Below, one piece after another: positions 1 to 64,000 of a stretch of DNA of 64,000 nt; positions within the stretch are counted from its first letter, which is position 1, and each line of letters opens with the position of its first letter. Under the pieces are notes generated by a model. The model did no database searches and had not been told where the DNA came from. It saw nothing but the letters and a program-made list of their open reading frames with translations. A program made the translations under genes and the position numbers. This DNA is from Felis catus (lineage: Eukaryota): assembly GCF_018350175.1 (NCBI RefSeq), contig NC_058368.1:68698001-68762000 (forward strand), written 5' to 3'.

Positions 1-233
1 AAATGTCCAAAATGAACATTGCATAGACATTCAATGGCAAATATCAAAGTAAGCAGCTAAAATCATTGAATGTGTTTCCAGAGAGTAAGTCTTGGAGGTG
101 GAAGCTTGAGAGAAGGGAATTAACATTTATTTTTACTAACCTTTATGTCATTTGATTTTTTAAAACTGTGTACATGTATGTATGTATATATATATATATA
201 CATATACACAAAATTAAGGACCTAGTATTTTCT

Positions 234-350
234 GGGGGTGCCCAGCTGGCTCAGTCAAGGGGAGCACGCAACTCTTGATCTTGGGGTTGTGAATTCCAGC
301 CCCACGTTGGGTGTGGAAATTACTTAAATAAGTAAATTTTTTTTAAAAAA
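234..350 (+). mobile_element. Short Can-SINE (older subfamily lacking the CT tract)
   Basis: GGGGTGCCCAGCTGGCTCAGTC...ACTCTTGATCTTGGGGTTGTGAATTCCAGCCCCACGTTGGGTGT tRNA-derived head and AT-rich tail. Confidence 0.85.
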
Positions 351-1335
351 TCAGTCATTTCCACAATAAGAAAGAGCAATGAGTAATTCACAGACATTGA
401 AGCATGTACCAGTCTGTCCTGTCTTAAAACAAAGAACACCACAAACCTTCCTTGACATTTGGGCTTTTTCAGCCTGCTGCTCCATTTTGGTCTCTTCACA
501 GACTAGCTTCTTCATGGCAGTTGCCCTCACTGTCTGTCTCCTCTTATCCATCCACCATGCTTACTGACCTCTACATTGACCAACCCCAAGACTTCCCTTT
601 CCGCGTTTCACAGCGTTTCACAGCATTCTCTTGGGGCTTACCTACAACAATTTCTCCTACTCTCTGTGCTTCTCTGTTCACTCTCCATCTCCTCACTCCC
701 TCCAAAGCTGCTTTTTCTATTTGGCATGCAAATGTGCTCCAAAGAGCTCTCCACGGACTTGTAACTAAGTTCCTATGTCATCTCCCAGGTCTCTCTCTGG
801 ATCCTGTTCTGCAGCTGACCCTTCTGCAGAATATCTTCTCTCTGCTTCCTTGGACTTAAATTCCAGACGTGCTTGGCTCCTCACCTGCCCTCATCTAGCA
901 TGAGGTCACCAGCTTCCCTTGAACCATGTCCTGACTTGCTGGGCTTTTTGCTCACTCCTCTGCCCAGCTCCAACTCCTGAGACTGCTTCCTGGACCGGAG
1001 AATCTAGTTTCTACTTGTCTAGGCAAATGAGCAGCAGGCACAATGGACCCAAGGAAAGAAGGAATGCACGCCAGAGGGACAGAAAAAAGGTCCGGAGAAG
1101 AACTTCAGAAGTTAGAGAAGACAGCAATGGATGAGGCTGGAGCACGGTGTTGAAGCTGCATGACACAAGTCCTTTGATTCAGCTTGAGGATTAGTGTTTT
1201 TATTTAAGACGAGTGCAATTGTTTGGAGCATGAAATGGTTTTGATTGTATTTCCATAAAAGATAAGTTTGAGTGAAGTGCAGAGAATGTGTAAGGTGTGG
1301 CTAAGAGAAAAACGGTTAAGAATGGTGCAGTAACA

Positions 1336-1556
1336 GGGGTGCCCGGGGGGCTCAGTCGGTTGAGCCGCTGACTTCAGCTCAGGTCATGATCTCATGGTTG
1401 GTGAGTTTGAGCCCTGCGTGAGGTTCTGTGCTGACAGCTCAGAGCCTGGAGCCTGCTTCAGATTCTGTGTCTCCTCTCTCTGTTCTTCCCTCACTCTCTC
1501 TCTCTCTCTCTCTCAAAAATAAATAAAGATTGAAAAAAATTCAAAAAAAAAAAAAA
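1336..1556 (+). mobile_element. Can-SINE (SINEC_Fc-like)
   Basis: tRNA head, (CT)n and A tail; 18-bp TSD AAGAATGGTGCAGTAACA (1318-1335, 1557-1574). Confidence 0.95.
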
Positions 1557-1854
1557 AAGAATGGTGCAGTAACACCATCCAACAGTAACAGTGGTTGGAT
1601 TAGGGTGGTGATGGTAGAGATGGAGAGATGTTAATTGAAACAGAGAGGGATTTAGGAGGTAAAATTAACAAGCCTGTGTAATACCTGGTTAGGAGTGAAA
1701 AGAGAAAGCCATCTCCCGTGTGACCCCCGTACTTCCTGTTTGAACACTGAGTAGCAGTGGGGGCAGTCAAAGCTAGAGGATGCTAGATAAGGACCAAATT
1801 GTCTCTATCTCTTTACTGGCTTAAAATAGTGCAGATCTGTTATCTTACAGTTCT

Positions 1855-2291
1855 GGAGGTCAGAAGCCCAAAATGGAGGTCAGAAGTTCAAAATGGAGGT
1901 CAGAAGCCCAAAGTGGAGGTCAGAAGTTCAAAATGGAGGTCAAAAGTTCAACATGGAGGTCAGAAGTCCAAAATGGAGGTCAAAAGTTCAACATGGAGGT
2001 CAGAAGTCCAAAATGGAGGTCAAAAGTTCAACATGGAGGTCAGAAGTCCAAAATGGAAGTCAAAGTCCAAAATGGAGGTCAGAAGTTCAACATGGAGGTC
2101 AGAAGTCCAAAATGGAAGTCAAAGTTCAACATGGAGGTCAGAAGTCCAAAATGGAGGTCAGAAGCCCAAAATGGAGGTCAGAAGCTCAAAATGGAGGTCA
2201 GAAGTCCAAAATGGAAGTCAAAGTTCAACATGGAGGTCAGAAGTCCAAAATGGAGGTCAGAAGTCCAAAATGGAGGTCAGGAGTTCAAAAC
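1855..2291. repeat. Minisatellite/VNTR, 22 copies of a 20-bp unit (consensus GGAGGTCAGAAGTYCAAAAT; three 19-bp variants)
   Basis: Units parsed by eye from 1855 to 2291; embedded in an MLT1D LTR. Confidence 0.97.
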
Positions 2292-2351
2292 GGGTTTCCC
2301 TTAGGTGAAATCATGGTGTTGGCAGATGGGGTTCCCTTGCCTTCGCAGCTT

Positions 2352-2783
2352 TTTTTTTTTTCCAATATATGAAATTTATTGTCAAATTGGTTTCCATACA
2401 ACACCCAGTGCTCATCCCAAAAGGTGCCCTCCTCAATACCCATCACCCACCCTCCCCTCCCTCCCACCCCCCATCAACCCTCAGTTTGTTCTCAGTTTTT
2501 AAGAGTCTCTTATGCTTTGGCTCTCTCCCACTCTAACCTCTTTTTTTTTTTTTCCTTCCCCTCCCCCATGGGTTCCTGTTAAGTTTCTCAGGATCCACAT
2601 AAGAGTGAAACCATATGGTATCTGTCTTTCTCTGTATGGCTTATTTCACTTAGCATCACACTCTCCAGTTCCATCCACGTTGCTACAAAAGGCCATATTT
2701 CAATCTTTCTCATTGCCACGTAGTACTCCATTGTGTGTATAAACCACAATTTCTTTATCCATTCATCAGTTGATAGACATTTA
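2352..2783 (-). mobile_element. 5'-truncated young feline L1 (ORF2 C-terminus, 3' UTR, poly-A)
   Basis: Minus-strand translation STDEWIKKLWFIHTMEYYVAMRKIEIWPFVATWMELESVMLSEISHTEKDRYHM is the L1 ORF2 C-terminus; poly-T at the left end; 15-bp TSD TTGCCTTC(G/C)CAGCTT at 2337-2351 and 2784-2798. Confidence 0.95.
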
Positions 2784-3219
2784 TTGCCTTCCCAGCTTCT
2801 AGAGGTCACCTGCACTCTGCATCCCTTGGCTTGTAGCTCCTTCCTCCATCTTGAAGTCCTGCAGTTTAACATTTCAAATCTGTGTGTCTTTCTGTCCCCA
2901 CTCCCCACTCTTTCTCTCTCTGATCTCTGCTACTAGTATCATTTCTCCCTGTATGACTCTCACCCTCTGGCTTCCCTCTCATAAGGACCCTCATGGTTTC
3001 ATTGAACCCATCCGGATAATCCTGGATAATCTCCTAACCTTAAGATTTTTAATTTAATCATGTCTGAAAAAAATCCCTTTTGTCATGTAAGGTAACATGT
3101 TCACAGTTTTCTGGATTAGGATGTGGACATCTCTGGGGGACTATCATTCTGCCCGCCACAGAGGTACAACTCTGTAAATGTTTTGAATAGGTAACTAAAA
3201 GAAAACAAATGAAGTGTTT

Positions 3220-3442
3220 AAAAAAATTTTTTTAAACATTTATTTATTCTTTGAGAGAGAGAGAGACAGACAGAGCATGAGCTGGGGAGGGGCAGAGAGA
3301 CAGGAAGACACAGAATCAGAAGCAACCCTCAGGCTCCAAGCTGTCAGCACAGAGCCCGACGTGGGGCTCGAACTCATGGACTGTGAGATCATGACCTAAG
3401 CCGAAGTCAGTCATTCAACCAACTGAGCCACCCAGGTGCCCC
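3220..3442 (-). mobile_element. Can-SINE
   Basis: Ends ...CTGAGCCACCCAGGTGCCCC; TSD ACAAATGAAGT(G/A)TTT (3205-3219, 3443-3457). Confidence 0.95.
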
Positions 3443-4601
3443 ACAAATGAAGTATTTTAAATGACATGTTTTTTCCTCTAATGTGGCAGAATCAAACTCA
3501 GAGAGATAGAGAAGTACAATGGATGAACTAGGGAAAATGATGGAATTTACAATACCACAGAATCCAAGTTATTTTTACCCAATAAGTTTTAGGTGTTTTC
3601 GACCCTAAAGAAATTGCCGCTTTTGAACATGTGTATGAATAATAAATGATATCTGAACCTTGGCATCTTGAGAATTTGTTCAGCTTTTTTATGGAGGCAT
3701 TCTAGAGTTCCATGAGTGGTAGTGTATGGCGTATCAAGTCTTGTAAAGGCACCATTTGGTAAGAGGACAGCTTTTCCTGGTCTGTGCACTCTAAGTACTG
3801 ACACCTTGATTTTCTTTGCCATAGTTGCAGTACACAGAGTACATAGCTATCATGAAGGTTACCTCTTTCGTGATTATGCCCAGTGAGGTACTCATGCCCC
3901 TGTAACTCTGAGATGTGCTGTTTGAGACAAGGAAATAGCCACTTCCTTTTAATCTGGTTATTTCAGCATGCCACTGGACAAACAAGCAAAAGAAGGGTTA
4001 ACATGTAGGCTGGTAACGTTGACCCTGACCATCAGGGGACAATAGGTGGAAGGAAAATGTGTGGACAGAACCCAGGGAGTCCCATGGGTGCTGCCTTGTG
4101 GTACTGTCATTGCATGACTCATGCAATCTAAACAGAGAAACCCACCTGGGACTCAGAAACATGTGCATCGCAGAAGACTCCAGCCAAAGGGATGAAGAAG
4201 TGGAAGAAGGAAGGCGTGAGTCCTCGGTTCTCACCCAGTGGAAAGTCACAGAAGTAACAACTGCAACCATGAACTCACATTTGCTTCCTTGCTGTGCTAT
4301 GCTTATATTCAATGTTTACCTGGGTTCCCTTCTCTCTCCTCTTCCTGAGCCATGTTATCGCATATACTACCTATAAGTGGCATCGATGCTACTTAGCTCG
4401 TAGGTGGAAGACTGTTGAGAAGAACATGGAGCACGGTGGAAGCAGAGAAGGGGTGGGCATCATCGGATAACGTAAACCTAGAGATGGATGGAGACACTGG
4501 CAAGACGCTGGGTTCTCTTCCTTTCGGTGCACTTTTGATGTGTCAAGAGAGTTAACTTACGTTCGTTTGGGCATTTTTTTGAACTGTCAAGATGGGAATA
4601 A

Positions 4602-4813
4602 GGGGTGCCTAGATGGCTCAGTTGGTTGAGCTCCCGACTCTTGATCTCAGCTCAGGTCATGATCTCATGGTCATGGGATCTGCCCCGCTAGGTGTGGAGC
4701 CTGCTTGGGATTCTTTTTCTCTCCCTTCCTCAGGCCCTGCTCCTCCCGTTCTCGTGCTCTTGCCCTCTCTAAAAAAAAAAAAAAAAAAGAAAGAAAGAAA
4801 AAGAAAAAAAAAA
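4602..4813 (+). mobile_element. Can-SINE
   Basis: GGGGTGCCTAGATGGCTCAGTTGGTTGAG head and A-rich tail. Confidence 0.9.
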
Positions 4814-6260
4814 GATGTGGTGGATTTTAGGCAAGCAAGTGGACTCTATTAAGTGTACATCAGTTTTGTTGTTGTTGTTGTTGTTTTTCTTTTTTTCTTT
4901 TTTTCTTTTTTTTTTTTTTTTGCTGCCTGCACAGAACTGTCACCTTTCCGAAAGTGTGCTGAATTCCTTCTGTGGAATTACTCCCCTCCATTGTGTATTT
5001 CATGTTGGCAAGGAAATAGAGTTAATCTTGGGAAGGGGAATGCATGCTGGCAGCCAAAAACAAAACAAAATTAAAAAGGACAAATGTCCATAGCAAGTTC
5101 CACCAACTATACATGTGGCTATTGCCGTATTTGGAGAATAATTAAACTCCAGATTTTTATAGTGTCGGTATAAGTGTCTGATTTCACCACTACAGAATGA
5201 AAGTATATGCAGTTTATGATATGCAGGAGTATCAAAATCAAACATTACAGAGGAGGGCTCTCTCATAAATTATAACGTCTTTTCCACAAGGATTTGAAGA
5301 AAGTTGAATTTAACTGTGGCTATAGGATGTGTCTCTAATTTGGCTTTCTCTTCTGCTTTGATTGTTCAGTACCAGTGATCACTGTGTGTGTCTCTGTCCC
5401 AACTATTCCCTCTTTCTGTTATGGAAATTGTGGCAAATTCTGTCTCTCAGAGTAATTACTCAAAATTCAGCAGCTATGTTTCTTGAACCCTAATTACCTC
5501 TATTCTTAGGTACACAAAAGAGGATTCCATCTGTGTCTAGTGTACCCATAAAATTGCTTCCCTTCATTTATCGCACAATACTAGGGTTTTTCTCTTTGGG
5601 AGATGCAGTCTGGCCAATGTCTTCCCATAGTCCCATTTCTTTTCTCTCAGCCCTCCTCAGTCTGCCATCATACTCTGTCTAGTACGCAACAGGATCTCTG
5701 CCCTCTCTGCCCAGATACTCATTTGTATTTCTCCTAAATGCATAGTGGCAAACACCTGGTGTTGGAGAATTGCACACCCACAGTTGGGTGTACCTCCGAA
5801 AACCCTATGGCCTTCCCGGACCCCAGGCAGACTATGCGTCCTCCAGTGAACACCCTCACTTTCTCCCGTAATGGTTCCTCTTAATGGTAATTTCTGACCC
5901 TTGCCTAGATAGATGGTGCTTGCCTGCCTTCTGTCTTCATTAAGAGGGAGAATTTATCATCCTACCTCCTGGGCCATTGCCATTTTTTTTTTTTCCAGTT
6001 GGTGAGTTGTTTGCATAAAAGTGCTTCTGGGGGAGGGGGCTGATTGTTTGGCCTGCATGGGAAGCAGACAGTTGGATATGAAACAAGATCTGCAGTCTGT
6101 CTTCAGCCATTATGCTTTGGTCTAATCACTCTGAGAGGGTGAAACTAAGGCTTCCTAAATGCAGCAGGAGTTTTCAGAGATGGGTGTGAAATATTATAGC
6201 TTCAGTGCTTTTTAGAGACCATCTGATCCAAAACACACATGTTAAAAATGAGGAAACTGA

Positions 6261-6480
6261 GGGGCGCCTGGGTGGCTTCATCGGTTAAGCATCAGACTTC
6301 GGCTCAGGTCATGATCTCGCAGTTCATGGGTTCGAGCCCCGCATCGGGCTCTGTGCTGATGGCTCAGACCCTGGAGCCTGCTTTGGATTTTGTGTCTCCT
6401 CTCTCTGCCCCTCCTCCACTCATGCTGTGTCTCATTCTGTCTCTCAAAAATAAATAAATGTAGATAAAAACATTTTTTTT
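6261..6480 (+). mobile_element. Can-SINE, inserted in a MIR-like GAGGAAACTGAGG motif
   Basis: Canonical head and tail; TSD includes GAGGAAACTGA on both sides. Confidence 0.93.
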
Positions 6481-7449
6481 AAAAGAGGAAACTGAGGCCC
6501 GTCAAATGGAAGTACCTTCCCACCGTGAGGGAGAGAAAAGACTATTCTCACATTCGTTCCACTCCCCGGCACTGCTTCTGTTCGCTGCAGGGTAAGGAGA
6601 GCAGCATCTCAGGAAAATCTCAAGTGTACAGTCAGTGTAGTCTAGCCCTTGTTACACAGCTCTGCCTGCTGCTTTGGTAGGACGGGAGGGTCCCTCTCTT
6701 CTCTTTAAAACAACGACTTGACTGTACTGCTCCCTGACTTCCGTGATGTTTTGCTCTTATCTTTCCCTTCCTAACCGGTGCCCTCTGGCTGCTCCTGCCC
6801 TGTGGACGCGAACACTGTCCCGCTACTTGTCTGCATTCCCGCTGCACCTCTCCTCCACCACCAATCTCCGTCTCATTCCCAAATCCTGCGATGACTCCTC
6901 CCTCGACATCGCTTTACTTCCTTTTTTGCATTTGGCATTAATGACTTACTCGCCGTCTCCTCTCTGAGTCAGACACACGTGAGTTCTTTTGTATGACACT
7001 TTTTAAAAACAGTTTCAAATTCTAGAATACGTGAGAGAGAAAAGGACCAACGTGTGACTATATTCCCGTATTTCTAATGAAACAACAATTATTCAACTGA
7101 TATATTTCCTTCTGGTCTGTTTTCATATTTTGCATATATTATCTCAACTATTTTTTTGTGTTTCCTTGTATTTTTCAAGCTTTTAATTGTTGTATAGTAT
7201 TCAGTAGAGTGTTCAGACCTTAATTTACAGTGATATTTGCTATCCACAATAAAGAACAGAATTCATATCCACGATAGGCTGAATTACTCTAAGAAAATTT
7301 CCAAAATGGGAGCTAACTACAAAGTGTGTGGCCTGCAGTTAACATGCAGTATTGTCCAATGCATAAATAATAATTTTTCAGAAGAAAGACTTCTTGTATC
7401 TGGAGTGCCTCTGAATGGGAATCAGGTTTTTCCAGAATCTCTACATCCC

Positions 7450-7935
7450 TACAGTAGGCTGAAGAATCTCTCCTCCAAAGATGTCTAAGTCCTGATCCCT
7501 AGAACTTGTGAATATGTTACCGTACGTGGCAGAAGGAACTTGGCAGATGTAAGTGTAGGATCTTGAGACCAGGGAATTATTTTGGCTTATCCATGTTGGG
7601 CTCAGTGTCATCACAAGGGTCCTAGGAGGGAGGTGAGAGCGTGAGAGAAGGCAATCTGGCCATGAAAGCAGAGGTTGGGGTGATGTACTTTGAAGATGGA
7701 AGGAGCCATTGGCCAAGAATGCAAACAGCCACTGGAAGCTGGAAAAGGCAAGGAGAGGGATTCTCGCCTGTCACCTCCTCAAGAAATGCAGGTCTTCCAG
7801 CACCTTGGTTTTAACGTGTAGAACCCATCTGCACGTTAGGTTCCAGCCTACGGAACTGTAAGATAATAAATGTGTGTTGTTTTAAGCCACTAAGTTGGTG
7901 GCAATTTGTTGCAGCAGCCACAGAAAACTAGCACA
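7450..7935 (+). mobile_element. MLT1D-like solo LTR
   Basis: CCAAAGATGTCTAAGTCCTGATCCCTAGAACTTGTGAATATGTTAC...GAAGCTGGAAAAGGCAAGG...GAACTGTAAGATAATAAATGTGTGTTGTTTTAAGCCACTAAG...GAAAACTAGCACA. Confidence 0.9.
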
Positions 7936-8897
7936 ATCCCCTTCCACACTCAGGGCCAAAATTCTAGAGGCACCGTACAAAACATTGCTCTGGGGACTCA
8001 GGGTGTCCTTCAGAACTCTACCTCCCACCAGTCATTTTACTGCTTCTCCTCGTTTTGCTGCTTACCCCCATGCCTTGTGTTTTTTCTCTTTACCTTACCC
8101 TTTCAGTTATATTTTGTAAGCCAGGTTGACTTCCCTGATCCTCTCTCTTGCTAACTCAGCCTTTGTCTTTTCACTGTCTGGCCTTACCTAGAATCTGGGG
8201 CCACTAACAGCACTGAGTGTAACACTTGTCCAGAAGAAGAGAGTAGATCCTCCTCTTTCCAGATCCATCAGACATGAGCAATTTATTACTATCCTCAAAC
8301 TTCCGTGAGCTCTAGGTGCATGTGTCCAGTAACTTATTGGGCATGTCTATTTGAAGGTGCCTGTAGGTACTTAAACTCAACATTCCTGAAACTGAACTGT
8401 TTCCCCCACATCCTTCCCCTTCCCTTGCATTCTCAATCCGGGTCATTGGCAACATCCAGTCATCGCCTCCTCAAACCTCAGACTTATTTTTAGATCCCTC
8501 GGTCCATACTATTCTCATGCTCAGGTATGGACAGCTGCTCAGTTGTTTACCTTGTGATATTTGTAATTTACAATCCATCAAGGACCGTGGTTATAGTAGA
8601 GTATAGCTCTTATTTTAGTATAATGTAGCTGTCATTAGCTGTTAATAAAATTAACATAATGTTCATATATAAATGTAACATTAACATTGTTTGTCAATTA
8701 ATAGAACAGCCCAGTGTGGCAATCTAACTATATTCAACGCATGAGTTCTTAAATTTACAATGCAGTTCCTCCTACTAACTAGAAGACTTCTATGGACCTT
8801 ATCAGTCTAATCACAGACTCTTTTCCCTCCTAGTGTGAATACTTTCAGATTCTTCTGGAAGTCACAGCAAATCCTCCTTTTAATATCAATCTGGTAT

Positions 8898-9128
8898 GGG
8901 GTGCCTGGGTGGCTTAGTCGGTTAAGCATCTGACTTCAGCCCAGGTCATGATCTCATGGTTTCTGAGTTTGAGCCTTGCATCGGGCTCTCTGCTGTCAGC
9001 ACAGAGCCTGCTTCAGATCCTCTGTCTCCCTCTCGCACCACCACCGCCCCCCCCTGCCCCACAATGCACCTGCTCTCTCTGTCTCTCTCAGAAATAAACA
9101 TCATTAAAAATAATAATAATAGTAATAG
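8898..9128 (+). mobile_element. Can-SINE
   Basis: Canonical head; TSD TAATATCA(A/G)TCTGG. Confidence 0.92.
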
Positions 9129-9305
9129 TAATATCAGTCTGGGATTACAGAAGTCATTCCTCTTTCCAGGTTACTCTGATAATAACAGTAAAAATGATCA
9201 TTGTGAATCATGTTATAAAGCATTAATATCTCGATCATATGCAGTAAAAGAAAGGGTAGCATTCCACGCTTGTCACCTCCAGTGCTCAAAAAGTGTTATT
9301 GGCTT

Positions 9306-9527
9306 GGGGCACCTGGGTGGCGCAGTCGGTTAAGCGTCCGACTTCAGCCAGGTCACGATCTCGCGGTCTGTGAGTTCAAGCCCCGCGTCAGGCTCTGGGC
9401 TGATGGCTCAGAGCCTGGAGCCTGTTTCCGATTCTGTGTCTCCCTCTCTCTCTGCCCCTCCCCCGTTCATGCTCTGTCTCTCTCTGTCCCAAAAATAAAT
9501 AAACGTTGAAAAAAAAAAATTAAAAAA
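9306..9527 (+). mobile_element. Young feline Can-SINE (SINEC_Fc-type)
   Basis: Diagnostic GTGGCGCAGTCGGTTAAGCGTCCGACTTCAGCCAGGTCACGATCTCGCGG with retained CpGs; perfect TSD AAAAAGTGTTATTGGCTT. Confidence 0.96.
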
Positions 9528-9872
9528 AAAAAGTGTTATTGGCTTGAGATGATGTATTGAAATTGGATCCCAGGGGCTCACCTCGTGACCAATGACTTTG
9601 TTTGGGGTTGAGTCCCATTGACTTCCACTGCCTTATTTTGACCCTCAGTTAGAATAGTAAGAAGTCTGTCTCCACTGGGTTCCTTGTTTTGGGCATTTTG
9701 TCCTCCTGGCAATGAGATTCTTAAAGATCTTACCTGATTTTTACTAACAGATGACTACTTAGAAAGTGTGGGCAGTATGGAGAGAGACAAACCATGTACT
9801 TTTCGAAGCACAGACCAGAGAGTAAGTAATTTTTATTTTTCCAAGGGGGTTCCAGCCTTATTGTCTTTCTGT

Positions 9873-9874
<2 letters not shown>

Positions 9875-9912
<38 letters not shown>
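9875..9912. repeat. (AT)n microsatellite
   Basis: Direct reading. Confidence 0.95.
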
Positions 9913-9914
<2 letters not shown>

Positions 9915-11612
9915 TCACAACAAGGAAATGAAAGTAAGTATAATCTAAGAGATAGAAGATAAATCCCATCTTCAATCCACCAGTAAGATTTAGTCACTGT
10001 TTACATGTGGTTCATATTCTTCCAGGATTTTGTCTAAGTAGCAAGTAACTCAAAGGCTCTTGTCTGTGCCAGAGGGCAAAACATGAAACAGAGAAGCTAA
10101 AAGGTTCAAAAATAGGAGAAGCAATCTTCTATTTGTGCTGTGGCAGCAAACATAAGGAGTCAGAGCCCAGAGCCACACATAATATTCCCTAATGTAATTA
10201 GGAAGCCAAACCTATCTGTTTCCTTCTGCCATTGGGAACCCTCAAATTGTGCAGTACGTGGCTAAAAAAAAAAAATGAAAATGAAACTAACACAATATCT
10301 TTCCTTAAATGCACTGAGGACTGAGATATTAGCCCCTAACCCACGGAGAATTGATGTAGCCCTTGATTTACTAGAAAAATCTGCGGGGGAACATTGTGTT
10401 TCTCATCGCCATCACTGACAGATTCATGCTTGGAGCAAGGCTGCTGTCGGTTGCAGAGGGAATATTTTCCCTAAATTCACCCACAGCATAATTGTCCTTA
10501 AAATGAAGCTACAAAAGGTGAGAAGGTCCTTAGGAGACACTCCAACTGACAAATGGCTCCACTGCGGCCATTATCAAAAAGACAGGGTAATTCCGTCACC
10601 TGTCCAGATCTGGGCTTCCTGCTCTGCAGAGTGGGTCTAGAAATCCACGTTCCAGACCCTGCACGGATGCTTCCCCTGGTAGCATCCTGTAAGTGGGCAT
10701 GAGGGCACTCTGCGATGACCACAGTCATGCATATCAGGAATTATCATCCCTCCTGGGGCCACAATCACACCCATCATCTCAGAGCAGTGAAAGTTTGTGG
10801 GACACACACAGTTGCTTCTCCGCCCGCGTTTCTGTTTCGATCAGAGAATCCACATCTGCCACACACATAATGAAATACATGGGGCCTCTTCCTTAACCTG
10901 ACCTGCCACTCCTTATGGCTTTCTCCATCAACTGGCTGTGGGAACCACGCATCTGCATACAGCTGATGCACATATCATTGCCCTGGAATACTGACCCACG
11001 TAAAAGCCCAGACAAAAGGAGGAGAGGCAAAGATAATACCTATCTTTGAAGCCTTATTTTTCACTAAACCCACCCTGATGTCCTTTGGGCCATAGGCCAG
11101 GGCTTCCTAGAGCATGCATTCTAAGTTCCTTGTTGTGACATCTCGTGTTCTTCATTACTCAATTCCTGCTCAGTCTCTCCTGGCCCATCATTCACTGTTC
11201 CACCCTCAACTCCGTTCCCCCAACCCAGGCCGCACTCTCGCCCAACTTCTTCACTCCCGGTCGACACTACCTAAAATTCCTGGAAGATCCCTACTCTTGC
11301 AGGCCTCCACACCATTATCCACACACGCTCATCTCCCGCTGTGGGACTCTCCTGTCCCCATCTGCCAATACCACCTTATCCTTTCAAACAGCTCGTGCAC
11401 ACCTTGACCTATGAGGCCATATGCTATCACTCCAAAGTGGGCAGTGTGGTCCATGCTGCTCGTATTTACCTCATCAGAACACCCACCCACTGAGTTCTAG
11501 AGGTCAGTTTAGTTGCTGGGTCCCTTACTGTTGGAGTAGAGGACTGTACTTTCCATCTTTGTTCTATAGGGACCTGGCAGACGCTAGAACTCAGTAAATG
11601 CCTATTACAAAG

Positions 11613-11710
11613 AGGAAGGAAGGAAGAGAGGAAGGAAGGAAGGAAGGAAGGAAGGAAGGAAGGAAGGAAGGAAGGGAGGAAGGAAGGAAAGAAAGAAGGA
11701 AGGAAGGAAA
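11613..11710. repeat. (GGAA)n polypurine microsatellite
   Basis: Direct reading. Confidence 0.95.
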
Positions 11711-12658
11711 TTCAAGATGGAAGTAGTACATTTTGCTTTTTTAAGATGAAACTAAATGTTTTAATAGGAGAAGAACCACAATACTTCTTTGTTTCTATGG
11801 GGAAGGAAACATACACATGTATATGTTTATGTACACATACATGCCTATGTACATATCTGCATGTGTGTGTGTCTAGGCTTATATGTATATACTGGGTCTC
11901 TATGCATGTATATATGTATACACACATACATAAATATTCTCCTTTTCCTAGATCATCTATCAACATGTCTACACAACCCACAGTGCACACAAATGAAACT
12001 AATAGGATCACAGCTATGGGACACGTAAGGCCTTCTAACCAATTTTCAGCAAATGGTTATGGATGTTTACTTTTGAAACCACATACACTGCATGTGCAGC
12101 CAGCGATTCTGCATGGGCCACGCTCTGCCTGGTGCTTCTCCAGTAATACCTGGTTACACAGATGAGGGAGGAAAATAGCAGATATCCCAGCCTCGTATGT
12201 AATTTACCACTTCATCTGTGTTTGGGCAAAGGAGTTCAAACCATGAGTGTCCGCGGCATGTAAGGTGGCATGGGGCTCTGGCCACCTGCCTCAGCGGATC
12301 CCTTGCTTAGTTTCCATGTGCTGTGTTAGCATGACAGAAAGCAAGTCCAACTGGCCACAGTAGGTGACAGGAGCTGAGGCCCAGCCCTTCTTGAACCCAA
12401 CCCATGGCCTTGCTGCTGCTGACAACGTTCTGAGGAAATTTTCCAGCTCACTTGTCCTGTGTAAATAAATTTTAAAAAGAATCCATCATCAACAGTGATA
12501 GAAAAATGGTTTATGAAGACCAGAATAATTCCTTTTCCTTTGGATGGCACTTCACAGTTTATTCAGTATTTCACACACATTATTTTGTTTGCTCTCCACA
12601 ATAGTAGAGGAAGGAAATCAAAATGCGTTAAAAACAAAAAAGAAAAAACAAAAAACAA

Positions 12659-12890
12659 GGGTGCCTGGTGGCTTGGCTGGTTAAGCATCCGACTTGGTTC
12701 AGGTCAGGATCTCACATCTCGTGGGTTTGAGCCCCGCGTCAGGCTCTGTGATGAGAGCTCAGCCTGGAGCCTGCTTCAGATTCTGTGTCTCCCTCTTTAT
12801 CTCTCCTTGTTCTCTCTCTCTCTCTCTCTCTCTCGCTCTCTCTCTCTCAGAAATAAATACACATTAATTTTTTTTAATAAAAAAACAAAA
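12659..12890 (+). mobile_element. Can-SINE
   Basis: Head GGGTGCCTGGTGGCT, (CT)n and A tail. Confidence 0.92.
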
Positions 12891-12896
12891 AACCCA

Positions 12897-13100
12897 GGGG
12901 CCGCCTGAGTGGCTCAGTTGGTTAAATGGCAGGCTCTTGGCTTTCAGCTCAGGTCACAATCTTGTGGTTCATGGGATCGAGCTCTGTGGTGGGCTCCAAG
13001 CTGACGGTACACAGAGCCTGCTTCTGATTCTCTCTCTCCCTCTCTCTTTGCCCCCTCTACTCACACTTGCTCTCTCTCAGAAGTAAACTTAAAAAAAAAT
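12897..13100 (+). mobile_element. Can-SINE (tandem with the preceding copy)
   Basis: GGGGCCGCCTGAGTGGCTCAGTTGGTTAA head, CT tract and A tail. Confidence 0.9.
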
Positions 13101-13399
13101 GAAGAAAACAAGAATAGAGAGGTAAATTTGATTTCCCAAATTACTCGTGATAAGCCTGAAAAAGTGATATTTATTTTGGATCAGGTATTTATTCCAAAAC
13201 AGAGGGGCAATACAGTAGAAAAACAATGGGCTTAGAGACAGAAGGTATTTTAAGTTTGTCCACAGACATTGATAGGACCTGGACAAGTCATTTGCTTTCT
13301 TGGGCTTGATATTCTCATTGCTAAAAAAGAAGTATCTTCCCCTTGTATGTCCAAGGCGGTGGTGCATATGAAAGAAAATTGTCAGTTCTCAAGTGCTCT

Positions 13400-13628
13400 T
13401 TTTTTTTTTTTAATTCTTATAATGTTTATTAGTTTATTGTTGAGAGAGTAAGAGACAAGAGTGTGAGCAGGGCAGGGGCAGAGAGAGAGGGAGACACAGA
13501 ATCGGAAACAGGCTCCAGGCTCCGAGCTGCCAACACAGAGCTCGATGCAGGGCTTGAACCCATGAACCGAAAGATCATGACCTGAGCTGAAGTTGGACCC
13601 TTAACCGACTGAGCCACCCAGGCGTCCC
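13400..13628 (-). mobile_element. Can-SINE
   Basis: Poly-T, (GA)n and ...GACTGAGCCACCCAGGCGTCCC; flanking repeat AAGTGCTCT. Confidence 0.94.
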
Positions 13629-16600
13629 TGAAGTGCTCTGATAGGAACTGTCTGCCACCATGGTGAATGGCTGTAGTGTGCTGTGATGTTTGTTCTTCAG
13701 AGGCCAGTGTGACAGAGTTTGAAGCCGGAGTCGGAATTTACGGTGTCAGTAGAATACTTCAGCTCCGAACACCCGTATGCAAAGGGGAACATACTACACA
13801 TTCATACATCACGAACTGGCTTGCTGTTTTATTGTAACTTATCATCTGTTGGCTAAAATAGCTCCTACTGTTTTGATTTCTGGTGATAACACAAAGTTTT
13901 CATAAGAGATGGGCACTTTCATTAAAAATTGTCACATGAAACGGAAAATTTCTTCATTTACTTGGAAATCCGTGCCTGTAATGAAGTCATGCTGTTGTGT
14001 TAAAACAATGGAACGAGTAGTTCTGAGAAAAGAGCCGTCACCTGAACCATATGTATGCGTATTTTTAATTTACCTGAAGATGGTGTTCCGAAAGCTCCCT
14101 TTGGAGTTGGTTTGTTTGAGATTTAGAACGCAAGTTACACTGAAAAACATGCTATACGTGTCAGGCCAACCCAACCAATGACTGGGCACTCGTAGTGTGG
14201 GCAGGGTAGAAGAGTAATAATTCTGCTGTGTTTGGGATTAAAAGGAGTTTGGTGGACCAGCACGGTTATCTGTTCACTATGGGAAAGTGTTCTCACGAGT
14301 GGCAACTCAAGATGGCTGTGAGTACACATTCCCATTTTCACAAGCATTCGGGAAGACACACACCCCACCCCGCAGTGAGAGGCGTCCCCCGGGGAAGGAG
14401 ATTCCCTCTGTAGCTGTTCCAGGTACGTGGCACCCAGGATGGGAAGGGATGTTTCACTCTGCATCTGCGTGGCCTCTCAAAGGAAAAGAAGAAAATGCTG
14501 CACCTATGCTTTGAGGCTCAGTACAGGACATTTCTATTTATAGGACATTCATAATTTAGGTGTTTATAGGTCAGGGAGTGACTCTGATGTATTTCCTAAT
14601 TTCTATCCTCTGTTACTGACATATGAGACAGGCAGTCTTTAACTGTAAGATCTAACAACAAAAACAAAAACAAAAACAAAACAGAAATAACCTGGTCCTA
14701 GGATGGTCAGCCTTGTTACCATGGCAGCTTGGTTGGACATTTCAAGTTTAACATTCAAATCCTCAAACGGAAGAAAACCGTATAAGAGACTAACACCTTC
14801 AGATATGAAGGCAGACATGAGGTTGAAGGATATTTATTCAGGGGGAAAAAAGAGAGAAAACTTCATTGTTCATGCCTTCACGAAAAAGAAGCAGTTATTC
14901 AATTTAGCTTTTATCTGACCCTGCCCCTACCTTTCCAACGTTATTTTTGCTACTAGGATGGATAGGAGGACCCTGGGCTGTCACTAGAGAAGATAAGACC
15001 AGACCTGATCCACCAGGCAGGAATCAAGTGCAAACAATCAGAAGCAGAAGTGAGACTGAATAATTTGGAATTGAAAGCTGGGCTAATCCCAGAGCTTAAG
15101 AAAATAGTTAATACTTCAAGCGTTAGGCCACTGGGAAAGCAGAAGAGATTGAGTCCCTCAGTGCAGACCAAGGTGCCCATGAGTTGTTGAATCTGAATGA
15201 TCTCAGAGGTGCCCAGGTAAGCTGCCCTGTTTACCATCAATGGCTTGGCAGTCAGGAAACCAGGATCCAGAGAAGAGGCCAGAAAGAGCTTTTATTCACC
15301 AGAGGTTAGACTTATTCCACCTGCAGAGATTCTGATTCGATCGATTTATGGCAGGCCCAGGAACCTGTGGGCTACTCTTTGAAAAACACCGTACTAAGAG
15401 ATAGTTCTAGATTTCACCCACAAACAAGTGGGTCAGCTGTGACACCAACAAGGGAGTAAGTTAAGATCAAGGGGAGGTGAAGTCGAAGGGTGTACAGATG
15501 TCCAGTATCAATCAGCAGCTTCCCATGCTGGTTGAAGCCACCAAGGAAGCCAACAGAGAACGAATAAAAACTAGAACCATTCTGGACTTTGCTCCCAAGA
15601 CCATTTAATCAAGACAGACTCAATGAGTGTTTTGATGTAATAACTCTGCCCCAAGCTGCTGCGCATCCCTGCCCCACCCCACCAAGTCTGAAGAACCCTG
15701 ACATGATTTTAGCTGGGTGGTTACATAGAGGACAGGAACTGTTTTGAGAGAGGGTTGCAGCAGGGACCTGGTGTGGAGGGCTGGGCCAGATGGAGATGAT
15801 CAAGAGGGGGTCGGAAATGGAAAAAGTAACAGCAGCGTCACTGTTCAGAGGATGGGCACGTTCCTCTAAGTACCGTCTTCCTTAGAGAAGCCAGCCCTCG
15901 GGGAAGACGCACGCCATCCGCTGGCTTCGATTGTACTCAGCCAGTAGTCACATCCTGAGGGCCCTTAGGATAGTTGAAGGCAATATGTGGCAACACTAGA
16001 CAGGCAGGATGCTGAAAACTATGAGTGACGGACACTGAATTGATAGGGACACAAACTGGCTGGCTTCTCCTGGGATTAAAGCTGGTGGAATGGGGAGGAA
16101 GCACAGCACAGGGGTGAAGAGACACCTTCCACAGCCAAACTGAGTTTGGATCTTGGTGGTGGCGCTTCTTGGCTTGAGAAACAAACCATGGGCAAAACAC
16201 TTGAGTCTCTATTGTGTTGTCAGTCAAATGCAGATGATTACAGTTTCTACCTGTGGGGACTCAATGCCACCATCAGGGTCACGCGGCGGGAAGTTTTTGC
16301 ATAGACATTCCTTACAGCGGATGTTGCTGCATTATGAAGTTATTCGACTTCTCAGGCCTTTCTCTGTCAATCCACCTTCCTTTTCAAACACTCCCTGATT
16401 CACTCCTTGTAGCCTGTACCCACGCTGTGATCTGCTCTGTGCTTTGACGCTCTAACCCAAACTTGCTTTAAAATGAAGCTGTTTCCAAGGTTCATCTCTA
16501 CTCTGTCGTTTCCTCACCAACCATTCACCTGTGCCTCTACCCCCTCCCTGCCCCTCCAGCTGTTCTTTCCAGGGCCTCTGACCGTCTAATTGCCAAATCT

Positions 16601-16984
16601 GTGGGCACTTTGCAGGACGTCATCACCCCTGGCGCTGGCCATCCCCTTCCTCTATGGGCGTCTCTCCCTCCTTGCCGGCTCATCCATTTCATGAGTATAT
16701 CATACTTTCTCCACACCATGAAGCCATCTCTCCTGTCCACTGTGCCACTGTCCCACTGGCCTCGCCAGGGGCTCTGTGTTTCTCACCCGGGTCCATCTCT
16801 ATTGTGGTCATTTCCTCAGTGTGTTAGTGCAGCCTTCTTACCCTTAGAATGTAGAATCTTCCTCTGTCTGGAAGTCTTTCTACCTTTCCCTGCCTCCCAC
16901 ACACCCCACAAAGCTTAATAGATCCATCAAACTACAGGCAGGATTTTATTTTTAAAGTATAAATTTATTATGTCTCCTGTCCCA

Positions 16985-18130
16985 TGCAACCCACACGTAT
17001 CCACATTGCGGTAAATGGCTTCACGAACATGGTTCCGGCCCATATAGTTAGGAATCATCTGGGATCAAATGCTTTCTCCACATCCCCCAGCAATGCTGAC
17101 AGAAGACAAAACAGTGCTGCCTCCAAGGTATATCCACGTCTTACCATCTCTGCTATCGTCATCCAAGCCACATTGACTTCCTTCCTGGACAACTGCCATA
17201 TGCTTGCTCTTCCTGCTTCCATTCTTGCCTACCTGCAGTCCCTTCTTCACCTAGTAGCCAGGGTCATGTCATGTCAGCTCACTGTTCACTGCCTTGAAAT
17301 GCCTTCATTTAGCATCTTTAATGGACTTTAAAACTTTTTATCCTGGACTTCACAGCCTCCCCTGATCTGACTCCTGATGACTTTTCCAAAAACATCTTCG
17401 GTCCCTCTCCTCCCTCTTGCTATGCTCCAGGCTCACTGATCTTTTAGTTTCTGGAGCAAGTATAGCTCCTTACCTGTCTCCAGGCATAATGTTACCTGGA
17501 ACATCCTTCTGGAACATTCTTTCCTCCATTCTGTGTATAACTGAATCTTTCTCAGCTTTCAGGCCTTTCCTTCAGTGACGCCTCCTTAAACGTGTCTTTC
17601 TCTGAACACCTCACCCAAAATTCATTCTCCTGACCCATTACTCTCCATGCCAGTACTTTATTTCTTTTATAACATTAATCATAATTTGTACTGACTTTAC
17701 TCATTAAAACTGTTTTTCCGGGGCTCCTGGGTGGCTCAGTCGGTTGAGCGTCCAACTTCGGCTGAGGTCATGATCTCACAGCTCGTGAGTTCGACCCCCG
17801 CGTCGGGCTCTGTGCTAACAGCTCGGAGCCTGGAGTCTGCTTTGGATTCTTTGTCTCCCTCTCTCTCTCTGCCCTAACCCACTCGCATTCTATCTCTGTC
17901 TCTCTCAAAAATAAATAAACATTAAAAAAAATTTTTAAACAAAAAAAACACACACAAAAAACCCAAAAAACTGTTTTTCTTTCAGTGCACACCCCACTTC
18001 CTTTAGAATCTAAGTTCCACAAGGATAGAGACCTTTCCTACTTGGCTCACCTTTGTATCCTCAGTGCCTAGCACACACCCCACCCATGGGTAGGCTCCTT
18101 AAATACTTGTTATATGACCAGATGAATTAA
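16985..18130 (+). mobile_element. L2 3' region (split by a SINE)
   Basis: GGTATATCCACGTCTTACCATCTCTGCTA...CCAAGCCACATT...CCTGGACAACTGC...TTAGAATCTAAGTTCCACAAGGATAGAGACC...TGTATCCTCAGTGCCTAGCACA...GTAGGCTCCTTAAATACTTG. Confidence 0.8.
17720..17966 (+). mobile_element. Can-SINE inserted in an L2
   Basis: Canonical head and tail; TSD AAAACTGTTTTTC (17706-17718, 17967-17979). Confidence 0.95.
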
Positions 18131-20638
18131 CCTGATTAAAACCTGCAGGGGTCTCCAGAAATTACACAGAGTAATTTCTGTACACAAAGTAACACAGTGC
18201 AGATCAGAGCCCTTGACACACAAAGTCCTGTCCACCCACCCAGGCCCTTATGCTGACACCCCTAAGCTTGGTGCTGTGGCCATAGCAATCCCTAGCAGAC
18301 CTCTAAATGGAACATCCTGTCTCAGGACACTACTCCTGGAATATTTTGCCTGTGTCCTTGTCCTCCTTGAGAACTCAGGCATTATCTCCTCTATGATTTC
18401 AACCACTTTCCCCTTCCCCCAAAGATGCCAGCTGACACCCTCATAACCCCTCATATTCCTCCACTATGGCACGGCTGTCTATTTGGAGCTGTTTGTCTCT
18501 CCCCAATCCCGCTCTCCTTTGCACTGCGTGTGCTTCAAGGGCATATTATTTGTCACCATATTATCAGAATCTAGCTCCTTAGCACATAATTGGTGCTCAG
18601 AAAATTTTGTCCGATAAATATCCCTCTCTGGGAGCTTCTTAGAACAACTATATCAGACTGCTCGTATATGAGTCTTACTGAAGTCAATATGTTGACAATT
18701 TTAGACTAGAAATTCAATATGGCGTATAGGGTGAATTAGCATGATGTAAGCCATGGTACTAAAATTATATATAATAGCGTAATTGTGCCTGGTATCAGAC
18801 AATTAGATGTGATAAGTGACTTTAAAAGGTTTTAGGTGCATTTTCACTAAGGGTTGATTCTTTGTCATCTTGGGCATTTTTAATATTGCCAATTGACATG
18901 TTACTTGGTGATAATCCATTTTAGTTATGGAGACTCATATTCTATAGCACGTTGTTTTTCTCTCTAACGGCACAGCAAATGTTGCTGCACACATTCATTT
19001 CACTGGACAGCATCAGTCAAAGGTAACCAGAGCATAATCTCAAAGGGTTTCCATCGTCTCGGCAAGACAAATGCGTATAAGTGGCTACGTTTGTCTCAGC
19101 CTAGAGAACATTAATTTTCAAACAATTTTGACCTTAATCTTTCCCACGCTGTGTCCTATATTAATCCCATAAACAGTAACAAATATAAACTACCTTTTTG
19201 TGCCTTGCATGGTTGGAGCTCTGTTTCTCCAGCAGGCTCCGTGGGCATGATCGAAACCTCAAAGATGGAGAAATGACTGTCTAGAGGGAGGTGGATCCAG
19301 CTGATACAGGGAGTGAACGGCGTTGCATACAGCTGTAATCCAGCAACCATTTTTACACAGAAATATGAAGATTGCACTGCGTGTGAATTACCTTAGATGG
19401 TGTTAGGGGGCATCAGACTACAGAGTCCCTACCCTTTAATTTTTTTTTTCTTGTATTAGTTTATTTAAAATTTGTAAATTACACGAGGTTGGTTTTAGCT
19501 TCCCAGTTTAGATATTAGGAGATTGTAGTTCCAAGATTTGCAGTGGAATTTGCTCCGTGGCAGACCTGGGGTTTTAGCACAAATCTGTTCAGTTGTACAA
19601 ATCCACTCTGTTAGCCACTGCACCATACTGCTTCTCTAGGCTGCCCCCTGATGCCCAGGGCTCCTGTCTCAGGGCCTGACAGAGAACGTCCTTCCCTGGC
19701 TGGCACTGGAAGGTCTGGGCAGAATGCCCTGCCCCCCCAGGATTGGGTCCTGCACTCTCATGAGGAGAGCCTCGTGTGTGCTACCCTTTGAGTTTTTGCT
19801 GCCACTTAGAAATTGCTTAGCACTCCAGTTACCTAAGGAAGCAGAATCCAATTTAAATAGTTCAGAAGGCTTTAAAGAAGGTACTGACTACAAAGGTGAA
19901 GTCAGGGTAAAGACAGCCTATAGGAGATGTGAGGCAGAGTGGGAAACCAATCTCTCTCCTGGCTGAGGGCAAGGAAGAGGGGCTCAGCCAGCCCTGGAGC
20001 TATGAAGGGTCACAGTCACTTCCAGAAATGAGCTTCAAAATGATGAAGGAAAATACCTCCTTCCAGGTGTCCAAGTGATGCAGTCCACAGAGGATCAACT
20101 CCAGGGCCCAGAAAGGTGAGGCTGAAGGAGAAGCAAAAGGAGAAAAAAAAGTTAAATTCCACAATTCTAATTACTAGGATCCCCGCTCCCTGATCCCCTC
20201 ACACAGTTTTTTTTTTTTTTGAAACTTCCTCATTTCCAGCATATTCTTTGCCACCTTACAAACCCCCAGCCTAGAAACCTGCAGTTTAAATTGAATGTCT
20301 CTCTAATGTCCCTTTTGTGATCTTTGTTATTCAGATTGTTTACATAGATCAAGGGTCACCAATTACTTTGCCCCTCGAGCTAGATTGTGGAATGCCAGGA
20401 AATTGCTTTCAGTGATACTGCAAATTAAAAAGCAGAGTCACAGAACCTCAAAAGACATTGATTACCCAGCCTGCTACTTGACTGAGGGAGGTCAGACAGC
20501 TCCCACCTACACTCTGGTACCTGTAAACTCAGCGAAACGTTTTTCTCTAGTTCGAATAACAAATAACACTGCATTTCTCACGGAGATACACTGCCTGGAG
20601 ACCATGCTTCTAGTTTTGTTTAAAAAGTTACTGTTCCT

Positions 20639-20865
20639 GGGGTGCCTGGGTGGCTCAGTTGGTTAAGCGTCTGATTTCAACTCAGGTCATGATCTCACAG
20701 TCCGTGAGTTCGAGCCCCACGTCGGGCTCTGTGCTGACAGCTCAGAGCCTGGAGCCTGCTTCAAATTCTGTGTCCCTCTCTCTCTGCCCCTCCCCTGCTC
20801 ATGCTCTGTCTCTATCTGTCTCAAGAATAAATAAAAATATTTAAAAAAATAAAAAATAAAAAAAT
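20639..20865 (+). mobile_element. Can-SINE
   Basis: TSD AAAAAGTTACTGTTC (20622-20636, 20866-20880). Confidence 0.95.
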
Positions 20866-21634
20866 AAAAAGTTACTGTTCTTTGCCCGCACATTCTGAAT
20901 CACATCCTCCCCCTTTTACTAAATCACAACAAACTGCAGAATGAATTCATGATCTCTGCGGTAGATTCACATTTTTGTACGTGAAATGAGCCATTACACA
21001 TCCGTGGCTAAAAAGAGGATTTCTGCAATTCCTAGTTACTGAGTTTCTACGTTTATTCCATTAGTGTGTCAAACTCCGCTTTCTGTTTATTCATTTTCCC
21101 GGAATAGTATTGATAATCTCTCGAAAGTATGCTGCCGTAACCCGGTTTTCTTTTCGTTTGCCATCGAGATCGTTTTTGATTTGTTCAAACATTTTTTTCG
21201 ATTAACCATTTTTTTTTCCAGTCAGTTGTGCTCATTCTCTATGCTCTCATCTTGTACTTTTAACTCTCCTGATAAAAATCATTTGAACAAAATATTTGTG
21301 TTCTTTTATCTACAGATGTACCGTTACTTTATTTGAAGTATTTATGAGCCCCCTAATTTTGATTTCACTAATGTAATGTTTCCTTAGAGAATAATATTAA
21401 CGGGCATTTGGATGATATTAGGGCCCAATTAAAGTAGCTAAGGTTGTTAACTCCTTAAACATTTGCCTGATTTTTACCCTTAGTTGTTTTTTTTTTGGTG
21501 TTTTGTTTTGTTTTGTTTTTTCCACTGTGGTTATGTGTTGAGCCCCTAGTTCTATGCTGGATGCAAAGGTTAAGCCAGAACACATCCTGCTGTGTCATGA
21601 AGATTTTAGTATAAACAAGACTACGCAAATTGTA

Positions 21635-22575
21635 TCACCTGCCCAGACCTCTGCACCGAAATTAGACCCACATTTAGCTGCCTTCTATTGAGTGTCCAGT
21701 GGGTATCTCAGACCGAGCAAACTTTTCATTTCCCTCCACTAATGTGCTTCTAACCTCAGTTCTCCCTTTCTCAGTGAATGGCAATTCCATCCTTCTAAGA
21801 ACTCAGGCCAGAATCCTTGGAGCCATCTTATTCTATCCCATTCCACAACAGTCTTCCAGAGAGAGCCATTGGTTCTATCTCCAGACTCCCATTCTATTCC
21901 AAGCCACCGCTGTCTCTTGTCTAATAATCAGTAGGCTTCTTACTTAATAATCAGTAAGTACAGTAGGCTCCCACCGTTGCCCCCCTATTGCCTGCCCTCA
22001 ATGCATGAATCAGAGCATGACACTTCTCTGCTCAAAATGCTCCAGGGGCCTTATGTGTGACTCAAAGTAAAAGCAAAAGACCTCACAAATTGCTTGCATA
22101 AGGTCCAACATGATTTGCCTTTGCTACTTCTCTGGCCTGTTCACTTCCACTTTCCCTCTTCCCATGTGTGTTGAGCATACTGGTCTCCTGGCTGTTTCTA
22201 GAATGCACCAAGCCTGCTTCTGCTTCGGGTCTTTGCAGAGTGCTGTTCTCTCTTCCTAGAATATTTGTCCACCAGAGACCCAGTAGCTGGTCCCTTACTT
22301 CTTTCACCTCTTAACTACCACCTTGTCGGAAAACCCTTCCCTTCCCACCCTATTGAAAATCAACAATTCCTATCTTTTTTGACAGTTCCTATTGATCTTC
22401 CTTTTCTCTGTAGCAGCTGTCAGCACCTTACGTATTATATATGCACTCTTTAATACGATGTCTTCCTGCTAGAATGCAAGCTCCATGAGGGCAAGGAGTC
22501 TGCCTGCTGTCCTCCTTGCTGTATCACGACATGAAGGTCAGTGCCTGGTACAGAATAGGCACCTAAGAAACAGTT
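21635..22575 (+). mobile_element. L2 3' region
   Basis: CCCAGACCTCT...TCTCAGTGAATGGCAATTCCATCCTTC...CTAGAATGCAAGCTCCATGAGGGCAAGGAG...CAGTGCCTGGTACAGAATAGGCACC. Confidence 0.85.
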
Positions 22576-22599
22576 TAAAATTCATTAGTTACATTAAAA

Positions 22600-22787
22600 A
22601 TAGAAATATCATAATTCCACCTCGGGGTATTTACCCAAAGGAAATGAAACCACTAACTTGAAAAGATATATGCACCCCAGTGTTTATTGCAGCATTATTT
22701 ACAAGAGCCAAGGTATGGAAGCAGTGAAGGTATCCAAGGATAGATGAATGGATGAAAGTGTGGTGTGTGTATATTTATATATATATG

Positions 22788-22833
<46 letters not shown>

Positions 22834-23166
22834 ATGTGGTATAATGTGGCATAATGTGATTGATATATATAATGAAATACTACTTAGCCATAAAAATGAA
22901 TGAGATCTTGCCATTTGCAATAACATGGGTTGACCTAGAGCATGTCATGCTAAGTGAAGTAAGTCAGGGACAGAGACAAATACCATATTATGTCTCTTAT
23001 ATGTAGAATCTAAAAAGCAAAACAGATGAATGAACAAAACAGAAAGAGACTTGAACAAGCTGGTGGCTGGCAGAGGGGAGGGGTGGGGGGTGGTGAAAGA
23101 GGTGAAGGGGATTAAGAGGTATAAGATTTCAGTTATAAACGAAATAAGTCACAGGATATAAAGTAC
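22600..23166 (+). mobile_element. Older L1 3' end (carnivore/L1MA-type) with internal TA/TG microsatellite
   Basis: GGTATTTACCCAAAGGAAATGAAA...TGCACCCCAGTGTTTATTGCAGCATTATTTACAA...GAGATCTTGCCATTTGCAATAACATGG...ATGCTAAGTGAAGTAAGTCAG. Confidence 0.92.
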
Positions 23167-23337
23167 GGTTGTTGAATGAATGAATAAGCATAGGCATGGA
23201 CGACCATTGCTAAATGTTGAGTGTATGATTGCTACCCAAGCCGTCTGAGACAAGCGTTGTGTGCGTGGACACAGACATCACTTCTGGCTACAAAGACCAA
23301 GGGCAGGTCATGCCTGAGGGACCTTTGACCCACTTTT

Positions 23338-23546
23338 TTTAAATGTCTATTTATTTGTTTTCAGAGAGAGAGGGCTCGTGCATGAGCGGGTGAGGAGCAG
23401 AGAAGGTGGGGGGAGAGAGAATCCCAAACAGGCTCCACACTGTCAGTGCAGAGCCCGATTTGGGGCTCAAACTCACCAACCATGAGCTCATGACCTGAGC
23501 CAAAATCAAGAGTCAGACGCTTAACCGACTGAGCCACCCAGGCACC
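23338..23546 (-). mobile_element. Can-SINE
   Basis: TSD TTGA(C/T)CCACTTTT (23325-23337, 23547-23559). Confidence 0.93.
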
Positions 23547-23574
23547 TTGATCCACTTTTCGATAGAATGGAAGG

Positions 23575-23750
23575 CCGGCAGCACAGTGGTTGAAAGTTTA
23601 AGCTTTCTGTCAGACAGGCCTGGATTCAAATCCTGACCTTGCCACTTACAAGTTACGTGGCTTTCAGTAGGTCACCTCATCTTTCTCTGTGCCTCCATTT
23701 TCTTAACTGGAAATGCAGTATAATGCCTGTGTCCTAGAGTTCATGTGAAG
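23575..23750 (+). mobile_element. MIR
   Basis: GTCAGACAGGCCTGGATTCAAATCCTGACCTTGCCACTTAC...TCTCTGTGCCTCCATTTTCTTAACTGGAAATG core. Confidence 0.85.
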
Positions 23751-24104
23751 ACTGAAGGGGTTCGTATATGTCACAGGTCGCTGGGGCCTGGCATGAAAGG
23801 CACACTTCGATGGATGGTTGGTCTTTCAAGACAAGTCCCCTGGGTGTGGAGACCAGGGAAAACACAGCCTGTGGCCTGTGCCAAGCAGAGTGTCTGGTCT
23901 TTCTGGACATGCATGAGGAACTTGAGATAAAGACGAAGAGGAGATGGTCGTGACCTGACCCCTAAAGACCTCGGATGGCAGCCATGGGTGTGAACTTAAC
24001 ACCGAGGCACCAGGGAGTCATGGAAGGCATCGCACAGGGGCATGGCTAGAATGACATGATTCCGGTCAGTGTGGAGGAAGGACAGAGATATATCTGTGTG
24101 CAAG

Positions 24105-24325
24105 TTACCAGTGAAGCATGGAATCTAGGAGACAAACCTGGCCTTCAGCCCCAGCTCTGCAAGATACTTGCAAGTTACTTAATCTCTCCAAGACCCAGTC
24201 TGTTCATCTGCTTCCTGGAGGCACTAAAGGTGCCTACATCATAGAGTTGATAGGAAGATTAATTGAGTTAATATGTATAAAAAGCTTAGATTGTTCTGGT
24301 ATATGGAAAGCACTCTCTTAGCTAT
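24105..24325 (+). mobile_element. MIR
   Basis: CCCAGCTCTGC...TTGCAAGTTACTTAATCTCTCCAAGACCCAGTCTGTTCATCTG...CCTACATCATAGAGTTG. Confidence 0.75.
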
Positions 24326-24772
24326 TTTCAGAGCTTCACTAGGGTACTGACATTGGGCATTGGGTGAGAAAGAAGAGGACAAATTCTGAAGACATTTTCC
24401 AGAAGGACCCAGGTCTTTCAACCACTTAGAATTGAAGAGCATTCTGGCTTGCTCTCAGGCACCTGCATCAGCCAATATTCTTCATTACAAGTAAGAGAAT
24501 TTGCCCTCATTGGATTAAGTGTTTGATCCTGCCTATGTAGCTCATAAGATCTTCAGAAAGTCCAAAGAATCAGGCCCAGAGACTGTTTAGCAGGAACCAT
24601 GCACAGAGCATGCTGCAAAGACCACACTGGTTCCATTGGGAGCAGACACCATGATTCACGCCTCGGAACTGGGCAACAGAAGTCAGAGCCTCTACCCTTG
24701 CTGTCCAAAAGCAGCTAACTGCCACCTTTGCCAAAAAAGGGAATTTAATTTATTTTTAGAGAATTCTGGGGG

Positions 24773-24981
24773 TTTTTTAAGTTTATTTATTTATTTTTGA
24801 GAGAGAGAGGAGGGAGGGGCAGAGTGAGAGAGAGAGTCAGAGAGAGAGAGGGAATACCAAGCAGGCTGTGTGCTGTCAGCGTGGAACCTGACACGGGGCT
24901 CAGTCCCACAAACCGTGAAATCATGACCTGAGCAGAAACCAAGAATCTAATGCTTACCCTACTGAGCCACCCGGGCGCCCC
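24773..24981 (-). mobile_element. Can-SINE
   Basis: TTTATTTATTTTTGAGAGAG...ACTGAGCCACCCGGGCGCCCC. Confidence 0.92.
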
Positions 24982-25621
24982 AACCAAAAAATGAATTTTA
25001 AATAGTGCTTAGTCTGTCCCATTGGTCCTCCTAAGTGGAAGTCTTGCCTGCATACAGGTGGGGTGGTGGCCTCTATCAGATGCCTTCCCCAGAGCAGCAA
25101 GGAAGGACAGGAAAAAGGTGTATTTAAAAAAGGATTGGAGGCCGCATTTATGACAAACACCAATCTCTGCCACTAACAGAAAGTAGGAATCAGGAGAAAG
25201 AGGTTGGAGGTGCGGAGATAATGAAAAGCTGAGTCTGGAGTTGAATTCCAGTGGCGTTATTTAGTGGAATACACTTAGTGGACGTTTGAAAGCGGATCCG
25301 GAGTTCAGAATGGCATTATGGGGACGGTCATCCAAAGGTGGAGATTGCTGAAGCAAAGCAAGTACGTGAAATCCTTTGCTACACTCTTGATTTGTGGTCT
25401 TAGGACATTTCTCCTTGATTTTGTTTCTTTAATTTTGAGAATTTATTTATAGTTGGTGAAGTAAAAAATACACAATGAAGCTAAAAAAAAAATCTGTGAT
25501 GTTGGATTTCGTTACGTGGGAAATTTATTTTCCTAGAAGCTCTGTAATGGTCAAATATTTACTTGAAAAATTAAATAATTCATTTAAAATAATGAACTAT
25601 TTTATTAGAAAACAATGATTT

Positions 25622-25830
25622 AGGTCCCATGGGCGGCTCAGTGGGTTAAGCATTCGAATTCTTGGTTTCGGCTCAGGTCGTGGTTCTACGTACGGTCTGT
25701 GAGTTCGAGCCCTTCGTTGGGTTCCACGCCGACAGTATGGAACCTGCTTGGAATTCTCTCTCTTCCTCTCTCTCTTTCCCTCTCCTGCACATGCTCACTC
25801 TTTTTGTCCCTCAAAATAAATAAACTTAAC
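25622..25830 (+). mobile_element. Can-SINE (diverged)
   Basis: GGCGGCTCAGTGGGTTAAGCATTCG...GAGTTCGAGCCC...CTCAAAATAAATAAACTT. Confidence 0.88.
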
Positions 25831-28319
25831 CCAATTATTTAATTTTTCATTAGAATTGTTTAATATTTGACATAATATGTAATCTAAAATTATTAAATTT
25901 TAGAATTCATTTTTTGTTAAATTAAATAATAATTGTTAGAATTATTTAATTTTTAGAATTATTTAATTTTGATCTTGTAGATTTGAATAGAATACTGATT
26001 AATAAATATGTTGATGTCAATTTTATACACAATATTCACATTGTTTGCCAATTTGGGGGCCTCTGTGAATTTTGGAGGATGTTTTTTGCTTCAAGCACTG
26101 AATGAATTTTAGTCTCTGAATAGTTCTCCTACCTCATAAGGTTGCTGTATCAGCCAATATTGGATCAAGAGGAATTGCCATGTGTGATAAAACATAAGGG
26201 AGCCTTATAGGGGTTAGACCTGTGTGCAGGTGCAGGGCTGGTGGCACGGTCTCTGTGGGCTGTGTCTGTGCACTTAATGTTGAACCTCACGTGTAGAGCC
26301 TTTACCAGACAGGTAAATCGGGAAGAAAGCTGACTATAGGTGACAGCAAGGACAAATGGCACCCCACATTGATAAACTGGTACTCCCACAAAGTTAATTG
26401 GAACCTGCAAGATAACTTGGAGCCTGTCTGTGTCTCACCACCTTCTCCCATGATGCTACTACAGTGGGGAGAACCTGGTGTCTTTCAGCACAGAGGTGCA
26501 CATGCACCTGTACCAAGGCTTGGAAAATCTGGAAGGCAGATCTTCCAGGAGCTAGAGGTGTGATGAGTTGGGTGAGGTGCCATACCCATCAGGCCAGCTA
26601 GCAGGTCCACCACAGTACCCGGATCCTGGCACCACCCTTCAGCTCTGGAAGGAAACATGGCTGTCGCTTCCCTTCCACATTCCCATCAAGTGTCTCTTGT
26701 GGCCAGTACTAACCCAGAACCCTTCAAGGGAAGGAATCTAGGGGAGCAGTTCCAGCTTAGATAAGTCAACACAGCACAGTTGTAAGAGCTGCTCCTCACA
26801 ATATTTGTATCTTATAAGTTATCTCTCTCGCATCTATAGAATGGGCATAATAAAATATCCGTAGACGTTGGATGACAATAACAAAAAATTCTTGTGGATT
26901 ACATCTTTCACGATTTTGACTATAAATGGCTTTACATAAATTTTGGCCACGTACTCTTTCAAATTTGCAGCTTACTTAATCCCTCCAAAATTCCTTGTAT
27001 TTGAGTGTCTTATTTAATATTCTTCCACCTACAGACAGCACTAAAAGATGAACAAGGCAATTATGGAACATTTTAAACTAACTAGACTTACTGCTCTGCC
27101 CTTTATTCTTGGAGACTGGTTCCAGATGCATTAGGGAGGTAGGCTACGCAGCTCCCTACAGAGCCTGGCTACCTGACCTTCTGCCCAAGGCCCTGCCATA
27201 CTTTGCTCTTACTTATTTCCTTTTTAAACTCTACCTTTGTTTATGAAAGTTCATTATTCATTACCCATTTTTGTCCTTTTTCCCTACTGTTGACCTCAGA
27301 CTCTCCTCTCTCTCAGATTATTTCCTCTGTCTTGCTCATTAAGCTGATAGACTAGAAAGAGAGAGAAAAAAAAAGTTCTTTCAAAGCCACTTCTTCCTTG
27401 AAGCCCTTGAGTGATGAGCTTTTAATGATCTATCACTTTCTTCTTGGTAAAACAGGGCTGGGGGTCATAGTCATCTGCCCGTAAGAAGAAAAGTGGAACT
27501 TCAAAGAGCATCTTATCTTTAGAAACACATAAGCCCTCCTGTCTGATTCTCATCTGAATTTGCAATTAATTCTTTCTTTCTCCATATTACATAACAAAGC
27601 AATCAGACTTATAATGGTATAATTCACATGCATGACTATGTTTTGGGTTCTGTGAAAAATAATAGTTTCCTTTCACATAGTATTTTAAAAACTACTTTTC
27701 GACATACGTCTTGCTAGATATACAGGTAGGCACATAGATTGAAGGATGGATAAATGATGGATGGGTGGATGGGTGAATGGATAGGATAGATAAATATATT
27801 GAGTGTCACAGAGGAAGGGGCTGCTTGAAATTATTTATCTAGTATTCCCTTTTAATACCAATGACTCTACATTTTCAGGTGAAGAAAGATTTGTCTACTA
27901 AGAAAATCTTTTTTATGAAATAAGATCCTTTTGGGCTCTATCTATCTATTGATAAACCGTAATCTTCAGAAAGTTCTAGAATTTGAGAATTCGGAACTAC
28001 AAATCACTGTGAAACCTCTCATTTTATACACAGAAAACTGAGACCCTAAAACAGTAAGTAATAAACTCACTCTTGGGAGCCAGACTTGAACTTAGATTTC
28101 CTACATCCTCTTGTTTTCTCCTCTACCACTCGGAGCAGGGTATGGCCTCAGCGACGTGCGTGTAACACATCCCATTTGATCAGATACCCCTTGCTTTTTA
28201 GTGCCTGAAAACGAAGAATACTATTAGGGGGCTGGTAGATTTACTTCTGTATCTTTACCGAATCATTTTACACCCATAAGATTACGGCCTTGTAGTTAAA
28301 CCACAGCTTGAGACAGGAT

Positions 28320-28620
28320 ATGTCATGATGTTAATGAATTATTTTAGCATCTTTAGATGTGAAAATGGTATGGCAGTTATACTTTTTAACAGTTCTCTTT
28401 TAGAAATACGTACCGAGTTGTTTATAGATGAAATGATCTGATGTCTTGGATGTGCTTCAGAATAAAATAGTTTTGGAGAAAAAAAAAAACAGATGAAACC
28501 AGACTGGCCTTATTTGGTAATTACCGAAACCGGGTGATGCGTACAGAGGAGTTGACTGTGCTGCTCCCTCTACTTCTGTTAACATTTGAGTTTTTCCAGA
28601 ACAGAAAGTTAGTTAAAAAC
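28320..28620 (+). mobile_element. Ancient L1 (L1MC/L1ME-type) 3' fragment
   Basis: TTTAGAAATACGTACCGAGTTGTTTATAGATGAAATGATCTGATGTCTTGGATGTGCTTCAGAATAA motif typical of old L1 3' ends. Confidence 0.65.
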
Positions 28621-28664
28621 AAAACAAAACAAAACAAAACAACAAAACACTGCGACTTGGAGCA

Positions 28665-28890
28665 TGAAGGTGAGAAGCGTCTCTGGAGTCAAAACAAGGG
28701 AGATTTCGCTTCCGGATCTGCCTGTCACTTACTGCCATCATCTTACCTCACCTATACAATGGGCGTAAAGCAACTCCCTCACAGGGTCATCCAAGTTAAA
28801 TGGGATCATAGTAAAACCCTTAAAACAGCCCCTGGCACAATAGTAATCCATCAGATTTTACTTAATGTATTATTACTGTTATTGTCATTA
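28665..28890 (+). mobile_element. MIR
   Basis: CTCTGGAGTCA...GTCACTTACTG...TAAAACCCTTAAAACAGCCCCTGGCACAATAGTAA. Confidence 0.7.
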
Positions 28891-29084
28891 TTTGAAAGGA
28901 TGCCTTATCGCTATGGTTTTCTGTTTCCCCTCCACAGCTACGGCAATGGTAAAAAAAAAAAAAAAAAAAAGTTAAGTAAGTAAAAGATGTGAATACTATT
29001 ATCCTATTATCCCAGGATTTGAGATAGAAAGCGGGCTCGCTCAGCTGTTCAGGTCATGCAGTGAGGAAGACAAAAGGTTAGATC

Positions 29085-29665
29085 ACAGGATGCAGAAGTG
29101 TTGTTTCATTTCCAAATATTTGAGGACTCTCTGATACCTTTGTATTGTTTTCTTGCTTAATTTTGTTCTGGTCAGATAACACACTGTGCATGTGAATTGT
29201 TTCTCCAACTGATTTTTATGTATTGTGGTAAAAAAAATACATGGGATAAAATTTACCATTTTATATCATTTTTAAGTGTGTAATTCAGTGGCTTTACACA
29301 CGTGCACAATGCCGTGTAACTATCACCACTGTCTATCCAGAACTTTCTAATTATTTCAGATAGAAACTCTGCACCTACAAACCAAAAATTTCCTTACCCC
29401 CAGCCCCTCGCAACTCGACCCTGCTTTCTAAGTCTTTATGGATTTGCCTATTCTTGTATGGTTTGAATTTTTTACATTAGTTAAGATTCTCTCTGTGGTC
29501 CAGACTATGGTCTATTTCAGTAAATGTTCCATATGCATTTGAAAAAATTATGTATTCTGCTGATGGTAGAATATTCTAGAAATGTAAATATGATCAAGTT
29601 GATTGATAGGATTGTTCTTTTATACTCTATCAGTTTTTAATTAAATTGTTCTATTGATTTCTGAG
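29085..29665 (-). mobile_element. Old L1 fragments (an L1MB-like 3' end within another L1M)
   Basis: TAAAATTTACCATTTT...TTTTTAAGTGTGTAATTCAGTGGC...AACTATCACCACT...GGATTTGCCTATTCT and GTTCCATATGCATTTGAAAAA...TGTATTCTGC. Confidence 0.75.
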
Positions 29666-29675
29666 GAAAAAAGAA

Positions 29676-29716
29676 AGGAAGGAAGGAAGGAAGGAAGGAA
29701 GGAACGAAGGAAGGAA
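29676..29716. repeat. (GGAA)n microsatellite
   Basis: Direct reading. Confidence 0.9.
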
Positions 29717-30399
29717 GCCTCTTGATTGTAAAGACGAACCTGCACCAAAATCACAGCAACCTGACATCCTCTCCTCGGCTGAGCAGTGGGCACCACAGGT
29801 GGCTTTGGCCTGGGGCTGGACCATGTGTTGTCGGTCACGGCCAGCAGATTTTGTTCATTGCCAAAGGAATTGTTCAATGTGGACTCCCTTCGGCTACCCC
29901 TCTCGTCCTCTTCCGTGTGTTGCTTTCTTCCTCGGTCCCCCTTTCACCGCCGACCTTCTTGTCCTTTCTTTACGGAGAAAAGCCACGGTAGAGTGGTGAT
30001 TTGTCTGCAAAGGCTGTGCTGGAGATGGGACAGCTGTAGGAATGGATGCCTTTGAGCAGAATTAAGGAACAGCACTTTATGCACAATACAGGCCACTTTT
30101 AATAAAGTGCTTGCTTTGCAGAGGACTTTGGGGCGGGGGGGGGGGGTGCAAGCGTCATCACTTTAGACACTGTTAAGTGCATGCATTTGGAAACAAAAAC
30201 CTGGTATTGTTAATTCATGTATGCGTTGATAGATGCAAAACAGATTAAAAACTCTAAGACTAGAGACCCAAGTCTTTGGAATATTATGTGAGTCTGCTCA
30301 CTGTCCAGAGCACCATCTGCATAACTCTCACCCCCCCCACACACACACACCCACCCCCCACCGTACGTGGTCTGGCCTCTAACCAACCACCCCAGCGAG

Positions 30400-30785
30400 C
30401 TCCAGGCAAGTATGCCCCTGCTTCAAGGTCTTTGTGTCTTCTTTGCCTCCACCTCAAAAACTGACCTCTCCAGTATCTCCATGGCCCCTTTCTTGGTGTT
30501 TGATCAAATACAGCCTTCTTGGTGTGGCCTCCCCGACAACCTATGAATACTGTAGATCCCCACCTAGACCTGCGTTTGCCAGCCTTTTCCTCATTTTACT
30601 ATGCTACATAGCATTTATCACCTTTTAACACACTATGTAATTTACTCAGTTAATTATGAATCTCCCCCACCCCACGCAGGCATGTATTTATAACTTCTTC
30701 AATGGACACACCCCAGTGCCTAGAATGCTACCTGGCACAGAGTTATTAAACAAATACCCGTTTCATGGAATGAATGATAATGAAC
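30400..30785 (+). mobile_element. L2 3' fragment
   Basis: CATAGCATTTATCACC...CCCCAGTGCCTAGAATGCTACCTGGCACAGAG...GAATGAATGA. Confidence 0.7.
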
Positions 30786-30831
30786 GAAAGAACAAGGGAA
30801 ATAAGGACGGAAATAAATGTAAAACTTGCCT

Positions 30832-31064
30832 GGGCACCTGGGTGGCTCAGTTGGTTAAGCGTCCGGCTTCGGCTTAGGTCATGATATCATGGTTGCTGAG
30901 ATCCAGCCCCGCATTGGGTGAGCTCCAGCCTTGCGTTGGGCTCCACGCTGACAATGCAGAGGGTCCACCTGGGATTCTCTCTCTCCCTTTCTCTCTGCCC
31001 CTCGCTCACTCATGCCCTCTCTCTCTCTCAAAAATAAATAAAAATAAAAATTTTTTTTAAAAAG
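30832..31064 (+). mobile_element. Can-SINE with a small internal duplication
   Basis: TSD TGTAAAACTTGCC (30818-30830, 31065-31077); duplicated GAG(A/C)TCCAGCC...TTGGG segment. Confidence 0.93.
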
Positions 31065-33704
31065 TGTAAAACTTGCCATTACAAGCTGTGGTGCATTCAT
31101 TTTTAACCGACAAAGGCCAATTCCCTCCCCTGCCTACCTAGGGTCTGTCTTCGGAGTTCCCACTGTCTGTCTGAGGACCTGATTTACTCCAGACGTTCAC
31201 AGCAGTGATGGATGTCTCCTTGTTGGGAGCACTGGTACCTGAACTTCTCCCATGGCCTACAAGGTGAGAGCATCTCCGTGCGGCAAACCCTACTCTCACA
31301 TGAGAGACACACACACACGGAGTGGAGGCTGCACTTTGTTTGTTATAGGGTCCCCGAGCTTGCCTGTAGACAGTTTTAAAGCCAGCACTACGATTTAGTG
31401 CCTTGGTCGGTCATTAAATGTCTTAGGAAAAGCCTTGTCTGAAATAACGCAACATCAACTTTCAACATTTTACAAAATACGTTCAAAAGAAGGCAGTCTT
31501 GTTCATTTAAGTACACAGAATCAATCCAAGCTGTTAACCAAGTATTACCAATATGAGGAACTCCTAGCTCTGTTTCCTCGAACACATACACTTCATTTCC
31601 TAGGGGAACATCACCTTGCGTAGACTGTTTATTTTATTTTTGACTTTAAATTTACGGCTCAAGGAAGAAATATCCTATACTTTCTTAAGAATGTTGAAAA
31701 AAAATGAAACCATGTAGCAGTCGAATGCCTTTTCTTCTGAAAGTTGTAAGGAAGTTGCATCATAACCTCGTTCATCCAGTCTCCCCAAACCTTCTAGACC
31801 TTGCGTCCTCAAGTCAGTGCAATTGTCTATAAAGTAACTCAGTGGTTTCAGCAGAGTTGTGTTCTGCATATAAAGTATGTGACAGCCGCACGGTGTTTCC
31901 CCTGGGTTCCTCCCTTCACCAATGTTCTTCCTTAACAGTAAGTCCTGCATTTTGTAACTAAGTATCCTCTTAAAAGAGTCTAAATATGACATTTCTGTTG
32001 GACTACAATGTATATCAGTTTTCCTCTTGTAAGAAGGAAACTCTCACTCAGAATAAGATTTGTCAGGAGGTGACAGCTGTTTTTTTGTTGGGCATGGATT
32101 TAAGTAAACATTAAAGACAGTGGAGCTTTTACTAAGATGATTTAATAAAGCTCATTAATGTGGTTGATTTACATAGCTGACCTAAATAGAAGGCGAAATT
32201 CATCTCTGCTGCAGTAATGTGTCATCAAAATATATTGATGCATTGAATGCACTACCAATGTTAAATTTTAATTCTAAATTTAATCACACTTGCTAAGGTC
32301 AAAGGGAGAGATGTTAAAAATAGTAGAAAAGAGTTTATATTTACTTTCCTTTGTTTTTAATCCATGTAAAGTGCTCCGTCTGCCTCATCAGGAGAGAGTA
32401 TTAACAGCCTTTCACTGGAAATGGGGAAAAACACCACCCAACTCGGAGTTATTTTTGAGATTATAGATCCAGGCTATTAGATCAATCAATGTGAAAGCCA
32501 GAGAGTATTTCGAGCAGGGAGGGCTGTAGCCCTCAGTAAACATCCCAGGTCTCTATCAGCTATATTCACAGTAATGAATCAGCAAGAAAGCATTTGACCC
32601 AGCAGAATTCACCCCTGTGTCTGAGTTGTGACTCATACAATTCTGAGCCTCAGGGCCCAAGGCTCTGGGGGTATTTTGTTTTCTGTTTCCATGCTCAGCT
32701 CTTTGACTCTTCATTCACTACATAGGGACTGAGGACATCATACAGCCCACTCAGTAAGTATGTGACCTTTCACACCTGAAGACCTCCCAGCCCCCTGTCA
32801 GTTTTATGGGAAAGTCAGGACGGGGCGGCAGGGGGGGAAGGGGGTGCGGGGCGGGGGGGGGGGAGATGATACCTCACATTCGGTCCCAGTTCCTGATAGT
32901 CGACAACTAGGCCTTGGCTGTGAAACCTGTGAAATGTGGGAATTAAGCTATGAATAGTAATAACAAAAACAATTGGCAATGACTCCAGTGTTTATTTGAA
33001 TGTTGATGGGAATTATTCAAAGTCTTCTCTGAGCACTAATTCCTTTCTTTCTCTCTTCGACCCTGCGAGGATGACTGTCCCTGTTACAGAGACGAGGAAT
33101 CCCAGGCAGAGGGGACCGCTGTCATGTGCTCCTCATCAGGAGAGGTGGGACTCGAGGAAGCATTACAGCCTGTCCTCGGCCGCTGCACCATGATGCCTTT
33201 CCAATAGCGGCAGCATTCGTAATAATGTGATACTGTGCAAAATGTAGTGAAGTGAGAGAGCATAGAGGATTCGGGGTTAGTCACATGGGTTCCTGTTAAA
33301 GCTGTGCATCAAACTAGTAGAGTGAACTAGAGTAAGTTATGTAACTTACCTAAGCCTCAGTTTCCCCTCATGTAAGATGAATTTACATTCATCTTACCTG
33401 GGTGGCCAGGTAAACTCAGGGAACCTTCCCTGAGTTCTCTTTGTCACCTATCTGGCTCCTTTCCCTCTATTCACCTGTCTCCCTAGTCCTTGTATCCCTC
33501 CTCCTCTTTCCTGCATGCAAATTGTTGCAAAGCTCAACTCATCGTACAGTGAAAACCTGCAAAGTGCTCAGGAAAACATGTAAATGGTGCACAGCACACT
33601 ATCATGGAGGCTAAAAACTAGCTAATCAATGAGGGTGAGATCAGGGGAAGAGTCTTCAGTCATGTAAAGGAACATTGTTTAGAGAACTTGTTTCTCTGTA
33701 GACT

Positions 33705-33900
33705 TGCATTTCCCAAAGTGCATTATTGATATTAAAAGGAGTTACCAAAAGTAAATAAATAAGTTTCGGGATAAACAAAATTAAACAGATTTATTTCTTG
33801 CAGGACTTATCAGAGCCTTTAATATGCTAATGAACTATATGTATCTCCAAGTAGAGGATACGGTATGCAAGGTTTTCCAAACAAATTTGTAAGAGAATTC
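33705..33900. mobile_element. MER103-like hAT-Charlie fragment
   Basis: TTTCCCAAAGTG...GCAGGACTTATCAGAGCCTTTAATATGCTAATG; related in reverse orientation to the 38308 copy. Confidence 0.55.
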
Positions 33901-36900
33901 TCCCCCCCTGCCCCCAGGTCATCTTGTAGGACTAGTATTTACCAGGAAAATACTTGGGAATGTTTTGGATTCCAGTGGCACCAATTATTAAATGTAGGAC
34001 TCAGTGCTTGGAATTGTTTCTGTGACTTAGGGAGCAGGGCAGTGAGACTAGCACCTACCTCTGATTGCATCGTAGAGCTGGAACTCGAGCCTTTTGAGGA
34101 AGCTGCAGCTTGGCCCAGATTGTACAACAGAACTAGATTGTTCTTAGAACTCTAGAAGTAAAAGCTGATTCATGGATTTATCTTATTAATCTCCTGGGCT
34201 ACAGAAACTCTAGTTCCTAGTCCTTAGGCTATTAGGGACAGTGTAGTGAAATCTCAGTTGTAGATGTATATGGGTCAGGGGCTTGAGAAAGAGTTGAGGG
34301 AAAAATGACAAGATTTACCAAAGACTGGAAAAGAGTCAGTGGAGAAACACAAAGATTATCTAAAAGTAGTAAGTCTGTGACCAGCCCTATTATTATCTAC
34401 CCACTCACGCTTGGTCTGAAGATGTTAACTGGGCAGACATGTATGGCTGAGTAGGTTGTGTACTGCACAAATATGTGCACATATTTCAAGAATGGTGACC
34501 CTAGAATATTGATTGTAACCTGAATTATGGACTGGAGATTTGCCGAACATAACCTTCCTGATTGTACACAGTGGCCCTGGACATTAACCTCAGCAACTAA
34601 GTAAACTAACTGAAAATGTGTTTTTGCAAGGTGTCATGGTCTGTCAGTCTGTGGCTAGTTTGTCTGTTTAGCAGAGTTCTTAAAGGTAGGAGCAGAAAAA
34701 TCAAACAGGCCACCCACACAGCTAAAAACACAAGAAATGAATTAAAAATATTATGCAGATATGATCTGGGTAACTTAATTATGATTTTTTAAATTAAACC
34801 TCTGAATTTCCTTTAGAATGTTTCTGGAAGTTCTCTATATTTCCATATTTCCAAGATAATCTCTTCCCTTCTTATTTTCTTCCACGTGAATGCGAGAACC
34901 CACCAAAGTTTTGCTTGCCAACTCCCTGCTAAAACGTCCGCTGAGTACAAACCCTTGCTCAAAGTTTCAAATTAAACCGAGTCTTGGGTATTTGTGCCAC
35001 TGAGGGACCTAAATTTTACACAGAGCGTGAGTCCGTCACCCAGTAATAAAAGAGGTAGGTCCTTCAGAGACCCAGGATAAAGTCCTGGACCTTCTGTGCC
35101 TCAGGGTCTCTGCTTATAAAATGAAGATAAAGACAGTGACCTCCCAGATCGAATGTGAGTATGAAGTGATAAATTATCGTAAAGTGCTTTCCAAAAGAAA
35201 GTGCGCAATGAACGCTTAGTAATAATCTTTCCAATATTGAAGACATGAAGACAAATTAGGCAGCCCTTTTGTCTCCTCTGAGGACAATGGTAGAATCTGT
35301 ATTTAGGTGTCAGTTAGTGTAATTGGGGCAGTGAGTACTTACTAGTTGATTCAGTATGAAAAATGTGTTCTAATTGCCCATTTGGTAAAATACACATTTT
35401 TTGAAAAGGGTGGGGATCTTCTGTGTTGCTAGTTTCAATATTAAAAGGGCCTTTACAAGGAAGATATTGATTTCTAACCAAAAGGCAGTTTCCCTCATTA
35501 CACTTCAATGTGAAAAATCTTGAGGATAGAGAATTTTTGAAAGTGCAGTCCAAATTATTAGCTCAGCGATGTTATATAACTCAAAGTATATATAAAGCAA
35601 AGTTATAAATGCTTAATTATGTTAAAAATAACTTTAAGATTAAAATAGATTAAAAATATCATCTGTGTGCTTCTTAGTCAGGGATCCAGCAAATCGAGAA
35701 CTTGTAAAAGTACTCTTAGAGCCTGGCGGTTTACGTGTGAAGAGGGCTCTTGAAGGAAGCCTCTGTCTTTGGGGCACGGCCTGAGGTTTCCAAAACGGAG
35801 AGCCTGATTTTGCCAAAGTGGCATCTGTCTGTGCATAGTGTTCTGTTCATCGACAGCGAATCGTTCCTGCCAATATATACAAATGTTTATTACTGTAAGT
35901 AACCCTAACTTAAATGATTCCACACAACTGTGAGTTTTCAAATGTTATTTATTTTGAGACCAGAGCCTGTACTTCAACTTCCAGGCAGAGGAGTCTTTCA
36001 GCCCAATTTCTGGCGCAGGACAGATCCCTGGCACTGGTTCAGAGCCTCATGAATTTTTGTCTATGGAGGGGACCGTGGGGGGAGGGGGGAGGCAGGGGCA
36101 AGGGAGGGGGCCACGGGAGGTGGGGGGAGGACATCTGTTGGAGGGTGGGGGGTGCGGAATGGTCTGACACGTTGTGAGAATCCTCACTGAAGTCTTAAGG
36201 AACCACAAACTTCCAGAGGGTTAGGATCTTTTCTGTGTTTAACAAAAGCCAACCATTGTGTTTCTGTTTCCCCGCCTTCAAATAAGGGACTGGAATCTAG
36301 ATGAATAGTCAGATTTCTTCCAGCCCTGGGATCCATGATCGTAATCTCACCGCAATCCCTTCAGGACTGGACTGCTTTGCCAAATAAAATAATTACATTT
36401 GTAAGTGACCAGGCTTGTTGGGGAGGCTGGCCGTCCAACAGGTTGGGGGTGCAAGGGGGAGCTTGTGGGCATCAGCTCGGGAGACACAAGGGTGCAGGCA
36501 AAACAGAGGCAAAAATTGGAGTGAGTTGAAAAAGAACAATTCTCATTTTGTTTTGCTCCAGCAAAGAGACCTGCTAACAGAGTTCAACATTATAATGACT
36601 CAGTGCATATTTAAATGCGGTTATTTCTTCCTTTTTCATCAAGCCTTTTAAATGCAGAGATCTATAAAGCTCCGAGGTTTTTAAGGTTTGAGATGTTAGA
36701 GAAAGAACACAGTGACAGGAGACCAAATGATGTAAGGTGATGACATCAGCATCAGAATGCTGTTGCTAAGGTGAAGCTGTTTTTCTCTCTAATCCAGATG
36801 GAAGGCTCGATAATTGCCCATTTCTGGTAAAGAATATATCCATGACATGATCCCTTTTCTGTAGCAGATAAAACAAAGCCAGATGCTTTCTCTTTGCACA

Positions 36901-38307
36901 AATTATTTTTAAAATAAAGATTAAAATTTTATTATAAAACACACCACATGTTCTTGGAAGAAAATTCGGAACATTGTCTGGAAGTTTGGAGTTTTCATTT
37001 ATCAAGAGTATATACCGAGATCTGAATGGGTATTGGAATGGGATCGTTTGATAAGTCAAACTGAAAAGAGGTAGCCGTATTTTGAATTTAGAAAAGGAAG
37101 CTAGGGAACCTTCTAGAGGGGAAAAGAAAGATCTGGCTGATAGAGGGAAGGTGGTGAGCTGAGTCCTGGGTGCTAAGAAAGAAAGACGGAATTCACTATT
37201 TTGTGGCTGATGGCTGATCCAGACTGAAAGGTGGATCGTGCCGTTAACAGAGAGAGAGCAGGGCATAGCCAGGAAGTACCATTAAGAAAGAAGGGGTAGA
37301 ACTTAAGTGACGAACTGGCAGCCAGAACAGTTGAACACGAAGCCCCTTCCACACGAATGCCTTCCAGAATTCTCCCTGGACCCTGGAGTTTGCATCTTCT
37401 GCTTGGAACATGCTTCTCCCGAGGGCCCATGACACGCTTCCTCACCTCGGCAAAATCTTTCTCGAGGTGGCCTGTCCTGTCTATGCAATCTGTCACCCCC
37501 AACTCTCACTCAGATCGTCTGATCCCCCTGATCGTACTGTTTCTCGTCCTTCTTCTTCTCCTTCTTCTCCTTCTTCCCTTAACACTTCTTAATTACCATA
37601 TTACCTATGTTACATTTAGAGCCAGCCTAGTACAGTGGTAAAGAAATGGACTATGTAGCCAGCCTCCCTGAGGCAAATGGGCTCCACCACTGGCTGGCTT
37701 TGTGGCCCCAGAAAGGTGAACGAGACAGTCTATAAGATTGGGATAATAATAGCATGTACTTCATAGTGTTGTACTCAACACATAGTAATCGCCATGTACA
37801 TGTGTAAGAAATAAATTGTCTCTACCCACCTCCAACCTCCAAGACTGTAGAAATTCCCCAGGAGCATTTGCCACAAATGGCATTTGATGGAGCAAAGGAA
37901 GTAACATGTTTTCTATAAATGGGTGTTTCTTTTAGAATGTAGAGTTTAGATGAGATTAAGATTTAAAAGGGTGGTTATGCCCCCAGGTCACTTTACCGCC
38001 ACCATAGGCCCTCTGCTGGCCAGGAATGCCTGGGCAAATGGTCTGCGACATTTGACTAGGGAAGAAAGTTTGGTCCAGCCAACATATTCTGGAGCCACAG
38101 GAACTTCCAGGTAACTGTGGTTCTAAGAAATGAATAGAAAGTAGCATTGAGTCATTATGGTAGCTGCCTCATGAGTTGTTGACAAAGTTCAGGACCCTTA
38201 TAAAGTAGTAAGATTGAACATCAAAAAGAAGATGTTGAGTTGAATGAGGTGAGCATATATAGGCCCAAAGAACGGAAGGAAAAAAAAAAAAAAGATTTGT
38301 CTGGACT

Positions 38308-38525
38308 AGTGTTTCCCAAAATGCATCCCCCAGAATATCATACTAGTTAGATGTTTTTAAAATAAAAGGGTCTGTGATAAAATAAATTCTCAAACAGAGC
38401 TAACTATATCAACCTTTTTTGGAGACTCACAAAGTACATTCCCAGAATAAAAGCTCTGAGAAGTCCTTTGGTGAAAGTACACGTTTGTTGGTGATTCTAA
38501 CATCTCCCGAGCCTATTTGGCTGTT
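38308..38525. mobile_element. MER103-like hAT-Charlie fragment
   Basis: AGTGTTTCCCAAAATG...AAAAGGGTCTGTGATAAAATAAATT...AAAGCTCTGAGAAGTCCT. Confidence 0.6.
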
Positions 38526-40276
38526 TCCTTCGGGAACTTTTTGAGACCGTCTTGCTTTGGGGATCACTGTGTAATTCTTCAAGCTCCTCGGGGTCACTGC
38601 TGTGTCTTGCTCATCTTTAGATCGTCCATGTTTCGATTGGGACCGATATATGGCAAGTATTTGATAAATCCTAATCAGATGAGTGAAGGAGTGGATCCAG
38701 GTAGGGCAGAAATGCTGGGAGAAGCAAAACGAGGCAGAGTTGGGACAGAGCATTGGAAAGAGTTTCATTAAGGAACATTAGACGGTAGAAAATCAAAACC
38801 AGTTCCATTTATTTTTTTAAATGCTAGCTTGTACTCAAAGCTGCACTTATACACACACCTGACTCTACTTCCTGAAGCTAGTCCATCCCTTCACTCGGGG
38901 ATAACGGTGTCTCCTCCTAGGCAGTGAGCTCACATACCCCCGCTTGTCACAGAGGCTCATCGTGACCCCTCCAACATCGCCTTTTTCCTCAATCGCACCC
39001 ACTTCTCCACCTTCTGGAAAAGAGGTCACTCCCGTTCCATCAAAGAGCCCTCCTGGGGATCTGGGCTGCTCATGGGACATCAGTGAAGCACGAAATCCCA
39101 ACTCTGCAATAGCTCACGCCAAAGTTGGCATCAAAGTGGTTTTCCATCGGGGGTTGTGACTCTTCCCTGGTCTTCACACACGTGACTCTAACGACCCTGG
39201 GAAGCACCTGAGGAGATGTTACTTCAGCTTGGATGCTCCGCCTCAAACACAGTTTCTTACTCATCCCGTACCATATTTCCGTCCCCCCACGTTTTATTTA
39301 TTTATTTAACGAATATTCATCATCAGTCCCATGTGCCAGGTTCTGTACTCAGCACTTGGAATATACCACTAGACAAAACAGAAGAAGCCCCCTGCCCGTG
39401 AGGGGCTTATACTCCAGTGGAGAGAGGGAACGACAAACAGTAAACATCAAGGACACGTTTGATGGACGGGAGCCACGACGCGCGTCCGGACGCGCGGGAG
39501 CCGGAGCTGTGGGAAAGGAAGGGAAAATAGAGCGAGTTGCTCTCCTCCCATCCAGGGGCTACTGGACCCCTGGCCAGCGTGACCCCTCATTCAGGAGCTG
39601 GGTAGGAGGTAATGGATGGACAAATCTTCGAAGTCAGCCCACGGGAGGGAGAGCGTGCCGGCCGCCTAGAGCATTTCCGGTTTGGGGGATTCTCTTCTCC
39701 GTCAGAAACACCGCTTTAATACGAGGAGGGGGAGACGGGGCCTAAGAATATTCATCCTTTATCATAGGGAAAAGATCAAATTATCGTGGACACCGCAGTA
39801 CATATGAAGGAAGCATGGTCGTTCCCGCCAGCCTAGGAGAACGGTGGGGATAAGCAGCGAAAGGTATGTATAAAGACTCATTATTCCTTCCTCTTTGCAC
39901 TTATTTCCAGAATTCACCATTTTGAAAGGCAACGGTTATGAGCAAGTGCCTTTCCCCATGAATAGCTGGCAGCATCAGCGTCCTCTTTGTTTCATGTTCT
40001 TTTCTCTTGGCCCCACAAGCATCTGAAATTCTGGAGGACTATTAGCCTCACCCCCATTTCAGAAGCTTGTTTTCAAATGACCTCAGTTTCAAGGCGGGGC
40101 ATGTCCCGCAACCTCTGACCTGACCTTCTTTCTGCAACTTCAAATGCTCTTAGGCCTCAGGACAGTAGGCCTGATGCAAGTATCACATCAGGAAAAAAAA
40201 AAAAAAAAAAAAAAAGACAATGGGACCCTTGACATTGGCTGACATTGGCCAGCCTACTGGGCCCCTTGCCTTAGTG

Positions 40277-40866
40277 CACGGTTCCCAAACTGTGCTATGA
40301 AACATGTGCTGAGAAAATGCAGTGAACTCACAGGGGTTCCGTGGGACATTTTGTGTTTCCAGGGAAAACACAGCTATGCTCAACATTTGTCAGACAGTGT
40401 GCAAAATACTAATCCAAGGTAATTCAGCTTCAGTATGAGACTCATACTACATTTTCCTTTCAATGATACCATCTGTCTTTGCAAAGTTGGATTTTTAGCA
40501 GTGGCTAAGGCAAAAAGCAAATACCGCACAAAGATCAATGTGGACCGAGAAATGGGAGTAGTGGTTCCAGTCTGATTTTAAGCTTTGAGAATTGTATGCA
40601 GTGCCCAATAGGCACTCACAATCCATTAATAACTAATTAGGGTTATTCAAGAATGAAATTAAAATAGTTTTTTTTTTCTTTCAAACTTTTTGTGTTAACT
40701 TTTCAAACAGCTACAAAGTTGTTAAAACATAAACACTTACTAAGTTGTTAGGATCTAATTACTTAATAAATAAAACAATTAGGTGTTTCTTTTAGCCTAG
40801 GAGCACGGTGAAAAAAGATACAGAACATCAAAAGTGCTACAAATCAAGAAAATTTGGAAATCTCTA
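40277..40866 (+). mobile_element. hAT-Charlie DNA transposon fossil with a transposase C-terminal remnant
   Basis: Degenerate TIRs (CACGGTTCCCAAACT...AATTTGGAAATCTCT); 40468-40554 translates TICLCKVGFLAVAKAKSKYRTKINVDREM, resembling the hAT dimerisation-domain motif. Confidence 0.8.
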
Positions 40867-40885
40867 CTCTAGTGATTATTTTTTT

Positions 40886-41562
40886 AATGTTAATTAAAAA
40901 AATTTTTTTTAACATTTATTCATTTTTTTTTTTTAATTTTTTTTTTCAACGTTTTTTATTTATTTTTGGGACAGAGAGAGACAGAGCATGAACGGGGGAG
41001 GGGCAGAGAGAGGGGAGACACAGAATCGGAAACAGGCTCCAGGCTCCGAGCCATCAGCCCAGAGCCCGACGCGGGGCTCGAACTCATGGACCGCGAGATC
41101 GTGACCTGGCTGAAGTCGGACGCTTAACCGACTGCGCCACCCAGGCGCCCCAACATTTATTCATTTTTGAGAGACAGAGTGGGAATGGGGAGGGGTAGAA
41201 AGAGATAGAAAGAGAGAGAGAGAGAGAAGGAGACACAGAATCCCAAGCAGGCTCCAGGCTCCAGCTGTCAGCACAGAGCCCAATGCGGGCCTCGAACCCA
41301 CAGACCACGAGATCATGATCTGAGCCGAAGTCAGATGCTTAACGGACTAAACCACCTAGGCACCCCTATTTATTTTTGAGAGAGAGACAGATAGAATGTG
41401 AGCAGGGGTTGGGGGAGAGAGAGAGACACACAGAATACAAAGCAGGCTCCAGGCTCTGAGCTGTCAGCACAGAGCCCTACACGGGGCCCAAACTCACAAA
41501 CTGGGAGAACATGACCTGAGCTGAAGTCGAATGCTCAACCAACTGAGCCACCCAGGCGCCCC
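40886..41562 (-). mobile_element. Three nested Can-SINEs (heads ending at 41151, 41366 and 41562)
   Basis: Outer TSD TCTAGTGATTATTTTTTT (40868-40885, 41563-41580); innermost TSD AACATTTATTCATTTTT (40911-40927, 41152-41168). Confidence 0.95.
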
Positions 41563-42714
41563 TCTAGTGATTATTTTTTTGACATCATCACTCTTCAGTG
41601 AAATCTCAGCAGAATTCTAGAACCTAAGAATGATGATGATAAAAACAGTAATAGTAATAGCTAACATATATTAAGAATTTATTATGTGCCATGTTTTATG
41701 CAAAAGTTTTCTCACATCATTTCATTTACATGCTTTCGCAATTATTTTCTATTTTCCTTAACCCAGAAATGATAGTCCTGACTTTTCCCAGAGTCTTCTG
41801 CTCTGGACCGATGGAGAAAATTTAAGAACTAGTTGATCTTTCTTGTGATAAATTCAGTGGAAAACACTATAACTTTTTTTCTGACAATTATAAAACCAAT
41901 GTTTCTATTCTCTGCTGCATTTTTCAACAATTCGCACATTAAAAACAAACAAACAAATCAACCAAACAAAAACCACCTATGTTTTCTAAAGTATGCACAT
42001 TTTCACCAGTAAAAATCCATCAACCAAAATTAAGTCAGCACTGATCCATATGAGGCACCGTGGAGGTTACGAAAAGACTTTAATGCATGGTCTCTGCCCT
42101 CAAGGGACTTGTGGTAAGGTTTATACACAAAACAACTAGAGGAAAATAAAAAACAGTATATACTAAAGGACTAAGTAGACATGTGTAGGCTAGAAGGAGT
42201 ATACTGAGAGATTATACAGGGAGAGAAATGAGCCCTGAGACCAAATTGTCACAGACCAGGCCCATCTGCACTGTGATTCCTGTCTCACTTCTTGCAGTAA
42301 ACAACCTTCTCCTCCTTTCTAGCCATCTCTTCTGGAGAGTCAACACTTCCATCTGTTCCAGAACACCTATCTTCTTCCACTCGAAGGAAGATTTTGTTTC
42401 TATGGAAATCACCTCCATTTTGAACATCATCAGAGATAATTTTCCTCTTGCCTATGAGCTTGCTAACTTTGGTACCTTCAACAAAGGGAGTGATCTCATA
42501 ACTGCACTGTGCCTTTTGGTTTTTATATTATTTCTCCTTTCTCTTCTCTAGCTTAACTTTCTTTTTTAAATATATGTATGTGTGTGTGTGTGTGTGTAAA
42601 TATAATGTCCATATATATATATATAATGTCCATTGTTCCTATGCCTTCACTATCAATTTTTTGTTTGAGCCCTGCATTTCTCTTTGCCATTTTATTACTA
42701 GTGTTATTTTTAAG

Positions 42715-43595
42715 TTTATCCATTTAACCATTCATCAACAATTTAGTATGTGTCTGCTATGATATCACTGCATGTTCTAGGTCCTGGAGAAAAACTGATG
42801 AACAAGAAAGATGTGAGTTCTTCTCTCACAGAGACTAGTGGGGTACATAAAAAAGCAAACCATATTTACAACAGATCTTGATGATTGCTATGATGAATAT
42901 AATGTCAAGGGGCCAAGGAAGCCATGGTGGTCAGGGAAGGCTTCCTGGAAGAGACGATGTGTATTTTGGGTATTGATGGACGGAAAGATGATAGACGGGT
43001 ATGAAAGGATTCAGAGACGTTTCATGCAGAAGAAATCCGGGCTGTAAATTAGAAAGGGCATAACACATTTTAGGGATAAAACTAGTTTAGTAATTAGTGC
43101 TGGGAATTAAGTAGGAGGGAAGTGAGTTCAAGAGGAGTGGTGAGAGCACATATTCAAGAAATAGGCAAGGGATTCACATGAAGATAAGAGGCACCCCTCA
43201 GTGACTTTATGTAGATAATAGCATGATAAGTGAGGGCCCAGATTGGAAGCAGAGAGGTGAAGAGTGGACAGAAGAGGATGAGGACTTAAATTAGGGACAC
43301 AGCAGTGAAGATGGGGAGACATGGGCGAATTCAAGAGATAGGAATTTATAGAATGTGGGAGTGTTTGGATATTGATGTTGAGCCAGAGGTGGGCATCAAA
43401 GGCGGTTGTGGCTCCATTCACTCAAGTGGGAAATGTAAGAGAAATGTACTTCAATAAAATAAACAATGATTTTAGTTACAGACAAGGTGAAAATGAGTTA
43501 TCTCTGGTCCATTCAAGTGACAAATTGGGCCTAGAGGTCAAGAAAAAGGGACGGAGTTATAGATCTTGAATACATCAACCTGAAGGAGATAACTG
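42715..43595 (-). mobile_element. L2 fragment
   Basis: CATTCATCAACAATTTAGTATGTGTCTGCTATG...GTGGTCAGGGAAGGCTTCCTGGAAGAG...GATGGGGAGACATGGGCGAATTCAAGAGATA. Confidence 0.75.
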
Positions 43596-44075
43596 ACAAC
43601 TTCTGTTGGACAAATGTCTTTGGTTTTGAGTCCTGTGTCCACCTTCTTTACTTTGACATAGGTCACACTTTCTTGGCACTTGTTCTATTTGGTTTCTCAA
43701 TCATTCTCCCTTCTATTTAGTATATCATGACTTCAATAAACATTAATTTTCTTTGCAGGGTTTCACGGCTTCCAATATTGAGTTACAGATGGAAGGAGGA
43801 AGAGAAGAGGAAGGGTGAGGGGAGAAAAAGAAAAAGAAAGAAAAGTCCAGCTTGGATCTGCAGTATGTTGTATTGATCAATTCATTAATTCAAAACACAT
43901 ATTTATTACTGGGCACTTCCTGTCAGGTGCCAGGCACATACTAGATGAGAGGCTGGAGAAACAATAGTGACTTCTAATGCTGATAAGCTGGTTGAGTAGA
44001 TCTTCAGTAATTTACCAAACAAATGTATCTCCATACCCTATAAAAAGTTCTATAAAGTAAACAACATCTATAAAA

Positions 44076-44238
44076 TCTTGCTACTCAAAGAGTAGTCCAT
44101 GGACCAGAAGCATCAGCATCACCTGGGACCTTGTTAGCAAAGCAGAATCTCAGTATTCACCCAAGAACTACTGAGAGAGAATTTTAACAAGATCCCTGGG
44201 GGATTTGCACGCACATTAAATTTGAGAAGCACTGCTCT
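44076..44238. mobile_element. MER5A-like hAT-Charlie MITE
   Basis: CTACTCAAAG...GGACCAGAAGCATCAGCATCACCTGGGACCTTGTTAG...TTTTAACAAGATCCC...ATTAAATTTGAGAAGCACTG. Confidence 0.88.
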
Positions 44239-44404
44239 GGAGTGCACAGGCCGTGAGAGAAAAACAACAGGTGGGACCTAAACTCATCTTGGGGGTCAGG
44301 GAAGAGTTCCCTGAAGAAAAGGCTTCTGATTAGGCTAGAGAGGTAGGTTAGGGCTGGATATCATGGGACCTTGTAGGCCATGTTGAGGACTCTTGTCTTG
44401 TTCC

Positions 44405-44737
44405 CAAGCCCAAGCTGCCATAACAAAATGCTACGTAGACTGAGTGGCTTAAACCACATAAATGTGCTTTCTTGGGGTTCTGGAGGCCAGAAGTCTGAAA
44501 TGAGCTTGCAGTGTGTCAGGTTCTGGTGACGGCCTGCTTCTGGCTGTGTTGTCACTTGGGTGAGAGAGAAACGATCTCTCTCCCTGATGTCTTCTCTTTT
44601 AAGGGCACTAATTCCATCATGAGAGTTCCACCCTCATGACCCAATTGTCTCCCAAAGACCTCATCTCCAAATACCATCACGTTGGGGCTGAGGGATTCAA
44701 CACAGGAATTTGGGGGAGACGCAGTTCAGTCCATCAC
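44405..44737 (-). mobile_element. MLT1A-like solo LTR
   Basis: GCTGCCATAACAAAATGC...TGGCTTAAAC...TTCTGGAGGCCAGAAGTCTG...AAGGGCACTAATTCCATCATGAG...CCAAATACCATCAC...TTCAGTCCATCACA. Confidence 0.88.
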
Positions 44738-46445
44738 AAAGATTTCGAGCAGAGAGAAGAATGTAGAATCATCAGAATTCTACTTTCAAGTGAATTCTTA
44801 TTTTGACTGATGTGTGGAAAAGGGACTGAAGGGATCAAGAAAATATGCAGGAGGCCAGCTAAGAGCCTGTTTCAATAGTCGTGGTGAAAGACACAGATAT
44901 CTTGGACAAAACTGCACTGGCAGAGATGGAACGAAGGGAAACATTTCTAAACATTTAGTACTGAACCTAACAGGCTTTGATAATGGCTTTCGCATGGCGG
45001 TTGGGGAGAGAGCATCAAGAATGACCACCAGGTTTTTGGCTTGTGCAATTGGATGGATATGATAGCAATTCTCGAGATAGGAATCATGAAATCAGCAAGT
45101 TTACTCATGGCACCTCACTAGATACGACGAAAATGTAGAAAGAACAGTAAGAGTGGCCATTGTTTAGTGAACATTTGTCATGTGTCAGCCACCGTATAGA
45201 TGTTTTAAGTACATTATCTTGATATACTAGGCAAACCTTGCCTTCCGAGGTGGGGAGATCAGCTCACTATTAGGGGTTTAATGGCCTGGTAAAACGAACA
45301 GCGCAGAACGCTTTCAGAGGAGGAGAACGTCAGAGAAGACAATGTGAACAGAGAAGCCATAACAGACAAATGAGGATGCAAGCCGAGGTCTAAAGGTTGG
45401 ATAAGATTTTGTTAAGTGAAGCCCTTGGGAGTCAGGTCTGGGGATGGACTGTGGGAGCCAGGTCCCGGAGAAATGAGCATGCCTCCATCAGGAGGTTCAC
45501 TTAGGAAAACAGTGTAGAAAAAGTTGAGTTAGAAAGCGGGGGGGGCAGGTTATGAAGAACGTTGAGAGTCTGTGATTTGGATTTTAAGAAAGGAGGCATT
45601 GAATATGAGAGGAGCATGACTTTGCATGATGGGAAAACCTGTCTGGCAACAGGGAATCTTCTTGAACGTGGGGAGGCTTGATCCCAGAGGCCAACTTACT
45701 GGCATTTATATTATCCAGGTATCAGATCAGAGTTCTTCACTAGCCAGGAGGAAAAATCAACAAGACCTCATTTCATTGAATGAGAGTAGGAGAACGAGTC
45801 AAAGATGAGTCGAATTTCAGGAACGAAATGAAGGGAATGGTAATTTCATAGGCAGAACCAGAGAGGTGGGAAAGAGGAGACAACCTATGGTTGTCCATTT
45901 GCGTGCAGTATAATACTGAGTGTATCGCTAGCTAAAAATAATTTTCTACCTGTTTGACCGTAGAGATTATTTAAATTTTCAGAAAAAGATCGTAGTAGAC
46001 AGAAACCTAAAAGTTATACGTGACGGATTTACACTGGGATGAAAAACTGTTGTAATTATTATTGTAAGTATAAAATCAGAGGGGAATAATGTGTGATATT
46101 CTATTGAAGAAATAGCCTAGAAATCCCAGGAAATGCTGTGTTTTTAAACCGCAGTTAGCAAAATCAAGGGAAACCATTACATCCCACCCCAACTGGTACT
46201 TCATTACAGATGCACTGAACAGTTGCTTATAAACAATAGTGTGTTGGTTCAACCTTCCGGATGAATGGGGCTTTGTTCCTGCTTTGGTCTGGTCTTGGAA
46301 TCATGACACTTCATTTTTTAAATTCAGAATGTTGTGTTTAAGTGGAAGGAAAATGTATGCTTCTTTTTGTGTTTTCCAAATGCCATATGAGTTTTTTCAG
46401 AGCTTGCAGGAGCACTGTTGACTGGAGGGAAAAACAAATAACCCA

Positions 46446-46642
46446 TACTAACCTTTCTGTTTCTCTTTTCCTGCTTTATCTCAGGGAACTTCGGCACGTC
46501 TAGACAACCTTTGGGGAATGGCACCCGATGGTGCCCCTTGGATCATGTGCCGTGTGTGTTCAGCTGTGAATATCCTCCTGTAATCACTGCTTCACTGATG
46601 ACGATATGGGCCAAGGCACGTATTTATCAAATGGTACCTGAG
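46446..46642 (+). other. Candidate upstream internal non-coding exon (acceptor AG 46483-46484; exon from 46485; donor uncertain)
   Basis: Perfect branch point TACTAAC (46446-46452), about 30-nt pyrimidine tract and CAG|G. Possible donors are AAG|GCACGT (46615), GAG|GTACCT (46642) and AGG|GTAATG (46707). Confidence 0.45.
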
Positions 46643-46949
46643 GTACCTTAGGATTAGGTGAAAGCACACCTAGTCGTCTCACCGCGGCCTGCCAGCAGGA
46701 CAAAAGGGTAATGTGTAGACATCAATTTTATTGTTCAGAATTCCCTAATTGAAGACCCCAGTGGCTGGAAAACTTAGATGAAAGCTGTACGAGCCACAGT
46801 AATTAACCGCTGCAGTAACAGATGTTCTACAGGAAAACTGTGTGCAAGGGGGTTAAGCATGTTTTGATTTTGAATATGCACTTGGGCTCACACATTCTCC
46901 CTCACTAATAGGAATCAGCTGTAAATGCCCTCCCTGTAAGGTATTAATT

Positions 46950-47392
46950 TCCACGGCAGACGCTGAATTGTTTCTCCTTTTTCAAAAACCAAAACCCCAA
47001 AACCGAACCCATGCTTTGTCAGATGGGAGAAGGACTTCGGCTTCTCCTGCACAACCTGGGTTTCTTTTTTGAATCTGCGAGTCGGTATCGTCGAAAGTCT
47101 TTACAGCGCAGTCCCAGGCTCTGGGCTGGCTGTCTTGGAGGGTGTTTTCTCCAGCTACCCCTCTCCCGGCTCTGCCAATTATGTGCCACTTTGTCTTGGT
47201 GCTATGATTGCTTTCTTCGGAGAGGGAAATTCCTCTTTCATCAGTATGGACGCACTGTTTTCACACACCGCAAGTGCTGTGCTGCTGTGTCACTCATCCT
47301 ATAAGAGCCAGTTTCAGACGAGGAGGGCTGACGAGCTGCCCGGGGATTGGCTGCCCCCGGCTGGGAGGGATTTGTGGGGAGGAAGGGCTGCA
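46950..47392 (+). promoter_or_regulatory. Proximal promoter of the exon at 47393-47611
   Basis: Repeat-free with locally raised GC/CpG; inverted CCAAT box (ATTGG 47346-47350), G-rich GGGAGG motifs (47363-47387) and TATA-like TATAAGA (47300-47306) directly upstream of the exon. Confidence 0.62.
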
Positions 47393-47490
47393 GCTTTACA
47401 GCAACAGAGTTTAGACTGTCTTTGCTTCATCATCTGAAGGCAAAATTTTCCAGATACGGCAGACGGCTCCCAGAGTACAATACACAGGGA

Positions 47491-47526
47491 ATGAGGACTA
47501 TTTACATGGAAATTTCTGCCTCATGA
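47491..47526 (+). other. uORF1 (MRTIYMEISAS*) in the 5' UTR exon
   Basis: ATG 47491 to TGA 47524-47526, read directly; translation not demonstrated. Confidence 0.5.
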
Positions 47527-47606
47527 TGCAGCGGAGAAGCCTCGGCCGCTGGATTCTGCCAGATGTTCCCGGGGTTACTGTAAAAGGGAAAAAGAGGCAG
47601 AGCTAA
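47523..47606 (+). other. uORF2 (MMQRRSLGRWILPDVPGVTVKGKKRQS*), overlapping the uORF1 stop (ATGA)
   Basis: ATG 47523 to TAA 47604-47606, read directly; ends 5 nt before the splice donor. Confidence 0.5.
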
Positions 47607-48963
47607 ACAAGGTAAGAGAATCACCCCCCCCCCTTTTTTTTTTTTTGAATGTTTAAAGAGTTTGCTGCAGTATATGGTGCATTCCATGTGTGTTGCTTAG
47701 GGAAGCCAGGGAAACCGGATTCCACTAATTCAAATGTAACACTTGCCGGGGACCCTGGAGTTTTACGTAACATTTTGATTTGAGGAAAAAAAAAAAAAAA
47801 AGAGAAAGAAAGAAAGAAACGGCAAAAGCTTGAATCTGTGCCGCCTGACTGGGGTGAGGCATAAAACGAGTGTTTATTTCAAAGAAGAGATCCATTTTAT
47901 TACTCAACAAAAACTGTGAATTCCTGGGAGCGTTCTTATTTTCTTGTTCTAGAAAATTTTCATGACTGCCCCAGTTCGCTCCCGAATAAATAAAGTTTAC
48001 ATTGATCCTGCTATTTGAAAACGGACTCGTAATGAAGAAGAAAAGGAAAACTTCATAGTAAATAACCATCGGTTGAATGTTTAGCCAAAAATACGTCTAT
48101 GTGTTAGAAATTAGGGACCCACCTAGCCCTATAATGCCACGGCTTTGAGTTTCAAAAGCACATTTTTTAACAAGCCAGCAAGAGGTAGCTTTCTGACAAG
48201 TTTTCGATACTGTAGTTCAATGTTTACATTTCTTTTTCTGAGCCTTTGTTTCCAGCTTAAAAGTGGAACCATTATATTCAAAAGTAAAGCTGGGTTAATA
48301 ATGCTTACTGCAATTATCTGATCTTTATGCATTTTTAATGAGAACACACAGCCAGCAGAATAATTTAATGAGGGCAGGCTGGCTTTTAAAGCTGTGTCTT
48401 CACTATGCCGAACCATATCAACTTTCTTGCCGAGAAGCAGCAGGGAGAAATGATGGAGATTTATTTTTAACACACTTGGCCCAAGAGAAGGAAATGATAT
48501 ATTTGTTAAAGAATTCTTTCTGCCCTTTTCCGTTTTAAATTTCTGCCAGGCATGAGGAAACTGTGCTTTTTTGTTAGGCCTCGGAAGCATGTGTTTACAA
48601 TAAATGTGTAACATTTTTAGAATAGTTAGCAAGCACTGAAGCGAAGAAAAAAATCTGACTTGCCTAACCACTACTACCGCGAATGCTCTTCGAGAAACAT
48701 TACTGTCCTTTTAAAAGACAAAGGTTAAGTGGAAAGACAATTTGTTAATTTGGTAATATGTGCATTGGGGAGCTAATAAAGTGGGGGAAAAAAGGAGGGC
48801 ATGCTTATAATCTTTAAATAAGATGAAATTTCTTCAGCTATCCTGCCTGTTTTCTGAGGAGCAGTTCAAATATTCATTTAAATAAGGGCAATGCCACGTA
48901 GATTCTTCCAGACCCACTGTTTTTACTTTCAAGGAGAAGTGCAGGACACTAGCCCAGAACTTC

Positions 48964-48971
48964 TGACGTCA
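48964..48971. promoter_or_regulatory. Full palindromic CRE (TGACGTCA) in the proximal intron
   Basis: Exact CREB/ATF consensus with intact CpG about 1.5 kb downstream of the inferred TSS. Confidence 0.4.
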
Positions 48972-49740
48972 TCCCCCAACTATTTCTGCTGGGTGTTCTT
49001 TTATTCAGGCTCGTGGAGAGGAATATTGCTTTACGTCCTGGCCAGGAACATTCTGACTCTCACTTGGCAGGTCTTGAGTTACGTCTTCATAGTGTAGCCC
49101 GTCCTTTCTAAACCCTCAACCCATCTCCAGCGTAAATAGGGCATCTCCTACCTGCCTCACGTCGGGCGGGTCCGAGCAGGTTCTCTGCAGGGTTCTGGCC
49201 GTGCTGGCGAAGAGCAGTGGGGAGCGGAGCACGGGCTTTGCTTCTGGCCCAACTTCGCCTGGCACAGCCCAGTACTGCCACCTGGGTGGATAGTGCCTGT
49301 GGCCTCATTCCCAGTTCCCCCGGAGCCGCTGTGTAGGACCAAGGTTATGCCACCAAGTTCGTGGCTGGCCGTGATGGTGGGAACAGCTGCTTTTCCATAG
49401 AGAGCACCGTGCCTGGTGCAGATGGGCTCAAGGAAGGGAAGTCCGGTACTGCAGGCTGTTAATCTGTGTCACAGGTGGTAACCTGGGTCGGAGAGATCAG
49501 GGGAAGGTAGCGTTTAATATGGGGCCTCTGAAGGGAGAATTTCCAGACGAACAGACCGGAGCTCTGGGCAGTTCCCGGTTCTAGTTTACATTCCCTTTCC
49601 AGCTGCTCGTGTAGCCCTAAGCAGGCACCCACCTTCGTTTTTCTCTCTCTTAATAGAACTGAGTAATACTTGCTACACTTTTCTCTCATGATTCCAGCAT
49701 TCATTTTGAGAGGCCTTGACCTTGTACCAAAAAAATAGAT

Positions 49741-49776
49741 AAAACAAAACAAAACAAAACAAAACAAAACAAAATA
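49741..49776. repeat. (AAAAC)n microsatellite
   Basis: Direct reading. Confidence 0.9.
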
Positions 49777-52205
49777 AAAAGAAGTCATCTGTCTCTTGCC
49801 ACAATGAGCTATTTAAAGTACAAAGGGATAAAACCTCCGTATTAATGAAACAGTTGGCAAATGCCTTAGGGTATTAAGATAAATAGTCATATTTCCAGAA
49901 CCCTTCACTCTGCTGTGTGCTCAGGTCAATTTTCTAGGGATATTTATCCTTAAACCAACAAACAAAATTTCCAAGGAATTCAGAGCATTGCTGTTTGCAT
50001 TTTCTCCATTGATCTCATGCAATATACCAGAAGCTGTGCCAACCAGACTATTTCAGACGTAGGCCTTGTAGTGCCCAAAGCATTTAGTGCTATTTTTGCT
50101 TTGACTTTGCATTAAATTTGCAAGAGTAGATTGAATAAGAGAGAGAATATGAGGAAAAGAGGAAAATACGCTTGCAAAATATACTGGTTATGTAGCTTTA
50201 CTGGTTACCGGCCTGCCTCCTCTCTGCTAGTTGTTTTAATTTGCTGTTGCTATGGCGAAAACAAATCAATATCACATGGCCACCAGCCAGTCCCGCGCTC
50301 GGGGAGCGCCATCGAAATTCAAGATCAGGCACTCAAGATTCCGAGCGAGAATTGGGAGAAAAGCATTTAGATTTGAGTTTGAGAGAATTCCTGACGATAG
50401 ACTGACCAGGCTCAGTCTCTCGTGCCCTTCCTCTCCCTTTCCTCCTGCACTTTCTTACTGATAATGAGAGAAGATGGGGGAAGAAGGCATATTGATTTGT
50501 TTACATTTTCCAAAACGACAAAACGTATCGTCAGCATAGAAGCGGGTTGGTAACGTTGCAAGGGGTAAAGGATTCTGACTGATGAAAGGTGATAAAACTG
50601 TGGGGCATGTTTGTTGAAAACATAGTTTGGGGGCCTTGGATATCTCTGGGTACAGCTGCACCTGAGAGCTGACAGGGTCAGAAACAGTTACTGTGTCATA
50701 TCAGGCAGAGAAATCTGGCAGCTCGAGAGAGCGGGGGCAGTGGAGGCGAGGGGCATTAGAGAAAGGTGGGGGTGTAAACCATCAGCCAGTAGCAAAGTCA
50801 AGGCAAAGCTGTAGGTCCAGAGTCAGGCCAGGTGAGCACGGAACCCCAGGGACAGAGAGGAACAGGGTAAAGGACTTCGCTCCTTTCACAAAGTCTGCCC
50901 GAAGGCCTGGCAAGGAAAGAGAGGAAGGGGCTGCAGAGAGAAGCAAAGGGGTCATGCGCCCAGGCGTCCTTTCTGGAATGGTCCACCGAACCAGATGGGC
51001 GGAGTTGCGCTTGGCCGCGTGGAGCCAGGGACTTGATATTTCACGCGTTGGTTTCTCTCGGAAGAACGAGGCAGGAAGACGTAGCTGGGCTTTTAAATTA
51101 GTTACAATACAGTGTTTTTCTCCTGTTTTTTTTTTTTACTCAGCTCAGTTGTTTCTTAGGTTTTGTGTGCAAACTGGGGGTTGCAGCTGTGATAACATTC
51201 ATAGTAAGCAGTCCAGGGTGGCGTCAAGGCTGCATCAGGTCGGTGCCTCCGAAGGCTCGGCAGCCGAGGCTAGTCCCACTTCTGTTGTGAGAGTGAAAAC
51301 AGGTGTGAAAGGTAAAGCCCCAGGGTTTCTTTTGTGAACCTGAGCCACAGGCCAGTGGACAAACTTTCAGCTGGCCCGCTCCCCTTGACGCGGGAGAAAC
51401 GCTTGGTAATAAAAGTGGACCCAACGACTTACCTTAGCGCTCTGACAAAGAACGCATTGTCTAGAAGATGCTAGGTCAGTATATTCCATCAATCAGTCAA
51501 CAAGTGTTTATTAAACACCTCTTGGGTTCTCTGGCTTTTGCTATTCGGTTAAAACGAGTCAATTACCTAATACCTGACTTAGTGTATGTGCAAAATCAGC
51601 GGCAGAAAGAAATGATGCAAAATTGTAAGTTTTAAAGACTTTAATAAATGTATTGGTTAATGTTAATTTCACCTTGACTATCAGGCATTAATTGTAGGTT
51701 TCAGATCGTTCTTGGTGTTTGGTGGGGGGAGAATAAGGGAAGGGATTTTGAGTTTTAAATGTCTATATGCACTTTCCTCACCTCTGTTACTTTCCTCAGC
51801 ATAAATGCTGTTTAAATAACATATAAAGATGTAAGATGAGCAATAGACCTATGAGAATGTGCTGTAAAGTCCCAAATAAGAGGCCACTGAGAGCAATCAC
51901 CCAGTCTCAGCAAGCTGAGATTCAGCCCCAAAGTGACTGGGGAATATGGACGCATCATCTAAAAAGCCTTAACACCAGTCACCAAAAGGAAATCCTAGAT
52001 CCTCTCCCATACTCCAGAGCCTCGGGGTACCTAGGAGCCCCTGATGTAATTATCTTGCCATCCCCGTCCTAGTAAGGAAACCTGATTCCCCACCCTGGAG
52101 GATTAAACTACCCCCACTTTTCCCCTTAAAAACAGTTACTTAAAAAAAAAAAAAAGGTTTCCCCTTTTAAACACAAAGTTTTTGCTTTCCTTTGCTTATT
52201 TGTTG

Positions 52206-52208
52206 TTT

Positions 52209-52248
<40 letters not shown>

Positions 52249-52250
52249 TT
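52206..52250. repeat. (CTTT)n microsatellite
   Basis: Direct reading. Confidence 0.9.
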
Positions 52251-53837
52251 TACTCTAACTTTTTTTTTCTTTACTCTAACATCTCTGTGTATTTTCTGGG
52301 TACAGACAAACTGCAAGGTTAAGGACTCACTTTGTGGAGAACTGAGTGGGAGACTGAGGGACGTAAACGAGCCTAAAGAAGTCTTTTTAGTTACGAGTCT
52401 TGGCAGGCAGATGGGCTGTTCTAAGGTTTAGGAGCATCCAGGCAGCTGGCTGCTGTACGAGCTTGGGGGGGGGGGGCGCGGGTGAGCCCCCCTCAGAGGA
52501 CAGAGGGAGGAGGCAAGGAACACCCAGCACTGCAGGTCCTGGGTCTTAAGCATTTGCAATCCACGATCGCTGGGGAACAAGATACTTACAAACAAGATAA
52601 GAATAGGTCAGCACACAAATGTCTTCAGAAGAATAATTAACATATGTATAGTTTCTTACACTTTACAAAGGGCTTTCACAGACCTTATCTCAATTAACAG
52701 TTCAAAAAAGAGGGTTTAAAAAAAAAAAATCCAGAAGCCTAAAATTAGAGCACTGGGTAAAGCTCCTGGAACAGATGAGTTATAAACTGGATTAAAAAAA
52801 AAAAAAAACAACTTTTATTCATTTATTTTTGCCCGTGGTTAGTGACTTGAATTTTGAAAAGCAGGAAAAACTTCTAAGTGTCCCTGGTGCATGTACACAT
52901 GTCACTATCTCCTGTCCCCGCAAGCTTTCTTGGACAATTCCGTGTAACCAGTACTGCAGACAGCCTAGTTCCCAAGGCAGAACAAGAAGAGAGGCTGATT
53001 GGCTTTGCTTTCTCAGCTCTGACTGTTCAGAAGGCGCCAGGGGACAAAACCTATCCTGGGTTCGTGCACCAGCCTAGCCACATAGTAGCCAGGTAAGTTT
53101 GGCTATGGATGGCAGGGAGGTGCTTCTAGAACATAAAGTTCATTAATGGTTGTAAATTGCCCGCACACGTGGGAAAAACCAAAATTCAAAGTACTCCTTT
53201 TGCCCACGAGAGCTTCTCATTGAGTCCTCTTAGGCCTGCTAATGGGGTGGGGGAGAAATTAATATTTTACAACATATCTCATTTAATTTGAGCCTTTGAA
53301 GAATATCACAACGTTAATGCTCTCCCCGCAAAGTTAATGATGGTCCACAGAACGAGAAAAGTTCCCAAAGGTTCAATAACACACCCGTGAGCCCATCGCT
53401 AATACTTGCTAGAGCCAGTATGTAAGCTCAGACCCTGACAGGGTAGGCAGCACCGTGTTTTCAGCTGAGCAAATGAAAAGGAGAAAATAAAAATCATTCA
53501 TTTTCAGAAAGAAATAGGTGGAAGTAGGAGGGCAGTTGTTTTTAGAGATCCTAGATATGCCTGATACAGTTCATATTATGACACCAAAGTGCTAGGTGAG
53601 ATGATAACAGTGATGTCTTACAGGTACGTATCCCTTCAGTTTTTGTCATCTCTTTAATGGTCACAACATTTCCTTCTTGTTCCTGTTGTATAATTTAAAC
53701 AAAAACTGAACTTGAGTGAGGTTAACCAATGTGTTCAAAGATTTTTTTTTTTCTCAGTAGCCAAAAAAAGCAGAAAATCTAGTCCTCAAAGCTATGGGAA
53801 TCTGTGCACATGATATTCAATGAGATAAAAGTCTTTA

Positions 53838-54057
53838 TTTTTTTTTTAAATTTTTTAACGTTTATTTATTTTTGAGACAGAGAGAGACAGAGCATGAATG
53901 GGGGAGGGTCAGAGAGAGGGAGACACAGAATCTGAAACAGGCTCCAGGCTCTGAGCTGTCAGCACAGAGCCCGACGCGGGGCTCGAACTCATGGACCGTG
54001 AGATCATGACCTGAGCCGAAGTCGGCCGCTCAACCGACTGAGCTACCCAGGCGCCCC
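53838..54057 (-). mobile_element. Can-SINE (SINEC_Fc-like)
   Basis: Perfect TSD GAGATAAAAGTCTTTA (53822-53837, 54058-54073). Confidence 0.96.
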
Positions 54058-56084
54058 GAGATAAAAGTCTTTAAATGAAGTCACACTGCAGTCTGACTTG
54101 GAGTTTTCTTGTAATGGATGTTGCACAGTGGATAGAGCCCAACCCAAGCAATTTTGGAAAGACAGTAATGTTTTTAATTAAGATATTGAATTATTTGAAA
54201 AATCTATAAATTTCTGGCATCCTAGATGCAAACTTCAATTAATCAACTAAAAAGTATTGGTGAAGCATACATTATATTAGTGATTTACTACTTGTAATTT
54301 TAAATGCCCTGGTTGTTCAAGCAAGCAGAACTTTGTTCGGGCTGGAGTAGTAGATAACTTTATAGAGGGAAGCTCTATCCTGTAGCTCTGAATGGATATA
54401 TTTTGTCCAGATCAGTGGTCCTAAAGTGGGAAGTCTACACCCGACCTAGGGCAAGATGATTCACTAGGTAAGGAATAGCTGAACTTGTGTCTTATACATT
54501 ATTTAGCTCATCCTTTTAAAATGTCGATTTTCACATATGTTGGATAATGTATGTAACATATTAGCATTGTTATGCAAGTGTAACATTTATAAATAAGTAA
54601 CAACCTCGTGACAGTTGTGCCTGCTCAAAGATATTTTTCTGGTAGGGGTATTTGTTCAACAAAGTTCGGAGAGGACAGGAGTCAGAATTAGAGAAAAGAA
54701 AGTCATTTCCAGAGGAGGAAACAGCATGATGTGATATAGGGGGCAGTGCGGAAGCTTAAACTTGTCTCTGGGGAGCAGTAGGAAATAGGGGTAGTGGGGA
54801 AATAGAACATGGGGGAAGTCAGAATATGGAAGACCTGAAGAGCTATGTCGAGCTTAATTTTGTTACTTATAACATCATATCTAGTGTTTTAAAAGTGTTC
54901 AATTACAACTTGTAAGAGAGGGCTGGAGATCTGAAAATTTGTAACATACGATGCCACTGGGGGAAAAAATCTTTTGCCATATTCTAGGTATGATGTGGGA
55001 AAAAGTGGGCTTAGAATAGCATTGTGAGGATAGAAGAGAAAGAGCAAATCCAAAAGGTCCTTGAAGAGAAAATAATGGAAACTATTAACAGCTTATAAGA
55101 GTCAAAATGGCACTGGAGTTATCAGGAAAAATGTCAATGGAACCCTAACAGAAAACAGGGGCGGATGGGAAAAGGAACCAATCAGTAGGAGCGGGGTGGT
55201 GGTACGGAAGAAGATGATGAATGGCACGTTCTGGTCGTGGTGTTAGCTAACGGTGGGTCATCCAAGTGGGATATTCCATAGACATCTGACAATGTGGGAA
55301 CGGAGAACAGCTTAGATGCAGGGCTTCAAATGTCAATGGAGACATACCTGTGTTGCAGTCATAATCCAAGCCAAGGATGCTGACAACCTCCAAGGCAAAG
55401 GGACCATAAATGGAGACAGGCAGATGACCAAGGATGGGCCTTGGGAGAGGACTGCCAGAGGCCTAGAAGGGCAGAAATGCTAGCAAAGAATCGGGAAAAT
55501 AAACAGCCACAAAGGAGCAAAATTGTCAACCAAAAAGTGAGTTCCAAGACACTTAAGCACCGTACCGCAGTCTCTGTGGTTCCACGGGATGACAGTGCGG
55601 CTTCCCACACTGCATTATCCCGCTGCGCATGGTTGACCCGCTTTGGCATGAGTGCTCAAGCCATGGCCCTCTTGAAGGCAAATATTGGTTCACTGTAATG
55701 GTGAGAGTCGCAGGATACTGGATGGATAGGGAGATCTTCCTGCTGCATTTTTCATATATACGGTAGCCTTTTTTAAAAAAATAGATTTTCAGTAATAACC
55801 AGAAGAAAACACTTAAAACCAGCAACTATCAAGACTTCACCGTCTGTATCTTGAAATACACCTTTTGGGGTGGTGTCATTGGTTAGAATGTTAATTCCAG
55901 GGCGATTGGAGATTTCTCTGGACACCGGTCATCCTATTCTCACAGACCCAGAGGTCTGTTTATTCTTGAATCCAGCAGGTCTCTGCCAAACCCAGCCATT
56001 AGGAGCTCGAGAAGATGAGAAAAGCACTCAAAGTGGGTAAACGGTTGCTGTCCTCATAGCAGACCCCCGCAGTACATAAACCAT

Positions 56085-56240
56085 AGCACCACTTCTCAGA
56101 CTTCCACGTGCATAGGGAATCAGCCGGGAATCTTATTAAAAATGAGATTCTGATTCAACAGATTTGGAGTGGGGCCTGAGAGTCTGCATTTCTAACAAGC
56201 TCCCGGACGATGAACACGCTGCTCATCAGCAAAGCTCTAG
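56085..56240. mobile_element. MER5-like hAT-Charlie MITE
   Basis: GGAATCTTATTAAAATGAGATTCTGATTCAACAGATTTGGAGTGGGGCCTGAGAGTCTGCATTTCTAACAAGCTCCC. Confidence 0.85.
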
Positions 56241-57451
56241 AGCACAATGGCAGTTTTGCTAACATAAACGTAGATGGCGGCAGACCACTGCGTCTGGCGT
56301 GGTTTTCAAGGAGTGCTCTCTGGGGCTGGGAGCCAGGACCTACCTCCCTGACACAGTAAGCCTTTCCAAACTGCTCGGGCTCAGAGTGGGGCGAGGGTGA
56401 ACTGACGTATGCCGTGGGCCTTGCCCCAAAGCCTCTGTAGTCAAGGGTGAAAGGCAGGGCCTTGGGCTGTTTCCAGGAGTTCTATGCTTTAGACAGCTGG
56501 TCTGTGGATGTCTCCCCATGCTCGTAGTGGAACTCTGACCAACTCATCATCTCCCTTCATGGTGCAGGGAATGTCATTCTTCCCTTATTCTCTCCAAAGA
56601 ATATGAAGAATAGAGAGGACGTGTTAAAGGTGATGAAGATCGCATCTGTTTAAAAATGCTACTTTTAATGTTTTGCAGTAGAAGTGAAGACAGTTGTAGA
56701 AATGATAGCTGTCTAAGGTGGTGGCTTAAGGGAAATGCCCAGGCCTGATTGTGGACAGCTTTGTATCTTGTCACAAGTCTTACACCTTCTTTTGTGTCCA
56801 TCTGTCTTTCCTCCCTTGAATGCTTCATTTTCCTGTCCATCTGCACGTGGCCCCTCTTTCCTGGGCCGAGTCTAGCTAAACTGATTTGGAGGAAGTCTTC
56901 CCTGCCCGGATGCTGGTTCAGTTCACACACAGATGGCTGGTGTTTTCTTGCATTTTTCATTTAACCAGTAGCCTTTCAAGAATGAAGGGAGACGAGTTGT
57001 CGGTTGAGTATATTGAGTGCCTACTATATGCCAAGCCCTCTGCTGGGAGCTTTGTGGCCATTGACCCATGAAGAATTTTTATGAAGAAAATAAAGTCCCG
57101 GGAGCTGAGTTACTTGCGAGGGTCACACACTAACAAGTGACAGAGCAAGCGGTGAAACCCCAGTCGGTGGTCTCCAAAGGCCCCGACCTTTTCCAAAGGT
57201 GCTTCCTGGGGGGTTTGCTTTAGAAAAACTTGTCTTACATTTGCACATACTGCTAGCTGAATTCACTCCACTTACACTTGTGTGTAAGACAGACCACAAA
57301 CAAGCCATTACTGGCATACTGTTCGGGCATGAGTTCAGTTTCAGCCAGGAGCTCCCCTTCCCAAAGGGACCGGATGAATCGCCAGGGATGGCCAGAGCCT
57401 TCTCTCCATTATTTGTTGTCATTAGTTGGCCTTTTCTTTACTCTTGAATCT

Positions 57452-57453
<2 letters not shown>

Positions 57454-57488
<35 letters not shown>
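57454..57488. repeat. (TG)n microsatellite
   Basis: Direct reading. Confidence 0.95.
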
Positions 57489-57492
<4 letters not shown>

Positions 57493-58944
57493 AGCTTAAA
57501 GACCTAAAGATGTCAACTTATTGATACCTTAAATAGATAACATATGTAAAAGCCCATTATCGGCTGTGGGGCATGTACAAGAGGGAGATGTGTTGTGTTG
57601 TGGCTTTGCTGTGCTCTGTGAAAGTTCTTCGAAACCGCTTTTCTTGTCCCCCGCCTTCCCTCTTCTCTCACACGCGTGTCTCCCATCCTCTGCCGAGGCC
57701 CGTGCTGCTTGTTTCTAGTGCGTGTACCCACCATCCTGTTTCTTGCTTGGCCTGCTCCTGAGCCAGCCCATCGTCTCTTTTCTCTTGCTCTTCTCTCTGC
57801 CGAGGCATCTCGCCCGGGCACCCCTGCTAACGGGCACACGTAGTTGCCCACTGCTCCCGGGGTTCCGCTCACACCTGGCTCTTAGCTGATAGAAAGGTCT
57901 ATTTATTTGCCCCCTTAGGAAGCCCATCCTTCCAACCCTACAGTATCAGCTTCCTGGCAGCCACCACAAAGACCATCCCCTCAGGAAACAAAACAAACCC
58001 TATCTCCAGAGTTCCCCTGTTTCTTTTCTTTCAAGTTCCCCGTTTGCTAGTAGGCTGCAATTAAGAGTCAGGATCAAAGGGAACTAGCTGCCTCTGGGGC
58101 TGCAGGGACCCACCAAGAACTTTGGTCTCCTTAACTCCTTACTCCCTGTGATCTGCTCACCTGCACCTCTCTGTTCCGCTGGTGCTCAGGTGTTGGGGCT
58201 GCGGGAGCTTGGGGAGACGCCTCGGGGCCTCAGGAGGGGCTCCTCACACACGCGAGACCCTAACAGCCCCTCCTCCCGATTTACAAAACCCACAAACATA
58301 AGGTGAAGATCGGAGGCAATCCCAAATTGGGAAGAATTGGAGGGATTATCTAGCACAGCTCACGTCTACCCCCCCCCCCCCACAGCCCTGCTACCCAGGT
58401 TCTCATGGCTTCTTTCCCCTCTGTTGACTGGACAGTCACTGCCCCAGAGTGCTTACGAACTACAACATTCTGTTGTAAAATTCAGCCTTGTGCTGAGACA
58501 AAATGTGACTCCAGTGACCTTCACTCTCCGGCCCTCGTTTGGGCCTTTGGAGTGACCCAGATGCTTCTTCAGTGGGTGAGTCTCTTCATATATTGAAAGA
58601 TGGCAATCAGGCTGCCTCTCATAGGAGCAGCTGGCAGCTCCCTTATTTAGGATGTAATACATTTATTTATGCAACTTAGCCCGCTCTGAGTTTCTCTTGG
58701 GTTGCTCTGAGTTTCTCACGTTGACCCACATCGCTATCCTACTTGAACCTTGAACCAGCTGTGTTAGAGAAAGGGGTGGGGCACGCCGTGTTCCCTCAGC
58801 TCTGTGCAGGTGAAGTGAGGAAGGTCAGACATCTTCCCCAATGGCGTGGGATGCTTAAAAATTTTTGTCCATCCCAACAAGAGGCTATAGACGCCTTTGG
58901 AAATACCTGGCAAGATGCTGGGCATTGACTTGCAAAACCACCCA

Positions 58945-59250
58945 TAGGATGATGGATAGACAGATTGATTTAGATGGATATATATGTATGGAGACAGGTA
59001 GAGAAAGACATTAATATACATAAACAGATATAGAGCCATAGACCCAGATTTAGATTAATATATGTAGATAGTTACAGATAAATATTTGTATATACAGATA
59101 AAGTTAGGTAGAGATTTAGGTTAATATATATTATGTATTTAGATTAATATACATACACAGATAGATATATGCACACAGATATATACATTGATATGTACAC
59201 ACACAACAACAGATCTAGATTAGTGTGTATACAGACACAGACAGATAATC
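58945..59250. repeat. Degenerate TA/GATA-rich low-complexity tract
   Basis: Recurrent ATTTAG(A/G)TTAATATA and ACAGATA motifs. Confidence 0.75.
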
Positions 59251-60786
59251 CACACAATTTGAATACCACACTAAAGTGGCTTTTAGACCTAAAGCACTTG
59301 TTCGGGGTGTTCTTTAGTTGTGTTGTTTCTGGTTTGGGACTCAACAAAATGGTGATCGTTGTCGCCGTGGCTCTTGGTCCTCCTGAGTCCCTCCGTGGCT
59401 GAGCACAGCCCCTCCACAGCTTGGAGACATATTCCGCCATCAGCAGATGCCAAGGTCACCGAAGGAACTAATTAATCCCAGCTCCAGTCGACAGCGAGCT
59501 GCACTAACCTGTCCTCCTTCCTCAGAGAGGGAGAAACCAGGAAGGATTTTCTCCTTCAGTTCCGCCCGGGGCCTACTCAGGGACACCCTGTGCAAACAAA
59601 GGAAGGGCTGGTCAACTGTTTCCCGACTAGCTGGCCAGGTTTTCATCTAGAGAAAAGCCTGTTCAAGGGCTCTCAAACATGAGTTGAGAAAAGCCTTCCA
59701 GATTCTCTTAGGAAAATTCCCAGGTTGATATTTAACCTAAAGATCCCCAGGCCTGGACTCTGCCTTTTTTTTTTCTCTCTCTTTACTACTAGTCTTACTA
59801 ATGTCCATAAACCCAGCCAACACTCTCGTCCATGCTGAAAATGTGCCTTTTTAATTAAAACTACAAGTTTTCTAGCTGACCACGAGGGAGCATAAATTTC
59901 TTCCCCCTCGGGGTAAGATTGATGTCGTATCGCCCAGACTGTGCTAAATAATTGATCAGAAAACGTAACTGAGAGGAGTGCTTATTTTGGGAAATGTTGG
60001 CAGCCGATAACCCAAGATGGGAAGTTGGAGAATGTTGCTGCTTAAAACATGGTGGAAACCGGAGTCAGCATTAGTCTTCTTAGCCAGATACATGTTGGGT
60101 CTTGAGTTAATGGTTGTGTGCCTGTGGATTTTTATTTGATGTTCTGATCTCTTCCTTCCAGGCTGACAATTAGTGCAGAGAGTCGTGGGAAGCCCCACGA
60201 CTTGGGCTCTGTGCTTTGTCAACGGTAGGGAGTCTCTGTCGTAGATCCGGTCAGTGCAGTTCCATCCTGGCCCTCTGTGTCTCCCCGAGGGCCCTCCCCC
60301 CCCCCCCCCCCCCCCCCACCGAGCTGCGAAAGCGGGAGGGACATGGGCTCGGGCGTTAGTTTCCCTTTACAGTTTGGCAAATCCCAGCACCTTCTGGAGT
60401 TAGGTTTGTGACACTCTCCATCTTGCTCACTGGCTAAAAACAGAAAAAAAAAAAAAAACCCACCAAAATCAAAACCATATGTTCCACAGAATATCAGGCT
60501 TCTAGTGAACACTGTGCTATCAAATAATCACCGCCGACCTAGCCCCATATTTGAAGGCTACAGGCACGGGAGCTGATCTGTTCCGGCCGGAGGCTGAGGC
60601 AGGTAGAGAAGGGCCATTCTGTTTGCTTCCTTTCTCAAAATGGCACGTCGCTGGAGCCTTTCAGCTTCTAGTGGGGGACACAGAAAGAGACTGCATTTAC
60701 TGACTTATTTCCCTTCTTCCCATCTTCCTTCTTCCCCTCACATTTTCAGGATTGAAAATTAGAAACACTTTTCTCCTACATGCAAA

Positions 60787-60789
<3 letters not shown>

Positions 60790-60840
<51 letters not shown>

Positions 60841-60852
60841 TACACACACACA
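60790..60852. repeat. Compound (CT)n(CA)n microsatellite
   Basis: Direct reading. Confidence 0.95.
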
Positions 60853-61894
60853 CTTTTTTTACCCCCTGCTTTGAAATGGCAATTGCTGCCAGACAGAGCT
60901 TCTCCAAGAACCCACTGCCGTCCTCTCCACAACAGTCAAAGGGTTACTTTAAGATGTAGCCAGCTAGTGAGATGTAGTAGCTAGTTCAAGAGAGGGGTCA
61001 CCCTTTGGCGACAGGGGTTCTCAGGGTCCTGCTAATACGTTATTCCTCGGTCTAGGGGTGGGTCACACAGATGTGCTCACTTTGTGAAAATCCAGTGACT
61101 GGACACTTAGGATGTGTTGATCTTTCTGTTTTTAATAAAATGTTTAAAAGTGTAGCTGGCTACCCGGCACTGTCTATCGTAAGATAAAGGGAAGTGGGTG
61201 GGACGGCACCCCATATCCTTTTCTCCCTGCGGCCCCGCCCCCTCCTTATCTGTTCTCCCCTCTTTCTGGGCTCTAGCTCTGTTCCCACGACTAGTGAGGT
61301 CCCTGAAGCACCATCGCATCCGACCCCCGGGCCAGGGGGAGGTTCATGCTTCACATTCAGACTTGAAAAGGAGACCATCATCATCCACATCAAATAATAA
61401 CCATAATAATAGTGCCGCTTTGGTATGGTTTCCAAAGCATGTCCTTTTCTCCTCCCGTGCTTATGTTTTATGTCTTACAAACACGTGCAAGTCGTGCTTA
61501 AAGTGTTTTGGGGTTCTTTTTTTTAATCCTATTTGGCAAGCAAGACCAGTGGAGGGAAGGAACTGTGTGAGGACCGCAGATGGCCGCACCGTTTGCCCTT
61601 TCTTCCCGTGTAACCCTAGATTTGTGGGAGTGCGTATAAGTCAAGGGAGTGCAGGTCTCAAAAAATAAATAAGAGTGACTAAGGATGGCAAGAATGTAAA
61701 GCTTGGGGGCCATCCACAGGGGTTTGAATCCTGGCTTCCCCTACTTAGGGTGAACAAAAGTCACGAGTCACTTGGAACTTTGATCCCCTGATTGGCCCAG
61801 TCGATCAAGGTGATCATTCCGTGTTTCAGGATTTTTGTTTAGATTTGGGGCCACAAGATACCAGAAGTGCCCTGCACACAGCGAAAGCCCTGTG

Positions 61895-63400
61895 TCAACA
61901 GGCTGTTCATCATTCACTTAATCTTTACTTCTTCTGCCGGGGCAAGCACATTCTATTTAGTGAAGTTTTCTTGGCAAAAGAAAAATTTGCAGAAAAAAAA
62001 AAAAAGTACCGTGTGAAAGGTTGAGGAAATATGTCTTAAATTTTCCTCATTTCCTTTCCTGTCATGGAATTTGTTCTCTGGTGCGACAGATAAGATGTAT
62101 AAATAAACCGCAACGGTGAAGGTAATTCGTGCCACAAGGGAGGTATAAGGTTCCTTGTCAGTAGACTCCTGCTGTGCAGGTGAAGCAGGGAAGTCTTCTT
62201 GGAGGAGGCAGCCTCTGACGCGGCCTGTGAAGGAAAGCACCCATGCAGGTTTCTCTGGAGAGTAGGGCAGAATCCAGAGAGTATTCATGCGAGCACAGCT
62301 AAAATGTTTGGCATGATTATGCCTCAATTGTGGAGGACCCTGAATGCCAAACTTTGTATTTTGAACTTTATTCCAAGTACGGTGGAGAGCCACCAAATGT
62401 TTGTGAGCAGTTGAGTGGGGGAGCGGGGGGAGACGTCAGACACTGCTTGGGGAGATAATTCTGTGAGTACAGCTTAGAGCTGAGAGCTGTGGGCACCCAG
62501 GAAGTCATGGAGGAGTGAGCAGGTGACAAAGACCCGGCAGGGGTCATGCACTCATACAGGAGTGGCTTCCCAGGTGCTGGGGCAGGACCCTTGGAAGCCA
62601 AGGGAAAGGGAGGGAAGTCCGGGATGACCCAGAGACCATGAACTTCAGTGACAGAAACATTCATGACACCGGAGACAGACACATGCAGGAGGATGGGGAA
62701 AGATATGAGATTGGTTCTGGTCACTGGAAGTTTGAAGTTGGAATGTTGTCATGGAAGTATAGGTCTGGGCTTCCGTAGAGTGCAGAGCTGGGAGTCCATT
62801 GGGGACTCATCCACAGAGGAGTGGAATTTGAAATCATAAAGGAGTTTGAGATAGCTAAGGGGTTCCCTCGGAGAACTAGAAAATGGTTGATGGCACAGCC
62901 TTGGGGAGCACTTACATTTGAGGGGATCTCCTAGGCACACTCCCGGTGGCAGGGAATCTGAAAGCAAAGAGCCTTGCAGAGACAGCAGGTGTTCTTGGGA
63001 CAGGTGTGTGGGCCTCAGGGCGTCTCTCAATGCCCTTGGATCTGTGAGAAGCAATCATGCTGTTCACTATGTCCTAGAAATAACGTGGGCGGGTGATGTA
63101 ATATGGATGAGTATTCGGTTCTCCTAAAACCAAGTGCTAATGGGAAAGAAAGAAAGTTCAGTGACAATGAGGACTCAGTCTGGTACCTTGACGTGCGGAA
63201 GTTAAGACGGCACCCTGACCTTTGGGAGACAGCTGGAGGGTGGCGACTGGGAGGCTGAAAGGCAAGGTGCCAGGACAGTGGAGGTGAAATCATTCAGAGG
63301 GAGTGAGATATTTAAAGCAGTCGAAGGGATGACGGAGGGAAGCCGGAGAGGAATCAGGGCTAAGGTGAGACCGTGTGGGACTGAAGGGAGGTTGCCTAGG
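61895..63400 (-). mobile_element. L2 fragments
   Basis: TCATCATTCACTT...GGTGAAGCAGGGAAGTCTTCTTGGAGGAGGCAGC...GAGCTGGGAGTCCATTGGGGA. Confidence 0.6.
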
Positions 63401-64000
63401 CTGGCAGAGTGATGGATAGGATGAAACCACCCGGTTTTTGAAAATTTGTGGGAACAGGTCTGATTCTGCTCTAACAGGAAAGGTGAAAAGCATCCAATAA
63501 ATTGGAAGGAGTAAGTTGAGGACCAAATGCTTCTCCAGGGAAAGTCCCAGAAGCCTTTGCCTTGAAATGTATCCTGCTCTATTCAAAGTAACTGTAGTGG
63601 GGTTACCGACATACGGCATCGATCCCCAGTTATTAGTGAGAGATAGGCTTTACCTCATTGCAGGCTTCTCTGTGACATGGCACCTGCTCGACTGTGGCTT
63701 CTTTCCAAAGTGTTACGTCGAAGCTTTTTGTTGTTCTTCTGTCTTTTTATCATTTTCCTTAGCTTTTCCCCTCATTTTGCTTCGGGTCAGCAAAAGGATA
63801 ATCACGGGCCTGGCACTCTTCCCCTAAATAACAACCTGCCAATATAGATGCCACTTGTAAAGCTTCCTTATCATCCCACTCCCCCATGCATTTTCAACTT
63901 GAACCTGGTAGGTAGTAGATGTTCACTAAATGTGCATGGAATGCAGTGGAATGATTGAAGTGTTTTATTAGTGAGACAGGCATTTGTATAGATGATTATT

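Follow-up and report, generated by a model that had tools for sequence, protein, structure and literature searches.

A 22-unit minisatellite in its sequence context

The window analyzed here, a stretch of 64,000 nt from Felis catus, holds a tandem array of short units, the dispersed repeat that hosts it, relatives of that repeat and a putative first exon (Table 1). Tandem Repeats Finder assigned the array a period of 20 bp, 22.0 copies, 86% matches and a score of 657, together with a higher period of 99 bp. It is the sole long minisatellite among the 34 rows that the program returned for the window, with head-to-tail units inside the 10–100 bp range of that class. The 22-copy array that an earlier note had placed at 1855–2291 is thus real, its coordinates shifted by one base. 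Eight units are identical and the mean unit identity is 89%; by type, the units follow each other in the order CDFDBABABAGHAEACIAEAAJ. The + strand of the array is 68% purine and lacks CpG.

Table 1. Positions of the array, its host repeat and related features in the window
Feature	Position	Strand	Remarks
Left remnant of host LTR, apparently truncated at its left end	1813..1853	+	blastn, local alignment
Minisatellite, 22 units	1854..2290	+	19 units of 20 bp, 3 of 19 bp; 10 unit types
Seven perfect DR2 motifs	1877..2287	+	starts 1877, 1917, 1937, 1977, 2017, 2076, 2274
HNF4-specific motif CAAAGTCCA	2061..2069	+	only in 19-bp unit 11; DR1-like spacing, damaged 5′ half-site
Host LTR continuation after last unit	2291..2349	+	ends in left target-site duplication copy (2337–2349)
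5′-truncated, poly(A)-tailed retroposon fragment	2350..2783	-	poly(T) at left end on +; splits host LTR
Right part of host LTR, terminal CA	2784..3160	+	2957–3153 aligned with 7647–7457 (-)
Single unamplified unit homologue	44481..44500	+	in second LTR-like element (~44400–44740); 3 mismatches
Putative non-coding first exon/promoter region	47390..47611	+	canonical donor after 47611; start approximate

The commonest unit (8 of 22) reads AGGTCA-GA-AGTCCA, one base short of a consensus DR2. AGGTCA is present in 19 of the 22 units and a perfect RGKTCA-N2-RGKTCA in seven (units 2, 4, 5, 7, 9, 12 and 22), exactly as the earlier note had counted, leaving 15 units without a match. Six of the seven perfect motifs lie in units 1–12 and one in the final ten. 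In total, 28 perfect half-sites fall within 437 bp and also give eight DR6 spacings across unit junctions. CAAAGTCCA, previously noted in one 19-bp variant, has a single copy in the array and one elsewhere in the window (15591, -); CAAAGTTCA is found in units 14 and 19. The motif definitions used in the earlier note for DR2 and HNF4 agree with the literature (PMC1785376, PMC3384313; here and below, cited papers stand for the parts of their text that were available).

About 45 kb separate the array from the putative first exon, a stretch at 47.4–47.6 kb that we take to resemble an MBNL2 5′ exon. A mildly CpG-rich bin (47501–48000, CpG o/e 0.62) lies beside it. A six-frame scan of the window revealed no MBNL-like CCCH coding exon; its single CCCH hit was rejected, since a stop immediately precedes it and the surroundings are not MBNL-like. 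The array itself does not appear close to a promoter or TSS, being CpG-free and followed by no CpG-rich 500-bp bin before 6.5 kb. Patches richer in GC and CpG occur at 6501–7000, 39001–40000 and 51001–51500 (o/e 0.61–0.71, GC about 0.5) and could be enhancers or alternative promoters. CTCF-like matches with one mismatch, from a consensus scan that is weak evidence, lie at 6791, 15924, 38019, 47364, 57046 and 62534, and a lone perfect DR1 motif is located downstream of the putative first exon at 58756 (-).

The exact length of the array rests on the assembly, and an artefact had been named in the earlier note as a condition that would overturn its proposal. Among the distinct 31-mers of positions 1400–2400, 298 of 842 (35%) touch inner units. 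At least half of 86 sampled words are carried by 20 of the 24 runs listed; when the top-scoring run and its study are left aside, seven further studies remain, with best shares of 0.84–0.90 and two organism labels. A share of 0.85 in a run lacking the array has P ~1e-5 if words are sampled at random. The other four runs listed carry only 0.28–0.35 of the words, which is no evidence for absence of the array. No listed run exceeds a share of 0.91, a shortfall that a SINE tail and contig breaks explain as well as a difference in copy number between alleles would. Since runs from seven independent studies carry the words of the array, and its ten unit types form a block structure, an assembly artefact is scarcely credible.

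The array sits inside an old dispersed repeat at about 1813–3160, since its left flank and the right part of the repeat both match a copy at ~7457–7893 (-). With blastn, 1813–1859 aligned with 7893–7847 (-) of this LTR-like copy at 78.7% over 47 bp, and 2957–3153 reached an alignment score of 124 against its 7647–7457 segment (shuffle maximum 35). The left flank plus the first unit aligned locally with the copy at 44445–44500 with a score of 43 (best of 200 shuffles, 30). Three other comparisons stayed within the shuffled range: 2291–2349 with the 44481 copy, colinear by eye (26, not above a maximum of 27), the host's right part with the copy at 44.4 kb (31, not above 34), and 2251–2348 with the 7.4–7.9-kb copy (22, not above 30).

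The retroposon that splits the host is framed by a 13-bp target-site duplication with one mismatch at 2337/2784 and matches 22855–23025 at 70% over 173 bp; it is presumably an L1-like 3′ end. This minus-strand insert, poly(A)-tailed and spanning 2337–2796 with its target duplication, starts 46 bp past the array. When the insert and the extra units are subtracted, 484 bp of host remain. We take the host to be an MLT1-type MaLR solo LTR, with MLT1D and MLT1A as putative subfamily labels; its remnant length and right-end CA are compatible with MLT1D, and no more than compatible. The host also contains, at 3012, the window's single occurrence of an 11-base word from the unit of a published human minisatellite with MLT1D flanks (PMC4411736).

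The single related copy that the earlier note had placed at 44482–44501 was found one base to the left, three mismatches from the commonest unit. It is the sole site in the window outside the array within five mismatches of that unit, and its half-site positions read AGGCCA and AGTCTG, neither of them consensus. In a third MLT1-like LTR copy at ~7457–7930 (-), the counterpart of the unit has diverged and is not amplified. The unit thus has a single-copy homologue in a dispersed repeat, and the left flank of the two is colinear. Together, the homologue and the flank alignments support the previously proposed origin from an LTR segment and make the array an LTR-born minisatellite, a known kind of locus.

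Unit turnover and the source of the DR2 motifs

The unit starts with TGG, and CGG follows the last unit while TGA follows the homologue, giving a microhomology of 2–3 bp at most. The Haber–Louis model places direct repeats of 5–10 bp on either side of the amplified motif (PMC6947457), longer than those shared at the array. Within the array, exact internal duplications span 89 bp (offset 40) and 73 bp (offset 99), and all four gametes occur in five column pairs of units. This pattern points to recent block duplication plus exchange between units. For comparison, 15 long hits among the SINE copies of the window share about 80% identity with the query copy, and the figure for LTR copies is 68–79%. 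The 89% identity of the units, set against that of the LTR copies, argues that the last turnover was much younger than the host LTR; homogenization hides the date of the array's birth. Secondary structure was rejected as a driver: the single-strand fold of 1954–2290 (-) had z = -1.6, and 6 of 100 shuffles folded equally well.

Seven unit columns vary, by eight changes, of which one improves the DR2, four are neutral and three damage it (a G>A in the 5′ half-site, a spacer deletion and a T>C in the 3′ half-site). The improving change is C>T at column 15, which perfects the 3′ half-site and is common to all seven perfect DR2s. T, the commonest variant, occupies this column in 10 of 22 units and C in the other 12; three further units with T are broken by other variants. 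The homologue at 44481 has C at this column, so T is most simply derived, and, as all seven motifs carry the same C>T, they are copies of one change and not seven events. Directly after this column, every unit has CA where the homologue has TG, suggesting that a methylated CpG decayed on one strand in the array and on the other in the homologue.

The spectrum of variants departs little from neutrality. A random substitution is expected to produce 3% gains, 47% losses and 50% neutral outcomes; with eight changes, the perfecting one would turn up at least once with a probability of 0.24. The recent 73-bp duplication contains no perfect DR2. In a neutral coalescent for 22 units, run 20,000 times per setting, at least seven perfect DR2s arose in 2.8–3.2% of cases; when only the allele frequency is considered, the analytic probability is 4–8%. 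The coalescent is post hoc, ignores indels and conversion, and was applied to an array chosen for its motif, so the ~3% result is only a hint that leans against pure drift.

The array itself exceeds chance expectation, and a near-DR2 unit is uncommon per array. When 21,137 overlapping background 20-mers were made tandem, 0.03% gave a perfect DR2, 0.17% were one mismatch off and about 0.5% came within one mismatch of some DR1–5, the near-DR sites in this background being few and mostly in SINEs. The human genome contains 502,491 TRF arrays with units of 6–100 bp, mostly short (PMC8024321). By this rough count, tens to hundreds of near-DR arrays would be expected per mammalian genome.

Elsewhere in the window, five DR2s have at most one mismatch, and four of these lie within SINEs. 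One of the 18 SINE-like hits carries a perfect DR2 and three are one mismatch away, one of which differs only by a retained CG; these sites lie at 13568 (-), 6321 (+), 23496 (-) and 24929 (-). The SINEs are tRNA-derived: an Rfam scan gave two tRNA-like hits only, both in SINEs, as suits a carnivore genome. Three same-strand copies follow in quick succession at 41008–41561 (-). The SINE near-DR2s may be a carnivore counterpart of the DR2 expansion in Alu elements, and SINEs could supply more sites than the array does.

Taken together, we consider it probable that the receptor motifs are a by-product of amplification in an ordinary LTR-born minisatellite. An old MaLR-type solo LTR contained one 20-bp near-DR2 segment, consisting of AGGTCA and an imperfect second half-site, and slippage would have duplicated this segment, which has ~3 bp of microhomology at its flanks. 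Growth and turnover may then have proceeded via slippage, unequal exchange and gene conversion, spreading variants in 40-bp and 99-bp blocks and shuffling them. The change from AGTCCA to AGTTCA at column 15 reached ten units and yielded seven intact DR2s, other unit changes damaging the motif. As naked DNA, the perfect units would be bound by RAR/RXR or COUP-TF; in chromatin, the array would most likely behave as the great bulk of repeat-borne DR2s do, with no measurable effect on a neighboring gene. Thus, judged from sequence, the DR2 matches most likely come from copying, and gene control by the array is a candidate function only.

Receptor binding and alternative readings

DR2 motifs are abundant in repeats: 102,359 human DR2s lie in Alu elements, and about half of mouse DR2s are located in LTRs (PMC1785376). 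Several repeat DR2s bind RAR, and most are expected to have no role in gene regulation in any one cell (PMC1785376). In mouse ChIP-seq, 929 hits at RAR peaks were recorded among more than 877,000 DR2/DR5 matches, about 0.1%, so motif presence predicts RAR binding very poorly (PMC3091300). When tested on DR1 probes, RXR and COUP-TF2 strongly disfavor the TC of AGTCCA, which is a mark of HNF4 sites if preceded by CAA (PMC3384313); in the array, unit 11 alone has this CAA. RAR/RXR-bound regions often hold several motifs (PMC4446430), and tandem half-site repeats recruit COUP-TF2 and TR4 at ALT telomeres (PMC3518223); a cluster of 22 units is therefore a better candidate than a lone motif. As the array contains no CpG, methylation of its own bases cannot block binding. 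Monomer sites for ROR/Rev-erb, SF-1/ERR and NGFI-B were discounted on visual inspection, since a G precedes AGGTCA.

The earlier note had proposed a variable cluster of DR2 RAREs acting as a distal retinoid enhancer that tunes a gene ~45 kb downstream, putatively MBNL2. This proposal is unsupported, given a commonest unit that is not a consensus DR2, the near-neutral variant spectrum and the distance to the putative promoter, and we consider it improbable. It can draw on the seven perfect DR2s, on the identity of unit 22 to an Alu DR2 that recruits RAR in vivo (PMC1785376), on the neutral-model probability of about 3% and on the existence of VNTR enhancers at TRIB3 (PMC7425993) and SIRT3 (PMC12776774). 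Known causal cases, however, lie in promoters or amplify a pre-existing element, as at TRIB3 (PMC7425993). Only 163 of 2,672 polymorphic gene-proximal human VNTRs are associated with expression, and such association is twice as frequent within 100 bp of a TSS (PMC8024321). Five CTCF-like one-mismatch matches and several CpG-richer patches intervene before the putative promoter, which is weak evidence, and DR2s are common in the SINEs of the window. An extended version, in which turnover of a felid-lineage array enriched perfect DR2 units and one HNF4 unit and so produced a distal enhancer or silencer tuning the splicing regulator MBNL2 between individuals, is just as doubtful; that its strength would be set by repeat number and by unit composition is equally hard to credit.

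Somewhat less unlikely is occupancy of the array in vivo by promiscuous receptors (COUP-TF/NR2F, TR2/TR4, RXR partners), which would make it a passive docking site or weak silencer and not an RA-inducible element; HNF4 binding at the 19-bp unit in liver, kidney or gut, which belongs to the same idea, is unlikely to a similar degree. The half-sites recur with the 20-bp period (1.9 helical turns) in alternating DR2 and DR6 spacings, and 28 perfect ones in 437 bp form a dense cluster. NR2C/F receptors bind tandem half-sites at spacings of 0–8 and are recruited to them in cells (PMC3518223), and COUP-TF2 is expressed widely and chiefly a repressor (PMC3384313). The telomeric case, in contrast, spans kilobases of repeats, and the 12 units with C at column 15 carry the TC of AGTCCA that COUP-TF2 and RXR disfavor (PMC3384313). 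Far less likely than either receptor reading is a row of cryptic splice donors, used if a long upstream + strand transcript crosses the region. Human MBNL2 has 5′ isoforms that start about 80 kb upstream of its main first exon, which would suit such a transcript, and a GT site matching 6 of 9 donor-consensus positions is found in 16 units (1854–2290, +). Matches of this quality, however, occur at 3.2 per kb in the rest of the window, and the sites are predicted ones. The by-product reading remains the one we prefer.

A protein-coding role was rejected. All three + frames are open across the array (1787–2372), a composition effect that arises because the + strand of the array lacks stop triplets. 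The array contains 20 ATGs, mostly at unit junctions and in A-rich context, with no sign of coding.

Among the literature matches listed, none ties MBNL2 to an RA enhancer and none describes a VNTR made of DR2 elements, subscription papers lying mostly outside this scope. The same literature (VNTR enhancers, MLT1 and nuclear receptors, LTR-derived TF arrays) yielded no description of the present locus, and the available parts of PMC3252374 and PMC12776774 mention no DR2-unit VNTR. Composition from DR2 units is the one unusual feature of the array. A VNTR has been called an enhancer from motif clustering alone before (PMC3762855). Seven units of the cat array match the DR2 consensus; as a functional RARE cluster or regulatory VNTR, the array is a candidate at most.

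Comparison with known systems

As it stands, the array offers a clean, easily typed LTR-born minisatellite in which the history of unit turnover can be read. If it did bind receptors and tune a gene, it would be a case of neutral repeat DNA turned by tandem amplification into a hormone-response element, one that both length and unit composition could adjust. Few enhancer VNTRs are documented, according to a 2025 review (PMC12776774).

On the features of its sequence, the array belongs to the LTR-derived minisatellites and works like them. Minisatellites from MaLR LTRs are known in mouse (Ms6-hm, PMC6947457) and in human, where a 33-bp array at 16q24.1 is flanked by MLT1D (PMC4411736). As in these loci, a short MaLR LTR segment is amplified in tandem, with LTR on both sides and imperfect units. 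Unlike in the human array, another segment of the LTR is amplified in cat, over 0.44 kb compared with 8.7 kb, and polymorphism has been demonstrated for the human array and is a candidate property of the cat array (PMC4411736). A receptor motif is reported here for the cat array, and none is reported for the human 16q24.1 array or Ms6-hm in the available text (PMC4411736, PMC6947457).

The motifs resemble the DR2s of Alu elements, in which AGGTCA-nn-AGTTCA was likewise made from a near-consensus repeat segment by point change, and of which a few bind RAR in vivo and most probably do not (PMC1785376). The Alu DR2s, however, are dispersed single sites from CpG decay in the B box, whereas those of the cat array are tandem and LTR-derived, and the change that perfected them is a non-CpG C>T (PMC1785376). 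The CA/TG contrast with the homologue suggests an earlier CpG decay adjoining the perfecting site.

Tandem TF motifs are shared with the 33-bp promoter VNTR of TRIB3 (PMC7425993), the 72-bp intronic VNTR of SIRT3 (PMC12776774) and eVNTRs (PMC8024321), and copy number and internal variants could set occupancy as in those cases. In contrast to the cat array, known from its sequence, these VNTRs are backed by reporter or eQTL results. At TRIB3, what is amplified is a conserved promoter element (PMC7425993), whereas in cat a repeat fragment, 45 kb away from a putative promoter, served as the seed. Variant telomeric (TCAGGG)n in ALT cells is a further tandem half-site array made by repeat turnover (PMC3518223). 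There, hexamer repeats extend over kilobases and binding has been demonstrated, whereas the cat array is short and interstitial, has 20-bp units and presents motifs only (PMC3518223).
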